DNA of 64,000 bases from Escherichia coli. GTDB lineage: Bacteria > Pseudomonadota > Gammaproteobacteria > Enterobacterales > Enterobacteriaceae. Location of the stretch: the NCBI RefSeq assembly GCF_003334255.1, contig NZ_QOWU01000002.1; one strand, written 5' to 3'. The notes under the pieces are model-generated. The model made no database searches. It saw only the letters and a program-made list of their open reading frames with translations, and had not been told where the DNA came from. Shown piece after piece: positions 1 to 64,000 of the stretch. The translations under genes were made by a program, and so were the position numbers. How positions within the stretch are numbered: the first letter of the stretch is position 1; every line of letters starts with the position of its first letter.

Positions 1-449
1 GGTGGGATTTTTTTGTTCAGCTTGATGTAGCCTTCGAACTGGCTGATTGCAGTACGCACCAGCACTTCCTGTTCCCGCTCATCAATGGTCGGCGACTCCA
101 GATACTCCGCCTTCGCAGAAAAGTGTTCGCCATTGTCAGAGAGCGCAGAAATACGCGCGCGCTGTAACCCCTCGACCAGCACTTTGACGGTGCCGTCAGG
201 CAGTTTCAGCATCTGCAATATAGAGGCCACGGTCCCGACGGTGAAAAGATCGTTTACACCCGGCTCATCCGTTGAAGCTTCTTTCTGCGCGACCAGCATA
301 ATTTTTTTATCATGGTCCATCGCCGCTTCCAGACAACGGATAGATTTTTCCCGCCCGACAAATAAGGGGATGACCATGTGCGGATAAACCACCACATCGC
401 GCAGCGGCAATACGGGGATTTCAATGCGTTCAGAACGCTCAGGATTCAT
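1..449 (-). CDS. lon: Lon protease, N-terminal ~149 codons only; gene continues beyond window start
   Basis: Reverse complement of 421-449 reads ATG AAT CCT GAG CGT TCT GAA CGC (MNPERSER), the Lon N-terminus; frame stays open to position 1; absent from ORF track because open-ended. Confidence 0.92.
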   Translation of the reverse strand, partial: MNPERSERIEIPVLPLRDVVVYPHMVIPLFVGREKSIRCLEAAMDHDKKIMLVAQKEASTDEPGVNDLFTVGTVASILQMLKLPDGTVKVLVEGLQRARISALSDNGEHFSAKAEYLESPTIDEREQEVLVRTAISQFEGYIKLNKKIP

Positions 450-532
450 AGAGCTCTCTCTTAGTTTAATTTCCGCCAGGTAATCAGATGACACGACTGT
501 GCTTCACGCCATCTATTAACATGTACGTCAGT

Positions 533-560
533 ATATGGGGATGTTTCCCCCACATTCAAC
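533..560 (-). promoter_or_regulatory. Candidate sigma-32 (heat-shock) promoter of lon
   Basis: On the lon sense strand GTTGAAT-13 nt-CCCCATAT, matching the sigma-32 consensus CTTGAAA / CCCCATnT, about 80 nt upstream of the lon ATG. Confidence 0.5.
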
Positions 561-574
561 GCCGAGAATAGAGG

Positions 575-608
575 AAAAATTAAAGGGGAGATAAAATCCC
601 CCCTTTTT
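575..608 (-). terminator. Intrinsic terminator downstream of clpX
   Basis: GC-rich hairpin (AAAGGGGGG...CTCCCCTTT on the sense strand) followed by a T-run, about 30 nt after the clpX stop. Confidence 0.6.
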
Positions 609-636
609 GGTTAACTAATTGTATGGGAATGGTTAA

Positions 637-1911
637 TTATTCACCAGATGCCTGTTGCGCTTCCGGCTTGCCATAAATCAGCAACGGTTTGCTTTGACCA
701 TCAATTACCGACTCGTCGATAACCACTTTTTCGACGTCTTCCATGGACGGCAGATCGTACATGGTATCGAGCAGTGCGGCTTCTACGATGGAACGCAGGC
801 CACGGGCACCGGTTTTACGCGCCATCGCTTTCTTAGCGATAGCATCCAGCGCCTCGTCACGGAATTCCAGATCCACGCCTTCCAGATTAAACAGCGCCTG
901 ATACTGCTTGGTCAGGGCGTTTTTCGGCTCTTTGAGGATCTGAATCAGAGCTTCTTCGCTCAGTTCATTCAACGTTGCGACAACCGGCAGACGACCAATA
1001 AACTCAGGGATAAGACCAAACTTGATCAGATCTTCCGGTTCAACCTGCGCCAGCAGCTCGCCTTCGCTTGCTTTGTCGGACTTCGCTTTTACCGTCGCGC
1101 CAAAACCAATGCCGGAGCCGGTTTCTACACGGTGGGAAATCACTTTATCCAGACCGGCAAACGCACCGCCACAAATAAACAGGATCTTAGAGGTATCAAC
1201 CTGCAAGAATTCCTGCTGCGGATGTTTACGCCCACCTTGCGGTGGAACAGCAGCTACCGTACCTTCGATCAGTTTCAACAGTGCCTGCTGTACGCCTTCA
1301 CCGGAAACGTCTCGGGTAATGGACGGGTTGTCTGACTTACGAGAAATCTTGTCGATTTCATCGATGTAGACAATACCACGCTGTGCTTTCTGGACATCGT
1401 AGTCGCATTTCTGCAACAGCTTCTGAATGATGTTTTCAACGTCTTCACCCACATAACCGGCTTCGGTCAGTGTAGTCGCGTCGGCCATGGTGAACGGAAC
1501 ATCCAGCAGGCGCGCCAGCGTTTCAGCCAGCAGCGTTTTACCGGAACCGGTCGGACCGATCAGCAGAATGTTACTTTTGCCCAACTCGACGCCATTGCTG
1601 GTATCGCCGTTGCGCAGACGTTTGTAATGGTTGTATACCGCGACCGCCAGCACTTTTTTCGCCTGTTCCTGGCCGATAACGTAATCGTCCAGGTGGTTGC
1701 GAATTTCATGCGGCGTCGGTAGCGCACTGCGTTCACGATGCGGTGCAACTTCTTTAATCTCTTCGCGAATGATGTCGTTACATAAATCAACACATTCGTC
1801 GCAGATATACACGGATGGACCGGCAATCAGCTTGCGCACTTCATGCTGGCTTTTGCCGCAAAAAGAGCAATACAGCAATTTGCCTGAGCCATCTTTGCGT
1901 TTATCTGTCAT
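637..1911 (-). CDS. clpX: ATP-dependent Clp protease ATP-binding subunit ClpX
   Basis: 424-aa track ORF; N-terminal zinc-binding CSFCGK...CDEC motif, Walker A GPTGSGKT; length equals E. coli ClpX. Confidence 0.97.
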
Positions 1912-2036
1912 GGGTCAAAACCTCTTCTTTGTTCTTTGTGCCGCACACGACGACGCAAATGCCATTCTCAGGCGCAAGCCGCTTACAGCGTTGTGCCGCC
2001 CTGGATAAGTATAGCGGCACAGTTGCGCCTCTGGCA

Positions 2037-2660
2037 TCAATTACGATGGGTCAGAATCGAATCGACCAGACCGTATTCCACCGCTTCAGGGGCGGAAAGG
2101 AAGCGATCGCGCTCGGTATCACGTTCAATCTGTTCTAATGATTGACCCGTATGAAGCGCCATAAGTTCATTCATGCGCCCTTTAACTTTCAGAATTTCAC
2201 GGGCATGAATTTCGATATCGGTCGCCTGGCCCTGGTAGCCGCCCAACGGTTGGTGAATCATCACGCGCGAATTCGGCAGGCAAAAACGTTTACCTTTTGC
2301 CCCTGCGGTCAGCAAGAAAGCGCCCATCGAGGCCGCCTGGCCCATACAGATGGTGCTGACATCAGGCTTGATAAACTGCATGGTGTCATAGATAGACATC
2401 CCGGCAGTGATCACCCCGCCTGGGGAGTTAATGTACAGATAGATATCTTTTTCTGGGTTTTCCGCTTCCAGGAACAGCATCTGCGCCACAATCAGGTTAG
2501 CCATGTGGTCTTCAACCTGGCCAGTCAGAAAAATGACGCGTTCCTTAAGTAGACGAGAATAGATATCAAAAGAGCGCTCACCGCGTGAGGTCTGTTCAAT
2601 GACCATCGGCACCAGCGCCATATGGGGTGCAAAGTTATCTCGTTCGCCGCTGTATGACAT
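2037..2660 (-). CDS. clpP: ATP-dependent Clp protease proteolytic subunit ClpP
   Basis: 207-aa track ORF beginning [23 protein letters not shown]; ClpP serine protease family; immediately upstream of clpX as in the clpPX operon. Confidence 0.97.
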
Positions 2661-2738
2661 TTCCGTCTCCTGGATAAAATTGAAAAAACCTGCTGTACCG
2701 ATTGTAACCTTATGGACGGATTATCAGCTAGTCCCTGT

Positions 2739-2768
2739 GTTATGGGTACGGCATCACCATATTTCAAG
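2739..2768 (-). promoter_or_regulatory. Candidate sigma-32 (heat-shock) promoter of clpP
   Basis: On the clpP sense strand CTTGAAA-15 nt-CCCATAAC, about 80 nt upstream of the clpP ATG. Confidence 0.45.
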
Positions 2769-2840
2769 CATAACAATCTTTTGTTGTTACGCTAACACCG
2801 AAAGAGGCTTTTCGCACGGTTCCATGCAAAATTCATGACA

Positions 2841-2873
2841 AAAAAAAGCCCACCACCTGGCGGTGACGGGCCT
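2841..2873 (-). terminator. Intrinsic terminator downstream of tig
   Basis: Imperfect GC-rich hairpin (GCCCGTCACC...GGTGGTGGGC on the sense strand) followed by a run of 7-8 T. Confidence 0.5.
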
Positions 2874-2905
2874 TTGTGCGAATTTAGCGCGTTATGCTGC
2901 GTAAA

Positions 2906-4213
<1,308 letters not shown>

Positions 4214-4461
4214 TCAAAAAATCACAGTGCTCGGTCAACTCTTACCCCGCAAGCACAGGTTGTTGGCTTCGCGGAACCGGGATGTTCTTATAATCAATCA
4301 CATTCCCTGTTACCAGAATCATCCCGAAAGCATTCAAATAGGACGCGGCATTATAGCGGCATCACTTTTATGAGTCGAGAACGGTTATTGCGCGCTGTCG
4401 CGTATTTTTTCACAATTCCCGGGCAATTTTCGTCTGAATGCTGGGCAAAAAGCGCAAAATC

Positions 4462-4492
4462 CAGACAAAACAAAACGGCCCGCAGGCCGTTT
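4462..4492 (-). terminator. Hairpin terminator downstream of bolA (A-run/T-run flanked, potentially bidirectional)
   Basis: ACGGCC-CGCA-GGCCGT perfect stem flanked by A-rich and T-rich tracts. Confidence 0.5.
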
Positions 4493-4547
4493 TTCATAAA
4501 AACTTTAGCAACATACTGGAAAAGCGCCGACAGTTGCAAATGCGTTT

Positions 4548-4865
4548 TTACGCGATGCTTCCTGCTCCACGACAGGGAGGAGAGGCAAAGACGGTGTCCT
4601 GCAACCCTTCCCACTCCTTAATAGTGTAAGTATGCAGAGCCAGCGCATGAACGGTAGTAGAGAGTTCCTCCGCTAAAGTACTGTAAATCATTCGATGACG
4701 ATTCAGAAAACGTTCACCCGTAAAACGATCGCTGACCAGCACAACTTTAAAATGGCTTTCAGAGCCGGCTGGGACATTGTGACGATAGCTTTCATCCACT
4801 ACTTCGAGGAATACGGGTTGGAACGCCGCCCTTAATTTTTCTTCTATCCGCTCACGTATCATCAT
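4548..4865 (-). CDS. bolA: Transcriptional regulator BolA
   Basis: Track ORF 4548-4898 trimmed by 11 codons to the ATG giving [15 protein letters not shown] (105 aa, BolA length). Confidence 0.9.
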
Positions 4866-5169
4866 GAAATATCTCCTCCGACAACGCTGAGATGTCATCC
4901 ATCCCTTTAAATACTAGCCGCTTTTACCGTTTCCATTGCAGCTTAACAACAAATATTTAGGTTTCGTCCTGGTTTTTCCGTCAAGCGTATGAAGTTTACT
5001 GATTTAAAGATTGAAACACAGGCCTCGCATCAGTGTTTCTTTTACCAGGGGCGATTATTTCGTCAACATGATGAATTTACATGCCTTACCCACTTCCCCT
5101 CGCCGTTGGCAATGTTATGATGGCGGGAATTTTTACCAAACACGCTTAAGAGTCTCTGAGAGCCCGAAC

Positions 5170-5748
5170 ATGTTCAAAAAAATCCTCTTCCCGTTAGTTG
5201 CTCTGTTTATGCTTGCAGGATGCGCAAAACCGCCAACAACTATTGAAGTTTCCCCGACGATTACACTGCCACAGCAGGATCCAAGCCTGATGGGCGTCAC
5301 CGTAAGCATTAATGGTGCCGATCAGCGTACCGATCAGGCGCTGGCAAAAGTCACCCGCGATAATCAAATCGTTACCCTGACCGCCTCCCGCGATCTGCGT
5401 TTCCTGCTGCAAGAAGTGCTGGAAAAACAGATGACCGCGCGTGGTTACATGGTTGGTCCGAATGGCCCGGTTAATCTGCAAATCATCGTTAGCCAACTGT
5501 ATGCTGACGTGTCCCAGGGCAACGTGCGCTACAACATCGCGACCAAAGCGGATATCGCCATCATCGCTACCGCGCAGAATGGCAACAAAATGACCAAAAA
5601 CTATCGTGCCAGCTACAACGTTGAAGGTGCGTTCCAGGCCTCCAACAAAAATATCGCCGATGCGGTTAACAGTGTGCTGACCGATACCATCGCTGATATG
5701 TCTCAGGACACCAGCATCCACGAATTCATCAAGCAGAACGCGCGTTAA
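5170..5748 (+). CDS. yajG: Lipoprotein YajG
   Basis: Track ORF 5011-5748 trimmed to ATG giving MFKKILFPLVALFMLAGC (signal peptide plus lipobox LAGC); 192 aa. Confidence 0.9.
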   Translation: MFKKILFPLVALFMLAGCAKPPTTIEVSPTITLPQQDPSLMGVTVSINGADQRTDQALAKVTRDNQIVTLTASRDLRFLLQEVLEKQMTARGYMVGPNGPVNLQIIVSQLYADVSQGNVRYNIATKADIAIIATAQNGNKMTKNYRASYNVEGAFQASNKNIADAVNSVLTDTIADMSQDTSIHEFIKQNAR

Positions 5749-5791
5749 TTTCTGCCCTCTGGCCCGGTGCAAGCCGGGCCTGTAGACGCCC

Positions 5792-7267
5792 ATGTCCAGT
5801 CAATATTTACGTATTTTTCAACAGCCGCGTTCAGCCATATTGCTGATCCTGGGTTTTGCTTCCGGGCTACCGCTCGCCCTGACATCCGGTACCTTACAGG
5901 CCTGGATGACGGTCGAGAATATTGATCTCAAAACCATTGGTTTCTTCTCTCTGGTAGGCCAGGCTTACGTTTTTAAATTCCTCTGGTCACCGCTGATGGA
6001 CCGCTACACGCCTCCATTTTTTGGGCGGCGACGCGGTTGGCTGCTCGCCACGCAAATCCTGTTATTAGTCGCCATTGCGGCGATGGGTTTTCTCGAACCA
6101 GGCACCCAACTCCGCTGGATGGCGGCGCTGGCGGTGGTGATCGCTTTTTGCTCTGCCTCCCAGGATATTGTCTTCGATGCGTGGAAAACCGATGTGCTCC
6201 CGGCAGAAGAACGTGGTGCGGGCGCGGCAATCAGCGTTCTGGGTTACCGTTTAGGGATGCTGGTTTCCGGCGGCCTAGCCCTGTGGCTGGCAGATAAATG
6301 GCTGGGCTGGCAGGGCATGTACTGGTTGATGGCGGCGCTGTTGATCCCCTGTATTATCGCGACGTTGCTTGCACCAGAACCGACCGACACCATTCCTGTG
6401 CCAAAAACGCTGGAACAAGCGGTTGTTGCACCTCTGCGAGATTTCTTTGGTCGCAATAATGCCTGGCTTATTTTGCTTCTTATCGTGCTGTATAAGCTGG
6501 GCGACGCATTCGCCATGAGCCTGACAACCACGTTTTTGATTCGCGGCGTCGGGTTTGATGCGGGTGAAGTAGGCGTGGTTAACAAAACGCTTGGCTTACT
6601 AGCGACCATTGTTGGCGCATTGTACGGTGGGATTTTGATGCAGCGCCTGTCACTGTTCCGGGCACTGCTGATTTTCGGCATTTTACAAGGTGCGTCTAAC
6701 GCCGGTTACTGGCTGCTGTCGATTACTGATAAGCATCTCTACAGCATGGGCGCAGCCGTCTTTTTCGAAAACCTCTGTGGCGGGATGGGCACATCAGCCT
6801 TTGTCGCGCTGTTAATGACGCTATGTAATAAGTCATTTTCCGCTACTCAATTTGCCCTGCTCTCAGCGCTTTCTGCTGTAGGGCGAGTTTATGTCGGCCC
6901 CGTGGCGGGTTGGTTTGTTGAAGCACACGGCTGGTCGACATTCTATCTATTCTCCGTCGCCGCTGCCGTACCAGGGCTTATTTTGCTGCTGGTTTGCCGC
7001 CAGACGCTTGAATATACACGAGTAAATGACAACTTTATCTCCCGTACCGCATATCCGGCAGGTTATGCCTTTGCCATGTGGACACTGGCGGCGGGCGTCA
7101 GCCTGTTGGCCGTGTGGTTACTGCTATTGACGATGGACGCGCTGGATTTGACGCACTTCTCTTTCCTGCCTGCTCTGCTGGAAGTCGGGGTTTTAGTCGC
7201 CCTTTCTGGCGTCGTGCTTGGTGGTTTGCTGGATTATCTGGCGCTACGAAAAACGCATCTGACGTAA
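5792..7267 (+). CDS. ampG: Anhydromuropeptide permease AmpG (MFS)
   Basis: 491-aa track ORF, multi-pass hydrophobic MFS-like protein beginning MSSQYLRIFQQPRSAILLILGFASGLPLAL. Confidence 0.95.
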   Translation: MSSQYLRIFQQPRSAILLILGFASGLPLALTSGTLQAWMTVENIDLKTIGFFSLVGQAYVFKFLWSPLMDRYTPPFFGRRRGWLLATQILLLVAIAAMGFLEPGTQLRWMAALAVVIAFCSASQDIVFDAWKTDVLPAEERGAGAAISVLGYRLGMLVSGGLALWLADKWLGWQGMYWLMAALLIPCIIATLLAPEPTDTIPVPKTLEQAVVAPLRDFFGRNNAWLILLLIVLYKLGDAFAMSLTTTFLIRGVGFDAGEVGVVNKTLGLLATIVGALYGGILMQRLSLFRALLIFGILQGASNAGYWLLSITDKHLYSMGAAVFFENLCGGMGTSAFVALLMTLCNKSFSATQFALLSALSAVGRVYVGPVAGWFVEAHGWSTFYLFSVAAAVPGLILLLVCRQTLEYTRVNDNFISRTAYPAGYAFAMWTLAAGVSLLAVWLLLLTMDALDLTHFSFLPALLEVGVLVALSGVVLGGLLDYLALRKTHLT

Positions 7268-7723
7268 TCTGTAAATATTATTTAGCTGTAGTAATCACTC
7301 GCCGTAATTATTACGGCTAAATAAACATCAGTATCGCTTATTAATATTTGTTCTTTTGTGCGGCTTAGCGTTTGGAAATTATTGGCGCCATTTATAAATT
7401 CTATTTTTCTTACACGATTCAGCTAATGAGTCTTTATTTTCTCATCACCCAGTTGTCACTCTAATGATAATTATTTGTTAAATAATTGTTTTATTTCACA
7501 TTGGTTATACCAATTGCCCGCCCAGACTCCTTCAGCACTCCCCTTTTGTTATAACGCCCTTTTGCAACAGCTTCTTAAAATCAACCTGATATGTTTTGCA
7601 ACATATGTGACCTGGCAGCCAAATCCAAGTAACAGGAATTTAATCATGTTTACAGTAATGTAACCTTCCCGTAAAATGCCCACACACTTTAAACGCCACC
7701 AGATCCCGTGGAATTGAGGTCGT

Positions 7724-8674
<951 letters not shown>

Positions 8675-8683
8675 AGGGGTTGA

Positions 8684-11620
<2,937 letters not shown>

Positions 11621-11631
11621 GAGCGGCGGTT

Positions 11632-12522
11632 ATGATGTTTAAGCAATACCTGCAAGTAACGAAACCAGGCATCATCTTTGGCAACCTGATCTCGGTGATT
11701 GGGGGATTCCTGCTGGCCTCAAAGGGCAGCATTGATTATCCCTTGTTTATCTACACGCTGGTTGGGGTGTCACTGGTTGTGGCGTCGGGTTGTGTGTTTA
11801 ACAACTACATCGACAGGGATATCGACAGAAAGATGGAAAGGACGAAGAATCGGGTGCTGGTTAAAGGCCTGATCTCTCCTGCTGTCTCGCTGGTGTACGC
11901 CACCTTGCTGGGTATTGCTGGCTTTATGCTGCTGTGGTTTGGCGCGAATCCGCTGGCCTGCTGGCTGGGGGTGATGGGCTTTGTGGTTTATGTCGGCGTC
12001 TATAGCCTGTACATGAAACGCCACTCAGTCTACGGCACATTGATTGGTTCGCTCTCCGGCGCTGCGCCGCCGGTGATTGGCTACTGTGCAGTAACCGGCG
12101 AGTTCGATAGCGGCGCAGCGATCCTGCTGGCTATCTTCAGCCTGTGGCAGATGCCTCACTCCTATGCCATCGCCATTTTCCGCTTTAAGGATTACCAGGC
12201 GGCAAACATTCCGGTATTGCCAGTGGTAAAAGGCATTTCGGTGGCGAAGAATCACATCACGCTGTATATCATCGCCTTTGCCGTTGCCACGCTGATGCTC
12301 TCTCTTGGCGGTTACGCTGGATATAAATATCTGGTGGTCGCCGCGGCGGTTAGCGTCTGGTGGTTAGGTATGGCTCTGCGCGGTTATAAAGTTGCTGATG
12401 ACAGAATCTGGGCGCGCAAGCTGTTCGGCTTCTCTATCATCGCCATCACTGCCCTCTCGGTGATGATGTCCGTTGATTTTATGGTACCGGACTCGCATAC
12501 GCTGCTGGCTGCTGTGTGGTAA
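11632..12522 (+). CDS. cyoE: Protohaem IX farnesyltransferase (haem O synthase)
   Basis: Track ORF 11587-12522 trimmed to ATG giving [19 protein letters not shown] (296 aa); UbiA-family prenyltransferase. Confidence 0.93.
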
Positions 12523-12537
12523 CAAAACCTCTCAGTT

Positions 12538-12563
12538 AAAAAGGTGCTACGGCACCTTTTTTC
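12538..12563 (+). terminator. Intrinsic terminator downstream of cyoE (end of cyoABCDE operon)
   Basis: AAGGTGC-TACG-GCACCTT hairpin followed by TTTTTT, 16 nt after the cyoE stop. Confidence 0.7.
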
Positions 12564-12670
12564 TTAGCATTAGAAACATATCCCTCTCGAAATATTTACT
12601 AAAAAATCCGCATGTTTACCCCATTCGTTTGCCGCTTTACACTAGTCGCGAATTTAAAACAGAGGTGGTA

Positions 12671-14035
12671 ATGAACGATTATAAAATGACGCCAGGTGAG
12701 CGGCGCGCGACCTGGGGTTTAGGAACCGTTTTCTCGTTGCGCATGCTGGGCATGTTTATGGTTCTGCCGGTTCTGACCACGTATGGCATGGCTCTGCAAG
12801 GTGCCAGCGAAGCATTAATCGGTATTGCCATTGGTATTTATGGTCTGACTCAGGCCGTTTTTCAGATTCCGTTTGGCCTGCTTTCCGACCGCATTGGTCG
12901 CAAACCATTAATTGTCGGTGGGCTGGCGGTGTTTGCCGCCGGTAGCGTTATCGCTGCGCTTTCTGACTCCATCTGGGGAATTATTCTGGGCCGGGCGCTA
13001 CAAGGCTCCGGTGCGATTGCCGCTGCCGTTATGGCGCTGCTTTCCGATCTCACGCGCGAACAAAACCGCACCAAAGCAATGGCGTTTATCGGCGTGAGCT
13101 TTGGCATTACCTTTGCCATTGCGATGGTGCTTGGCCCGATCATCACTCACAAACTTGGGCTGCACGCGCTGTTCTGGATGATCGCTATTCTGGCAACGAC
13201 CGGCATTGCGTTGACCATTTGGGTTGTGCCCAACAGTAGCACTCACGTACTTAATCGTGAGTCCGGAATGGTGAAAGGCAGTTTCAGTAAAGTGCTGGCG
13301 GAACCGCGGCTGCTGAAACTCAACTTTGGCATTATGTGTCTGCATATTTTGCTGATGTCGACGTTTGTTGCCCTGCCCGGACAACTGGCTGATGCAGGGT
13401 TCCCGGCGGCTGAACACTGGAAGGTCTATCTGGCGACAATGCTAATCGCCTTTGGCTCGGTCGTGCCTTTCATTATCTACGCTGAAGTTAAGCGCAAAAT
13501 GAAGCAAGTCTTTGTCTTCTGCGTCGGGTTGATCGTGGTTGCGGAAATTGTGTTGTGGAACGCGCAAACGCAGTTCTGGCAACTGGTGGTCGGCGTGCAG
13601 CTTTTCTTTGTGGCGTTTAATTTGATGGAAGCCCTCCTGCCCTCACTTATCAGTAAAGAGTCGCCAGCAGGTTACAAAGGTACGGCGATGGGTGTTTACT
13701 CCACCAGCCAGTTTCTTGGCGTGGCGATTGGCGGTTCGCTGGGCGGCTGGATTGACGGCATGTTTGACGGTCAGGGGGTATTTCTCGCTGGCGCAATGCT
13801 GGCCGCAGTGTGGCTGACAGTCGCCAGTACCATGAAAGAACCGCCGTATGTCAGCAGTTTGCGCATTGAAATCCCGGCGAACATTGCCGCAAACGAGGCG
13901 TTAAAAGTGCGTTTGCTAGAAACTGAAGGCATCAAAGAAGTGTTGATTGCAGAAGAAGAACATTCAGCTTATGTGAAAATCGACAGCAAAGTGACGAATC
14001 GCTTTGAGATAGAACAGGCAATTCGTCAGGCATAA
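12671..14035 (+). CDS. yajR: MFS transporter YajR
   Basis: Track ORF 12473-14035 trimmed to ATG giving MNDYKMTPGERRATWGLGTVFSL (454 aa); upstream part of the track ORF overlaps the cyoE terminator. Confidence 0.92.
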   Translation: MNDYKMTPGERRATWGLGTVFSLRMLGMFMVLPVLTTYGMALQGASEALIGIAIGIYGLTQAVFQIPFGLLSDRIGRKPLIVGGLAVFAAGSVIAALSDSIWGIILGRALQGSGAIAAAVMALLSDLTREQNRTKAMAFIGVSFGITFAIAMVLGPIITHKLGLHALFWMIAILATTGIALTIWVVPNSSTHVLNRESGMVKGSFSKVLAEPRLLKLNFGIMCLHILLMSTFVALPGQLADAGFPAAEHWKVYLATMLIAFGSVVPFIIYAEVKRKMKQVFVFCVGLIVVAEIVLWNAQTQFWQLVVGVQLFFVAFNLMEALLPSLISKESPAGYKGTAMGVYSTSQFLGVAIGGSLGGWIDGMFDGQGVFLAGAMLAAVWLTVASTMKEPPYVSSLRIEIPANIAANEALKVRLLETEGIKEVLIAEEEHSAYVKIDSKVTNRFEIEQAIRQA

Positions 14036-14040
14036 AAAAC

Positions 14041-14140
14041 GCGGCGAATTGCCTGCTGCGCTACGCTTATCAGGCCTACAAAGTTTCTGAATTACAAACC
14101 TTTGTAGGCCGAATCAGGCGTTCATGCCGCATCTGACATG
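14041..14140. repeat. REP/BIME palindromic units between convergent yajR and yajQ
   Basis: Two inverted REP-like units (GCCTGCTGCGCTACGCTTATCAGGCCTACA and TGTAGGCCGAATCAGGCGTTCATGCCGCATCTGACATG). Confidence 0.7.
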
Positions 14141-14162
14141 AACAAAACGCACATAGTCGCGA

Positions 14163-14654
14163 TTAATCGCGGAAGTTTTTGAACTGGAACGGCTGACCGA
14201 GATCGCCACCACGTACCATCGCCATGACAGCCTGCAAATCATCACGAGATTTGCCCGTTACGCGGATTTCATCGCCCTGAATTTGCGCCTGCACTTTCAG
14301 TTTGCTGTCTTTGATCATCTTGACGATTTTCTTCTGGGTCGCGCTCTCAATGCCCTGTTTCAGTTTCGCTTCCACAAACCAGGTTTTACCGCTATGAACG
14401 ATATTTTCCGGTACATCCAGTGAACTGCCTTCAATGCCGCGCTTCAGCAGCTTGGCACGCAAAATATCCAGCAACTGATTGACCTGGAAATCGGACTCGC
14501 TCAACACTTTGATGGTTTTGCTGGCGTCATTCAGCTCAAATGAGGCTTCAACGTTACGGAAGTCAAAACGGGACTCCACTTCGCGGCTCGCGTTATCGAC
14601 CGCGTTACGTGCTTCCTGAAGATCAACTTCAGAGACAATATCGAAAGATGGCAT
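14163..14654 (-). CDS. yajQ: Nucleotide-binding protein YajQ (UPF0234 family)
   Basis: Track ORF 14163-14822 trimmed by 56 codons to ATG giving [22 protein letters not shown] (163 aa). Confidence 0.92.
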
Positions 14655-14821
14655 CTTTTCCTCTCCCTTCATTTTTGATGCGAAGCATAATACCCGCAAA
14701 GTTAAATAACCAACAGTCCTGCACCAGGACGTATCCCTTAATTGTGCATAGTCGCAACAGCATGCACAATTAAGGGATAGCCTTATTGAACACCCGGAGT
14801 GGTTGCGGGTGAGGAGGAACA

Positions 14822-16286
<1,465 letters not shown>

Positions 16287-16288
16287 TG

Positions 16289-16328
16289 TCGGATGCGGTA
16301 AGCGTCGCATCTGACCAGATGCGACGTT
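16289..16328. repeat. REP-like palindrome / bidirectional hairpin between yajL and thiI
   Basis: GTCGGATGCGGTAAGCGTCGCATCTGACCAGATGCGACG with about 10-bp perfect inverted repeat. Confidence 0.5.
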
Positions 16329-16339
16329 ACAACCACAAA

Positions 16340-17788
16340 TTACGGGCGATATACCTTCACATTGTTAAAGCCCTGCTCGCGCAGATAGAGCGCCTGCAGA
16401 CGGCTCATCACCCCGCGCTCACACCACAGTAGCCAGGTTCTGTTCTGGTCGAGATCGCCAAATTTGGTGCTCAGTTTATAGAACGGCAGAGAAACCACAT
16501 CAATCCCTTCAACTTTCAGTGGATTATCTTCTTGTTCATCGATAGAACGGATATCGAGGATGACGTCATTCGGGCCGAAGCCATTGACAGTTTCCACTTC
16601 CACCACTTCCTGCTCGGTCTGCTGGGCGATTTCGCGGATATCAACGTTATTCGCTTCCTCAACCACTTTATCGAGAATGCTGAAGTCGAACTTCTCTTCT
16701 TCCGCTTCAATCTTCGATTTAACTGCTTTCACCGTCGGGCTTTTGGAGATCACACCACAATATTCCGGCATCGTGCGAGCAAAGTCTTCGGTGCCAATCT
16801 GGCGGGCCAGGTTGATGATGTGCTCTTTGTCGTAAGAGATCAGCGGACGCAGGATCAGCGTGTCGGAGACGTTATCAATCAGGCGCAGGTTGGTCAGCGT
16901 CTGGCTGGACACCTGGCCGAGCGCTTCGCCGGTGACCAGCGCCTGTACGCCGTAACGTTCAGCCACTTTAGATGCGGCACGCACCATCATACGTTTGAGG
17001 ATAACGCCCATCTGACCGTCGTCGATTTTCTCGAGAATTTCCCCGACGACCGGTTCGAAATTAATAGCGACAAAACGCACGCGGTGGGAGCTGCCAAAGC
17101 GGTTCCACAGATAATGCGCCACCTGACGCACGCCAATTTCATGCGCCGCGCCGCCGAGGTTAAAGAAGCAGTAATGCACGCGGCAGCCGCGACGCATCAA
17201 CATATAACTGGAAACACCGGAGTCGAAACCACCGGAAATGAGCGACAGCACATCTTCCTGGGTGCCGATCGGGAAACCGCCAATACCTTCGTAGCGGCCT
17301 TTAATCAGCAGGAGACGATCGTCTTCCACTTCCAGATGGACAGTCACATCCGGATTGGTCAGCTTCACGCGCGCGGATTCAATATGCTGATTTAAACCGC
17401 CGCCGACGTAACGTTCCACATCAATCGAGCTAAAATCATGTTTGCCACGGCGCTTCACGCGTACGCAGAAGGTTTTGCCTTCCAGCTGATCGCGATACTG
17501 AACCAACGCTTTCTCGAAAATATCGTGCATGTCGGTAAACGGCACGTCTTCGACTTCGAGAATATGGTGGATACCCGGAATACGGGTCAGAGCGTCGCGA
17601 ATAGCCAGACGCTGGTTTTCATCTTTTGCGCGAACTTCGATGTTATCCCAGTGGCGGACGACAGCGAGCGTCTCATCATAGTGCTTTAAAACGTTACGAA
17701 TGTTCCCGGTAAGGATTTTTATAAAGCGCAAGCGCACAGATTGGCTTTTGATGGTGATTTCCGGGAACAATTTAATGATAAACTTCAT
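16340..17788 (-). CDS. thiI: tRNA 4-thiouridine synthase / thiamine biosynthesis protein ThiI
   Basis: 482-aa track ORF beginning [19 protein letters not shown]; C-terminal rhodanese-like domain. Confidence 0.97.
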
Positions 17789-17993
17789 GGCGGCAATGGT
17801 TCGTTGGCAAGCCTTAAGCGACTTGTATAGGGAAAAATACAGCAGCCCACACCTGCGGCTGCATCCAGGCGCGGAAGTATACCACTAACATCGCTTTGCT
17901 GTGCACATCACCTTACCATTGCGCGTTATTTGCTATTTGCCCTGAGTCCGTTACCATGACGGGGCGAAAAATATTGAGAGTCAGACATTCATT

Positions 17994-28860: not shown

Positions 28861-29832
28861 TTACGGCAGAATTGACGGCTGATCCGCCCCTTCTTTTTCC
28901 ACTTTCTGCTGCAACATGTGTTCGCGCTTCATACCCAGTTTCAGAGCCAACGCAGATGCCACATAGATGGAAGATGCAGTACCGATGGAAACACCGATAA
29001 GCATGGTCAGCGAGAAGCCTTCCAGTACCGGACCACCGAAGAGGTACAGCATCAGGATAACCATCAAGGTAGTACCGGATGTGATCAAGGTACGGTGCAG
29101 CGTCTGGGTCAAGGACACGTTAAAGATTTCGTAAGGCGTACCGCGACGGATCTTGCGGAAGTTTTCACGAATACGGTCCGATACCACGATACTGTCGTTA
29201 AGCGAGTAACCGATAACCGACATCAACGATGCCACAATGGTCAGGTCAATCTCGATATGGAATAACGACAAAATACCCAGCGTAATGATAACGTCGTGCG
29301 CCAGCGCAATAACCACCCCTGCCGCCAGTCGCCACTCAAAGCGGAAACCTACGTACACGAGGATAGACAGCAGCGCTGCCATCAACGCCATCGCACCGGT
29401 TTGCGCAAGGTCTGCCCCCACGCTCGGACCGACGAACTCAATACGCTTCACTGCTGCATTCTGATTGGTGGATTCGTTAATCACCTTCAGAACCTGGCTG
29501 CCCAACACCTGACCGCCGGTTTCGCCTTCAGCAGGCGGCATACGGACCATGATGTCATGGCTGCTACCAAAGTTTTGCAGCATCGGCTCTTCAAAACCGG
29601 CTTTTTGCAATGCATCACGCATTACGTCAATTTCAGCCGGTTTTTCGAGCGTAATTTCAATAACCGTACCACCGGTGAAATCCAGCCCCCAGTTAAAGCC
29701 GCGCACGCCCATAATAACGATAGCAGCGATTAACAGCAGACCAGAGATGCCGAAAGCCCAGTAGTCCCAGCGCATAAAGTCATAGACTTTACGGCCGTGG
29801 TTTAGTTGTTCAACAGTATATTCCTGTGCCAC
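28861..29832 (-). CDS. secF: Protein translocase subunit SecF
   Basis: Track ORF 28861-29877 trimmed by 15 codons to a GTG start giving (M)[23 protein letters not shown]; 323 aa. Confidence 0.9.
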
Positions 29833-29842
29833 ATCGCACTCC

Positions 29843-31690
29843 TCAGATTGACAGCTTCTTGACGCGCTTGCCGCCATATAGCAGGTTTACGATGGCACGC
29901 GTACCGACAATCGCGGTAAACATCGACGTCGCCACACCGATACCGGTAGTAATCGCGAACCCTTTAATTGCCCCGGTACCCACTGCGTACAGGATGATGA
30001 CTTTAATCAGCGTGGTGATGTTCGCATCGAAGATAGAACTGAATGCGCCACGATAACCTTCATCAATTGCCTGTTGAACAGTACGTCCGTTGCTCAACTC
30101 TTCTTTAATACGTTCGTTGATCAGTACGTTCGCATCGACCGCCACCGCAAGGGTTAAGACGATACCCGCGATACCTGGCATACTCAGCGTTGCGCCTGGC
30201 AACAGCGACATAATGCCGACGATTAAGATCAAGTTGGCAATCAGAGCACTGGTCGCAATCAGACCAAACTTCTTATAGAAGATGATCATGAACAGAATAG
30301 AAACCAGCAGACCGGCAAGGCAAGCCTCCAGCCCCTGTTCAATGTTCTGCATACCCAGGGTTGGGCCAATGGTACGTTCTTCAACAATCTGAATCGGCGC
30401 GATCAACGCACCGGCACGCAGCAGCAGTGACAGCTGACGGGCTTCGTTCGGGTTGTTGATGCCGGTGATACGGAAGCTGTTACCCAGACGAGACTGGATG
30501 TTGGCGATGTTAATCACCTCTTCCTGTTTCACCAGAACCGCACGACCATTTGCATCTTTCTTACCGCTGTCTTTGTACTCCACAAACAGGGTTGCCATCG
30601 GTTTGCCGATGTTGTCCTTAGTGAAGTTAGACATGATGTTACCACCAGCGCTATCGAGCGAGATGTTAACCTGCGGTTGGTTGTATTCGTCCTGGCTGGA
30701 AGTGGAGTCGGTGATATGGTCACCGGTCAGAATTACGCGTTTGTACAGCACAACTGGCTGACCTTCGCGGGTCTGTTTCACTTCAGAGTCGCCCGGTACG
30801 CGACCGGATGCCGCAGCGGCCTGGTCAACGTTGGTGTTTACCAGACGGAATTCCAGCGTTGCCGTCGCACCCAGAATCTCTTTCGCACGCGCAGTGTCCT
30901 GAATACCTGGCAGTTCAACAACGATACGGTCAGCACCCTGACGCTGAACCACCGGCTCCGCCACGCCAAGTTGGTTTACACGGTTACGCAGGATATTAAT
31001 GTTCTGCTGCACCGCATATTCACGCGCTTCACTCAGACGAGCATCGCTCATTACCGCACGCAGCTGGTTGCTGCCCTGGCTGCTAATCACCAGGTCCGGA
31101 TGGCGCTTGCTCAGATACGCAATGGCTTCATCACGAGCTTTAGCATCGCGGAAAGTGATGCTCAGGCCGTAGTTGTTTTCTTTACGAACAGTGGTATACG
31201 GGATGCCCTTTTCGCGCAGGTCACTGCGTAGGCTATCGATATTTTGTTCCTGGAGTTTGCCAAGCGCGGTGTCCATATCCACTTCCATCAGGAAGTGAAC
31301 GCCGCCACGCAGGTCAAGGCCGAGCTTCATCGGCTCAGCGTGAATAGCTGCCAGCCAGCGCGGCGTTGCCGGGGCAAGGTTAAGCGCCACGACGTATTTG
31401 TCACCCATAACGCCCATTAATGCTTCACGAGCGCGCAACTGGGTGTCAGTGGAGTCGAAGCGCGCAAGAATAGCGCCCTCTTCCAGTGCCACAGACTTAG
31501 CAGTTATTTTTTCTTCTTGTAACGTTTTCTGGACCTGGATCAGCGTTTGCTCACTGGCGGCGACTCCGCGCGCACCAGTGATCTGAACAGCCGGATCCTC
31601 ACCAAACAGGTTGGGAAGCGCATACAGCAGACCGATGACAATCACCACGATCAGCATGACGTACTTCCACAAAGGATAACGGTTTAACAC
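29843..31690 (-). CDS. secD: Protein translocase subunit SecD
   Basis: 615-aa track [39 protein letters not shown]. Confidence 0.97.
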
Positions 31691-31717
31691 GGCAATTCCC
31701 TTAGGGAAAAATTTTAA

Positions 31718-32050
31718 TTACAGCGCCTTCATGGTGCCTTTCGGCAGGACGGCAGCTACGAAGTCACGTTTAATAACTACTTCAGTGGTGTCATTCAGCG
31801 CGATAGCAATGTAGCCGTTTTCCGCTACTTTGGTTACGCGACCAACCAGGCCACCGTTCGTCAGAACTTCATCACCTTTGGCAATGGAGTCCATCAGCTT
31901 TTTGTGTTCTTTGGTGCGCTTCTGCTGTGGACGCAGGATCATGAAATAGAAAATCAGACCGAATACCACCAGCATCAAAATCAAAGACATCGGGCTACCT
32001 TGCGCCGGTGCACCCGTTGCCGCTACCGCATCAGAAATAAAAAAGCTCAT
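31718..32050 (-). CDS. yajC: Sec translocon accessory subunit YajC
   Basis: Track ORF 31718-32080 trimmed by 10 codons to ATG giving MSFFISDAVAATGAPAQGSPMSLILMLVVFGLIFYFMILRPQQKR; 110 aa. Confidence 0.93.
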   Translation of the reverse strand: MSFFISDAVAATGAPAQGSPMSLILMLVVFGLIFYFMILRPQQKRTKEHKKLMDSIAKGDEVLTNGGLVGRVTKVAENGYIAIALNDTTEVVIKRDFVAAVLPKGTMKAL

Positions 32051-32072
32051 TAAATTTCCCTCATTATTAATA

Positions 32073-33215
<1,143 letters not shown>

Positions 33216-33255
33216 TCAGAAAAACAGTCCAACGTTTTAAACCAGCGCCGCGGAA

Positions 33256-34326
33256 TTACTCCCCGACGCGCTCATTAATTGCCTGCGGATTGTACGTGAT
33301 AAACATCGCATCACCGTAACTAAAAAAGCGATATTTCTCTTCTACCGCTGCTTTATAGGCGTTCATGGTGTGTTGATAACCGGCAAAGGCCGAAACCAGC
33401 ATAATCAGCGTCGACTCTGGCAAGTGGAAGTTCGTCACCAGCGCATCGACCACTTTGTACTGGAAGCCCGGATAGATAAAGATTTGGGTATCGTCGAAGA
33501 ACGGTTCAATGAGATCGTTTTTCGCTGCCTGAGCCGCGCTTTCCAGCGAACGGACTGAAGTGGTGCCAACCGCAATCACCCGGTTACCGCGCGCTTTCGC
33601 CGCCAGTACCGCGTCTACCACATCCTGCGGTACTTCAGCGTATTCCGAGTGCATGATGTGATCTTCAATGGTGTCGACGCGCACCGGCTGGAAGGTGCCC
33701 GCACCAACGTGCAACGTCACAAACGCCATCTCCACGCCTTTGGCGCGCAATTTTTCCAGCAAAGGCTCGTCAAAATGCAGACCTGCGGTCGGGGCTGCAA
33801 CCGCGCCCGGTTTTTCGCTATAAACGGTTTGATAAAGTTCGCGGTCAGCGTCTTCGTCCGGACGGTCGATATACGGCGGCAGCGGCATATGGCCGATGCT
33901 GTTGAGAATATCCAGCACCGAGCGTTCATCATTAAATTCGACTTCAAACAGTGCGCCGTGGCGCGCGGTCATTGTTGCGTTAATACTTTCGTCATCGCCC
34001 AGCAGCAGTTCTGCGCCAGGTTTTGGCGCTTTCGAGGCGCGAATATGCGCAAGAATGCGTTTGTCGTCGAGCATCCGTTCAACCAGCACTTCAATCTTGC
34101 CGCCGCTGGCTTTACGCCCAAACAGGCGCGCCGGGATCACGCGGGTATTATTAAAAACCAGAAGATCGCCGGGGTTGAGCTTATCAAGTAAATCGGTGAA
34201 AGTACCGTGCGTCAGCGCGCCCGTCGGCCCGTCCAGCGACAGTAAACGACAGCTACTGCGTTCAGGCATGGGATAGTGGGCAATCAGGGATTCGGGCAAT
34301 TCAAAGGAGAAATCGGTAACGCGCAT
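33256..34326 (-). CDS. queA: S-adenosylmethionine:tRNA ribosyltransferase-isomerase
   Basis: 356-aa track [32 protein letters not shown]. Confidence 0.97.
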
Positions 34327-34418
34327 GACACTGACTCAGACTAAAATAAGAGGCGGGTAGTCTAGTGCCGGGGCGCTCTCCCTGCAACCTTTACCCCCTT
34401 TTGGATAGAATATAATCG

Positions 34419-35000
34419 ATGAATTTTTTAGCTCACCTGCATTTAGCCCATCTCGCGGAAAGCTCGCTTTCCGGCAATTTACTGGCTGATTTCGTACGCG
34501 GAAATCCTGAAGAAAGTTTTCCGCCCGACGTCGTGGCTGGCATTCATATGCATCGACGTATCGACGTATTGACTGACAATCTGCCGGAAGTCCGCGAAGC
34601 ACGGGAGTGGTTTCGTAGTGAAACGCGCCGCGTTGCGCCTATTACGCTGGATGTCATGTGGGATCACTTTCTTTCCCGCCACTGGTCGCAGCTGTCGCCG
34701 GACTTTCCGCTACAGGAATTTGTCTGTTATGCCCGCGAGCAAGTGATGACGATTTTGCCGGACTCACCGCCACGTTTTATCAATCTGAACAATTACTTGT
34801 GGTCAGAGCAGTGGCTGGTGCGCTATCGCGATATGGATTTCATCCAGAACGTGTTAAACGGCATGGCAAGCCGCCGCCCACGTCTGGATGCCCTGCGTGA
34901 CTCCTGGTACGATTTAGACGCTCATTATGACGCCCTCGAAACCCGCTTCTGGCAGTTTTATCCGCGGATGATGGCGCAGGCGTCACGCAAGGCGTTATAA
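34419..35000 (+). CDS. acpH: Acyl carrier protein phosphodiesterase
   Basis: 193-aa track [35 protein letters not shown]. Confidence 0.95.
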
Positions 35001-35004
35001 AACG

Positions 35005-36822
35005 TTAGTTCATCCATACCGTAGCCGAAATGGCAGGCAAAGCCAGAATCCCGTCAGTCAGTTGCCCATGCCCTTCTTTGCATTGCCATTGCACGGCATT
35101 GAGAAACGGTGACGCGGGTAGCACCACTTCACAGGCCTCGCCACGGTTGATTGCCACCAGTACACGTTGCTGATTCAGCACGCGGACAAATACCACCACG
35201 TTATCTTCCGCATACAGCACCTGACAGCCGCCATGACGTAGCGCCTGACTTTTCTTACGCAGCGCAATCATTCGCTGGTACAGCGCGAATAACGCCGTAT
35301 CCTGCTTTTCCACCTGCCAGGGGAACGGTTTACGGCAAAACGGATCGTTTTTGCCATCCAGTCCTACTTCATCACCGTAATAAATGCACGGTACACCAGG
35401 CCAGGTGAACAGCCAGACCACCGCCAGCGGCAGGCGCGCAATATCCCGACCGAGCAGCGTTTTAAATCGCGCAGTATCGTGGCTGTCGAGCTGATTAAAC
35501 ATACGTAATTGTTGTTGATGAGAAAGCCCTGCGCGGTAATTATCCATCCAGGCCATACAGGTTTGGGCATCAATTTGCTGCGGATCGTAAGAGATATCGG
35601 TATTGGCAAGAAATCCCCACAACGGGAATGTGAAGCCACGATAGTTCATGGCGGCATCTTCCACATCGGCCTGTAACCATTGCCGTGCATCGCCAAAATG
35701 TTCGCCGACAATATACGCTTCCGGCTGGGTTTCTTTCGCCGCTTCGGTGATCCCGGCAACGTGCTGCATATTATTGCGCGCCCCACCCGCCTCCCCCAGC
35801 ATATGCACCACATCCAGCCGCCAGCCGTCCATATTCCACGGCGCTTTCAGCCAGTGGCGGACAATACTGTCTTCCCCGCGATAAATTTCATTCACCAGAC
35901 TTTCCGACTGATAATCCAGCTTCGGCAAGCTGGCATAGCCAAGCCAGTCGAGCGCCGTGCCATCATCACTAAACGAGTACCAGTCGCGCCAGGGCGATTC
36001 GGGGTTGTGACAAGCACCACCCGTGCCACGATTATGCCTGTCAAACCAGGCATGGGAATCGCCACTGTGGTTAAACACGCCGTCCAGCACCAGCCGCATT
36101 CCCAGCTGCTGCGTATTGTGTCGCAAACGCAGCAACGCCCCATCACCGCCAAACTGCGGATCGACATGGCGATAATCCTCGGTATCGTATTTATGTACGC
36201 TGGGAGCTTTAAACACCGGATTGAGATACAGCGCTGTCACGCCAAGCTTTTTCAGATACGGCAGTTTTTCGCTTATCCCGTCCAGATCGCCGCCATAGAA
36301 CGTTGATCCGCCCGCCTGCGCCGTGACCGGTTCATCCCAGTCACGCAAGATGATCTCTTGTCCGGCTGCATGATGGTAATAGACATGATCCTGTTCAGCT
36401 TCACGAGGAAGACTACGCGCAAAACGATCAGGGAAGATCTGATAAAAAATCTGATCCGCAGCCCATTGTGGGCCGATATCCGGTACATCGACGGCAAACT
36501 GCTCCAGTCGTGCCGGCGGCATTCGGCTGAAGCCCTGCGGTGTAAACCAACGCTGGCGATCGTGCCACAGCAGTTTGAAACTGTAACGCCGCCGGGGTTG
36601 TCCGCTGGAGAGATCAATCGCCGCACGCCATGCGGTGACGCCAGGCTGCGGCTGACTGCGCTGCTTATGCATCGGTACTGACATTTCTTCGTTATCGTGT
36701 TCTGTACGCAGCATAATGCGCTGCGGTGGGTCTTCGCCCGTCAGCCACAGTGTAATGAGCAGTTGATCTTTGCTTTGTTTAACAAATGGGGGCACCGGCA
36801 GGTGCCATGCATTTAACATCAT
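35005..36822 (-). CDS. malZ: Maltodextrin glucosidase
   Basis: 605-codon track ORF ([16 protein letters not shown]...); GH13 alpha-amylase-family motifs ([27 protein letters not shown]); true start may be the second ATG at 36819. Confidence 0.95.
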
Positions 36823-36977
36823 AATTCCCCTGTGATGAAAATCTGATCACCTTGCCATAGCCTAATGCAGGATCACTCATCATCTGAAGGATATTTGGGG
36901 GAGGAGGACGGGGGCGGATAACTTTCGGAATAGCCGGATCAGGATTTCCTCCTGAACCGGCTTACAGAACGCAAGGA

Positions 36978-38351
36978 TTACTGGTTTTCAGCCAGCTGAC
37001 GATCGTGGCGGCGTTTAAACATCCAGCCAATCAACAGCACAACAATCCACGCGAAACCGACATACAGCGAGATACGCGTATCCGGGTGATAACCAATCAA
37101 CCCGATAATAAAGAGCAGGAAAATCAGCCCGCCGATGGTCGTTGCTACCCCACCCGGCACTTTAAATTTCAGCGCCTTAACTTCTTCTGGCGGCAAACGG
37201 CGACGGAAGGCAATTTGCGACAGCAGGATCATAATCCACACCCACACCGTGGCGAAGGTTGCCAGCGAAGCGATCACCAGGAAGACGTTTTCCGGCATGA
37301 TGTAGTTCAGATACACCGCAAACAGCAGCGCGGTAGTCATCACCAGCACCGTAACCCACGGAATACCGCGACGCGACGTTTTGCTGAAAATTTTCGGCGC
37401 GCTGCCCTGCTCTGCCATACCGTGGAGCATACGGCCTACGCCAAATACATCACTGTTAATTGCCGACAGCGAAGCAGTCAGCACAACAAAGTTAAGAATG
37501 CTGGCGGCAAAGGTAATGCCCATATGCTGGAACGTCAGCACGAACGGGCTACCGGCAGTGCCAACCTGATTCCACGGGTAGATAGACATAATGACGAACA
37601 GCGTACCGACGTAGAACACCAGAATACGCATCGGCACGGAGTTAATCGCACGCGGTATCGATTTCTCAGGATCTTTCGCTTCACCGGCGGTAATCCCGAT
37701 AATTTCGATCCCACCGTAAGCAAACATCACCATTTGCAACGACATTACCATGCCAAGCCAGCCGTTACTGAAGAAGCCGCCGTTGCTCCACAGGTTATGA
37801 ATACCGGTCGGTTGCCCGCCGTTGCCAATCCCCCAGATGATGATGCCGAAACCGGCGACAATCATGATGATGATGGTGGCGACTTTAAAGAACGAGAACC
37901 AGAATTCCAGCTCACCGAATACCTTCACGCTCATCAGGTTTACGGCGCAAATGATCAGCACCACGCTCAGTACCCAAATCCAGTGCGGCACCGTCGGGAA
38001 CCAGACACCCATATAGATACCAAAAGCGGTCACATCGGCGATGGCGACAATAAGGATTTCAAAGCAGTAGGTCCAGCCGGTAATGTAACCTGCCAGCGGG
38101 CCGAGGTTTTCCTGCGCATAACGCGAGAAAGAGCTGGCGGCCGGGTTATGTACCGACATTTCCCCCAGCGCACGCATAATGATATACGCCGCGATACCAC
38201 CGATAATATAGGCCAACAACACGCTCGGACCGGCCATTTTGATGGCGTCTGCCGAACCGTAAAACAGCCCGGTGCCAATTGCTGAACCCAGTGCCATAAA
38301 GCGTATGTGGCGGGTACTTAGCCCACGCTTTAGCTTGTTCTTACTTTCCAT
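36978..38351 (-). CDS. proY: Proline-specific permease ProY (APC family)
   Basis: Track ORF begins TTG-ATG ([33 protein letters not shown]); trimmed to the ATG, 457 aa. Confidence 0.94.
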
Positions 38352-38426
38352 CAATTCCTAACCCATCAACACAATAAAAAACCACGGGGCATCGCAGCCC
38401 CGTGGTTAAAACAAATGTTCAGTGAT

Positions 38427-39746
38427 TTAGTGAGCGCTGGAGGTCACCTGACGACCTGCCGCGCGATCCCAGATAATGGCCAGAACCACCATCACCACTG
38501 TTGGCATTAACCACGCCAGACCTTGTTCGGCCAGCGGTAAACGCTGCGCCCAGGACGGTAAGATATCGCTGAATGCAGATGCTTTGATCCCGTCGAGAAT
38601 ACCAAAAAGCAGGCTGATAAACATCGGCGGAGCAATCACGCGGGACGAATTATGCCACCATGAGCGTGTAAAACTTAATACAACCAGTGCGATACACGGC
38701 GGATAAATAGCGGTCAGCACCGGTACGGAGATCTGGATCAGCTGGCTTAAGCCGAGGTTAGAAACCACCATCGAGAAGCCGCCGAGGATAAACACCAGCG
38801 TACGATAAGAGAGCGGTACGTACTGGGCAAAGAATTCTGCACAAGCACAGGTCAGGCCAACTGCCGTTACCAGGCAGGCGATGAAGATTAACGCCGCCAG
38901 CAGGAAGCTACCGCCGCCGCCAAAGGTGTGCTGAACGTAAGCATGCAGAATAGCAGCGCCGTTTGCAGACTGATCGACCAGCGACGCGCTGTCTGACCCC
39001 AGACGGAACAGCGCCAGGTACAGCAGAGTCAGACCAACACCCGCCATCAGGCCAGCCCAGACGGTATAACGGGTCAGCAGACGCGCTTCGGTAACGCCAC
39101 GAGAACGCGCCGCGTTAACAATAACGATACCAAACACCATTGCGCCCAGCGTATCCATGGTCAGATAGCCGTTAACGAAGCCGTTAGAAAACGCAGCGTT
39201 TTGATAAGCCTCAGTCGCCGTGCTGATAGAACCCGCCGGCCAGACAATAGCGGCAACAGACAGGATGACCAGCGCGATAATTTTCAGCGGCGCAAGGAAG
39301 TTGCCCACGGTATCCAGCAGCTTGCCCGGATAGAGCGAAACCAGAATAACGATAGCGAAATAGACCAGGCTGTAGATAAACAGCGGCAGCGCGGAATCAC
39401 CCGTCAGCGGCGCAATCCCCACTTCAAAGGAAACGGTAGCTGTACGCGGCGTAGCGAAAAGCGGCCCCACCGCCAGGTAACAAACCGTTGCCAGCAGTAC
39501 GCCAGCGACTTTACCGATTGGCGTGCTGAGGCTGTCAACACCGCCGCCAACTTTTGCCAGCGCCACTACCGTTAATACCGGCAGGCCAACGGCAGTAATG
39601 AGGAAGCCGAATGCCGCAGTCCAGACGTGTTCGCCTGCCTGTAAGCCGACCATTGGAGGGAAAATAATGTTACCTGCGCCGACGAACAACGCAAATGTCA
39701 TAAAGCCCAGAGCGATGATATCGCGCGATCTTAATTGATGGGTCAT
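38427..39746 (-). CDS. brnQ: Branched-chain amino acid transport system II carrier BrnQ
   Basis: 439-aa track [41 protein letters not shown]. Confidence 0.96.
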
Positions 39747-40099
39747 AAATCATACTGCCTGTGGATGTGGTGTTGTAACGTTAAATTTTTGTGCCAATCC
39801 CTGGGGATGATACAGCGGTATATTTAAACAATTTTAGCGGGAAATACTCCCAACCAGGCGCGGCGAAGAATAGTTTTTCGATTTACCGCGTTAATGCAGT
39901 CAGTATGACAGCACCTGAAGCGCAATTTAAACGCTTATAACGTTTTAAAGCAAGGAGGGATCTAAAAACCAGAGGTATATAGCGATAAGAAATCACCAAC
40001 CAGTATAAAACACTATTTCCGTGAAAAAGACATGGCTAATCATGCGAACAAAAAATCACCAACCGTTGTAAAATCTAACGCCCGTATTTTGACTGCAAA

Positions 40100-40126
40100 G
40101 AAAATAAGCCAGCATCGACTGGCTTA
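40100..40126 (-). terminator. Candidate intrinsic terminator downstream of phoR
   Basis: On the phoR sense strand AAGCCAG-TCGATG-CTGGCTT hairpin followed by ATTTTCTTT. Confidence 0.5.
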
Positions 40127-40152
40127 TGGCAATAAAAGATGACAAAGGCGGA

Positions 40153-41448
40153 TTAATCGCTGTTTTTGGCAATTAAACGTTCCGGGATAACAAAACTGAA
40201 ACGTGTTCCTTTTCCTACTGTACTCTCAATATTCAGGCGACTTTCGTGATGATTCACAGCATGTTTCACGATCGCTAACCCTAATCCGCTACCGCCGGTT
40301 TGCCGGGAACGCGCTTTATCAACGCGATAAAAACGCTCGGTCAGGCGCGGAATATGCTCCGGTGCAATGCCCGGTCCGTTATCTTCAACGCTAAATTCGG
40401 CACCGTGCGGCACTCGCTGCCAGCGTACGGTGATATGCGTGCCTTCCGGCGTATGATTCACGGCGTTATAGACCAGGTTCGAAATCGCACTGCGTAGCTG
40501 ATCTTCGTTGCCAGACACCTTGAGGCCGTTATCTATCTCAAAGGTAAATGTCTGTTTTTTCTGACTCAGAGTCTGAGCCTCGCGCTCAACAACGCGCAGC
40601 ATCATCGGCACATCAACCTTTTCATTGAGCAAATGCGTCGGTGCGGCTTCTATTTTCGACAGCGTCAGCAATTGCTTCACCAGTCCTTCCATCCGCTGGG
40701 TCTGCTCGCGCATGGTGTGCAACGCTTTTTCGCGTACCGCGCCTTCCAGCGGCTGCTCATTCATCATCTCCAGGTAACCCTGTAACACGGTCAATGGCGT
40801 ACGTAACTCATGGCTCACGTTGGCAAAAAAGTTACGCCGCGCCCCTTCCAGTTGATGCATTTGCGTGACATCACGCGCCACCATCAGCAACTGTTTGTGG
40901 GTATAAGGCATGACGCGAATTTCCAGATGCCACCCGGTGTTGAGCACCAGATTGAGCGGGCGAGAAAAATCACGCGTTTTCAGATATTGCGTAAACTCCG
41001 GGTAACGCAGTAGGTTAAGGATGTTCTGCCCGTTATCTTCCGGCCAGCGCAAACCAAGAATTTGTTGCGCCAGACCGTTACACCAGAAAATACCGCCCTC
41101 TTCCGTGGTCAGCACCACCGCGTCGGGCAGCGACTCCGCGCCGCTACGAAAGCGTTTAATCAGATTGCCCAGTTCACGGCGGCGTTTTTTATTTCGCAGC
41201 TGCATCTGGTGTAAGCCGTATAGTAGCGGTTCCCAGCTACCACGCCCCGGTGGCGGGGTCATACTGCGATCCACCCACAGCCACCATGAAAGGCGCAATA
41301 AATTCCAGAAATGCCAGATAAGCAGTCCTGTTACCGATGCCAGCAAAAACCAGGGCAGGTAACCAAAAAATGCACCCAGGATGAAAGCCGGGAGGCAGCA
41401 AAGTAGCAGCTCCAGCACCAGCCTTTTCCACGACAGCCGTTCCAGCAC
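40153..41448 (-). CDS. phoR: Phosphate regulon sensor histidine kinase PhoR
   Basis: 431-aa track ORF; H-box [11 protein letters not shown] and ATPase G-boxes ([16 protein letters not shown]). Confidence 0.97.
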
Positions 41449-41505
41449 GTAAGATACTCCAGTTAAGAAATCATAAGCCCTGCTCTGCGTCCGATGAGCA
41501 AGGCG

Positions 41506-42195
41506 TTAAAAGCGGGTTGAAAAACGATATCCTGTACCGCGCACGGTCTGCACCATGCGGTCATGCCCGCCGGGCTCCAGTGCTTTACGCAGGCGACGAA
41601 TGTGGACATCGACCGTGCGGTCTTCCACATACACGTTAGTTCCCCAGACGTGGTTTAACAGCTGCTCGCGGCTGTACACGCGCTCAGGATGCGTCATAAA
41701 AAAGTGCAGCAGTTTAAATTCTGTCGGCCCCATCTCCAGCGGCTCTTCGCCCGCCATCACTCGGTGAGATGTCGGGTCGAGACTTAATCCCTGCATCTCA
41801 ATCACCTCTTCCACCGCCATTGGCGAAATACGGCGCATTACCGCTTTGATTCGCGCCACCAGCTCCTTCGGCGAAAACGGCTTGGTGATATAGTCATCCG
41901 CGCCGGTTTCAAGGCCGCGCACGCGATCTTCTTCTTCCCCTCTGGCGGTCAACATCACCACTGGAATATCCCGGGTCATCGACTCGCGCTTGAGGTGTTT
42001 GATGAACTGGATACCGGAGCCGCCAGGTAACATCCAGTCAAGGAGAATTAAATCCGGCCAGGGTTCATTCAGTTGATTCACAGCACTGTCATAATCTTCC
42101 GCTTCGACCGGCTGAAAGCCATTTTGTTCGAGCACGAAGCAGACCATTTCGCGAATTGGAGCTTCATCTTCTACGACCAGAATACGTCTCGCCAT
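41506..42195 (-). CDS. phoB: Phosphate regulon response regulator PhoB
   Basis: 229-aa track [20 protein letters not shown]...; receiver domain plus OmpR-type winged helix ([11 protein letters not shown]). Confidence 0.97.
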
Positions 42196-42249
42196 GATTT
42201 GCCCTGTTGTAATAAATAGGTTGCGATCATTAATGCGACGTCATTATGC

Positions 42250-42278
42250 GTCAGATTTATGACAGATTTATGAAAAGC
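42250..42278 (-). promoter_or_regulatory. Pho box (PhoB binding site) in the phoB promoter
   Basis: Sense-strand sequence TTTTCATAAATCTGTCATAAATCTGAC, two direct CTGTCAT-type repeats matching the Pho box consensus, about 55-85 nt upstream of the phoB ATG. Confidence 0.75.
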
Positions 42279-42384
42279 TCGTCGCACATATCTTCAGGTT
42301 ATTGATTTCCGTGGCGCAGAAAAAAGCAAATGGCACATCTGTTTGGGTATAATCGCGCCCATGCTTTTTCGCCAGGGAACCGTT

Positions 42385-43587
42385 ATGCGCATCCTTCACA
42401 CCTCAGACTGGCATCTCGGCCAGAACTTCTACAGTAAAAGCCGCGAAGCTGAACATCAGGCTTTTCTTGACTGGCTGCTGGAGACAGCACAAACCCATCA
42501 GGTGGATGCGATTATTGTTGCCGGTGATGTTTTCGATACCGGCTCGCCGCCCAGTTACGCCCGCACGTTATACAACCGTTTTGTTGTCAATTTACAGCAA
42601 ACTGGCTGTCATCTGGTGGTACTGGCAGGAAACCATGACTCGGTCGCCACGCTGAATGAATCGCGCGATATCATGGCGTTCCTCAATACTACCGTGGTCG
42701 CCAGCGCCGGACATGCGCCGCAAATCTTGCCTCGTCGCGACGGGACGCCAGGCGCAGTGCTGTGCCCCATTCCGTTTTTACGTCCGCGTGACATTATTAC
42801 CAGCCAGGCGGGGCTTAACGGTATTGAAAAACAGCAGCATTTACTGGCAGCGATTACCGATTATTACCAACAACACTATGCCGATGCCTGCAAACTGCGC
42901 GGCGATCAGCCTCTGCCCATCATCGCCACGGGACATTTAACGACCGTGGGGGCCAGTAAAAGTGACGCCGTGCGTGACATTTATATTGGCACGCTGGACG
43001 CGTTTCCGGCACAAAACTTTCCACCAGCCGACTACATCGCGCTCGGGCATATTCACCGCGCACAGATTATTGGCGGCATGGAACATGTTCGCTATTGCGG
43101 CTCCCCCATTCCACTGAGTTTTGATGAATGCGGTAAGAGTAAATATGTCCATCTGGTGACATTTTCAAACGGCAAATTAGAGAGCGTGGAAAACCTGAAC
43201 GTACCGGTAACGCAACCCATGGCAGTGCTGAAAGGCGATCTGGCGTCGATTACCGCACAGCTGGAACAGTGGCGCGATGTATCGCAGGAGCCACCTGTCT
43301 GGCTGGATATCGAAATCACTACTGATGAGTATCTGCATGATATTCAGCGCAAAATCCAGGCATTAACCGAATCATTGCCTGTCGAAGTATTGCTGGTACG
43401 TCGGAGTCGTGAACAGCGCGAGCGTGTGTTAGCCAGCCAACAGCGTGAAACCCTCAGCGAACTCAGCGTCGAAGAGGTGTTCAATCGCCGTCTGGCACTG
43501 GAAGAACTGGATGAATCGCAGCAGCAACGTCTGCAGCATCTTTTCACCACGACGTTGCATACCCTCGCCGGAGAACACGAAGCATGA
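42385..43587 (+). CDS. sbcD: Nuclease SbcCD subunit D (Mre11-like)
   Basis: Track ORF 42343-43587 trimmed to ATG giving [13 protein letters not shown] (calcineurin-like phosphoesterase motifs DWHLG, GDVFD, GNHD); 400 aa. Confidence 0.93.
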
Positions 43588-46500
43588 AAATTCTCAGCCT
43601 GCGCCTGAAAAACCTGAACTCATTAAAAGGCGAATGGAAGATTGATTTCACCCGCGAGCCGTTCGCCAGCAACGGGCTGTTTGCTATTACCGGCCCAACA
43701 GGTGCGGGGAAAACCACCCTGCTGGACGCCATTTGTCTGGCGCTGTATCACGAAACTCCGCGTCTCTCTAACGTTTCACAATCGCAAAATGATCTCATGA
43801 CCCGCGATACCGCCGAATGTCTGGCGGAGGTGGAGTTTGAAGTGAAAGGTGAAGCGTACCGTGCATTCTGGAGCCAGAATCGGGCGCGTAACCAACCCGA
43901 CGGTAATTTGCAGGTGCCACGCGTAGAGCTGGCGCGCTGCGCCGACGGCAAAATTCTCGCCGACAAAGTGAAAGATAAGCTGGAACTGACAGCGACGTTA
44001 ACCGGGCTGGATTACGGGCGCTTCACCCGTTCGATGCTGCTTTCGCAGGGGCAATTTGCTGCCTTCCTGAATGCCAAACCCAAAGAACGCGCGGAATTGC
44101 TCGAGGAGTTAACCGGCACTGAAATCTACGGGCAAATCTCGGCGATGGTTTTTGAGCAGCACAAATCGGCCCGCACAGAGCTGGAGAAGCTGCAAGCGCA
44201 GGCCAGCGGCGTCACGTTGCTCACGCCGGAACAAGTGCAATCGCTGACAGCGAGTTTGCAGGTACTTACTGACGAAGAAAAACAGTTAATTACCGCGCAG
44301 CAGCAAGAACAACAATCGCTAAACTGGTTAACGCGTCAGGACGAATTGCAGCAAGAAGCCAGCCGCCGTCAGCAGGCCTTGCAACAGGCGTTAGCCGAAG
44401 AAGAAAAAGCGCAACCTCAACTGGCGGCGCTTAGTCTGGCACAACCGGCACGAAATCTTCGTCCACACTGGGAACGCATCGCAGAACACAGCGCGGCGCT
44501 GGCGCATATTCGCCAGCAGATTGAAGAAGTAAATACTCGCTTACAGAGCACAATGGCGCTTCGCGCGAGCATTCGCCACCACGCGGCGAAGCAGTCAGCA
44601 GAATTACAGCAGCAGCAACAAAGCCTGAATACCTGGTTACAGGAACACGACCGCTTCCGTCAGTGGAACAACGAACCGGCGGGTTGGCGTGCGCAGTTCT
44701 CCCAACAAACCAGCGATCGCGAGCATCTGCGGCAATGGCAGCAACAGTTAACCCATGCTGAGCAAAAACTTAATGCGCTTGCGGCGATCACGTTGACGTT
44801 AACCGCCGATGAAGTTGCTACCGCCCTGGCGCAACATGCTGAGCAACGCCCACTGCGTCAGCACCTGGTCGCGCTGCATGGACAGATTGTTCCCCAACAA
44901 AAACGTCTGGCGCAGTTACAGGTCGCTATCCAGAATGTCACGCAAGAACAGACGCAACGTAACGCCGCACTTAACGAAATGCGCCAGCGTTATAAAGAAA
45001 AGACGCAGCAACTTGCCGATGTGAAAACCATTTGCGAGCAGGAAGCGCGCATCAAAACGCTGGAAGCTCAACGTGCACAGTTACAGGCGGGTCAGCCTTG
45101 CCCACTTTGTGGTTCCACCAGCCACCCGGCGGTCGAGGCGTATCAGGCGCTGGAGCCTGGCGTTAATCAGTCTCGATTACTGGCGCTGGAAAACGAAGTT
45201 AAAAAGCTCGGTGAAGAAGGTGCGACGCTACGTGGGCAACTGGACGCCATAACAAAGCAGCTTCAGCGTGATGAAAACGAAGCGCAAAGCCTCCGACAAG
45301 ATGAGCAAGCACTTACTCAACAATGGCAAGCCGTCACGGCCAGCCTCAATATCACCTTGCAGCCACTGGACGATATTCAACCGTGGCTGGATGCACAAGA
45401 TGAGCACGAACGCCAGCTGCGGTTACTCAGCCAACGGCATGAATTACAAGGGCAGATTGCCGCGCATAATCAGCAAATTATCCAGTATCAACAGCAAATT
45501 GAACAACGCCAGCAACTACTTTTAACGACATTGACGGGTTATGCACTGACATTGCCACAGGAAGATGAAGAAGAGAGCTGGTTGGCGACACGTCAGCAAG
45601 AAGCGCAGAGCTGGCAGCAACGCCAGAACGAATTAACCGCGCTGCAAAACCGTATTCAGCAGCTGACGCCGATTCTGGAAACGTTGCCGCAAAGTGATGA
45701 ACTCCCGCACTGCGAAGAAACTGTGGTATTGGAAAACTGGCGGCAGGTACATGAACAATGTCTCGCATTACACAGCCAGCAGCAGACGTTACAGCAACAG
45801 GATGTTCTGGCGGCGCAAAGTCTGCAAAAAGCCCAGGCGCAGTTTGACACCGCGCTACAGGCCAGCGTCTTTGACGATCAGCAGGCGTTCCTTGCGGCGC
45901 TAATGGATGAACAAACACTAACGCAGCTGGAACAGCTCAAGCAGAATCTGGAAAACCAGCGCCGTCAGGCGCAAACTCTGGTCACTCAGACAGCAGAAAC
46001 GCTGGCACAGCATCAACAACACCGACCTGACGACGGGTTGGCTCTCACTGTGACGGTGGAGCAGATTCAGCAAGAGTTAGCGCAAACTCACCAAAAGTTG
46101 CGTGAAAACACCACGAGTCAAGGCGAGATTCGCCAGCAGCTGAAGCAGGATGCAGATAACCGTCAGCAACAACAAACCTTAATGCAGCAAATTGCTCAAA
46201 TGACGCAGCAGGTTGAGGACTGGGGATATCTGAATTCGCTAATAGGTTCCAAAGAGGGCGATAAATTCCGCAAGTTTGCCCAGGGGCTGACGCTGGATAA
46301 TTTAGTCCATCTCGCTAATCAGCAACTTACCCGGCTGCACGGGCGCTATCTGTTACAGCGCAAAGCCAGCGAGGCGCTGGAAGTCGAGGTTGTTGATACC
46401 TGGCAGGCAGATGCGGTACGCGATACCCGTACCCTTTCCGGCGGCGAAAGTTTCCTCGTTAGTCTGGCGCTGGCGCTGGCGCTTTCGGATCTGGTCAGCC

Positions 46501-46730
46501 ATAAAACACGTATTGACTCGCTGTTCCTTGATGAAGGTTTTGGCACGCTGGATAGCGAAACGCTGGATACCGCCCTTGATGCGCTGGATGCCCTGAACGC
46601 CAGTGGCAAAACCATCGGTGTGATTAGCCACGTAGAAGCGATGAAAGAGCGTATTCCGGTGCAGATCAAAGTGAAAAAGATCAACGGCCTGGGCTACAGC
46701 AAACTGGAAAGTACGTTTGCAGTGAAATAA
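43584..46730 (+). CDS. sbcC: Nuclease SbcCD subunit C (Rad50-like SMC ATPase)
   Basis: 1048-aa track ORF; Walker A GPTGAGKT, long Q-rich coiled coil with central CPLCG zinc hook (about 45089-45103), C-terminal signature LSGGE and Walker [12 protein letters not shown]; 4-nt overlap with sbcD. Confidence 0.97.
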
Positions 46731-46855
46731 CTATTCAGCAGGATAATGAATACAGAGGGGCGAATTATCTCTTGGCCTTGCTGGTCGTTATCCTGCAAGC
46801 TATCACTTTATTGGCTACGGTGATTGGTAGCCGTTCTGGTGGTTGTGATGGTGGT

Positions 46856-48040
46856 ATGAAAAAAGTCATTTTATCTTTGGCTCTGGGCACGTTTGGTTTG
46901 GGGATGGCCGAATTTGGCATTATGGGCGTGCTCACGGAGCTGGCGCATAACGTAGGAATTTCGATTCCTGCCGCCGGGCATATGATCTCGTATTATGCAC
47001 TGGGGGTGGTGGTCGGTGCGCCAATCATCGCACTCTTTTCCAGCCGCTACTCACTCAAACATATCTTGTTGTTTCTGGTGGCGTTGTGCGTCATTGGCAA
47101 CGCCATGTTCACGCTCTCTTCGTCTTACCTGATGCTCGCCATTGGTCGGCTGGTATCCGGCTTTCCGCATGGCGCATTTTTTGGCGTCGGAGCGATCGTG
47201 TTATCAAAAATTATCAAACCCGGAAAAGTCACCGCCGCCGTGGCGGGGATGGTTTCCGGGATGACAGTCGCCAATTTGCTGGGCATTCCGCTGGGAACGT
47301 ATTTAAGTCAGGAATTTAGCTGGCGTTACACCTTTTTATTGATCGCTGTTTTTAATATTGCGGTGATGGCATCGGTCTATTTTTGGGTGCCAGATATTCG
47401 CGACGAGGCGAAAGGAAATCTGCGCGAACAATTTCACTTTTTGCGCAGCCCGGCCCCGTGGTTAATTTTCGCCGCCACGATGTTTGGCAACGCAGGTGTG
47501 TTTGCCTGGTTCAGCTACGTAAAGCCATACATGATGTTTATTTCCGGTTTTTCGGAAACGGCGATGACCTTTATTATGATGTTAGTTGGGCTAGGGATGG
47601 TGCTGGGAAATATGCTAAGTGGCAGGATTTCAGGACGTTATTCACCACTGCGCATTGCAGCAGTGACTGACTTTATAATTGTACTGGCACTGCTGATGCT
47701 CTTTTTCTGCGGCGGCATGAAAACAACGTCGCTTATTTTTGCTTTTATTTGTTGCGCGGGATTATTTGCCCTTTCAGCACCGCTACAAATATTGTTACTA
47801 CAAAACGCCAAAGGCGGAGAGTTATTAGGTGCCGCAGGTGGGCAAATAGCGTTTAACCTCGGTAGCGCCGTCGGCGCATATTGCGGAGGTATGATGCTGA
47901 CGCTGGGGCTGGCATATAATTACGTGGCGCTGCCTGCCGCCCTGCTTTCGTTTGCTGCGATGTCGTCGTTGCTGCTGTATGGTCGCTATAAGCGCCAGCA
48001 AGCGGCGGATACTCCGGTGCTGGCGAAACCACTGGGGTAG
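46856..48040 (+). CDS. araJ: MFS transporter AraJ
   Basis: Track ORF 46772-48040 trimmed to ATG giving MKKVILSLALGTFGLGMAEFGIMGVLTELAHNVG; 394 aa. Confidence 0.92.
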   Translation: MKKVILSLALGTFGLGMAEFGIMGVLTELAHNVGISIPAAGHMISYYALGVVVGAPIIALFSSRYSLKHILLFLVALCVIGNAMFTLSSSYLMLAIGRLVSGFPHGAFFGVGAIVLSKIIKPGKVTAAVAGMVSGMTVANLLGIPLGTYLSQEFSWRYTFLLIAVFNIAVMASVYFWVPDIRDEAKGNLREQFHFLRSPAPWLIFAATMFGNAGVFAWFSYVKPYMMFISGFSETAMTFIMMLVGLGMVLGNMLSGRISGRYSPLRIAAVTDFIIVLALLMLFFCGGMKTTSLIFAFICCAGLFALSAPLQILLLQNAKGGELLGAAGGQIAFNLGSAVGAYCGGMMLTLGLAYNYVALPAALLSFAAMSSLLLYGRYKRQQAADTPVLAKPLG

Positions 48041-48068
48041 GTTATAGTCTCGGTGCTCATTACTTATT

Positions 48069-48160
48069 GCCGGATGCGGCGTGAACGCCTTATCCGCCCT
48101 ACGCGGTTCTGGCACATTTTGCAGGCCTGATAAGACGCGGCAAGCGTCGCATCAGGCATG
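48069..48160. repeat. REP/BIME palindromic units between convergent araJ and mak
   Basis: GCCGGATGCGGCGTGAACGCCTTATCCGCCCTAC and inverted GCAGGCCTGATAAGACGCGGCAAGCGTCGCATCAGGCATG. Confidence 0.7.
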
Positions 48161-48182
48161 ATGCGCCAATTGCCTACGTTTT

Positions 48183-49091
48183 TTACTCTTGTGGCCATAA
48201 CCACGCAGCGCCGCGTACGCCGCTGGAATCACCGTGCTTCGCCTTACGCACCGGCGTTTCACATTCGCCGCCGAAGACAAATTGTTTAATCAACTGCCCA
48301 ACCGTTTGATATAAACGGTCTACATTGCTCATCCCGCCCCCCAGGACAATCACATCCGGATCGAGAATATTCACGACATGTGCCAGCGATTTTGCCAGCC
48401 GCAGCTCGTAGCGACGCAATGCCAGTTCCGCTACCGGATCGCTTTCTTCAACCAGGCGGATAATTTCACTGCCTTTCAGCGCATGTCCGCTCAAACGACG
48501 ATAATCCATCGCGAATCCCGTGCCCGAAATAAAGGTTTCAATACAACCTTGTTTACCGCAATAACAAGGGACTTCCTCGCGATAACGCAGTTCGTCTTCG
48601 TCCATCCACGGTAGCGGATTGTGTCCCCACTCACCTGCCGTGCCATTGCCGCCGATATGCGCCCGCCCATTGAATGCCACGCCCGCGCCGCATCCCGTGC
48701 CGATAATCACGGCAAATACCGTCTGCGCTCCCGCTGCCGCGCCATCTACTGCTTCTGAAACCGCCAGACAGTTAGCGTCATTTGCCAGCCGCACTTCCCG
48801 CTGCAACCTCGCGCTTAAGTCTTTATCGAATGGCTGACCGTTGAGCCAGGTTGAATTGGCATTCTTCACCACACCGGTGTAAGGCGAAATTGAGCCAGGA
48901 ATGCCCATACCTACCGTTCCGCGCTGCCCCGTCGCCTGCTCCGCCATATCAACCAACGTGGCGATCGTTTCAATAGTCTGCCGGTAATCATCACGCGGCG
49001 TGGGCAGACGATGGCGGTACAACTGCTCCCCTGCATCGCCCAGTGCAATCACTTCAGTTTTGGTGCCGCCTAAATCGATACCTATACGCAC
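48183..49091 (-). CDS. mak: Fructokinase / manno(fructo)kinase Mak (ROK family)
   Basis: Track ORF 48183-49229 trimmed by 46 codons to a GTG start giving (M)[22 protein letters not shown]; ROK zinc motif CYCGKQGC; 302 aa. Confidence 0.9.
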
Positions 49092-49215
49092 GGTACTCTC
49101 CTTATTTTTTTCAATATCAATAGCGTAGAGACGGACAACCGGATTGGCAATGCAAGGCCGCCGACAATTCGTTATCATGCCCGCTAAATTTAACGACAAG
49201 GCCGTGGAAATTATC

Positions 49216-50127
49216 ATGCTGTGGTTCAAAAATTTAATGGTTTACCGTCTTAGCCGCGAGATTTCGCTGCGTGCAGAAGAGATGGAAAAACAGCTAGCCT
49301 CGATGGCATTTACCCCATGCGGCAGCCAGGACATGGCGAAGATGGGCTGGGTTCCTCCGATGGGATCGCACAGCGATGCGTTAACGCACGTTGCCAATGG
49401 TCAAATTGTTATCTGCGCGCGCAAAGAAGAAAAAATCCTCCCGTCTCCGGTGATTAAACAGGCGCTGGAAGCGAAAATCGCCAAACTGGAAGCGGAACAG
49501 GCGCGTAAGCTGAAGAAAACCGAAAAAGATTCGCTGAAAGACGAAGTGCTGCACTCTCTGCTGCCGCGTGCTTTCAGCCGTTTTAGCCAGACAATGATGT
49601 GGATCGACACGGTTAACGGTTTGATTATGGTGGACTGCGCCAGTGCCAAAAAAGCGGAAGATACGCTGGCATTACTGCGTAAAAGCCTGGGGTCGTTACC
49701 GGTTGTACCATTGAGCATGGAAAACCCGATTGAACTGACGCTGACCGAATGGGTTCGCTCCGGTAGTGCGGCACAGGGCTTCCAGCTGCTTGATGAAGCC
49801 GAGCTGAAATCGTTGCTGGAAGATGGCGGCGTGATCCGCGCGAAGAAACAAGATCTGACCAGCGAAGAGATCACCAATCACATTGAAGCCGGAAAAGTGG
49901 TGACTAAACTGGCGCTCGACTGGCAGCAGCGCATTCAGTTTGTGATGTGCGACGATGGTTCGCTCAAGCGTCTGAAGTTCTGCGACGAGCTGCGCGATCA
50001 AAACGAAGATATCGACCGTGAAGATTTCGCCCAGCGTTTTGATGCCGATTTCATCCTGATGACTGGTGAACTGGCAGCGTTAATTCAAAACCTGATTGAA
50101 GGATTAGGTGGCGAAGCACAACGTTAA
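49216..50127 (+). CDS. rdgC: Recombination-associated protein RdgC
   Basis: Track ORF 49144-50127 trimmed to ATG giving [18 protein letters not shown]; 303 aa. Confidence 0.94.
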
Positions 50128-50145
50128 TTGCTGATTTTCCTTTAA

Positions 50146-50183
50146 TGCCGGATGCGACGCCTGCCGCGTCTTATCCGGCGTAC
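50146..50183. repeat. REP palindromic unit downstream of rdgC
   Basis: TGCCGGATGCGACGCCTGCCGCGTCTTATCCGGCGTAC. Confidence 0.6.
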
Positions 50184-50284
50184 GAAGCCACACCAGGCAT
50201 ATAATTATTCGCTACGGCGAGCAATAATTTTTAGCGCAGCAATATTATGCGTTTTACGCTGTAACTTGCTCCATGGACGTTGTG

Positions 50285-50566
50285 TCATTGTTTTTCCTCA
50301 AGCCGGTGACGCGCTTCACTGCGAATTTTCCGCGTTGCCCCGGTTTTCACTAAATCACGTAACAGCGAAAGATCGGGTTGTTCGACAAATAAGAGTAATG
50401 ATGGATCCTCTTTTAACCACGCCGTTTTCACATCGGCAGCCAGCTGTGGATTATTAATAGCCAGCGACCGATCCTGAGGCTCAGTCAATGTCGTTAACAA
50501 CAACGCCGGGGTATGTGCGTTGCGCAATGCCGTTTGGCGTAAATGATCATTGCGACTTTGCAGCAA
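50285..50566 (-). CDS. Hypothetical small protein (93 codons, TTG-initiated in the track); this locus holds the poorly characterised ykiA in K-12 but identity is not verified
   Basis: Only sizeable ORF between rdgC and ppnP on this strand; translation MLQSRNDHLRQTALRNAHTPALLLTTLTEPQDRSLAINN...; no motif I recognise; the alternative + strand ORF starts inside a REP palindrome. Confidence 0.35.
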   Translation of the reverse strand: MLQSRNDHLRQTALRNAHTPALLLTTLTEPQDRSLAINNPQLAADVKTAWLKEDPSLLLFVEQPDLSLLRDLVKTGATRKIRSEARHRLEEKQ

Positions 50567-50773
50567 TGCACGCCACCATTCATCATCTGATTTATCTTTT
50601 ATCGTAGCCAGTTCCGCAACAATATCTGGAGATCTTCACTGATATTTATATCAACCTTGATAAATTATGAATATATCGGAAATTGAAAAAATCGCAGCAA
50701 AGGAAATATTATTATGGGCTAAAGAAAGGATATTTCAGAAAAATGCCCTCCCGTTCAAGGGGAAGGCGAGGAA

Positions 50774-51058
50774 TTACAGATAGCGGCACAGATAAGAGGT
50801 GGGTTCGGCAACTTGCAGATGAAACTCACTGTGACCGGGAACATTAAACACCGAACCGGCTTCATACACCTGCCAGTCGGTCGCGTCAGGCAGTAACACA
50901 TTCAGCGCGCCACTGATTACCGTCATCTCTTCCGGCTCAGCGGTGCTGAAGGTGTATTCGCCTTCAACCATAACACCCACGCTGGCGCGACCAGTGCTGC
51001 TGCTGGAAAAGCCGATTGATTTCACTTTGCCGGAAAAGTACTCATTACTTTGAAGCAT
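50774..51058 (-). CDS. ppnP: Pyrimidine/purine nucleoside phosphorylase PpnP (YaiE)
   Basis: 94-aa track [33 protein letters not shown]. Confidence 0.95.
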
Positions 51059-51129
51059 AAACTGGCCCTGTTTGGTAGTTGAACATCTACTTCACTATAG
51101 GGGCCAGAGGCGCTGGCTGTCACGCAAAA

Positions 51130-51807
51130 TTACACCAGTAATTCCGCAGCCAGCCGTGCAATCAATACGTTAGACAGCAAGACAGGAACATCGAGCTGTT
51201 TTTGCAGTAAATCGCGATGACGTTGGTGAAATCCTAAACAATCCAGCATGATGACATCAGCCCCTTTTGCCAGTAATTCTTTCCCGGCATCAATGATTTT
51301 TTGTTCTGAATCATGAATGGGGTTACCCAATGAAAATACCGGCGATTTCTGCAAAATTTGCCATTTTTGCGCCTGAACGGGCAGCATCTCCTCAACCGGA
51401 ACGATAACCCCCACCTGATGATCTTCAACAATAGAGGAAACCAGTGGAGGCAATATTCGCGACGGCTCAAGAAAGATCGTATTACGCGCAGTCATACTAC
51501 TAATGTTTGCTGTACTCATTAATAAAATGACGTCATAACCCTGATTATCGAGCACTTCAACCACACCTTGCAGGTCACGCTCCACTTTGCGACGCGAAAC
51601 ATGGGCCAGCTGGTTGTCATTTAATAATGTGAGAATGGTGTCTTCGCCTGCTTCTGGCGCGTACTCCGCCATCACTTCTTCACGACTTAACTTCCCCAGC
51701 AGGCTATGATGGGAAATATTATCTTCGTCAATGTATTCCGTCAGGAGCGGCAAAACTTCCTGCATAGGTACAATGCCGATGGTCAGGATCGCCAACGACG
51801 CACTCAT
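51130..51807 (-). CDS. aroM: Protein AroM
   Basis: 225-aa track [33 protein letters not shown]; downstream of aroL-yaiA as in the aroL-yaiA-aroM operon. Confidence 0.95.
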
Positions 51808-52064
51808 TGTTCATCCACCTTACTTTTCTTTCGTCGTTAATTACCGGGCAAGTGTGAAGCACCACTGCTGACACTTACTTGTGCTACAAATGACAAAAAG
51901 CGTAGCAGCAGACGTGCACGGCATAATGTAAAGATTCCAAATGATTCCAGTAATGGATTGTTATTGTTTAATATTCTAATTATTAGAAAAACATGAATTA
52001 TGAAAAATGTGACGCAGATCCCTTGTAGTGGCACTCAGAATCCCTTCCGAGCAGTCTGATGCGG

Positions 52065-52265
<201 letters not shown>

Positions 52266-52305
52266 TTATTTCACGGGATGAACGTTAAGTATAGGCGCTC
52301 GAAAA

Positions 52306-52830
52306 TCAACAATTGATCGTCTGTGCCAGGGCGCTGCGAATTTCAGAAATCACCTGGCTGGGTTCGTTTGTTGCGTCGATGATAATATGCGCAACTTCGC
52401 GATATAGCGCATCGCGTTCTTCCAGCACTTCCTGAACTTCTTCGCTCAGCGGTTTTCCCGTTAAGGTTGGCCGTAAATCTTCTTCCGGTGCAGCTTGCAG
52501 TCGGTTAACCAGGACTGATACTGGCGCACACAAATAAACCACGATCCCGTTATTTTGCATGAAGTGACGATTAAATTCCGTCAGAATAATGCCGCCGCCT
52601 GTAGCGATAACGGTGGATGGCGCAGTTACCGCTTCCAGCGCCGCCGTTTCTCTGGCGCGAAATCCCGCCCACTCTTCCCTTTCGACGATCTCCGCGACCG
52701 TCATATTGAGCTGTGATTGCAACCACTGATCGGTATCGACAAACCGACGGTTAAGCGAATCGGCAAGGGCCATTCCGACCGTTGTTTTACCACAGCCCCG
52801 AGGCCCGATCAGAAAAAGAGGTTGTGTCAT
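52306..52830 (-). CDS. aroL: Shikimate kinase II
   Basis: 174-aa track [29 protein letters not shown] (P-loop GPRGCGKT). Confidence 0.97.
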
Positions 52831-52993
52831 CGTGGGTTTTCCCCAATAGGTCGCAATGCGGCGAAAGCCGGTGTCATGGGAATAGCGATCATACCATCAA
52901 ACTAGTACAATTTCTATTGTAAAGAAAAAATTCCACTTAAAGTGAAAATCTCAATACACCCCTTACTATACCAATAAATATTCAAGAATGAAG

Positions 52994-53011
52994 TGTAAAT
53001 AATAAATTACA
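52994..53011 (-). promoter_or_regulatory. TyrR-box-like palindrome upstream of aroL
   Basis: TGTAAA-TAATAA-ATTACA, one mismatch from the TyrR box consensus TGTAAA-N6-TTTACA; lies about 165-180 nt upstream of the aroL start, at the 3' end of yaiI. Confidence 0.4.
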
Positions 53012-53012
53012 T

Positions 53013-53471
53013 TTAGCCACGACTACGTTGCACTTCCAGCCACCACTTCTCCAGCTCCGCGGCAAAGGCCTGGCGGTCACGTTGTGAAAGGCTATCTGGT
53101 CCGCCGGTCTGGATCCCACTGGCACGTAAGGTATCCATAAAATCGCGCATCGTCAGGCGCTCACGAATGGTCGCTGGCGTGTAACGTTCGCCGCGCGGAT
53201 TAAGCGCCGCAGCGCCTTTCTCGATGGCTTCAGCAGCCAAAGGTATATCTGCGGTGATCACCAAATCGCCCGCTTCACACTGCCGGACAATTTCGTTATC
53301 GGCAACGTCGAAACCTGCCGCGACGCGCAGCGTACGAATAAATCGCGATGGCGGCACGCGTAAACTCTGGTTTGCTACCAGTACCAGCGGCATCTGCATA
53401 CGTTCCGCCGCGCGATACAAAATCTCTTTAATTACATTGGGACACGCGTCGGCATCCACCCAAATTGTCAT
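53013..53471 (-). CDS. yaiI: UPF0178 protein YaiI
   Basis: Track ORF 53013-53591 trimmed by 40 codons to ATG giving [26 protein letters not shown]; 152 aa. Confidence 0.9.
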
Positions 53472-53590
53472 AAAGTCATCCTTTGTTGGGTAATCCTCTA
53501 TTGTGTCGCGCTTTTGCCTTCCGGCATAGTTCTGTTTATGCTTCTGCCAGCGATTATCAAAACAATGAATTTCACGGCAGGAGTGAGGCA

Positions 53591-54400
53591 ATGGAAAAGA
53601 AAATCGGTTTTATTGGCTGCGGCAATATGGGAAAAGCCATTCTCGGCGGTCTGATTGCCAGCGGTCAGGTGCTTCCAGGGCAAATCTGGGTATACACCCC
53701 CTCCCCGGATAAAGTCGCCGCCCTGCATGACCAGTTCGGCATCAACGCCGCAGAATCGGCGCAAGAAGTGGCGCAAATCGCCGACATCATTTTTGCTGCC
53801 GTTAAACCTGGCATCATGATTAAAGTGCTTAGCGAAATCACCTCCAGCCTGAATAAAGACTCTCTGGTCGTTTCTATTGCTGCAGGTGTCACGCTCGACC
53901 AGCTTGCCCGCGCGCTGGGCCATGACCGGAAAATTATCCGCGCCATGCCGAACACTCCCGCACTGGTTAATGCCGGGATGACCTCCGTAACGCCAAACGC
54001 GCTGGTAACCCCAGAAGATACCGCTGATGTGCTGAATATTTTCCGCTGCTTTGGCGAAGCGGAAGTAATTGCTGAGCCGATGATCCACCCGGTGGTCGGT
54101 GTGAGCGGTTCTTCGCCAGCCTACGTATTTATGTTTATCGAAGCGATGGCCGACGCCGCCGTGCTGGGCGGGATGCCACGCGCCCAGGCGTATAAATTTG
54201 CCGCTCAGGCGGTAATGGGTTCCGCAAAAATGGTGCTGGAAACGGGAGAACATCCGGGGGCACTGAAAGATATGGTCTGCTCACCGGGAGGCACCACCAT
54301 TGAAGCGGTACGCGTACTGGAAGAGAAAGGCTTCCGTGCTGCAGTGATCGAAGCGATGACGAAGTGTATGGAAAAATCAGAAAAACTCAGCAAATCCTGA
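53591..54400 (+). CDS. proC: Pyrroline-5-carboxylate reductase
   Basis: Track ORF 53483-54400 trimmed to ATG giving [20 protein letters not shown] (Rossmann motif); 269 aa. Confidence 0.94.
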
Positions 54401-54416
54401 TGACTTTCGCCGGACG

Positions 54417-55532
54417 TCAGGCCGCCACTTCGGTGCGGTTACGTCCGGCTTTCTTTGCTTTGTAAAGCGCCAAATCTGCCGATTTCAACCACTCACGATA
54501 GTGACTCATTTGTGGGTTCAGCGGCGCAACCCCCACACTAATCCGTAAAGTTACCTGTGGCGTATTCGGCAAACGTAATGTATTTAGCCCTTCATGCACC
54601 CGTAACATGGCGGTAATGGCGCTCTCAGCTGGCGTACCGGACATGATTACTGCAAACTCATCGCCGCCAAACCGACCAATCACATCGCTACCGCGCAGGG
54701 TAATTTGTAACTGTCGGGTAAGCGCCACAATCGCTTCATCGCCCACATCATGGCCCCAGGTATCGTTGATGCTCTTGAAATGGTCGATATCGATAATCAG
54801 TAACGTTGCATCGCGATTATGCCGCCGACAGTTATCAAATTCATTGCGTAACATAGTTTCCCAATGACGTCGGTTATACACGCCCGTCATGCCGTCGCGG
54901 GTACTCATGACCTGCAACCTGCGTTTATGTTCCGCCAGTTTGGTTGCCGTCTGGTAGCTGACCCAGCCAAACAGCAGAGGATAAATGACAATAATGGGAA
55001 GGGAGAGCCACCATTCCAGCGGCGCACTATTGAACGACACGGTAATGCCCGTCAGCTCGAGGGTGACAAGGCAGGAAACCACCATCAACACCAGACCCGC
55101 GACAAACAGACGGGGGCCGCCTGCCCCCATCAAATTCAGACACATAATCATCAACATCGCGGTGGAAGGCAGCACGTTTACGCCCATTACGCCTACCCAC
55201 ATTCCCGCTAATACTGCATCGGTTTTTAAGTTGTAAATTTCCCGGCTAAGCGGATCGACGGCCCTGCTCGCTATCTGCCAGGCTAAATGCGGCCAGACGA
55301 ACGCCCAGCCGACCAACACCAGCCACCACCAGCCCGGCGGCGGGTGTGAAACCAGCGTTGAAGCAATCGGTAAGAACATGCCAGCCAGGCCAACCGCACG
55401 GGGTAGTCTGACGCGACGGGCGAAGCGCAGCCCGGACCGCTGATGTTCGTTTTGAGGAGTTAAAGGAGGTTCCTCCCCGTGCGCCGCCGCTTTTTTGAAA
55501 AAGTTTTCATCATTCATTATTTTTGGGAACAT
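54417..55532 (-). CDS. dgcC: Diguanylate cyclase DgcC (AdrA/YaiC), membrane MASE2 domain plus GGDEF domain
   Basis: 371-aa track ORF; hydrophobic N-terminal half, C-terminal GGDEF signature (RFGGDEFAV). Confidence 0.96.
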   Translation of the reverse strand: MFPKIMNDENFFKKAAAHGEEPPLTPQNEHQRSGLRFARRVRLPRAVGLAGMFLPIASTLVSHPPPGWWWLVLVGWAFVWPHLAWQIASRAVDPLSREIYNLKTDAVLAGMWVGVMGVNVLPSTAMLMIMCLNLMGAGGPRLFVAGLVLMVVSCLVTLELTGITVSFNSAPLEWWLSLPIIVIYPLLFGWVSYQTATKLAEHKRRLQVMSTRDGMTGVYNRRHWETMLRNEFDNCRRHNRDATLLIIDIDHFKSINDTWGHDVGDEAIVALTRQLQITLRGSDVIGRFGGDEFAVIMSGTPAESAITAMLRVHEGLNTLRLPNTPQVTLRISVGVAPLNPQMSHYREWLKSADLALYKAKKAGRNRTEVAA

Positions 55533-55633
55533 TCAGAAACAATTTTCCCAAATTATAGAGACGGAGCTAAAGGCAGAAGTATGATATTTCGGGTGAGCCA
55601 TTTTCGTAGCTCACCCGTTAGCACTATCAGGTA

Positions 55634-55954
55634 TCAGGCGGCTTTCTTGAGGCAGGCACTCATAAACTTATTACGATCATCACCTTTCAGAGATTGTTGT
55701 GTTGCTTGATTATTGCATTCGCGCATCTTTTGCTGCTGTGGCGTCAAACTTTTTTCGCCAGGCGCAGACTTGCTGTTCTTCAGGCAATCACTCATGTAGG
55801 TCTTACGAGCATCCCCTTTCAACGCCTGCGCCGTCGCCTGCTGATTACAGGAGGTCATACGCTGTTGTTGTGGGGTTAAAGTTCTCTCGGCAGCGCCGAC
55901 GGTGGTTAAAAAAACCAGACCGAAAAGCAAGGTAACCAGTAATGTTATTTTCAT
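55634..55954 (-). CDS. psiF: Phosphate starvation-inducible protein PsiF
   Basis: Track ORF 55634-55972 trimmed by 6 codons to ATG giving MKITLLVTLLFGLVFLTTVGAA (signal peptide); 106 aa; internally duplicated LTPQQQ...CN(Q/N)QAT...LKGD(A/D)R motif. Confidence 0.92.
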   Translation of the reverse strand: MKITLLVTLLFGLVFLTTVGAAERTLTPQQQRMTSCNQQATAQALKGDARKTYMSDCLKNSKSAPGEKSLTPQQQKMRECNNQATQQSLKGDDRNKFMSACLKKAA

Positions 55955-56028
55955 AGCACCATCCCTCTTCATGTTTTAACCATGAGCGTATGCGCCCGTG
56001 ATCTGCCATTAAGTCTGGTTGCTAACAG

Positions 56029-56066
56029 CAAAAAAACCACCCGGCAGCGAAAATTCACTGCCGGGC
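56029..56066 (-). terminator. Terminator-like hairpin between phoA and psiF
   Basis: On the sense strand CCCGGCAG-TGAATTTTCG-CTGCCGGG followed by TGGTTTTTTT, just after the phoA stop and about 70 nt before the psiF start. Confidence 0.6.
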
Positions 56067-56072
56067 GCGGTT

Positions 56073-57488
56073 TTATTTCAGCCCCAGAGCGGCTTTCATG
56101 GTGTAGAAGAGATCGGTCTGGTCGGTCAGTCCAACAACATTGGCGGCATGCGGGCCATACGCCGCAATACGCAACTGACTGCCGGTATGTTCTTGTGAAT
56201 CCTCTTCGGAGTTCCCGTAACTCATCACCATCACTGCGCCATCTTTGGTATTTAGCGCCTGGGTGAGGCCCGGAGCTTTGGTATCCGGCGCAACAATCTG
56301 GCTGGCGTGGGCGTGATCAGCGGTGACTATGACCAGCGTGTTACCCTCCTTTTTAGCGAATTCCAGCGCCCGTTGTACGGCTTCATCGAGATCGACCGTC
56401 TCGCCAATTTGCCCACAAGGATTCGCAGCATGATCCTGTTTATCGATTGACGCACCTTCAACTTGCAGGAAAAAGCCTTTCTCATTTTTACTCAACAATT
56501 CAATGGCTTTGTCGGTCATCTGCGCCAGGGTTGGTACACTGTCATTACGTTGCGGATTTGGCGTACAGGTGACTGCGGGCTTATCGATATTGCCATGGTA
56601 CGTTGCTTTCGGTCCTAGCCAGCGCACTGGCATATTGCCGTCAGCAAACAGGCCAAGCAGGGGTTTTTGCTGATTCGCTTCCGTCACCGAATTCAGTGAG
56701 GCAGCATCGCTCACCAACTGATAACCACGCGCCTGTGCCTGTTCACGCAGCGTTTTTCCCTGCCATTCACCAGCGGTTGCCGTTTCAGCAAAGGTTTTTG
56801 CGCCGCCGCCAAGCGTAACGTCGGCACGAGCGTTAAGCAGCTGTTCGGTAATCGATCCTTTTCCGCCTTTTTCCAGAGCGTTACCCGGACATTTTTCACT
56901 GGTCGCGCTCGGACCGTAGCATTTGCGCGAGGTCACATGTGCCACCAGCGCAGCGGGCGTGGCATCCTGCAACTCTGCGGTAGAAACGTTACCGGTCGCC
57001 AGACCTGCGGCTTTTGCCATTTCCAGAATCGTTGGGTGATCTTTTTCGTGAATATCGACGCCCAGCGCGCCGTTATAGGTTTTGACACCGGTTGACCAGG
57101 CGGTTGCTGATGCAGCCGAGTCGGTGACGTAGTCCGGTTTGCCGGTTTTTTTATTCAGCGCATAGTGAGTGTATTGCCCGGTAAGCGGTAAGGCATCTAT
57201 ACCTTTAAAAAAGCCGCCCGCACCTTCGGCATAATTACGTGCGGCAGTAATTTCCGAGTCCCCCATCCCATCGCCAATCAGCAAAATAATATTTTTTGCA
57301 GGTTTATCGCTAAGAGAATCACGCAGAGCGGCAGTCTGATCACCCGTTAAACGGCGAGCACCGCCGGGTGCAGTAATATCGCCCTGAGCAGCCCGGTTTT
57401 CCAGAACAGGCATTTCTGGTGTCCGGGCTTTTGTCACAGGGGTAAACAGTAACGGTAAGAGTGCCAGTGCAATAGTGCTTTGTTTCAC
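56073..57488 (-). CDS. phoA: Alkaline phosphatase
   Basis: Track ORF 56073-57557 trimmed by 23 codons to a GTG start giving (M)[31 protein letters not shown]; active-site region DSAASATAW; 471 aa; Pho box about 60 nt upstream. Confidence 0.93.
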
Positions 57489-57550
57489 TTTATTTTCTCC
57501 ATGTACAAATACATTAAAAAATAAAAACAAAGCGACTATAAGTCTCGGCC

Positions 57551-57568
57551 GTGACAACTTTATGACAG
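57551..57568 (-). promoter_or_regulatory. Pho box (PhoB binding site) in the phoA promoter
   Basis: Sense-strand CTGTCATAAAGTTGTCAC, a near-perfect Pho box, about 65-80 nt upstream of the phoA GTG. Confidence 0.75.
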
Positions 57569-57588
57569 CTGTTGAAAAGATTAACTTT

Positions 57589-57849
57589 TTACTGACGAGG
57601 ATGCTTCAATAACTTCTTTACGTAATCGCGCAGCAGCTCCGTATCGTCGTCAGGAATGCTGGCATCGGGCTTTACCTCGTACAGCGCCCCCTCTACCTGA
57701 TCAATCAACCGCTGTTGGTCATTTTGCGCCATATTGCGAAGCATTGCAGTGACGATAATCTCCAAAGCTTCTACCTGCGCACACAGTTCTTTCGACTCTT
57801 CTTCTTTTTGGGCAAGCTTAAATAACAACTCAGCAATGAGATTTTTCAT
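57589..57849 (-). CDS. iraP: Anti-adapter protein IraP
   Basis: 86-aa track [43 protein letters not shown]. Confidence 0.95.
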
Positions 57850-58311
57850 GTCTGTATTTCCTTATCCAAAGTATGGAGAAGTTAACATTATGTTTCACAA
57901 CTTCATAGTGTCTGGAAGTATTATTTTTATGACAAAGGAAATACTTTGCGCAAATATTTTTTGTTTGATTACCAGCGAAACGTTTCTCTTATTTAAATAA
58001 TTACCCACACAAAATATAGGCTTTTAATTATCAACCTTTATTATAAATAAAAGTTATGAAATATATTCTCTTCGTTAACTTATAATTAAGAGAAAAAAAC
58101 TCACCGCATGGCCATTTAAGCCAGGAATAAATTAGCTTCCCGTTCATCATTTTTGTGATCTTGCGCACATCTTTGAGATAACGCACTTTCTTCACCAGTA
58201 CGTTGCACGCTTTGTCAGCAGAAGATTGCAACAATCTTTCAGAAGGCCGCGAATCCCCCGTTTTGTCGTGGTAATGTATGCACTTTGTGTTAGACGGGAT
58301 AGGTTTTTAAG

Positions 58312-59406
58312 ATGGAAAAACTGCGGGTAGGAATCGTTTTTGGTGGTAAATCAGCGGAACATGAAGTGTCTCTGCAATCGGCAAAAAACATTGTCGATGC
58401 CATTGATAAAAGTCGCTTCGACGTTGTGCTGCTGGGCATTGATAAACAAGGGCAATGGCACGTCAGCGATGCCAGCAATTATCTGCTAAATGCAGACGAT
58501 CCTGCCCATATTGCGTTGCGCCCTTCGGCGACCAGCCTTGCGCAGGTGCCAGGTAAACATGAGCATCAGCTTATCGACGCGCAAAACGGTCAGCCGTTGC
58601 CGACGGTGGATGTCATTTTCCCGATTGTCCACGGTACGCTGGGCGAAGATGGTTCCTTGCAGGGAATGCTGCGGGTCGCCAATTTACCGTTTGTAGGTTC
58701 TGATGTTCTGGCTTCAGCAGCCTGTATGGACAAAGATGTCACCAAACGTCTGCTACGCGATGCCGGGCTGAACATTGCGCCATTTATTACCCTGACGCGC
58801 GCCAATCGTCACAACATTAGTTTTGCCGAAGTGGAGTCTAAACTGGGGTTACCACTGTTTGTAAAACCGGCTAATCAGGGCTCTTCTGTTGGTGTCAGCA
58901 AAGTAACCAGTGAAGAACAGTACGCAATTGCCGTCGATCTGGCGTTCGAGTTCGATCATAAAGTGATCGTTGAGCAAGGGATCAAAGGTCGTGAGATCGA
59001 ATGCGCAGTTCTGGGCAACGACAATCCGCAAGCCAGCACCTGTGGAGAGATCGTACTCACCAGCGATTTCTATGCCTACGACACCAAGTACATTGACGAA
59101 GATGGCGCGAAAGTGGTAGTTCCGGCAGCCATTGCGCCAGAAATCAACGATAAGATCCGGGCGATTGCCGTTCAGGCTTATCAAACGTTGGGATGCGCAG
59201 GCATGGCGCGTGTAGACGTGTTTTTAACCCCAGAGAACGAAGTGGTGATCAACGAGATCAACACCCTGCCTGGCTTCACTAATATCAGTATGTATCCGAA
59301 GCTGTGGCAAGCCAGCGGTCTGGGTTACACCGATCTGATCACACGTTTGATTGAACTGGCGCTGGAGCGTCACGCTGCGGATAACGCATTGAAAACCACA
59401 ATGTAA
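58312..59406 (+). CDS. ddlA: D-alanine--D-alanine ligase A
   Basis: 364-aa track [36 protein letters not shown]; ATP-grasp fold. Confidence 0.97.
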
Positions 59407-59412
59407 TATTTT

Positions 59413-59445
59413 AACGCCCGATAATATTCTTATTGGGCGTTTTCA
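59413..59445 (+). terminator. Hairpin terminator downstream of ddlA, overlapping the yaiZ stop
   Basis: AACGCCC-loop-GGGCGTT followed by TTCAGTTTC. Confidence 0.5.
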
Positions 59446-59642
59446 GTTTCTTCATCGCGACGACGAATAATCAACCCCGCCAGCCAGAAACTAATCACCC
59501 ACGTCACCAGACCGACGGCATAGGTCTGCCAACCTTTTGCTTCAAATCCCAGTAACCCCACCACGCCATTAAGAATGAATATAAGGCCAATGGCGAACGC
59601 ATAGTAGTGCCAGTCACGGCGGATTTTTACAGGCAGATTCAT
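59430..59642 (-). CDS. yaiZ: Small membrane protein YaiZ
   Basis: Track ORF 59430-59774 trimmed by 44 codons to ATG giving MNLPVKIRRDWHYYAFAIGLIFILNGVVGLLGFEAKGW; 70 aa, two predicted TM helices. Confidence 0.85.
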   Translation of the reverse strand: MNLPVKIRRDWHYYAFAIGLIFILNGVVGLLGFEAKGWQTYAVGLVTWVISFWLAGLIIRRRDEETENAQ

Positions 59643-59901
59643 GGCAGCTCCGTTAACGAAAAACAACATCCTTGCATATTCTGCAACAACCGTCTGTGGT
59701 GTAGACAACATTTTCGTAATTGTTAATAAATTTAACTTAAGGTTGCCATTTTGTGACTCACAACGAAGATTCACGCTTCGGGAATATTCCCAACATCAAT
59801 TTACCATGATTCTGATATTGACAATCTAAATGACCTGTCAGACTTGCCATAAGCCGCTGGTATCACACCAGAAGAGAAGCAGATGACTTCCGGAGGTTTT
59901 T

Positions 59902-60210
59902 ATGGCTGATTTCACCCTGTCAAAATCGCTGTTTAGCGGAAAATATCGCAATGCCTCTTCAACGCCTGGCAACATTGCCTATGCGTTGTTTGTGCTGTTT
60001 TGCTTTTGGGCTGGGGCGCAATTGCTGAACCTGTTAGTGCATGCGCCCGGCGTCTATGAGCGTTTAATGCAGGTCCAGGAAACAGGTCGCCCACGGGTGG
60101 AAATTGGTTTAGGTGTCGGCACCATTTTCGGGCTGATCCCGTTTTTAGTAGGCTGCCTCATTTTTGCAGTGGTGGCGCTATGGCTGCACTGGCGACATCG
60201 CCGCCAGTAA
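59902..60210 (+). CDS. yaiY: Inner membrane protein YaiY
   Basis: 102-aa track [43 protein letters not shown]. Confidence 0.93.
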
Positions 60211-60220
60211 GTTTTACATT

Positions 60221-60256
60221 GTCAGATGCGGCCTGAAACGCCTTATCTGGCCTGAC
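60221..60256. repeat. REP-like palindromic unit between convergent yaiY and yaiW
   Basis: GTCAGATGCGGCCTGAAACGCCTTATCTGGCCTGAC. Confidence 0.5.
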
Positions 60257-60268
60257 ATTCCTGTTTGA

Positions 60269-61363
60269 TCACTGTTTCATACAACGCGCCCGCCGTTCGT
60301 CTACGCGCTTCGCAAACCAGGCCGTAGTCAGGTTGCGGGTGATTTTCGGGCTTTCCAGTTGAATGCCAGGCAACATTTCGCGGGGGAGTGATTTACCCGT
60401 TTTCGTTTCGGCAAGTTGATAAACTTTCTTGTACAGCGCCGTCTCCTCAAAAGAGAAGCTGTCACCTTTCTCTAACTGACGGCGAATTTCGCTGTCGCTC
60501 ATCCCCAGTTTTGCAGCCAGTTTGCGCGTTGCCAGTTCGGTTTTCCCGGGTTCTTTACTGTCGTAACGAATTAAATCACCGTCCAGTGCCAGCTTCACGC
60601 CGCTGGCCTTACTGACCGCGTTCTGAAACGCGGCATTACGGCTGGCGTACCAGCCAGCGTTAAAATCAGCAAAACGGTATATCGGTGCGCTATAACTGGC
60701 GGGATAATTCAGTAAATGGTAAGTACCAAACCACAACCCGCCGCGGCGACTGAAGACTTCCTGACGGACTGTACCGTCCATTTTCCACGGATACCCTTTG
60801 GTATGCTGTTCGGCAAAAGCAATGCTGACCTGCATCGGCCCACCGGTGCGCACCGGATTGAGCGAACCAAACAGCGTCTGCCCCATTGGCACCATGTTGA
60901 TCAGATCGTCAAAAATCGCGCTCAATTGCTTTTCTGTACGCACCGAATCTAACCGTTCGCTATAACTTTTGCCGTTTGGCGATTTGATTTTTAGCGCGGT
61001 ATGAACCAGAAAAGCAGGAATGTGCATCCGTTCAGCACGACGGTCAATCTCTTGCCAGGCGATCTTGCTTAAGCCCGGAACGGCCGGATCTGCCTGATAA
61101 TTTGACTCCTGCTGCGCCACCGCCAGCACCGAGCAGACGTTTTCCAGCGTCGGTGCCAGCCCCTGACTTTCAAAGGTGGTGGCGAGATCTTTCGCCCAGG
61201 CATCGCGGTCTTTCACGCTCGCAGGCATCTTCTGCCGCACGACGCTCGCTACATCTATCGCTTTTTCGCCCTTTTTCAACGGTTGCGGAGCCTGACTACT
61301 ACACCCCGCTAAAACCAGAACCGCCAACAATGACAGCGAAGATAGAGGATTGACGCGCGACAT
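60269..61363 (-). CDS. yaiW: Lipoprotein YaiW
   Basis: 364-aa track ORF MSRVNPLSSLSLLAVLVLAGCSS (signal peptide plus lipobox); immediately downstream of sbmA. Confidence 0.95.
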   Translation of the reverse strand: MSRVNPLSSLSLLAVLVLAGCSSQAPQPLKKGEKAIDVASVVRQKMPASVKDRDAWAKDLATTFESQGLAPTLENVCSVLAVAQQESNYQADPAVPGLSKIAWQEIDRRAERMHIPAFLVHTALKIKSPNGKSYSERLDSVRTEKQLSAIFDDLINMVPMGQTLFGSLNPVRTGGPMQVSIAFAEQHTKGYPWKMDGTVRQEVFSRRGGLWFGTYHLLNYPASYSAPIYRFADFNAGWYASRNAAFQNAVSKASGVKLALDGDLIRYDSKEPGKTELATRKLAAKLGMSDSEIRRQLEKGDSFSFEETALYKKVYQLAETKTGKSLPREMLPGIQLESPKITRNLTTAWFAKRVDERRARCMKQ

Positions 61364-61375
61364 TACTTCTCCTTT

Positions 61376-62596
61376 TTAGCTCAAGGTATGGGTTACTTCC
61401 TGAATTTTGTCACCATCCAGCTCATGTTCAAAGCTGCGCAGACGTTTGTAGATAGACATCAACTCAACCAGTGTGGTCCATGAGTTAATCAGGTACTGGA
61501 AAGCACCGCGAACCTGACCAAAAACGTTGGTAATCTGCGTCATCAGGCCGAGCGTAATCGTACCGGCAACAATTGACGGAAACAGCAAGAACAAACCGAA
61601 AACGTTATCGACCTGCAAATAGAGAATGCGGGCGATGTTGAAATACATATAGTGAAAATAGAGGCGGAAATAGTTTTTCCGTACGGCGCTAAACAGCTCG
61701 CGTACCGTAGGCGGCGTCGCGCGCGTGGCATCGTCTTCACCATAAACCAGCTCTTTACGGTAGGCAGCCTCTACACGCTGGTTTTTAAACTCCAGCCCCG
61801 GCAGTTTGATCCCTACCACTGCCAGCAATCCGGTCCCCATCAGCGACCAGACGATTGTGGCAATCACCAGACCATACGGAATGTGCCCGATAATCGGCAG
61901 CTCCGGCACATGCGCGGAGAGCGTTACCAGCACCGGCAGGAAGGCGATCAACGTCATGATGGCGTTGATAAAACTGACGCCCATATTCTCCAGCGTTGAA
62001 GCAAAACGCATGGTGTCTTCCTGCACACGCTGTGCGGCCCCTTCGATATGACGCAGTTGTTGCCAGTTCGCCATGTAATATTCGTTCATCGCTGTACGCC
62101 AGCGGAACACGTAGTGACTGACAAAGAAGTTGTTCAGCACACTGATCACCACAGCGATCAGCGCAATCCCCAGAAAGACGCCCACTTCGCGGTAAAATTG
62201 TTCGATGGTGACTTTATGCGGCGAACTTAGCGCGGTTTGAATCAGATCATAGAACGGCGCATACCAGGCGTTGACGGCGACCCCGACTTCCACCAAAAAC
62301 CAGGTGACGAAGATGATCAGTGCAGTACCGAGTATTGACCAGTATTGCCAACGATGCGGGCTGTAGATAAACCAGAACAATGCAAAAAGTCCTACGCAAA
62401 CAATGTAGTAAGCGTAAAAAATCAGGAAATCCAACGACCAGAAACGCGCGGCGCTAATCGGGATCTGCCCGGAAGCGCCGGTGATACGCGCCACCCAGTC
62501 ACCCCCACCGGCTTGCCAGAAGATAACGGCAATCAATGCCCAAACGAAGGCCGAGAGAAAAAACGTTCCCGGCTTTGGGAAAAAAGACTTAAACAT
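61376..62596 (-). CDS. sbmA: Peptide antibiotic transporter SbmA
   Basis: Track ORF begins GTG-CAT-ATG ([19 protein letters not shown]); trimmed to the ATG, 406 aa; multi-pass membrane protein. Confidence 0.93.
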
Positions 62597-62947
62597 ATGC
62601 ACTCCTGCTAACTTCTTATCGTTTTAACAACTGCTGTGTATTAACCGCATGACCGCTACAAAGCGTCAGCCAAATGAAACCGCCCATTGTGACCCATAGC
62701 AAGGCGCTTAGTTCGCCAGCCTGACCATAAGAATTGTTTCGACGGATTTCACAAACCAAAGATTGTTTACATAAGCGGATTAACACGCGCAGGATCACAA
62801 ATGCAGGCATTGGTGAGCAGGAAAAAGATCGTGTTTACGCGCCGTTACGTTTTTAACACTATTATTGCACTAATTCGCCCTTTGCAATCTATCAATGAGT
62901 AGTATAAATACGCTCAGTTACCTTCATTCAATCTATGGACACCACCG

Positions 62948-64000
62948 TTGAAACGTAGTCTGCTTTTTTCTGCCGTGCTGTGTGCGGCGTCATTGACCTC
63001 CGTCCATGCGGCGCAGCCGATCACTGAACCGGAGTTTGCCTCTGATATTGTCGATCGTTATGCCGATCATATTTTTTACGGCAGCGGTGCCACGGGGATG
63101 GCTCTGGTTGTTATCGACGGTAACCAGCGCGTCTTTCGCAGTTATGGCGAAACGCGACCTGGTAATAACGTTCGCCCGCAGCTGGATTCGGTCGTGCGTA
63201 TTGCTTCCCTCACCAAGCTAATGACCAGTGAGATGCTGGTGAAATTGCTCGACCAGGGGACCGTGAAGTTAAACGATCCGCTAAGTAAATATGCTCCGCC
63301 AGGCGCACGCGTGCCAACCTACAATGGGACGCCCATTACGCTGGTCAATCTGGCAACCCATACCAGCGCCCTGCCCCGTGAACAGCCCGGTGGCGCGGCA
63401 CATCGTCCGGTGTTTGTCTGGCCAACGCGCGAGCAACGCTGGAAATACCTTTCTACGGCGAAGCTGAAAGCCGCGCCAGGCAGTCAGGCGGCGTACTCTA
63501 ACCTTGCGTTCGACCTGCTGGCAGATGCACTGGCGAATGCGTCCGGCAAGCCTTATACCCAGTTGTTTGAAGAGCAGATTACCCGTCCATTGGGGATGAA
63601 AGACACCACCTACACCCCCTCACCGGATCAGTGCCGCCGTTTAATGGTTGCTGAGCGCGGTGCCAGTCCGTGCAATAACACGCTGGCGGCAATTGGCAGC
63701 GGCGGCGTCTATTCCACGCCTGGCGATATGATGCGCTGGATGCAGCAGTATTTGTCATCTGATTTTTATCAGCGCAGTAACCAGGCAGATCGCATGCAGA
63801 CGTTGATTTATCAGCGCGCGCAGTTTACGAAAGTGATTGGCATGGATGTCCCCGGCAAAGCGGATGCGCTTGGTTTAGGTTGGGTATATATGGCCCCGAA
63901 AGAGGGTCGTCCGGGGATTATTCAGAAGACAGGCGGTGGTGGCGGTTTCATTACCTATATGGCGATGATCCCGCAGAAGAATATTGGCGCGTTTGTGGTG
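62948..64000 (+). CDS. ampH: Penicillin-binding protein AmpH (class C beta-lactamase fold), N-terminal 351 codons; gene continues beyond window end
   Basis: TTG at 62948 followed in frame by KRSLLFSAVLCAASLTSVHA (signal peptide) and the SxxK active-site motif (IASLTKLMT); frame open to 64000; in-frame stop at 62900-62902 with no ATG in between; not in ORF track because open-ended. Confidence 0.88.
   Translation, partial: MKRSLLFSAVLCAASLTSVHAAQPITEPEFASDIVDRYADHIFYGSGATGMALVVIDGNQRVFRSYGETRPGNNVRPQLDSVVRIASLTKLMTSEMLVKLLDQGTVKLNDPLSKYAPPGARVPTYNGTPITLVNLATHTSALPREQPGGAAHRPVFVWPTREQRWKYLSTAKLKAAPGSQAAYSNLAFDLLADALANASGKPYTQLFEEQITRPLGMKDTTYTPSPDQCRRLMVAERGASPCNNTLAAIGSGGVYSTPGDMMRWMQQYLSSDFYQRSNQADRMQTLIYQRAQFTKVIGMDVPGKADALGLGWVYMAPKEGRPGIIQKTGGGGGFITYMAMIPQKNIGAFVV

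Follow-up and report, generated by a model that had tools for sequence, protein, structure and literature searches.

Two short stretches within the first 3 kb of a 64-kb window of Escherichia coli DNA (the window being the whole 64,000-nt stretch that was analyzed, with w denoting a position in it) raise the question of whether lon and clpP, which encode two proteases, are each preceded by a promoter for the heat-shock factor sigma-32. At low temperature, sigma-32 is short-lived and present in small amounts; it increases on heat shock or when unfolded protein builds up, and targets promoters of the CTTGAA/CCCCATNT type. The first 3 kb of the window are 100% identical to E. coli K-12 and are found in 5,425 of 5,426 complete E. 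coli genomes. On the minus strand, this part of the window encodes tig, clpP (ATG at w2660..2658), clpX, and the start of lon (ATG at w449..447). Window positions convert to the K-12 chromosome as NC_000913.3 = 459337 − w, with NC_000913.2 coordinates 776 lower, and all conversions were confirmed by locating the published 51-nt start sequences in the window. The NC_000913.3 annotation holds no promoter or sRNA feature at the clpP and lon sites. Our analysis indicates that these sites are, very probably, the heat-shock promoters from which sigma-32 (RpoH) drives lon and the clpP-clpX operon.

An earlier note, made from the sequence alone, had placed sigma-32-type motifs at 533-560 (lon) and 2739-2768 (clpP), about 80 nt upstream of the start codons. 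Read directly on the minus strand, both motifs lie exactly where they had been placed, and the distances from −10 element to ATG are 83 nt for lon and 78 nt for clpP. The features of the lon site are as follows.

w560..554, minus strand: lon −35 element GTTGAAT, read directly; its TTGAAT doubles as a sigma-70-like −35 element.
w553..541, minus strand: lon spacer GTGGGGGAAACAT, 13 nt, read directly.
w540..533, minus strand: lon sigma-32 −10 element CCCCATAT, read directly.
w530..535, minus strand: overlapping sigma-70-like −10 element TATACT, 18 nt from TTGAAT.
w522..524, minus strand: lon transcription starts, w524 (stationary phase, glutamine, heat) and w522 (exponential phase), from Cho 2014 Table S4 and Kim 2012 Table S1.

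The lon −10 element agrees with the consensus CCCCATNT at 7/7 positions. Its −35 element keeps the TTGAA core whole, and canonical promoters are equally varied around this core (hslV GTTGAAA, rlmE ATTGAAA). The resemblance to the consensus that had been claimed for clpP also stands, but the −10 element is better placed one base upstream, as ACCCATAA behind a 14-nt spacer, than as the original CCCATAAC (w2746..2739) behind a 15-nt spacer. With this correction, the features upstream of clpP are these.

w2768..2762, minus strand: clpP sigma-32 −35 element CTTGAAA, read directly, 7/7 against the consensus.
w2747..2740, minus strand: clpP sigma-32 −10 element ACCCATAA, placed by matrix and consensus alignment.
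w2732, minus strand: clpP sigma-32-type start (Cho 2014 Table S4, 455829), giving a 72-nt 5' UTR.
w2760..2795, minus strand: upstream sigma-70-type clpP promoter, consisting of TTAGCG (w2795..2790), 17 nt that include TGT, TATGCT (w2772..2767), and a start at w2760.

The clpP −10 element matches CCCCATNT at 5/7 positions, and its two mismatches make it comparable to the −10 elements of ibpA (ACCCATTT) and htpX (ACCCATAC). The leader that follows it varies in length: E. coli and Citrobacter have 79-80 nt between the −10 element and the ATG versus 123-179 nt in the other Enterobacterales sampled, and the 5' UTR of these two (window 2661-2739 in E. coli) is ~45-90 nt shorter than those of Enterobacter, Klebsiella, Yersinia, Rahnella, Pectobacterium, and others. 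The shorter leader in E. coli and Citrobacter points to a leader indel.

How often would such motifs occur by chance? With both strands of the window scanned, the pattern TTGAA-N12-17-CCCAT is present twice, exactly at the clpP and lon sites (0.87 expected), and the stricter TTGAA-N12-17-CCCCAT is present once (0.19 expected). A plain consensus count over the window (CTTGAAA-N12-15-CCCCATNT, at least 12 of the 14 specified bases) yielded four distinct sites, where dinucleotide shuffles would give 2.0, which is not significant. Because this plain count is not above chance, we made a weight matrix from nine canonical MG1655 sigma-32 promoters (dnaK P1, htpG, clpB, grpE, rlmE, ibpA, hslV, groS, and htpX), with lon and clpP excluded. 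A tenth training promoter, that of yrfG-hslR-hslO, was dropped, as no convincing site was present within 250 nt of the yrfG start. Scoring with a sigma-32 matrix had been proposed as a check on the motifs, and over all window positions and both strands it ranks clpP first (20.15 bits) and lon second (19.44 bits), with the third site at 14.96 bits. Leave-one-out scores of the training promoters span 14.5-23.9 bits, a range that takes in both sites, and the shuffles predict only 0.03 sites per window at the clpP score and 0.10 at the lon score. The spacers of 13 nt (lon) and 14 nt (clpP), counted between the 7-mer and the 8-mer, are the lengths found in eight of the nine canonical promoters. When account is taken of strand and location, along with the weight of each base position, the two sites are beyond chance.

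The third-ranked site offers a test of the matrix itself.

w24826..24868, minus strand: third sigma-32-type promoter, absent from the earlier note, CTTGAGA-14-CCCCAATT, located in the 3' end of ribD with ribE ~150 nt downstream (14.96 bits).

Cho 2014 (PMC3923258) mapped primary 5' ends in exponential phase (E), stationary phase (S), glutamine (G), and heat shock (H), and sigma-factor binding by ChIP-chip. Their data place the sigma-32 region SigH_43 at the ribD/ribE site, together with starts assigned to ribE-nusB-thiL-pgpA at w24832 (S, G) and w24826 (S, G, H), the former being the 8th base past CCCCAATT. The coincidence of this third-ranked site with a sigma-32 ChIP region and mapped starts validates the matrix.

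Mapped starts also lie just downstream of the two motifs under study. At lon, the Cho 2014 start 458037 (w524; 1744 reads; S, G, and H) is the 9th base past CCCCATAT, and the exponential-phase start 458039 (w522) of Kim 2012 (PMC3415461), 2 nt downstream of w524, is the 8th base past TATACT. At clpP, Cho 2014 lists the start 455829 (w2732; 1303 reads) in S and G only; it is the 8th base past ACCCATAA and the 7th past CCCATAAC. A second start, 455801 (w2760), lies 28 nt upstream of w2732 and was recorded with 3166 reads in all four conditions, including heat. Starts 6-9 nt past the −10 elements had been anticipated in the earlier note, and measured from its own −10 placements the published distances, 9 nt for lon and 7 nt for clpP, are within this range. 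As to heat-shock control, to which the note also refers, the lon start is heat-listed, and at clpP the heat-listed start is w2760 instead of w2732. Because Cho 2014 reports secondary starts only when they reach at least 40% of the strongest one, the lack of w2732 from the heat list does not mean that this start is unused in heat. A K. pneumoniae clpP start from Kim 2012 (33 reads) falls just within the E. coli-type coding region and is uninformative on the promoter.

Binding data point in the same direction. Table S2 of Cho 2014 (PMC3923258) places SigH_46 (455362-456349) over the clpP site and SigH_47 (457462-458642) over the lon site (NC_000913.2 coordinates), and sigma-70 regions overlap both sites, with SigD_180 at lon. 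Since the ChIP-chip regions span ~1 kb and the sigma-70 regions overlap them, sigma-32 occupancy is not resolved to the motifs. In the portion of the Shimada 2017 genomic SELEX tables available to us, the tig/clpP spacer appears only in the RpoS table, and neither clpP nor lon has a sigma-32 entry. The presumed direct sigma-32 dependence of w524 and w2732 is supported by secondary citation: PMC7279449 describes lon as sigma-32-dependent, and PMC2848208 places Lon and ClpP within the sigma-32 regulon, both as secondary statements.

To gain insights into the conservation of the two sites, we scanned representative genomes for ClpP, which gave 80 loci from Enterobacterales to beta-proteobacteria with clpP-clpX-lon synteny in nearly all. 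Across an unanchored alignment of 15 Enterobacterales, the 150 nt upstream of lon contain just three blocks that never vary: TTGAATG, CCCCATATA, and the ribosome-binding/start region. Of these, CCCCATATA is seen again in Vibrio, Aeromonas, Shewanella, Colwellia, and beta-proteobacteria. The sequence of the lon spacer is free to vary between genera while its length stays at 13 nt, as seen in 33 of the 34 strongest sites. A matrix site above the 95th percentile of background is present upstream of lon in 18/18 Enterobacterales and in 42 of 50 other gamma- and beta-proteobacterial loci. The arrangement xTTGAAx-13-CCCCATAT recurs in Vibrio, Aeromonas, Shewanella, Colwellia, and others, and beta-proteobacteria carry −10 variants such as CCCCACGT or CCCCATGT. 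A mapped lon start in K. pneumoniae lies downstream of the same motif, and in S. oneidensis, lon as well as clpP has a predicted sigma-32 site according to a review on Shewanella. At clpP, CTTGAAA and a CCCCA/ACCCA block are kept across Enterobacterales (16 of 18 loci above the 95th percentile), and the CCCA of the −10 element is invariant in a set of 14 Enterobacterales. Outside Enterobacterales, the clpP blocks were not found within 220 nt of clpP, where nine of 62 loci exceed the 95th percentile and none the 99th. Few promoter footprints are conserved as deeply across gamma- and beta-proteobacteria as that of the lon sigma-32 promoter, and that of clpP is restricted to Enterobacterales.

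A separate stretch of conservation is found in the final ~20 nt before the lon ATG (AACTAAGAGAGAGCTCTATG, window 450-472, minus strand), which are nearly invariant in 15 Enterobacterales and exceed what a ribosome-binding site needs.

The strongest challenge to the sigma-32 reading concerns clpP, the motif of which could be weak or minor if the heat response came mainly from the upstream sigma-70-type promoter or by other routes. That promoter, which is conserved in the Escherichia-Klebsiella clade, has the larger read count (3166 versus 1303) and the wider range of conditions, heat among them, and the sigma-32 −10 element ACCCATAA is imperfect. The canonical ibpA and htpX promoters likewise carry ACCCAT, however, and the clpP motif has the top matrix score in the window, is covered by a sigma-32 ChIP region, is kept across Enterobacterales, and leads to a start, w2732, with the exact geometry of dnaK P1. 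No CCCCAT-like element is present upstream of w2760, and the 40% threshold can hide a start that is used. We therefore regard a merely minor role for the clpP motif as improbable. The −10 element TATGCT of the upstream promoter and the sigma-32 −35 element have the bases CT in common, so the two holoenzymes would be expected to compete for overlapping DNA.

Two starts of clpX itself were noted in passing.

Window 2001-2037 and 2135-2168, minus strand: clpX start regions, from the Cho 2014 starts.

The start at w2001 (E, H) is downstream of ATGCCA-18-TATACT in the clpP-clpX spacer. The other clpX start, at w2135 (S, G, H), lies inside clpP, where the sigma-E region SigE_9 is recorded (Cho 2014, PMC3923258). 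It is preceded by GAACTT-17-TCAAT, which we take to resemble the sigma-E consensus.

For lon, the corresponding alternative is that the site works in essence as a housekeeping promoter for sigma-70 (TTGAAT-18-TATACT), its likeness to a sigma-32 promoter being incidental. A consensus scan does find this site, which matches 9/12 positions of the sigma-70 consensus; w522 is suitably spaced as the 8th base past TATACT, and SigD_180 covers the site. Sigma-70-like hits in the region are nevertheless not above chance (2 versus 2.7 expected), a sigma-32 ChIP region is present as well, and the S/G/H start behaves like that of dnaK P1. Sigma-70 has no need for the CCCC of CCCCATAT, yet this block never varies in Enterobacterales and is widely kept outside them. 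The CT of TATACT does vary, and TATACT as a whole is conserved less than CCCCATAT. An invariant CCCC is left unexplained by a purely sigma-70 reading, which we judge very unlikely. The better fit of w522 to TATACT and of w524 to CCCCATAT instead suggests dual sigma-32/sigma-70 use with a 2-nt shift. In addition to its sigma-32 role, then, the lon site is probably read by sigma-70, which would give the basal exponential-phase start w522.

Slightly less likely again is that the conserved blocks between clpX and lon represent the antisense sRNA SraA (RF02029) and not a promoter. The Rfam family sraA is the sole Rfam match in the 64-kb window (w521..616, plus strand) and, at 106.7 bits against a gathering score of 56, is over its threshold. 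The match is antisense to the lon promoter and the lon starts and overlaps them wholly, and an sRNA review places SraA between clpX and lon. Its predicted structure nonetheless behaves differently from that of a conserved RNA. Hairpin 1 has compensatory changes in 0/9 pairs over 15 genera; one of its sides, formed by the complements of the −10 and −35 elements, is invariant, and the other is free to change. The clpX terminator, as read on the plus strand, provides hairpin 2, the 3' hairpin of the model. The sraA model breaks down in Photorhabdus, Arsenophonus, Providencia, Budvicia, and 6/6 non-enteric loci tested, all of which still have the promoter blocks, and the Cho 2014 rows retrieved for the SraA interval include no minus-strand start. 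The lack of covariation, the narrower reach of the sraA model, the terminator hairpin, and the lack of a minus-strand start together argue that the conservation is of the promoter type and not of the RNA type. What the sraA family records may for the most part be the conservation of promoter and terminator and not an independent sRNA gene, and we flag it as an Rfam family that sits exactly on the lon promoter without covariation support. The clpX terminator hairpin (AAAGGGGGGATTTTATCTCCCCTTT, window 582-606) has a T-run on each strand and scores as a terminator both ways.

A natural disruption of the lon site provides functional evidence. In BL21(DE3), the clpX-lon interval contains a 1337-bp IS186/IS421 element bounded by terminal inverted repeats of 22 bp (6485-7821 of the BL21(DE3) locus).

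w538..550, no strand assigned: 13-bp target GGGGAAACATCCC, duplicated by IS186/IS421 in BL21(DE3).

The duplicated GGGGAAACATCCC takes in most of the lon spacer and runs into the −10 element as far as its third C, and the insertion moves the lon −35 element ~1.35 kb from an intact CCCCATAT. At the left junction, CATCCC|ATAAGC creates a pseudo −10 element, CCCATAAG, behind the intact −35 element and pointing into the IS. E. coli B strains are Lon-deficient through this insertion, according to saiSree 2001 as relayed in PMC7377907 and PMC3045373. The position of IS186 between the −35 and −10 elements in the Lon-deficient B lineage identifies the site as the functional lon promoter. This promoter is itself the hot spot at which IS186/IS421 inserts. 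Approximately 55 of the 5,425 complete E. coli genomes do not have an intact w430-660. The alternative that the clpP and lon motifs are functionless chance matches, as the ~2 consensus matches (12/14) per 64 kb in shuffles might suggest, is hardly credible in view of the matrix ranks, the sense-strand positions upstream of two heat-shock genes, the conservation, the mapped starts, the ChIP regions, and this natural IS186 knockout.

The lon spacer also carries a lineage-specific feature. Among the sampled genera, the five-G run in GTGGGGGAAACAT is found in E. coli only; the spacer is GTGTGGGAAACAT in Enterobacter and Citrobacter and GTGTGGAATACAT in K. pneumoniae. The G-run/C-run palindrome targeted by IS186 thus appears to have arisen recently, through a change of one base. 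An identical IS junction, at w550, is present in NZ_CP137697.1 (a 128.8-kb record labeled as plasmid pEcFELIX533.1), where positions 1-5121 hold ybdK, hokE, an IS421-family transposase, and full-length lon. This lon segment is either a chromosomal piece mobilized or recombined via IS186 or an assembly artefact.

In the mechanism that we propose, sigma-32 RNA polymerase would recognize a CTTGAA-like −35 element and a CCCCATNT-like −10 element 13-14 nt apart and would begin transcription 7-9 nt downstream of the latter, at w524 for lon and w2732 for clpP. A rise in sigma-32, be it through heat, unfolded protein, or stationary phase, would then raise transcription of Lon and ClpP. Neither promoter would act alone, given the overlapping sigma-70 reading at lon and the stronger extended −10 promoter 28 nt upstream at clpP. 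We tentatively extend this model to a three-way overlap at lon, in which 28 bp might serve both sigma-32 and sigma-70 (with starts 2 nt apart), an Escherichia-specific G5...C4 spacer palindrome might be the IS186 target through which Lon is switched off in one step, and sraA might be largely a by-product of promoter and terminator; the companion feature at clpP would be the two bases common to a sigma-70 −10 and a sigma-32 −35 element, for which the holoenzymes would compete.

As a discovery, these sites carry little weight, since the starts and the sigma-32 occupancy were already in public datasets. Their value is that of a positive control, in that two real alternative-sigma promoters were recognized from sequence alone, without tools.

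The lon and clpP promoters are already known, both genes are textbook members of the heat-shock regulon, and no observation made here sets them apart from the known family. The heat-shock promoter of E. coli lon was described in the 1980s and is reportedly entered as a sigma-32 promoter in RegulonDB/EcoCyc. Kroh and Simon reportedly showed in 1990 that ClpP is the heat-shock protein F21.5. The window has the same sequence as the known lon promoter, with no difference: the starts 458037/458039 (NC_000913.2) carry GTTGAAT-13-CCCCATAT in −50..+1. The known clpP sigma-32 promoter is likewise the same locus with no sequence difference, its start 455829 having CTTGAAA-14-ACCCATAA upstream. Promoters common to sigma-70 and sigma-32 are said to have been described by Wade et al. 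in 2006. The two sites resemble this class in that ChIP regions of both factors coincide at lon and clpP and that the −10 elements at lon overlap; overlap between sigma-factor binding regions in general is reported in Cho 2014 (PMC3923258).

The closest point of comparison is dnaK P1, the reference sigma-32 promoter with which the structure of the sigma-32 open complex was obtained (PMC10216364), in which a CTTGA-type −35 element, a 13-14 nt spacer, and a CCCCATNT −10 element are used, all of them features of lon and clpP as well. Its start is the 8th base past its −10 element CCCCATTT and is recorded in S, G, and H (Cho 2014, PMC3923258), as is the lon start. The lon promoter differs from dnaK P1 in having G in place of C at the first −35 base and a start one base further downstream. 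In clpP, the first base of the −10 element is A instead of C, the last is A instead of T, and the spacer is one base longer. Overall, in the numbering of PMC10216364, the A of CCCAT is at −12 in lon, whereas in clpP it is at −11, exactly as in dnaK P1.

Follow-up and report, generated by a model that had tools for sequence, protein, structure and literature searches.

The interval between rdgC and ppnP in the window (the whole 64,000-nucleotide stretch of Escherichia coli DNA analyzed here) is very likely a non-functional wreck, left by a two-gene operon that was acquired horizontally; the wreck is still transcribed, and one small protein, YkiD, is still made from it. The operon, in which a gene for a 759-aa exported protein would have been translationally coupled to a gene for a 151-aa protein of the SF0329 family, would have been gained by an Escherichia ancestor at the ppnP-rdgC junction. 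Deletions would then have removed the large gene from its start codon through about codon 355, its codons from about 362 to 646 between 12-nt direct repeats, and 124 codons of the SF0329 gene, in frame, between 10-nt direct repeats. The survivors would be a spacer with a promoter and the ppnP terminator, 113 start-less codons (ykiA), a 27-codon stub (ykiD) and a REP unit. Because the promoter and the ykiD ribosome-binding site would have survived, the wreck would be transcribed when BglJ-RcsB is active and YkiD would still be produced. We regard this output as residual expression, not retained function, and the products of the interval are presumably without function.

The feature as such is ordinary and has been annotated before, as the ykiA pseudogene, ykiD and a published promoter. 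What is new is the exact deletion anatomy, the derivation of YkiD from SF0329, the census of alleles, and the case for acquisition and parallel decay; the MG1655 annotation, PMC6001520 and the available text of PMC3950696 give neither the three deletion junctions nor the YkiD-SF0329 derivation nor an allele census.

Deletion anatomy of the rdgC-ppnP interval

Across the interval, 701 bp are 100% identical to E. coli K-12 strains, and the locus has the same sequence and the same position as ykiA/ykiD of K-12 MG1655, in which the two lie at 408609-408950 and 408947-409030, respectively, between ppnP and rdgC. A preceding sequence-only reading had stated that K-12 holds ykiA at this position, and MG1655 indeed carries ykiA (b0392), annotated as a pseudogene. 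The 93-codon TTG-initiated frame listed on the minus strand in that reading is present (Table 1). It had been described as lacking a recognizable motif, but the Pfam DUF2773 profile (PF10971) matches it with E = 4.5e-46, remnant residues 33-113 aligning with all 81 model positions (1-81), and the neighboring ykiD (27 codons) had been overlooked. RefSeq labels the remnant as a DUF2773 pseudogene, 'incomplete; missing N-terminus'. At the rdgC side, the mechanical list of open reading frames over-extends the gene (49144-49216): the longest frame begins at TTG 49144 (327 aa), and the annotated ATG gives 303 aa.

Table 1 Features of the interval and its flanks in window coordinates
Feature	Position	Strand	Description
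rdgC	49216-50127	+	Flanks the interval; annotated start ATG 49216
REP unit	50146-50183	none	Separates rdgC and ykiD, whose 3' ends converge
ykiD (b4732)	50205-50288	-	27 aa; annotated in RefSeq; in-frame deletion derivative of SF0329; its ATG overlaps the ykiA TGA (ATGA)
Deletion junction 1	50257-50266	none	Surviving copy of the 10-nt repeat CGCYGTAACT that flanks the lost 372 bp of SF0329
ykiA pseudogene (b0392)	50285-50626	-	Last 113 codons and stop of the 759-aa gene; start codon gone
93-codon TTG frame	50285-50566	-	Part of the ykiA remnant downstream of its first in-frame TTG
Putative Shine-Dalgarno sequence GAGGA	50295-50299	-	6 nt upstream of the ykiD ATG, inside the last ykiA codons
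Deletion junction 2	50615-50626	-	12-nt direct repeat CGCAAMAATATC; about 850 bp lost between the copies
18-nt island encoding SPDIVA	50615-50632	-	Mid-gene piece (O157 L004 4253-4270) bounded by junctions 2 and 3
Deletion junction 3	50632	-	1-nt overlap; about 1,070 bp lost from the island through the ATG
AT-rich spacer	50633-50773	-	About 35% GC; ancestral ppnP-cassette intergenic region, complete to 2 nt before the lost ATG
Intrinsic-terminator-like hairpin of ppnP	50739-50767	-	GCCTTCCCCTTGAACGGGAGGGC then ATTTTTCT; from a terminator scan; 6 nt past the ppnP stop
ppnP	50774-51058	-	Flanks the interval on the other side

The corresponding locus of O157:H7 Sakai (L004) reveals what the interval once contained. 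It is orthologous to the window, with the same spacer, REP unit and ATGA-coupled pair, but in O157 the genes are intact: the ppnP-rdgC gap holds ECs_0442 (759 aa; L004 3059-5338), a DUF2773 domain-containing exported protein, and ECs_0443 (149 aa), of the SF0329 family. In blastn comparison, the window matches this locus in collinear blocks (49001-50266 = L004 1402-2668; 50257-50626 = 3031-3400; 50615-50632 = 4253-4270; 50632-51192 = 5340-5900), which map three deletion junctions, two of them on direct repeats of 10-12 nt. In total, 1,939 bp are gone from the large gene and 372 bp from the small one, and the retained pieces are 95-99% nucleotide-identical to O157 (95.7-95.9% for the ykiA remnant against L004 3031-3400). 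At junction 1, the blastn segments overlap by 10 nt and the repeat stands at both ends of the segment in O157; slippage or illegitimate recombination at the repeats is the presumed mechanism of deletion. Junctions 2 and 3 are common to all remnant alleles aligned, and this shared upstream junction points to a single origin of the large-gene deletions. Since the 372-bp deletion is in frame, YkiD corresponds to residues 1-11 plus 136-151 of SF0329, as in the 151-aa allele of strain AR Bank #0349; relative to intact 151-aa alleles, ykiD thus arose by an internal deletion of 124 codons.

The suggestion that the interval might be a decayed remnant of acquired DNA is borne out on this evidence. The frame represents the final 15% of a 759-aa gene, of which O157:H7 carries an intact copy at this site, and has lost the start codon and signal peptide. 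The ATG and codons 1-646 are missing except for the 6-codon island, and the complete 759-aa gene is found between ppnP and rdgC not only in O157:H7 but also in E. whittamii, E. sp. E4930 and E. sp. E1V33, as in a unitary pseudogene. Of the full-length architecture typical of such DUF2773 proteins (signal peptide, beta-helix and long LRV/HEAT solenoid, 750-800 aa in all), the window encodes only the C-terminal 113 residues, that is, the last ~3 helical repeats.

The opposite polarity, according to which the K-12 state is ancestral, the long O157 genes resulted from insertion or gene extension, and the interval is a spacer with chance reading frames, can be virtually dismissed. The short form does predominate by a wide margin in E. 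coli, which speaks for this alternative. However, the remnant aligns in frame and in order with three distinct stretches from within the long gene, and the direct repeats occur at either end in the long form but a single time in the short one, a signature of deletion. Furthermore, E. whittamii, two further cryptic-clade genomes and E. albertii have intact or independently truncated copies at this site, and the long gene has full-length relatives in other bacteria (25-49% identity, aligned end to end) and a dN/dS of 0.12. Junction anatomy and outgroups together refute an ancestral K-12 state.

Probable acquisition, parallel decay and relaxed constraint

The junction comparison across enterobacteria proposed in the sequence-only reading recovered intact, truncated, IS1-replaced and empty forms. 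In E. whittamii, E. sp. E4930 and E. sp. E1V33, the large gene (72-73% amino acid identity) lies between ppnP and rdgC, and after it comes an in-frame SF0329 stub of 20 codons, MR[LS]RRKTHNIAALKII[AI]RRSE. In E. albertii, ATG-AAT-AGG-TAA and roughly 29 codons from the end of the large gene remain, together with an intact SF0329 gene, and E. sp. MOD1-EC7003 combines an intact SF0329 gene with the ykiA remnant. The cassette decayed independently in E. albertii, E. coli and the cryptic clades. Two enterobacterial genomes from outside Escherichia have a ppnP-rdgC gap of 18-68 bp that holds no trace of the cassette. The composition is atypical as well: GC3 is 0.42-0.46 in the remnant and 0.40-0.43 in the intact genes (overall GC of the intact cassette genes, 0.42-0.44), compared with 0.51-0.68 in the long reading frames of the window. 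The empty outgroup junctions, the atypical composition and the independent decay collectively indicate that the cassette was acquired in an Escherichia ancestor and that either gene then decayed repeatedly in a lineage-specific manner. The intact large gene is highly divergent between O157 and the cryptic clades (L019, L023, L024), with dS of about 1.3 compared with 0.25 for rdgC and 0.7 for ppnP, despite its dN/dS of 0.12; this divergence may stem from old allelic lineages, recombination or weak codon bias.

Within E. coli, the decayed form predominates. Of 5,426 complete genomes, 447 (8%) have the 1,939 bp that the large gene of the window is missing and 921 (17%) the lost SF0329 segment (362 bp); 444 contain at least 80% of the whole module, and about 83% of the genomes lack both segments, like the window. 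Further disabling lesions segregate among the remnants. Four of the ten alleles that we compared for selection (93-100% identity, including ST131 and O111 strains) have a 3-nt deletion and one has an internal stop, and natural isolates carry IS1 inside the remnant (H1/H12), a deletion removing ykiA, or IS1 in place of the whole interval.

Constraint on the remnant is relaxed. Over its 113 codons, comparison of these ten alleles, a small sample, gives a mean pS of 0.064, a pN of 0.035 and a dN/dS of 0.54; in the same strains, at similar pS (about 0.06), dN/dS is 0.03 for rdgC, 0 for ppnP and 0.10 for aroM, and the remnant reaches about 17 times the pN of rdgC. In intact genes (O157 against cryptic clades), dN/dS is 0.19-0.24 over these 113 codons and 0.12 over the whole gene. 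As dN/dS is low in the intact genes and higher in the remnant, the gene appears to have been constrained while intact and to be relaxed now, with the proviso that the comparison of 0.54 with 0.19-0.24 for intact genes and 0-0.10 for neighbors is based on a small sample and carries no phylogenetic correction. Neither strong purifying selection on the frame nor homology to a characterized family, the two observations named beforehand as arguing against decay, was found, DUF2773 not being a characterized family.

It should be noted that some observations count against decay as the full account: a dN/dS of 0.54 is below 1 and hence compatible with some residual constraint, and about 83% of E. coli genomes have not purged the K-12-type remnant, whose promoter is conserved. 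Substitutions dating from the time of the intact gene, or low power (10 alleles, 113 codons), could equally produce a value below 1. The same ratio could be taken to mean that ykiA is a functional helical-repeat protein of 93-113 aa, translated from TTG 50566 or a nearby non-canonical start under the control of BglJ-RcsB. The frame is open in nine of the ten alleles, the promoter is active and regulated and an older annotation gave a 113-aa protein (both according to the available part of PMC3950696, the latter in its Table 1), and the retained segment is predicted to form well-folded helical repeats (pLDDT at least 90) in the model of the full-length protein. Nevertheless, we find this most improbable: the ykiA remnant contains no in-frame ATG or GTG before TTG 50566 and no clear Shine-Dalgarno sequence precedes the latter; with 646 N-terminal residues and the export signal gone, any product would be in the wrong compartment; the excess of pN over rdgC, the codon indel, internal stop, IS1 insertion and complete deletion in natural isolates all speak against it, and both RefSeq and the MG1655 annotation treat ykiA as a pseudogene.

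Expression signals and the origin of YkiD

The AT-rich block (about 50580-50770) that had drawn attention at the outset has a GC content of 35.1%, compared with 51.6% for the whole window. The mapped junctions show that the deletions left 50633-50773, the ancestral spacer preceding the large gene, untouched: this stretch is collinear with L004 5340-5481 and aligns base for base in intact, remnant and cryptic-clade alleles up to ...GTGAAGAT, beyond which intact alleles continue with TATGAAT... and remnant alleles with CTCCAGATATT... The second possibility raised in the sequence-only reading, that of a regulatory spacer, therefore holds alongside the first, and both halves of its either/or are supported: the block separates ppnP from the cassette and contains a terminator-like hairpin as well as the ykiA promoter (as described in the available part of PMC3950696) and 5' UTR.

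According to the accessible text of Salscheider et al. (PMC3950696), BglJ activates a lacZ fusion driven by the ykiA upstream region and requires RcsB to do so, 5'-RACE located the transcription start, activation is lost when a box centered 79 bp upstream of the start site is mutated, and the BglJ-RcsB site scores low against the consensus. Inspection of the minus strand suggests, purely as a conjecture, CTGAAA (50738-50733) and CATAAT (50716-50711), with a 16-nt gap, as a candidate promoter, and CATAAT at 50669-50664 as an alternative candidate -10 element. Another K-12 locus activated by the BglJ-RcsB heteromer, molR (yehH), is given in Table 1 of that paper, as far as available, as 'disrupted in K12', like ykiA, and its function is likewise unassigned; as far as tested, the coding sequences of ykiA and the other BglJ-RcsB-activated loci are unrelated. 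The hairpin past the ppnP stop codon, with an 8-bp stem of 6 GC pairs followed by ATTTTTCT, has the GC-rich stem and T-run expected of an intrinsic terminator and probably functions as such; it is invariant in nine aligned alleles, and its T-run TTTTCTGA also fits the wwTTCykA core quoted for BglJ-RcsB boxes. On the plus strand, the spacer contains a 38-codon ATG frame (50667-50783), antisense into ppnP, and a sigma-70-like 10/12 match (TTGAAA-18-TATTAT, 50683-50712) pointing into ppnP antisense, both of which are probably due to chance in AT-rich DNA.

At the other end of the wreck, YkiD is produced: the epitope-tagged protein was detected by immunoblot in rich medium (PMC6001520, VanOrsdel et al., Table 1). 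The 27-aa peptide gave no match to the NCBIfam SF0329 profile, so that YkiD is derived from the SF0329 family (PF25753 / NF049912) but is not a member of it. The production of YkiD raises the alternative that the remnant has been exapted, with the micro-protein, composed of the N- and C-terminal helices of SF0329, or its SF0329-derived C-terminal peptide (KTHNIAALKIIARRSE) alone being under selection together with the conserved promoter and regulated by BglJ-RcsB. Besides expression in rich medium, this alternative draws on the retention of what looks like a dedicated GAGGA-N6-ATG start and on the independent in-frame deletions in E. coli (residues 1-11 plus 136-151) and the cryptic clades (M+RLRRKTHNIAALKIIARRSE), which left the start context and the C-terminal peptide alike in both lineages; this coincidence is also a point against the decay reading. 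Consistently, K-12 and E. whittamii differ over 17 YkiD codons by 6 synonymous and 0 non-synonymous changes. However, intact SF0329 alleles show the same synonymous-only pattern, and selection on intact SF0329 before the deletions therefore explains it equally well, and two deletions would both be in frame by chance in about 1 case in 9. Moreover, the five distinct E. coli YkiD alleles differ by four amino acid changes (R11H, T13K, K20R and R25C) and one earlier stop against 3 synonymous changes, in some strains IS1 replaces the whole remnant, and the 27-aa peptide, as noted, has no match to its parent profile. We thus consider exaptation unlikely, although somewhat less so than a functional ykiA, and favor residual expression from a decayed operon.

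The REP unit reported in the sequence-only reading is genuine. The core pattern GATGCGRCG-N(3-14)-CGYCTTATC matches 50151-50175 and two other sites in the window, three matches compared with 0 expected from 100 shuffles; the unit folds into a hairpin of -29.8 kcal/mol (z = -4.4), partially matches the REP-derived Rfam family naRNA4, and conforms to the imperfect palindromic consensus GCCGGATG...CTTATCCGGC, outside genes. A search of the interval against Rfam for structured RNA returned nothing beyond this partial REP/naRNA4 match. The unit is kept in all E. coli and cryptic-clade alleles examined. Two more REP units form an inverted, BIME-like pair at 48073-48153, directly downstream of mak.

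The intact gene pair and its relatives

The intact 149-aa SF0329 protein of O157 scores 93.7 bits against an NCBIfam cutoff of 60 (Pfam E = 4.8e-22). Its gene (L004 2613-3062, compared with L002 1606-2061) has an extra A in an A-run near the 3' end, by which the C-terminus ...ALKIIARRSE (151 aa) becomes ...ALKNYCPP (149 aa); the conserved SF0329 C-terminus has thus been altered in the O157 lineage. The 759-aa protein is predicted to consist of an N-terminal signal peptide, a bactofilin-like beta-helix and an LRV/HEAT alpha-solenoid, and the SF0329 protein is predicted to lack a signal peptide. The likeness of the large protein to LRV/HEAT alpha-solenoids and bactofilin-type beta-helices is at the level of the fold only, at 9-13% identity, and bactofilin filaments are cytoplasmic, whereas the large protein carries a signal peptide. 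Sequence searches of solved PDB structures gave nothing significant for either intact protein, and a literature search with the locus tags ECs_0442/ECs_0443 and b0392 found nothing relevant on the intact genes. A metagenome-derived genome (L022 2581-7307) encodes, in tandem, two proteins of 764 and 768 aa that are distantly related to the large protein.

Homologs of SF0329 are 56-68% identical across phyla, as in Leminorella grimontii (L006), Paenibacillus elgii (L007) and Bradymonadia (L008). They lie amid runs of small unannotated genes, with WGR+DUF4240, SUKH-3 and DUF2314 among the neighbors, and one adjoins a TerB/BrxC/helicase cluster. These neighborhoods resemble immunity-gene or defense-island settings, a resemblance to which no test gave support. 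As a defense system, the pair found no match in PADLOC for either intact protein; as phage cargo, neither protein matched PHROGs and SF0329 had no phage matches; and as plasmid cargo, matches were limited to 2 plasmid records, including a 1.2-Mb "plasmid". An obligate pair of the toxin-immunity type, considered because SF0329 homologs neighbor small genes, WGR/DUF4240 or SUKH-3, was rejected as well: relatives of the large protein stand alone, in variable contexts, the cryptic clades keep the large gene without SF0329, and the large protein has a signal peptide that SF0329 lacks.

The DUF2773 profile (81 positions) scores better on the K-12 fragment (4.5e-46) than on the intact 759-aa protein (1.5e-39), where its match is confined to the final 81 residues of an uninterrupted alpha-solenoid. 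The domain therefore appears to be delimited by the pseudogene ORF and not by a true domain boundary.

Decay of the operon accounts for the AT-rich and weakly coding appearance of the interval. That Pfam DUF2773 is in effect defined by a pseudogene fragment of a far larger protein is a warning, and the finding that the validated small protein YkiD is an in-frame stub of a broken 151-aa gene calls for caution with small-protein catalogs. The locus provides a fully mapped case of stepwise gene decay by short-repeat deletions, and decay ran a parallel, independent course in E. albertii, E. coli and the cryptic clades. As a target for follow-up, the intact O157 pair, an exported beta-helix/LRV-solenoid protein with an SF0329 partner, would be more interesting than the remnant in the window.

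Follow-up and report, generated by a model that had tools for sequence, protein, structure and literature searches.

A near-consensus palindrome between yaiI and aroL of Escherichia coli is very probably the promoter-distal strong TyrR operator of aroL-yaiA-aroM

The palindrome at positions 52994-53011 of the 64,000-nucleotide stretch of Escherichia coli DNA analysed here, referred to below as the window, is very probably the promoter-distal strong TyrR operator of the aroL-yaiA-aroM transcription unit, at which a TyrR hexamer would act as the repressor. The original prediction had already taken this palindrome for a TyrR box of aroL, and that reading is borne out by a match of strong-box quality, the first rank in a PWM scan, a position from -54 to -37 relative to the transcription start site (TSS), essentially invariant half-sites and a partner box 76 bp downstream. 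A TyrR box upstream of aroL is a known, textbook feature, and TyrR control of aroL via three boxes has been documented since the 1980s and 1990s. The analysis shows that a known, experimentally characterised operator is recoverable from raw sequence. It adds that Escherichia and Citrobacter share both essential boxes at a fixed spacing, that the promoter is of the extended -10 type, and that a substantial minority of E. coli genomes have the yaiI stop codon within the box.

The box reads TGTAAATAATAAATTACA on the plus strand and TGTAATTTATTATTTACA in the sense orientation of aroL, on the minus strand. Compared with the consensus TGTAAA-N6-TTTACA, 11 of the 12 specified positions match, so that the palindrome does carry the single mismatch first ascribed to it. 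The G-N14-C pair is kept, with the G at position 2 and the C at position 17, and both residues are invariant in all 25 aligned loci described below. According to the published definition, a strong TyrR box has at least 10 of 12 matches to this consensus together with the invariant G-N14-C, while a weak box requires an adjacent strong one. By this definition the box at 52994-53011 is a strong box, and it lies within the promoter region of aroL, a gene controlled by TyrR. The window is identical to K-12 MG1655 across the box and the promoter, and differs from it at two positions in the leader; the box corresponds to positions 406224-406241 of K-12. A literal search of the open-access literature for the box sequences returned no relevant match, the only match being in an insect paper.

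The genes at this locus stand in the order proC, yaiI, aroL, yaiA and aroM. The proC gene lies on the plus strand (53591-54400), and the other four lie on the minus strand: yaiI at 53013-53471, aroL, the regulated gene, which encodes shikimate kinase 2, at 52306-52830, yaiA at 52065-52256 and aroM at 51130-51807. With an identity of at least 95%, the stretch has a match in each of the 5,426 complete E. coli genomes, where proC, yaiI, aroL and yaiA are the annotated genes, and yaiI is found upstream of aroL in every one of these genomes. The yaiI gene had been described as convergent with aroL, which is wrong: the two genes are arranged in tandem, with yaiI upstream of aroL and co-directional with it. 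The description of the box as abutting the yaiI stop codon is accurate, as the stop codon occupies 53013-53015 and the gap is 1 nt.

The position of the box relative to the promoter follows from a published start site. In Kim et al. 2012 (PMC3415461), the supplementary TSS table has a single entry for aroL, with 136 reads and a 5′ UTR of 127 nt. The upstream 51-mer of this TSS, ATTTATTATTTACACTTCATTCTTGAATATTTATTGGTATAGTAAGGGGTG, is identical in the window, and this places +1 at 52957, a G on the minus strand that is 127 nt upstream of the ATG. In this numbering the box spans -54 to -37 and is centred at -45.5. It had been placed about 165-180 nt upstream of the aroL start, which holds as a distance (164-181 nt from the ATG, whose A is at 52830) and misleads as to location, since the aroL leader takes up 127 nt. 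The box is far from the start codon because the leader is long, and is itself promoter-proximal.

The aroL promoter has an extended -10 element, TGGTATAGT (TGnTATAGT), at 52965-52973 on the minus strand (-16 to -8), and no good -35 hexamer. A generic sigma-70 scan missed this mapped promoter, its sole match being TAGAAA-17-TATGAT, because the promoter is of the extended -10 type and lacks a -35 element. Downstream of the start, a second strong TyrR box (box 1), TGGAATTTTTTCTTTACA, occupies 52918-52935 on the minus strand (+23 to +40, centre +31.5). It has 10 of 12 consensus matches, and the further half-site match that had been pointed out at about this place therefore stands, with two mismatches on the sense strand. 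Between the two strong boxes, a candidate weak box, TGTATTGAGATTTTCACT, lies at 52940-52957 on the minus strand (+1 to +18), with 8 of 12 matches and the G-N14-C pair kept. It is separated from the box at 52918-52935 by 4 bp, their centres being 22 bp apart, and is probably box 2, an assignment that we infer. By the published definition, this site at +9.5 is at best a weak TyrR box beside a strong one. A TrpR-operator-like dyad, GTACTAGTTTGATGGTAT, which matches GTACTAGTTAACTAGTAC at 13 of 18 positions, follows at 52891-52908 on the minus strand (+50 to +67). The region has the composition of a multi-box operator, in which a second strong box is present and the candidate weak box adjoins it. 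The two strong boxes are 76 bp apart from centre to centre, which is about 7.2 helical turns and thus non-integral, and the present sequence evidence does not account for the loop geometry at this spacing.

The box was also ranked with a PWM built from other members of the regulon. The DNA upstream of aroL was kept out of the training regions, which were those upstream of aroF, aroP, mtr, tyrP, tyrR, tyrB and aroG in K-12. From aroF, aroP, mtr, tyrP, tyrR and aroG came eight sites with G-N14-C and at most three mismatches, and the matrix was symmetrised; the region upstream of tyrB contains no site within three mismatches with G-N14-C. The only perfect TyrR box in the training regions is that of aroG. 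Seven of the eight training boxes score from 16.5 to 23.2 bits, and the eighth, a tyrP box with three mismatches, scores 10.5 bits. Among the 63,983 positions of the window, the box at 52994-53011 ranks first with 21.15 bits, within the range of seven of the eight accepted regulon boxes, and the box at 52918-52935 ranks second with 13.8 bits, so that the scan that had been proposed as a check favours both sites. The candidate weak box at 52940-52957 scores poorly. The next matches, at 17824-17841 (TGTATAGGGAAAAATACA, 12.4 bits) and 4535-4552 (TGCAAATGCGTTTTTACG, 12.3 bits), score lower by a clear margin than all but one of the eight training boxes, and probably arose by chance.

Conservation was examined at aroL loci of related species. 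An AroL protein search with one genome per species gave 25 enterobacterial loci, of which 6 are from Escherichia, 18 from Citrobacter and 1 from Winslowiella (Erwiniaceae), and none from Salmonella, Klebsiella or Enterobacter. The alignment comprises 25 distinct sequences, namely the window and 24 Escherichia and Citrobacter loci. Conservation of the palindrome had been named as a further check, and the upstream box is kept within two mismatches in all 24 of these further loci, at -179 to -183 from the ATG. The second box is likewise found within three mismatches in 24 of 24, at -104 to -107 from the ATG, and the spacing between the boxes stays within 74-76 bp. The half-sites of the upstream box are essentially invariant, with one substitution each in two of the 24 loci, while its N6 spacer varies in sequence and is always A+T-rich.

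The same contrast is seen in mean column entropy, which is 0.00 and 0.08 bits in the two arms of the upstream box, 0.35 bits in its N6 spacer, 1.03 bits in the last 16 nt at the yaiI end and 0.82 bits in the 20 nt downstream of the box. The extended -10 element (0.14 bits) is conserved in all 25 aligned loci, the TrpR-operator-like dyad (0.21 bits) is highly conserved, and the arms of the +31.5 box have 0.28 bits. The candidate weak box in the middle is poorly conserved (1.22 bits). Judged from the alignment, this pattern is that of a putative protein-binding footprint and not of neutral drift.

The operator layout appears to differ outside the Escherichia and Citrobacter group. For Klebsiella pneumoniae, the table of Kim et al. 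2012 (PMC3415461) gives an aroL TSS with a leader of 144 nt. With +1 taken as the final base of its upstream 51-mer, a TyrR-like box, TGCAATGATAAGTTTACA, would lie at about -21 to -4. The gene upstream of aroL there is divergent and is not yaiI. It is from this box position and this divergent neighbour that the difference in layout is concluded.

The arrangement in the window can be set against what is reported for the K-12 operator. There are said to be three TYR R boxes in the aroL promoter-operator, together with a TrpR site; boxes 1 and 3 are reportedly essential, box 2 dispensable, and box 1 located beside the TrpR site. Binding of TyrR to the box has reportedly been seen as protection from DNase I, and mutations in the box are said to relieve regulation. 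The tyrosine-bound TyrR hexamer is reported to repress by looping out the promoter, phased DNase I hypersensitivity is said to indicate the looping, and regulation reportedly changes when 4 bp are inserted between the TrpR site and box 1. In the window, two conserved strong boxes surround the promoter, a weak and unconserved one lies between them, and the TrpR-like dyad is beside the downstream box. The box at 52994-53011 is thus almost certainly TYR R box 3 of aroL, and it is presumably the site reported to be protected from DNase I. It is the same organism, the same gene and the same sequence as in K-12, with no detectable difference, and the layout agrees with the operator as reported in its essential and dispensable boxes, its TrpR site by box 1 and its looping. 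A potential IHF site has reportedly been noted for the aroL region; within 52831-53030, nothing matches the IHF consensus WATCAANNNNTTR with one mismatch or fewer.

A mechanism consistent with this layout can be proposed. A TyrR dimer would use its C-terminal helix-turn-helix to bind the box, with contacts to the G-N14-C pair and to the TGTAA/TTACA arms. [quoted passage not shown] Wrapping or looping of the DNA between the occupied boxes would then enclose the start site and the extended -10 promoter, and repression would follow. TrpR, bound at the adjacent leader operator, would have a smaller effect that depends on TyrR. Reviews, which give no coordinates, describe aroLM as repressed by TyrR and as a target of TrpR too. 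According to them, tyrosine turns the TyrR dimer into a hexamer, and this hexamer keeps RNA polymerase out and so represses aroLM and aroF-tyrA. In a 2025 preprint, knock-down of tyrR raises aroL transcripts and the activity of a P(aroL) reporter, and the effect of TrpR is small. The key paper on the aroL operator is that of Lawley & Pittard (J Bacteriol 176:6921-6930, 1994). The supplements of one promoter-architecture paper were searched, and aroL was not found in them.

Other TyrR operators share some of these features. The aroF-tyrA operator has three TyrR boxes and is subject to tyrosine-mediated repression by the hexamer, and, like aroL, it has multiple boxes. Among them are the strong boxes TGTAAATTTATCTATACA and TGTAAATAAAAATGTACG, with one or two mismatches, at -164 and -112 from the aroF ATG. 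Unlike those of aroF-tyrA, the aroL boxes straddle the promoter, a single one upstream of it and the other two within the transcribed leader, and a TrpR operator is added. The strong boxes of tyrP and aroG overlap the core promoter and, as in aroL, a strong box near the -35 region represses. The aroL box differs from them in being placed immediately upstream of -35 in a promoter of the extended -10 type, and reportedly it needs the downstream box for repression.

It could be argued that the site is a non-functional palindrome that arose by chance, as the 182 bp spacer between yaiI and aroL is A+T-rich (35% G+C) and loose matches to the consensus are common: with up to three mismatches, 26 are found in the window compared to 24.4 expected from shuffles, which is no excess. 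There is no general enrichment, and what stands out in the window is the quality of this box and its neighbour only. With at most one mismatch, the box is the sole match in the 64 kb, where shuffles lead one to expect 0.13. In 20,000 dinucleotide-preserving shuffles of the spacer, a site as good as the box occurred 35 times, and two sites within two mismatches occurred twice. Together with its top PWM rank and with half-sites that stay essentially fixed in 24 further loci while the flanks and the N6 vary, these values make a chance origin highly improbable. There is about as little probability that the inverted repeat serves as an intrinsic terminator or RNA 3′-end hairpin of yaiI. It does follow the yaiI stop codon directly, and a terminator scan of 52700-53700 found no terminator-like site, so that no other terminator is offered before aroL. 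The scan is equally empty at the box, however, and the RNA stem would consist of 5 A-U-rich pairs around an 8 nt loop and would not be G+C-rich. Shuffled versions of the 61 nt region fold about as well as the region itself (z = -0.41), and fixed arms, a retained G-N14-C and the lack of compensatory changes are the pattern of a protein site. An intrinsic terminator at 52994-53011 was therefore rejected. With no intrinsic terminator between yaiI and aroL, transcription of yaiI may read into the aroL operator.

Somewhat less remote, and still quite improbable, is that the box owes its conservation mainly to a role as an UP element for contact with alpha-CTD, or to some other regulator, and that TyrR binds it incidentally. 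Its span of -54 to -37 is UP-element territory, the promoter has no good -35, and the N6 is A+T-rich throughout. The invariant positions, on the other hand, are exactly the TyrR arms, with a G and a C that an UP element would not require, and a second TyrR box is conserved with it at a fixed spacing. The two roles are compatible, as TyrR bound at -54 to -37 would compete with alpha-CTD. The preferred reading of the site remains that of a TyrR operator of aroL.

Several further features of the leader were observed. An extended -10-like motif, TGGTATGAT, at 52888-52896 on the minus strand overlaps the TrpR-like dyad (52891-52908) and is almost invariant across Escherichia and Citrobacter. This motif is what the generic sigma-70 scan picked up as TAGAAA-17-TATGAT. 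Box 1 is 24 nt upstream of it in E. coli. In Winslowiella iniecta, a single TyrR box is found at -128, 25 nt upstream of GGTATGAT, the counterpart of TGGTATGAT. No TSS is listed at the motif by Kim et al. 2012 (PMC3415461), and it could be an ancestral or secondary aroL promoter. The same source lists a very weak antisense TSS (4 reads) at 52919 on the plus strand, which it attributes to proC, the UTR being 672 nt long. This start falls within box 1, has TACAAT ahead of it at 52906-52911, and is probably noise. The 127 nt aroL 5′ leader RNA (52825-52957, minus strand) has a predicted fold of -34.1 kcal/mol (z = -3.18, with 0 of 200 shuffles as good). Its stems coincide with the region of box 2 and box 1 and with the TrpR dyad, and the fold may merely reflect the DNA palindromes. 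An Rfam search of 52200-53700 found no family at E <= 1.

Within E. coli, 3,893 of the 5,426 genomes carry an exact copy of the 40-mer that has the box at its centre, and in the two variant 40-mers that were inspected all changes are at the 3′ end of yaiI and none is in the box. It is unlikely that the box also acts on yaiI, with TyrR blocking yaiI read-through or coupling the genes, or, separately, that TGGTATGAT is a TrpR-controlled second aroL promoter; both ideas draw on geometry and conservation. The yaiI stop codon itself is polymorphic (window 53007-53015). TAA is changed to CAA in strains such as F5656C1 and AR_0369, in which yaiI is two codons longer and ends at a TAA inside the TyrR box (T-G-TAA), in agreement with the annotated CDS end. 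The exact variant 40-mer with the yaiI stop inside the box occurs in 988 of the 5,426 complete E. coli genomes (about 18%), and in the alignment the yaiI stop of a further Escherichia sp. locus (L002) appears to lie inside the box as well.

Follow-up and report, generated by a model that had tools for sequence, protein, structure and literature searches.

To judge from its sequence, predicted structure and conservation, the hairpin that follows phoA in Escherichia coli is an ordinary intrinsic (Rho-independent) terminator of that gene. We think it likely that this terminator is leaky and that psiF, the next gene, also has a weak promoter of its own, with psiF taking both inputs. The initial annotation of this DNA had proposed either partial termination that sets the phoA:psiF ratio or a separate psiF promoter. 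Each part of that proposal stands, but the exclusive choice between them does not, as both hold together. Databases and many papers give phoA-psiF as a simple PhoB-controlled operon. The picture described here refines this annotation; it is not a discovery and will not surprise a specialist, and both the phoA terminator and the internal duplication of PsiF (a named Pfam family) are already known biology.

We analyzed a window of 64 kb (64,000 nucleotides) of E. coli DNA. The genes lie on its minus strand in the order iraP, phoA, psiF, dgcC/adrA, according to the list of open reading frames and the RefSeq annotation. The phoA-psiF region of the window is the MG1655 sequence with no differences (for instance, the 151 nt at 55940-56090 are 100% identical to E. 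coli K-12 MG1655), and coordinates were converted as MG1655 = 459235 - window position. A 601-bp query spanning the hairpin had matches in all 5,426 of 5,426 complete E. coli genomes and was covered to at least 80% in 5,422 of them. The two genes that flank the hairpin are:

56073..57488, minus strand: phoA coding sequence (alkaline phosphatase), GTG start at 57488 and TAA stop at 56075-56073, from the open reading frame list and the RefSeq annotation of the identical MG1655 DNA
55634..55954, minus strand: psiF coding sequence (106 aa), ATG at 55954 and stop at 55634, from the open reading frame list, the RefSeq annotation and Pfam

The terminator itself consists of three adjoining parts:

56067..56074, minus strand: spacer and A-tract from the stop codon to the stem (AAAACCGC), including the last two stop-codon bases, from the RNAfold structure
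56039..56066, minus strand: core stem-loop, with the 5' arm at 56066-56055, the loop AUUU at 56054-56051 and the 3' arm at 56050-56039, from RNAfold and covariation
56030..56038, minus strand: GG (56038/56037) and the U7 tract (56036-56030), from the sequence and RNAfold

The initial annotation had placed a GC-rich hairpin with a T-run at 56029-56066, directly after the phoA stop, and this interval covers the stem and T-run exactly. Folding of 56080-56025 with RNAfold gave a 12-bp G+C-rich stem from G56066 to U56039 closed by the AUUU loop. The stem has nine G-C pairs, eight of them in the RNAfold structure, where the bottom pair is G-U. The same structure extends the stem by pairing C56070/C56069 with G56038/G56037, which brings it to the U-run, and adds a helix between the A-tract and the U-tract. 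Between the phoA stop codon and the stem lie 6 nt; from the last T of the run to the psiF ATG it is 75 nt, close to the roughly 70 nt first estimated.

The predicted free energy is -28.5 kcal/mol, compared with -13.6 +/- 2.8 in 200 dinucleotide shuffles (z = -5.39), none of which folded as well. A loose terminator consensus scan of a 4-kb region was uninformative, with 6 sites against 4.8 expected, that is, no excess over chance. A strict scan, limited to stems with 10 or more contiguous pairs and T-runs with 6 or more T in 8 nt, found 8 sites in the 64-kb window against 0.45 expected, and the phoA hairpin has the lowest energy among them.

At the level of sequence, the stem and U-tract have all that defines an intrinsic terminator: a G+C-rich stem (5 bp or more) closed by a loop of 3-8 nt, at least 5-6 U in 8 nt starting 0-2 nt from the stem (here U7 at 56036-56030), and a position 3' of a gene on its coding strand, with the phoA TAA 6 nt away. 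Lambda tR2, trp t and rrnB T1 are canonical Rho-independent terminators from E. coli or its phages. Like them, the phoA hairpin has a 12-14 bp G+C-rich stem, a 4-nt loop and a U7 directly after the stem, follows closely on a stop codon, and is preceded by an A-tract that can pair with the U-tract. We see no structural difference from them, but the phoA hairpin is unusually near the stop codon (6 nt) and has about 40-45% apparent read-through despite its stability.

A REP/BIME or other dispersed palindromic repeat was rejected: the hairpin is present in a single copy in the window at up to 3 mismatches, and the 601-bp query matched a median of one place per E. coli genome. An Rfam 15 scan of 55300-56500 at permissive thresholds found no family at its gathering score for the hairpin region; the sole match, ClpQY_promoter, is at chance level (18.1 bits, with the gathering score at 42, E = 0.34). 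On the opposite strand (plus strand, 56037-56075), TTTTATTT follows the same hairpin, which could therefore work as a bidirectional terminator. We know of no antisense transcript or convergent gene that needs bidirectional termination at this site. Among the papers searched, none describes a "phoA terminator" or gives the hairpin sequence. The terminator is reportedly remarked on in the original phoA sequencing paper.

Conservation of the hairpin was assessed by scanning one genome per species for PsiF, which yielded 80 Enterobacteriaceae loci. About 62 of the 80 have the order iraP-phoA-psiF, and about 17 have iraP-psiF without phoA. A hairpin with a T-run is found at the same site 3' of phoA in about 60 Enterobacteriaceae species (nearly all of the phoA loci), with stem sequences that differ. 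In an alignment of 65 sequences, 88.6% of the cells were paired, compared with 30-56% when the partners were slid by 1-3 columns, and 8 of the 12 stem pairs showed compensatory (both-side) changes. The covariation score was 0.407, against 0.07-0.18 for the slid controls and 0.242 +/- 0.012 for shuffles; none of 500 shuffles reached the observed score. RNAalifold recovered the same helix. The structure has been maintained in evolution, as is expected of a terminator. The T-run keeps 6-7 T among its first 8 nt in 59 of the 65 species, and the spacing from stop to stem is 5-7 nt in 61 of the 65.

Where phoA was lost, the stem has broken down in Salmonella and in several further Enterobacteriaceae lineages (assemblies labelled Enterobacter, Citrobacter or Pluralibacter), which ties the stem to phoA; it is still intact at three phoA-less loci (L065, L076 and L022, the last from C. 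sedlakii). Judged from the alignments, the stem is a phoA-associated structure under selection. The scan found phoA missing between iraP and psiF at L015, L022, L024, L026-L028, L032, L033, L051, L056, L060, L061, L066 and L076. Traces of phoA persist at some loci: the last phoA codons (CTGAAATAA) in E. cloacae-complex genomes, and a remnant of the first 36 codons at L061. These remnants point to repeated loss of phoA by internal deletion that spared the psiF promoter region. In Salmonella, only the 3' arm of the terminator is left.

To what extent transcription passes this terminator can be read from published RNA-seq data. Fitzgerald 2023 (PMC10294691) compared MG1655 with a phoB deletion strain at 0.2 mM phosphate, and reported the following DESeq2-normalised counts for two replicates:

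phoA: wild type 318,602 and 301,623 (219 reads/nt); phoB deletion 1,490 and 1,607 (1.09 reads/nt)
psiF: wild type 36,626 and 28,610 (102 reads/nt); phoB deletion 852 and 659 (2.35 reads/nt)
yaiC (dgcC): wild type 471 and 439 (0.41 reads/nt); phoB deletion 53 and 76 (0.06 reads/nt)

The wild-type means in low phosphate are 310,112 for phoA and 32,618 for psiF. These correspond to a psiF:phoA read density of 0.46, or about 0.40 after correction for read-length edge effects. The gene-level drop from phoA to psiF is thus about 2.2-fold in low phosphate, a value of steady-state RNA that differential decay may shift. In the phoB deletion strain psiF was 43-fold lower, and the nearest PhoB ChIP-seq sites are at 401676 (upstream of phoA) and then at 417093, with none between. 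Because psiF depends on PhoB 43-fold and the only nearby PhoB site is upstream of phoA, the PhoB-dependent psiF RNA comes from the phoA promoter by way of the hairpin, and most psiF mRNA of induced cells is therefore read-through. The densities agree with one half of the earlier proposal, partial termination setting the ratio of phoA to psiF. In steady-state RNA, about 40-45% of the signal appears to pass into psiF, and apparent termination amounts to only about 55-60%; RNA stabilities could move the true efficiency either way.

Mechanistically, transcription of the U7 tract would let the 12-14 bp G+C-rich stem fold and release the majority of phoA transcripts, and the stem would also cap the 3' end of the phoA mRNA. 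Incomplete termination, seen in steady-state RNA, explains how psiF is PhoB- and phosphate-starvation-inducible without a PhoB site of its own. One hairpin, 6 nt from a stop codon, would thereby set a phoA:psiF RNA ratio of about 2.2-2.5:1. Leaky terminators within operons are known to set transcript ratios, for instance in rpsU-dnaG-rpoD and rplJL-rpoBC. As in these operons, a fixed fraction of polymerases would pass the phoA hairpin, and psiF would inherit the regulation of the phoA promoter at a lower level. Unlike them, phoA and psiF are not an ancient functional pair, as psiF and its promoter occur without phoA in about 17 of the 80 species.

At the U-tract (about 403203-403206), no 3' end is listed in the Term-seq data of Adams 2021; with phosphate-replete cultures and phoA repressed, its absence carries no information either way. 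The SMRT-Cappable-seq supplements contain no entry for such an end. The Adams 2021 data also contain an ORF-internal 3' end at 401850 (window position about 57385), about 100 nt into phoA, in two conditions, and a second phoA-internal site at 402024 (about 57211) in a separate supplementary table (file 2). These internal ends hint at premature termination or pausing in uninduced phoA.

A possible cause of the leak is the short distance between the stop codon and the stem. Li et al. 2016 NAR (PMC4824070) showed that the efficiency of lambda tR2 fell from about 0.9 to below 0.1 with a stop codon 5 bp from the hairpin, that uncoupling of translation abolished this repression, and that its cause is the terminating ribosome, which covers about 10 nt downstream of the A site. 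Because the phoA stem lies 6 nt after the TAA at a conserved spacing, it is plausible, by analogy, that the leak is due to the terminating ribosome. With polymerase on the U-tract, a ribosome terminating at the UAA would cover the stem at its 5' base. The phoA hairpin resembles other stop-proximal terminators (the tR2 series of PMC4824070 and the pyrBI attenuator cited there) in having the stop 5-7 nt from the stem. It would differ from the tR2 series in that the repression would be partial (apparent termination efficiency about 0.55), and PhoA, in addition, is a secreted protein. The locus is a clean natural stop-codon-proximal terminator, usable for studying ribosome-gated termination.

The second input into psiF is its own promoter, for which we give the elements below.

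56035..56040, minus strand: position of a putative -35 hexamer, GTGGTT, at a 17-bp spacer, a poor match that overlaps the 3' arm and U-tract of the terminator
56009..56018, minus strand: -10 region, with a C (-13-like) at 56018, the hexamer CAGACT at 56017-56012 and TAA at 56011-56009, from conservation and transcription start sites (TSSs)
56004, minus strand: psiF-proximal TSS (A), from Cappable-seq, U00096.2 402455(+), RRS 11.35, equivalent to U00096.3 403231

For the conversion from U00096.2 to U00096.3 we took the offset to be +776, which rests on phoA being at 400971 in version 2. A block nearly invariant in 80 species, C C A n n C T T A, lies 10-11 nt after the T-run (CCAGACTTA in the window, 56018-56010). 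Each of its fixed positions is 97-100% conserved in 75 distinct sequences (from 81), whether phoA is present or absent. In E. coli MG1655, the Cappable-seq data of Ettwiller 2016 give the TSS at U00096.2 402455(+) with a log2 enrichment of 4.49, which is 26 nt past the T-run and 8 nt past the T of CAGACT. The TSS of Salmonella SL1344 at 437138, 64 nt before the psiF ATG (as cited in PMC7913699), is 7 nt past the same T in an organism without phoA, and that of K. pneumoniae MGH78578 at 368553 (Kim 2012) is also 7 nt past it. With TSSs 7-8 nt downstream in three species, from independent published maps, the conserved block is the -10 element of a psiF promoter. The hexamer lies within the 5-9 nt expected upstream of a primary TSS, and its A at -11 and T at -7 are invariant in the 75 sequences. 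The invariant positions of the block correspond to C-13, A-11, C-8, T-7 and TA at -6/-5, and the variable ones to -10 and -9, as a -10 element should show. Expression agrees with a separate promoter, the other half of the earlier proposal: in the phoB deletion strain, reads are 2.2-fold denser on psiF than on phoA (2.35 against 1.09 reads/nt), and such an excess requires that transcription start downstream of the phoA promoter.

The -35 region is poor. No TTGACA-like hexamer was found at 16-18 bp spacing, where GTGGTT or TGGTTT matches 2 of 6 positions, and a consensus promoter scan called no promoter at the psiF leader. A poor -35 is common in sigma-S or activator-dependent promoters and is not positive evidence for either. 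Even species that lack both phoA and the stem keep the tract TGGTTTTTT, at a fixed 10-11 nt from the -10 block, and this arrangement suggests a double role for the T-tract, in the promoter and in the terminator. In this reading, psiF has a weak promoter that is either constitutive or active in stationary phase, with its -10 CAGACT(TAA) at 56017-56009 and its start at 56004. The promoter is also older and more widely conserved than the linkage of phoA to psiF. A weak further TSS lies at U00096.2 402519, 14 nt into psiF (Cappable-seq).

This promoter is probably of the sigma-S type, given one microarray, a Crl regulon list and a resemblance to the sigma-S consensus. In the microarray, from the non-K-12 strain EDL933, psiF was 73-fold lower in an rpoS mutant, and phoA is absent among the rows listed from that table. 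psiF is also named among the genes of the Crl regulon. For sigma-S, the extended -10 consensus is around TCTATACTTAA, with C at -13 (reportedly in Becker and Hengge-Aronis 2001 and Weber et al. 2005). The psiF promoter likewise has C-13, A-11, C-8 and T-7, then TAA, and a degenerate -35; it differs in having C at -12 and G in place of T at -10. psiF would then integrate the Pho response, through read-through, and RpoS or general stress, through its own promoter. psiF is best treated as having two transcription units, and its level is unusable as a pure Pho reporter. The locus illustrates how a lineage-variable gene, phoA, is wired into the expression of its neighbour.

Two other readings of the hairpin and spacer were weighed against a leaky terminator with a weak psiF promoter. 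The hairpin might be mainly a 3'-end stabiliser or processing barrier: read-through would be near-constant, the transcript would be cut, its phoA part protected, and its psiF part would decay faster. The step from 219 to 102 reads/nt fits termination and differential decay alike, and the 3'-end data come from non-inducing cultures. However, a stabiliser needs no U-tract, yet the 6-7 T are kept in 59 of the 65 species (although the overlapping promoter may constrain the T-run), and the geometry of a canonical intrinsic terminator also argues against a mere stabiliser, which we consider distinctly unlikely. We give even less credence, very little in all, to an efficient terminator followed by a PhoB-dependent psiF promoter in the 75-nt spacer. 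A TSS is indeed present in this spacer, and GCTGTTAGCAACCAGACTT, after the T-run, bears a weak likeness to a Pho box (tandem CTGTCAT repeats), with half-sites that match by eye at 5/7 and 4/7 positions. But the PhoB ChIP-seq data have no peak between 401676 and 417093, Salmonella has the same psiF promoter without phoA, psiF RNA in the phoB deletion strain stays at a basal level, only about 2% of that in induced cells, and the first Pho half-site, unlike the -10 block, lacks conservation between species. We therefore rejected this by-eye match as a Pho box.

The leader of psiF allows a different reading of the conserved block. Its ribosome-binding site is:

55960..55967, minus strand: psiF Shine-Dalgarno region (GAGGGATG), from the sequence, with AAGGATGGTG conserved in the family

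The segment ACCAGACUU is complementary to the psiF Shine-Dalgarno AAGGAUGGU, so the block might be kept as an anti-Shine-Dalgarno element in the read-through RNA rather than as a promoter, with the mapped 5' ends being processing sites. The variant ACCAUCCUU of Kosakonia/Phytobacter forms 9 perfect pairs with the Shine-Dalgarno region, folds of single sequences pair the block with it in most species (-7 to -17 kcal/mol), and the variable positions of the block are the mismatched positions of this helix. Nevertheless, RNAalifold found no consensus structure for the helix, its pairs lack covariation, and the changes GATAGT, GAACGT and GATGAT on the Shine-Dalgarno side are uncompensated. Cappable-seq enriches triphosphorylated ends, and the log2 enrichment of 4.49 at 56004 argues against a processing site. 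The TSSs 7-8 nt from the A-11/T-7 hexamer in three species and the excess of psiF over phoA density in the phoB deletion strain also argue against an anti-Shine-Dalgarno role alone, which we regard as very improbable.

A combined reading, in which terminator, promoter and leader form one overlapping switch that gives two psiF mRNA isoforms of different translatability, is unlikely too, if less so. The read-through RNA would carry ACCAGACUU, which is the -10 element at the DNA level, and pair it with AAGGAUGGU, while RNA from 56004 would start past the block and leave the Shine-Dalgarno free. If this were true, and the leak were ribosome-gated, Pho induction would give plenty of psiF mRNA with damped translation, and RpoS little mRNA that is translated efficiently.

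Apart from the promoter, regulatory inserts that differ between lineages are concentrated in the psiF leader. E. coli and its closest relatives have about 27 extra nt (55966-56000), including a small hairpin (GATCACGGGCGCATACGCTCATGGT). Many other genera (for instance the compact-spacer loci L029, L037, L054 and L079) have an inverted repeat, GTGAA-N2-4-TTCAC, just before the Shine-Dalgarno. An RcsB box (TGGGATATTTCCCA) is reported at +7 to +21 of the Salmonella leader and is absent from the E. coli leader. Inspected by eye, neither the conserved block nor the GTGAA-N-TTCAC palindrome of some genera fits a CRP-, RcsB- or sigma-E-like site in spacing or core bases, and these readings were rejected. 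According to a 2025 preprint, the sRNA CpxQ represses PsiF by binding near the Shine-Dalgarno.

The internal duplication that had been proposed for PsiF was seen on self-alignment, in which the two halves are 64% identical over 36 aa. It corresponds to two copies of the Pfam PsiF_repeat (PF07769), at aa 27-59 (E = 7e-18) and aa 71-103 (E = 1.6e-15). PsiF is the founding member of this family and shows no difference from it. These repeats and the hairpin that follows the gene are:

55778..55876, minus strand: PsiF_repeat 1, Pfam PF07769
55646..55744, minus strand: PsiF_repeat 2, Pfam PF07769
55591..55616, minus strand: hairpin 3' of psiF (GGGTGAGCTACGAAAATGGCTCACCC), with no U-tract on either strand, at the 3' end of the psiF mRNA

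Term-seq (Adams 2021) places 3' ends about 5 nt beyond this hairpin on both strands (window positions 55586 and 55623). The psiF 3' end is at MG1655 403649(+), which is window position 55586. The strong end at 403612(-), with a score of 23,469, is antisense to psiF (window position 55623) and points to an abundant unannotated transcript antisense to the 5' region of dgcC. The read density of dgcC is about 0.4% of that of psiF in induced cells, which makes the U-less hairpin after psiF a far tighter boundary than the canonical-looking phoA terminator. A strong Cappable-seq TSS (U00096.2 402757, MG1655 403533(+), window position about 55702, RRS about 58) lies within psiF, in its 3' part and 170 nt before dgcC/adrA starts, and is probably the dgcC promoter, set within the psiF coding sequence. 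In one complete E. coli genome (strain S6, NZ_CP107134.1, locus L082), a deletion that begins about 17 nt into psiF (from window position about 55937 downward) takes out psiF together with the N-terminal half of adrA; the annotation gives adrA there as a pseudogene.

Follow-up and report, generated by a model that had tools for sequence, protein, structure and literature searches.

In enteric bacteria, whether cells grow or turn to stress survival depends on the level of RpoS. Three anti-adaptors are known to shield RpoS from degradation, IraP among them. One closely related described system is the iraP promoter itself, which is reported to be activated by ppGpp and DksA (Bougdour & Gottesman 2007; Girard et al. 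2018). In Salmonella, iraP is reported to be activated by PhoP (Tu et al. 2006). RpoS has also been connected to RbsR by two independent recent screens, in which loss of rbsR lowers RpoS and the mechanism is either left open or given to an mRNA sponge. In Salmonella, a screen for fast growth on succinate returned both iraP and rbsR, and deletion of rbsR reduced RpoS protein with rpoS transcription unchanged; to account for this, its authors invoked an indirect route of unknown nature, either post-transcriptional or post-translational. In E. coli, a transposon screen grouped rbsR with rpoS, and deletion of rbsR nearly abolished RpoS-dependent expression of gadB. In the published mechanism, rbsD mRNA freed from repression titrates DsrA like a sponge and so lowers rpoS translation, which could explain the rbsR phenotypes without iraP. 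In the searchable literature, we found no paper linking RbsR to the iraP promoter. A 2026 Footprint-seq preprint reports a previously undescribed CRP site, ttTGTGAtcttgcGCACAtct, bound at ~1.2 nM in vitro and centered at 401077, and assigns it to 'ddlA / iraP' without a further gene.

In the window, the whole 64,000-nucleotide stretch of E. coli DNA that was analyzed, the phoA-iraP-ddlA region is reversed in orientation relative to K-12, with iraP at 57589-57849 on the minus strand and ddlA at 58312-59406 on the plus strand. The spacer between them is exactly 462 bp, is 100% identical to its counterpart in K-12 MG1655, and is found in 5423 of 5426 complete E. coli genomes. Coordinates convert as NC_000913.3 = 459235 minus the window coordinate, with U00096.2 a further 776 lower, and this offset between K-12 and the window was checked against the coordinate of a FITBAR site. 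A sequence-only reading of the window had flagged this interval as a strongly AT-rich divergent spacer. The gene boundaries and GC content bear this out, but the AT-richness is confined to the iraP-side half: the GC content of the whole spacer is 0.34, against 0.516 for the 64-kb window, falling to 0.27 in 57851-58110 (100-bp minimum 0.18, at 57989) and standing at 0.44 in the ddlA-side part, 58101-58311. At scales of 100, 200, and 260 bp, nothing elsewhere in the 64 kb comes within 0.02 of the values for 57851-58110, and the fraction of positions with a GC content at or below these values is 3e-5 to 6e-4. An Rfam scan of 57000-59000 returned no matches at E<=1.

The spacer is, as first flagged, a promoter-bearing intergenic region of an ordinary kind. 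On closer view it is a mosaic with two unstudied, well-conserved putative transcription-factor sites aimed at iraP. The whole is probably a non-coding mosaic control region comprising the ddlA promoter, an ancestral iraP region with an RbsR-type operator, and an orphaned CRP promoter. The features that make up this region are collected in Table 1.

Table 1. Features of the ddlA-iraP spacer, in window coordinates
Feature	Position	Strand	Basis or detail
Whole ddlA-iraP spacer, non-coding	57850-58311	.	Gene boundaries, ORF tests, genome survey
Proximal iraP promoter, start site 57872, 23-nt leader	57872-57887	-	Cappable-seq, U00096.2 400587, score 168
Weak third iraP start site	57898	-	Cappable-seq, U00096.2 400561, score 3.3
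Distal iraP promoter, start site 57916, 67-nt leader	57916-57934	-	Cappable-seq, U00096.2 400543, score 298
RbsR-like operator (putative), + strand CAGCGAAACGTTTCTCTT	57973-57990	.	Center 57981.5
Distal AT-rich tract upstream of iraP, GC ~0.2	57991-58082	.	Homologous to iraP upstream DNA of Salmonella and Citrobacter
Junction segment, Escherichia-only	58083-58128	.	Homology to other genera ends on both sides
Orphaned CRP promoter of lost MdtG-like transporter gene, activity predicted	58129-58172	-	Homology and Footprint-seq
-10 TAATTT of orphaned promoter	58134-58129	-	Predicted start site ~58120-58122, toward iraP
CRP 22-mer	58151-58172		Core TGTGA-N6-GCACA 58154-58169, center 58161.5
57-bp Escherichia-only segment	58173-58229	.	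0.49 of columns invariant
ddlA-proximal block with predicted ddlA promoter	58230-58311	+	Beside ddlA across ~20 genera
Predicted extended -10 TGgTAATGT of ddlA	58269-58277	+	TG 58269-58270, hexamer TAATGT 58272-58277
67-aa ORF, spurious	58031-58234	-	NCBI pipeline 'hypothetical protein' WP_001300163.1 (record inspected)
88-aa ORF antisense to iraP start, spurious	57734-58000	+	Stops or frameshifts in other Escherichia

The sigma-70 promoters of iraP are mapped 5' triphosphate ends with conserved -10 blocks upstream, and Cappable-seq shows no start sites further upstream on the iraP strand than those listed in Table 1. The proximal start site follows an extended -10, TGtTAACTT, at 57887-57879, an assignment made by reading the sequence; none of its nine columns varies in Escherichia, and across genera the conserved form is TGaTAACGT. 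The distal -10 region is TGTCATAAAAATAATAC, with a ATAAAaATAnTAC block conserved across genera, and the distal start site is preceded by the conserved block ATAAAAATAaTAC. A consensus scan for promoters and terminators gave no more matches than shuffled sequence, and its sole match on the iraP strand, CAGACA-16-CATAAT, fits neither mapped iraP start site. The supplements of SMRT-Cappable-seq mention neither ddlA nor iraP. The AT-rich half of the spacer, 57850-58082, is the ancestral iraP control region.

At the other end, the ddlA-proximal block would carry a conserved extended -10 promoter of ddlA. The predicted TGgTAATGT is the only deeply conserved promoter-like element for this gene: a 20-genus alignment displays TTG(t/a)CGTGgTA(a/t)(t/g)(g/t)TAT conserved beside ddlA, and the extended -10 is invariant in Escherichia. 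The predicted start site, at ~58282-58284, would give a leader of ~30 nt with GGATAGG as Shine-Dalgarno sequence. This element lies in the GC-normal 82 bp adjoining ddlA. The sequence-only reading had taken the AT-rich tract to be non-coding regulatory DNA that contains both promoters. Its regulatory character is supported, as the iraP start sites lie inside the tract and both small ORFs within it fail coding tests (below). The placement of the promoters stands for iraP, with start sites at 57916 and 57872, but not for ddlA, whose predicted promoter falls in DNA of normal composition. A promoter outside the AT-rich tract is what that reading had named as speaking against it, and for one of the two promoters this is probably the case.

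The origin of the spacer is illuminated by a comparative set of 80 iraP loci, one per species. Among these loci, a short ddlA-iraP spacer occurs only in Escherichia (~450-462 bp) and in three Citrobacter sp. (~600 bp). In Salmonella, Enterobacter, Lelliottia, Kosakonia, Cedecea, and others, the distance is 1.7-2.4 kb, and the interval carries one or both of two genes on the iraP strand. The first encodes a 227-aa Extensin-like_C protein (PF06904, E 1e-53), and the second a 403-aa MdtG-like MFS transporter (NF007372, 543 bits, which does not reach the curated cut-off of 571). Across the 80 species, Escherichia lacks both intervening genes and most relatives keep them. By blastn, the spacer itself resolves into three parts: 58230-58311, which breaks off sharply at 58230, is conserved beside ddlA in most genera; 57850 to ~58082 is conserved upstream of iraP in Salmonella and Citrobacter; and the middle is found in Escherichia only, apart from a weak match in the three short-spacer Citrobacter. 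The simplest reading is that the spacer is the mosaic left when the Escherichia lineage lost the extensin-like and MdtG-like genes, since both genes are present in Salmonella and in more distant genera. C. amalonaticus S646, which has kept the first gene and the CRP site and lost the transporter, is an intermediate form. A tblastn search of the Escherichia and Citrobacter spacers with both lost proteins turned up no remnant. The segment 58173-58229 was considered as a remnant of the extensin-like gene, but local alignment was no better than for shuffled controls; two MAFFT alignments place this segment differently and are in conflict.

The gene loss appears to have left a promoter behind. The CRP site of the preprint corresponds to 58154-58169 in the window, and TGTGAtcttgcGCACA ranks among the best two of ten CRP sites scored there. 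In genomes that keep both genes, a strong CRP site lies between them, ~130 bp upstream of the transporter start codon. By homology, the Escherichia block corresponds to the CRP site and -10 that precede the transporter gene in Salmonella, Citrobacter, Lelliottia, and Enterobacter; in alignment, E. coli TCACAAAAATGATGAACGGGAAGCTAATTTA is the homolog of TTTCACAAAtaTGATGAACGGGAAGATAAAATA downstream of the transporter's CRP site. The -10 at class-II spacing reads TAAAAT in other genera, CAAAAT in Salmonella, and TAATTT in E. coli, and homology to other genera ends just past it, where the deletion begins. By this homology, the orphaned block is the remnant of the class-II-type CRP promoter of the lost transporter. 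Now facing iraP, it would most likely yield a cAMP-CRP-dependent iraP transcript with a long leader, starting from ~58121.

We regard as rather doubtful the alternative that the CRP site survives as an inert relic or as a decoy, binding CRP in vitro without giving a transcript in E. coli, or that it acts on ddlA from ~-120. Cappable-seq detected no start site near 58121, downstream of the CRP site, in glucose-grown cells, a condition under which CRP is largely inactive. Two Escherichia lineages have G in place of the -12 T of the orphan -10, which weakens it, and no part of the spacer is less conserved than the junction segment immediately downstream (0.33 of columns invariant in Escherichia). 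That the preprint names only 'ddlA / iraP' as associated genes also fits a relic. The pattern of conservation argues the other way. Among Escherichia, 73-82% of positions are invariant in the CRP site and in the 22 bp leading to the -10, as against 49% and 33% in the flanks, and substitutions in the CRP site are confined to its central spacer, with both half-sites spared. The three short-spacer Citrobacter, which also lack both genes, retain the CRP site at the equivalent position. As for ddlA, -120 is an unusual distance for activation, at neither class I nor class II promoters a usual position for CRP. Overall, the conservation of the orphaned CRP promoter looks like selection rather than slow decay. 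A promoter kept conserved after the deletion of its own gene, and facing a new one, would be a clear case of regulatory rewiring by gene loss.

The other putative site lies closer to iraP. Across genera, conservation upstream of iraP is highest in the block GAGAAACGTTTCGCT, with the core AAACGTTTCGCT. The K-12 rbsD operator is a perfect palindrome, CAGCGAAACGTTTCGCTG, with 13 nt between its end and the rbsD start codon. The RbsR-like box is identical to this operator at 16 of 18 positions, shares with it an exact 14-mer, CAGCGAAACGTTTC, and the central CG, and is the sole site in the 64-kb window with fewer than four mismatches to it. Seventeen of the 18 box columns are invariant in Escherichia. 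At a threshold of at most five mismatches, the box is present in 58 of the 80 species loci, compared with 0-2 of 78 control regions, leaving 22 iraP loci without it. With a different gene as upstream neighbor, Klebsiella oxytoca and C. koseri still carry the box, which indicates that it belongs to iraP. The genes purH, add, and udk are reportedly secondary targets of RbsR; the best matches to the rbsD operator in their upstream regions have 7-8 mismatches, which is the background level. The secondary targets of RbsR are reported to act in nucleotide metabolism. The genomic SELEX of Shimada 2013 may list the box itself, and the omission of so good a match would be odd.

The position of the box is constrained as well. 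Its center lies at -65.5 from the distal iraP start site and -109.5 from the proximal one. The distance from the center to the iraP ATG is 129-133 nt at 48 loci and 116-121 nt at the other 10. In loci with a locatable -10 block, the spacing between the box and the distal -10 is 49-52 nt or 37-40 nt, classes that differ by about one helical turn, as expected if a bound protein must keep its rotational alignment with RNA polymerase. The box is upstream of both iraP promoters and therefore fits activation better than occlusion, and its position suggests activation or phasing-dependent control over simple repression. A bound LacI-type protein could instead stop read-through from upstream.

These data lead us to a tentative proposal, which we hold at somewhat less than even confidence: that RbsR directly controls iraP through the operator at -65.5, that ribose thereby sets RpoS stability through IraP in many Enterobacteriaceae, and that in Escherichia the orphaned CRP promoter adds a cAMP input. 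Ribose-free RbsR would most likely bind the box on a fixed helix face and help the distal promoter of iraP. In the presence of ribose, IraP would accordingly fall, leading to more degradation of RpoS by RssB and ClpXP. If true, direct control of iraP by RbsR would be the missing mechanism for the low RpoS of rbsR mutants, acting beside or in place of the rbsD mRNA sponge. A conserved RbsR-type operator before iraP would offer a direct, testable route to RpoS.

It seems unlikely to us that the palindrome at 57973-57990 is bound instead by PurR, Cra, MalI, or an unstudied paralog, or that RbsR serves there as a roadblock or repressor. Operators of the LacI family share the AAACGTTT core, and one half-site of the box is degenerate (AAGAGAAAC versus CAGCGAAAC), both of which leave room for another protein. 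The good half-site, CAGCGAAAC, nonetheless equals the rbsD operator at nine of nine positions. Most loci have 2-4 mismatches to the RbsR operator, against 5-9 overall to the PurR and Cra consensus sequences, which differ from the box at specificity positions. A roadblock draws some plausibility from the ancestral place of the box between the transporter gene and iraP, where stopping read-through makes sense. Repression by RbsR, on the other hand, predicts more RpoS in rbsR mutants; the reports show the opposite, though the rbsD route confounds this comparison.

A further alternative is that the spacer is a generic AT-rich divergent region, curved or bound by H-NS or Fis, with merely two back-to-back promoters. 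The tract is the AT-richest of the window, 76 of the 80 species have AT-rich DNA ahead of iraP, and an IS1 has inserted in the spacer in at least one strain, as expected of AT-rich targets. Curvature, which the sequence-only reading had proposed, gains no support from the phasing of A/T tracts: AA/TT dinucleotides lack significant 10-11 bp phasing, and the periodicity power observed at 9.5-11.5 bp is reached by 37% of shuffled sequences, on what is a crude test. Conservation within Escherichia, moreover, sits in discrete islands that coincide with specific sites rather than running tract-wide; the distal AT-rich tract is only moderately conserved, with 0.56 of columns invariant. The likely ddlA promoter also lies outside the AT tract. 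We therefore judge a purely generic region to be improbable, and prefer the mosaic control region as the account of the spacer.

Other candidate features of the spacer were set aside. FITBAR predicts a NagC site at 57996-58018, in the distal AT-rich tract, but it is 0.38 invariant in Escherichia and carries indels, so that conservation gives it no support. A conserved RNA structure was considered for the iraP strand from 58123 to 57990, which has a folding z of -3.45 in E. coli; with z of -0.1 to -1.3 in three other Escherichia and -1.6 on the opposite strand, the apparent stability is confined to E. coli.

The two small ORFs overlapping the spacer had been called compositionally spurious, a view borne out by frame disruption and by flat or low third-position variability in Escherichia. 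The 67-aa ORF is called by NCBI's pipeline in most of ~5,400 complete E. coli genomes and is absent from the curated K-12 annotation. Its homologs are confined to Escherichia and Shigella. Its frame is broken by a frameshift or in-frame stop in the six other Escherichia lineages, and in different lineages it is truncated to 9-39 codons or broken. Variable columns number 28/30/28 by codon position, with no third-position excess. For the 88-aa ORF, which has in-frame stops or frameshifts in other Escherichia, the corresponding counts are 12/9/4, the third position being the lowest. By these patterns, both ORFs are chance open frames in AT-rich DNA. A genuine small protein specific to Escherichia, made from the 67-aa ORF or from its conserved MMNGKLIYSW start, is very improbable: in its favor are the pipeline annotation and the near-invariance in Escherichia of the 10 codons after an internal ATGATG, but substitutions fall evenly over the codon positions of a frame broken or shortened by lineage, no Shine-Dalgarno sequence is seen upstream of either start, Cappable-seq found no start site upstream, and the invariant stretch is the block from the CRP site to the -10, which other genera also conserve, as non-coding DNA, ahead of the transporter gene. 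The 'hypothetical protein' label of WP_001300163.1 across thousands of E. coli genomes should go.

The ppGpp/DksA-activated iraP promoter belongs to the same locus, where two start sites lie no more than 70 nt from the iraP ATG; to the extent of the literature searched, neither the RbsR-like box nor the CRP site is described for it. PhoP control of iraP in Salmonella is alike in that a transcription factor particular to one lineage acts upstream of the shared core promoter of iraP. It differs in distribution: the PhoP input is reported for Salmonella, whereas the RbsR-like box is common to Escherichia, Salmonella, Citrobacter, Enterobacter, Klebsiella, and others. The RbsR operator of rbsDACBKR, a palindrome of the LacI/GalR family, matches the putative iraP operator at the 16 of 18 positions noted above, including the central CG and the half-site CAGCGAAAC. 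The rbsD operator, however, sits immediately upstream of a start codon and is perfectly palindromic, whereas the iraP box sits ~65 bp upstream of a start site and has one degenerate half-site (AAGAGAAAC). Class II CRP promoters, with their site at ~-41.5 (e.g. galP1 and melAB), share with the orphaned promoter a strong CRP site and a -10-like hexamer, and the predicted orphan start site lies 39.5-41.5 bp from the center of the CRP site. Unlike them, the orphaned promoter has had its own gene deleted in Escherichia, and what it faces now, at a distance of 270 bp, is the iraP control region.

The pipeline-annotated 67-aa ORF in the AT-rich spacer between iraP and ddlA is called in most of the ~5,400 complete E. 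coli genomes, and the DNA underlying it is non-coding; the comparative evidence indicates that the ORF is an over-prediction. Many database copies of this "protein" are labeled "partial", a possible sign that insertions or assembly breaks are common in this tract. One insertion is evident in strain Ec-U7, where an IS1A element (2289-2986 of locus L084) occupies the AT-rich tract at the equivalent of ~58070 in the window. The minus strand of 57990-58123 is also predicted to form an unusually stable RNA fold in E. coli (-31.6 kcal/mol, z = -3.45), which results from several AT-rich inverted repeats and is not present in other Escherichia.

The iraP leader contains an 8-codon upstream ORF, MLTSPYFG, which is carried only by the transcript from the distal promoter and ends in a stop codon that shares bases with TAAGGA, the Shine-Dalgarno sequence of iraP. 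By our reading of the cross-genus alignment, other genera show an open frame of 7-8 codons at this position, together with ATG or GTG; its conservation is ambiguous, because the proximal iraP -10 element is made of the same bases. Directly upstream of the distal iraP promoter, three Citrobacter sp. with short spacers feature a second strong CRP-like site, CAATGTGATTATTAACACAAAG (~2884-2905 of L009, with equivalents in L010 and L011); the equivalent position in E. coli has no such site.

These same three Citrobacter loci have neither the extensin-like nor the transporter gene, C. amalonaticus S646 (L012, 1384-3000) keeps the extensin-like gene alone, and both genes are found in L015, L016 and L019. 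All stages of the two-gene loss are thus represented within Citrobacter, and therefore the loss occurred more than once, or the region moved between lineages.

Small features of the iraP/ddlA spacer and of the K-12 rbsD upstream region
Feature	Coordinates	Strand	Details
67-aa "hypothetical protein" ORF	window 58031-58234	-	NCBI annotation pipeline; WP_001300163.1 in the record inspected
8-codon upstream ORF MLTSPYFG	window 57862-57888	-	ATG TTA ACT TCT CCA TAC TTT GGA TAA
Direct repeat, copies CGCTTTGTC and CGTTTTGTC	window 58208-58216 and 58259-58267		51 bp apart
Second RbsR-like half-palindrome ATGTAAAACGTTTCGAGG	L083 (K-12 rbsD upstream) 442-459		6 mismatches

The second copy of the direct repeat belongs to the conserved ddlA promoter block. 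Upstream of K-12 rbsD, the main operator is preceded at a distance of ~80 bp by the second RbsR-like half-palindrome, which is the weaker of the two.

Follow-up and report, generated by a model that had tools for sequence, protein, structure and literature searches.

The ampH gene of Escherichia coli very probably starts at a UUG codon at position 62948 of the DNA analysed here (the window, a stretch of 64,000 nucleotides from contig NZ_QOWU01000002.1 of assembly GCF_003334255.1). From this codon an exported precursor, pre-AmpH, would be made, and the weak start together with a weak GGA element would probably hold the output of this penicillin-binding protein of the periplasm at a modest level that may be under purifying selection. 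The start itself is already known, being the standard reference annotation (RefSeq, K-12), and ampH belongs in this respect to the ordinary class of UUG-initiated genes. What is new is how deeply the TTG and the bases right around it are conserved, the codon being kept in at least two Enterobacterales families. A literature search combining ampH and start codon returned no paper that takes up the start codon of ampH as a subject, within a scope that excluded Henderson 1997 and Gonzalez-Leiza 2011, in which AmpH was first described.

Reading frame, product and genomic setting of ampH

The features of the coding frame are as follows.

62948–64000, plus strand: coding sequence of ampH, truncated at 64000 by the end of the window (the complete gene would reach 64105)
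62948–62950, plus strand: TTG initiation codon of ampH (direct reading, RefSeq CDS start, INRI-seq peak, invariance in orthologues)
62948–63010, plus strand: signal-peptide coding region, codons 1–21, (M)KRSLLFSAVLCAASLTSVHA (from translation; cleavage after VHA predicted by inspection)
62900–62902, plus strand: in-frame TAG closing the frame 5' of the TTG (read directly; bases 1–3 of the conserved TAGTATAAAT block)
62801–62902, plus strand: 33-codon ORF opening with ATG (MQALVSRKKIVFTRRYVFNTIIALIRPLQSINE), in the ampH frame, ending at the TAG and overlapping a promoter-like block

The sequence-only reading had placed the start of ampH at the TTG, below an in-frame TAG at 62900–62902 and with neither ATG nor GTG between the two. 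Direct reading confirmed the stop, which lies at −48 relative to the TTG, and a script run over the 15 codons in between (TAT AAA TAC GCT CAG TTA CCT TCA TTC AAT CTA TGG ACA CCA CCG) found none of the initiators ATG, GTG, TTG, CTG, ATT, ATC and ATA. For the window sequence it holds, as proposed, that no codon other than the TTG could initiate the full signal peptide. Downstream of the TTG the frame encodes KRSLLFSAVLCAASLTSVHA followed by AQPITEPEF and stays open as AmpH until the window ends. The next candidates in frame are a GTG at codon 10 (62975) and an ATG at codon 51 (63098). As the latter is the first in-frame ATG, a start at a downstream ATG would indeed give a protein devoid of the signal peptide, as had been stated. 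The initiation site proposed from the sequence was borne out by annotation, family fit, INRI-seq and conservation. RefSeq/PGAP starts the ampH CDS at window base 62948 in three E. coli strains, with a product of 385 aa, and K-12 ampH (b0376; WP_000830741.1) is the same gene with the same start codon, with nothing differing at the locus.

The 33-codon ORF upstream was considered as a lost N-terminal extension of ampH and rejected, since in other species upstream in-frame stops lie at −15 to −294 and the alignment shows the region to be a promoter-like block and not coding. Other species do not conserve it as an ORF, and it probably arose by chance.

The product is the AmpH D,D-carboxypeptidase/endopeptidase equivalog and not a beta-lactamase. 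It scored 700.6 bits against the AmpH equivalog model NCBIfam NF007943 (cutoff 266), with residues 1–378 aligned to positions 1–380 of 380 and residue 1 placed on profile position 1. Class C beta-lactamases (the AmpC family, PF00144 fold) resemble AmpH in their fold, in the SxxK, YxN and KTG motifs and in an N-terminal Sec signal peptide, but all class C models scored the product far under their cutoffs, at 50–90 bits (for example 89.7 against 415). The three serine-peptidase motifs were found in the translation as SLTK, YSN and KTG, and line up with those of 3OZH, a Yersinia homologue of solved structure; the alignment to this homologue (3OZH/3RJU) begins at AmpH query residue 31.

Initiator fMet-tRNA would read the UUG at 62948, so that the primary product would begin with Met. 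By inspection the N-terminus follows the pattern of K2 R3, then LLFSAVLCAASL, then V-H-A|A, and pre-AmpH would thus bear a 21-residue signal peptide of Sec type, comprising a K2-R3 n-region, a hydrophobic core from L5 to L16 and a V-H-A site for signal peptidase I. Export would cleave it off to leave a mature periplasmic AmpH beginning AQPITEPEF, at the predicted cleavage site. The orthologues keep the K-R n-region, the hydrophobic core and the V-Q/H-A | A-Q junction. Removal of the signal peptide takes the N-terminal peptide of AmpH with it and so N-terminomics cannot confirm the start; a search of the TRAINSPOTTER N-terminomics supplements found no ampH entry. AmpH is made in vivo at a modest level, as ribosome profiling gives a synthesis of 400–700 molecules per generation (PMC4916385).

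Positions 62603–64000 of the window (1,398 bases) match 5,421 of 5,426 complete E. coli genomes and are 100% identical to several of them, including an MG1655 derivative. Outside the ampH end, this derivative (NZ_CP161802.1) differs from the window by about 0.05–0.2% (99.8–99.95% identity) and by two small indels. Over positions 1–48160 there were about 103 mismatches, together with an offset of 102 nt at the left end and a small indel close to 48,060. The source of the window is therefore probably a near relative of K-12 and not MG1655 itself. The gene order at the locus is yaiW-sbmA / ampH / iprA in three annotated E. coli strains, with sbmA divergent and iprA convergent. In E. coli O157:H7 FRIK804 sbmA (locus 275–1441) is annotated 53 nt shorter at the 5' side than in the K-12-like and A10 records (1441 against 1494), which is probably a difference in the start-site call or a local variant. 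Among the 63 complete annotated CDSs of the syntenic region in the MG1655 derivative, 54 start with ATG, 7 with GTG and 2 with TTG, a tally that rests on the annotation of that strain, with which the window is not exactly collinear. The second annotated TTG-start gene, flanked by iraP and ddlA, lies on the minus strand at 58031–58234; its product is a hypothetical protein of 67 aa, WP_001300163.1, with an exact match in the window.

Conservation of the TTG and its flanks

Conservation of the TTG in orthologues had been named as a check on the proposed start, and the aligned codon proved to be TTG in the genomes of 80 out of 80 Enterobacteriaceae species. The set comprised 80 loci from a scan of species-representative genomes covering about 20 genera, among them Escherichia, Salmonella, Citrobacter, Klebsiella, Enterobacter, Kosakonia, Atlantibacter and Franconibacter, with AmpH identities of 83–99%. 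TTG is invariant in the 76 distinct sequences from these species as well as in the window. Across the 247 conserved degenerate codons of ampH the majority codon is shared by a median of 62% of species; as the synonymous sites of the gene drift to this extent, short divergence times do not account for a start codon whose first base never varies. Half of the species (40/80) resemble the window in having the TTG as the sole ATG, GTG or TTG after the upstream stop, and in 18 others alternative in-frame starts occur only far upstream. The remaining 22 carry an in-frame ATG or TTG at most 15 nt upstream, mostly an ATG at 9 nt, and so the TTG is the only possible initiator specifically in E. coli and its closest relatives. 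Even in these 22 species the aligned codon is still TTG, although five synonyms would be open to it if it were an internal Leu codon.

Outgroups were gathered by protein search and exact-protein look-ups. The called start is TTG in Cronobacter sakazakii, Serratia quinivorans and Yersinia entomophaga, and in Y. intermedia and Y. ruckeri the TTG AAA is kept and the called start is an in-frame ATG 15 nt upstream, belonging to an ATGGA element. AmpH of Photorhabdus and Xenorhabdus has an unrelated, lipoprotein-like N-terminus with an ATG start. In Photorhabdus temperata and Xenorhabdus miraniensis this N-terminus is longer and holds a lipobox-like LAAC/ISAC motif, which suggests that AmpH occurs as a lipoprotein in Morganellaceae. 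In E. coli itself, 3,481 of 5,422 records have the exact 57-mer of the window and 1,685 a common one-SNP variant, both with TTG, whereas a mutated-query search for the window 57-mer with ATG or GTG in place of TTG found it in none of the 5,422. The count for TTG covers at least 95% of the records, namely those with either of the two exact haplotypes.

The conservation extends to the bases around the codon and to the upstream region, where the following features lie.

62946–62962, plus strand: nearly invariant block CG TTG AAA CGT AGT CTG, −2 to +15 (76 distinct orthologous sequences; synonymous sites frozen too)
62937–62939, plus strand: GGA, a weak Shine-Dalgarno-like element with an 8-nt spacer to the TTG (putative ribosome-binding role)
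62935–62958, plus strand: out-of-frame ATG, itself conserved, opening a 7-codon ORF, MDTTVET, that overlaps the TTG and stops at the TAG at 62956–62958
62880–62913, plus strand: promoter-like block of CTTTGCA (62880–62886), a spacer and TAGTATAAATACGC (62900–62913) (from the cross-genus alignment; a putative promoter)

Across species the first block reads CG TTG AAA CGT NGT CTG and nucleotide conservation peaks at the TTG. Codons 2 (AAA) and 3 (CGT) are among only 8 of the 247 degenerate codons for which a single codon is used in at least 97% of species. The frozen bases from −2 to +15 suggest a constraint on the initiation region at the level of the sequence. A hairpin sequestering the start codon was tried as the cause and rejected, since RNA structure around the start is neither stable nor covarying: the single-sequence fold gave a z-score of −0.03, and the consensus fold of 25 species reached −2.4 kcal/mol with essentially no covariation.

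GGA is the only Shine-Dalgarno-like element of the leader and its match is just 3 nt. Each of the 81 sequences surveyed has it at −10 to −12, 8–9 nt upstream of the TTG, and it is embedded in NTGGA in 79 of 80 species (ATGGA in 76, GTGGA in 2, TTGGA in 1). The ATGGA (62935–62939) lies 13–15 nt upstream of the TTG and is kept from Escherichia to Serratia and Yersinia, with its ATG out of frame in most species; it may act as a Shine-Dalgarno element through its GGA or as a competing upstream AUG. An ACA triplet occurs at 62939–62941, 9 nt upstream of the TTG, and in a study of the MazF regulon ampH is entered as cut at an ACA that precedes its start by 9 nt (PMC5001579, Table 1). A MazF cut at 62939–62941 would strip the GGA from the ampH leader.

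Further upstream, CTTTGCA and TAGTATAAATACGC resemble −35 and −10 elements and are kept across about 20 genera, with TAGTATAAAT found in 71 of 80 species. A consensus promoter and terminator scan of 62560–63060 called nothing; as TAGTATAAAT breaks the rule of the scan that requires T at position 6, the promoter is one that we infer from conservation. If the block is a promoter, the TAG at 62900–62902 sits in its −10 region, the mRNA would begin about 30–35 nt ahead of the TTG, which would then come first among the in-frame starts of the message. ChIP-seq has placed an FlhDC peak in the intergenic region of ampH and sbmA with no clear regulation of either gene (PMC4183435). The peak centre falls at about 62886, some 60 bp upstream of the TTG in the intergenic region 62597–62947, by an estimated conversion from older K-12 numbering.

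Initiation evidence and alternative starts

Profiling with an initiation inhibitor, another check that had been put forward for the TTG, came out in its favour in vitro. INRI-seq maps retapamulin-stalled ribosomes in a cell-free system on one synthetic mRNA per K-12 gene, in which a leader of 30 nt precedes the annotated start codon and 150 nt of the coding region (PMC9825163). The ampH oligo, taken from NC_000913.3, reads ...TTACCTTCATTCAATCTATGGACACCACCG TTG AAACGT... (PMC9825163), and since the 30 nt leader is followed directly by TTG, the K-12 reference annotation starts ampH at the codon that lies at 62948 here. A peak was recorded at the annotated start in five of five in-vitro replicates, with values of 41.9, 43.6, 29.7, 44.4 and 43.5 CPM that were flagged as identified (PMC9825163 Table S2), and the complete list of alternative starts holds no ampH entry (PMC9825163 Table S3). 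Ribosomes on the GTG of codon 10 or on the out-of-frame ATG at −13 would give peaks outside the 12–18 nt window for the TTG, and no such peak was called. For in-vivo Ribo-RET (Meydan et al. 2019, tabulated in PMC9825163 Table S2) the ampH value is 0 and the flag FALSE; the direct evidence for initiation thus comes only from the cell-free system on a synthetic fragment.

Another place at which ribosomes might start is the conserved out-of-frame ATG at 62935, 13 nt upstream of the TTG. Ribosomes using this ATG would make it a decoy that competes with the UUG or the start of a coupled leader ORF, the UUG in either case still being the start of AmpH. The element is ATGGA in 76 of the 80 species and the GTGGA and TTGGA of three others are potential starts too; it is kept in Serratia and three Yersinia although the rest of the leader has diverged, and the stop of the small ORF falls at or beside the TTG in many species, as a TGA overlapping TTGA or a TAG at +9. 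The spacing from ATG to TTG, however, can be 13, 14 or 15 nt, which leaves the frame unconserved, and the length of the ORF varies from 5 to 165 codons. The ATG has no Shine-Dalgarno sequence before it, INRI-seq called no alternative start on the ampH fragment in which it is contained, and the role of GGA as the Shine-Dalgarno sequence of the TTG is a simpler account of the conserved core. We therefore regard use of the ATG as quite unlikely, and MDTTVET is probably translated to little extent.

Starts inside the ampH frame fare worse. Initiation at the GTG of codon 10 (62975–62977) would give a product beginning MLCAASLTSVHA, and GTG is indeed a common bacterial initiator, here in frame within the signal-peptide region; yet such a product would be missing the K-R n-region along with much the greater part of the hydrophobic core. 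In 76% of species codon 10 encodes Ala (GCG) and the GTG is thus unconserved; neither a GGA nor a purine-rich tract precedes it at the right distance, and nucleotide conservation peaks at the TTG instead, INRI-seq having reported no alternative start. Together these make the GTG extremely improbable as the start. Initiation at codon 51 (63098–63100), leading to a cytoplasmic protein with no signal peptide, draws on this being the first in-frame ATG of the gene, and the INRI-seq fragment ends at codon 51, so the assay is blind to the ATG at 63098. Ribosomes nevertheless stall at the TTG (INRI-seq, PMC9825163). At the protein level residues 1–50 are kept from genus to genus, and the match to the AmpH profile begins at its position 1, while the crystallised Yersinia homologue aligns from residue 31, ahead of Met51. 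D,D-peptidases that act on peptidoglycan, such as penicillin-binding proteins, must be exported, and AmpH as a peptidase of this kind needs export. All this together leaves the chance of a start at codon 51 next to nil.

A proposed translation set-point of AmpH

With initiation at the UUG, the ribosome-binding site would be weak (GGA only, 8 nt upstream) and the start codon weaker than AUG, which would together give a modest rate of translation. TTG starts make up about 3% of E. coli genes and UUG in reporters yields 10–100% of the output of AUG (10.1101/063800). Like other UUG-initiated bacterial genes, ampH has a near-cognate start that is read by the initiator tRNA with an output under that of AUG. 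What would set ampH apart within this class is a TTG kept in at least two Enterobacterales families, with flanks that are unusually frozen.

The start codon of infC is AUU (10.1101/063800). As background, infC is like ampH in that a non-AUG start would be maintained by selection since it sets or regulates expression. The AUU start of infC, which encodes IF3, underlies its autoregulation, as IF3 discriminates against its own start codon. The UUG of ampH, by contrast, is a canonical start that is not discriminated against, and we know of no feedback loop for ampH.

The strong conservation of the UUG and its flanking bases would place either the set-point or the sequence itself under purifying selection. 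Many genera have held on to this weak start even as synonymous sites nearby drifted, which argues that the low translation rate of AmpH, a peptidoglycan hydrolase, is selected and not accidental. The comparison of orthologues thus suggests, as we infer it, that a low set-point may be the selected trait. A bolder proposal, which we consider rather doubtful, is that the UUG, the ATGGA 13–15 nt upstream and the frozen codons 2–5 (AAA CGT NGT CTG) form one translational control module, acting as a low-output set-point or as a switch and older than the split of Enterobacteriaceae and Yersiniaceae. If the set-point version were true, disruption of the module, for example by changing TTG to ATG, would be harmful as excess AmpH endopeptidase would damage the cell wall; if the switch version were true, the upstream AUG or a trans-acting factor would compete for the initiation region of ampH.

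Taken as a start-codon assignment, the finding is of little weight, as UUG starts are a normal minority class and the ampH TTG is the standard annotation. As to why some genes keep UUG, ampH offers a clean test case, in which a swap to ATG should raise AmpH and might come at a cost to the cell envelope.
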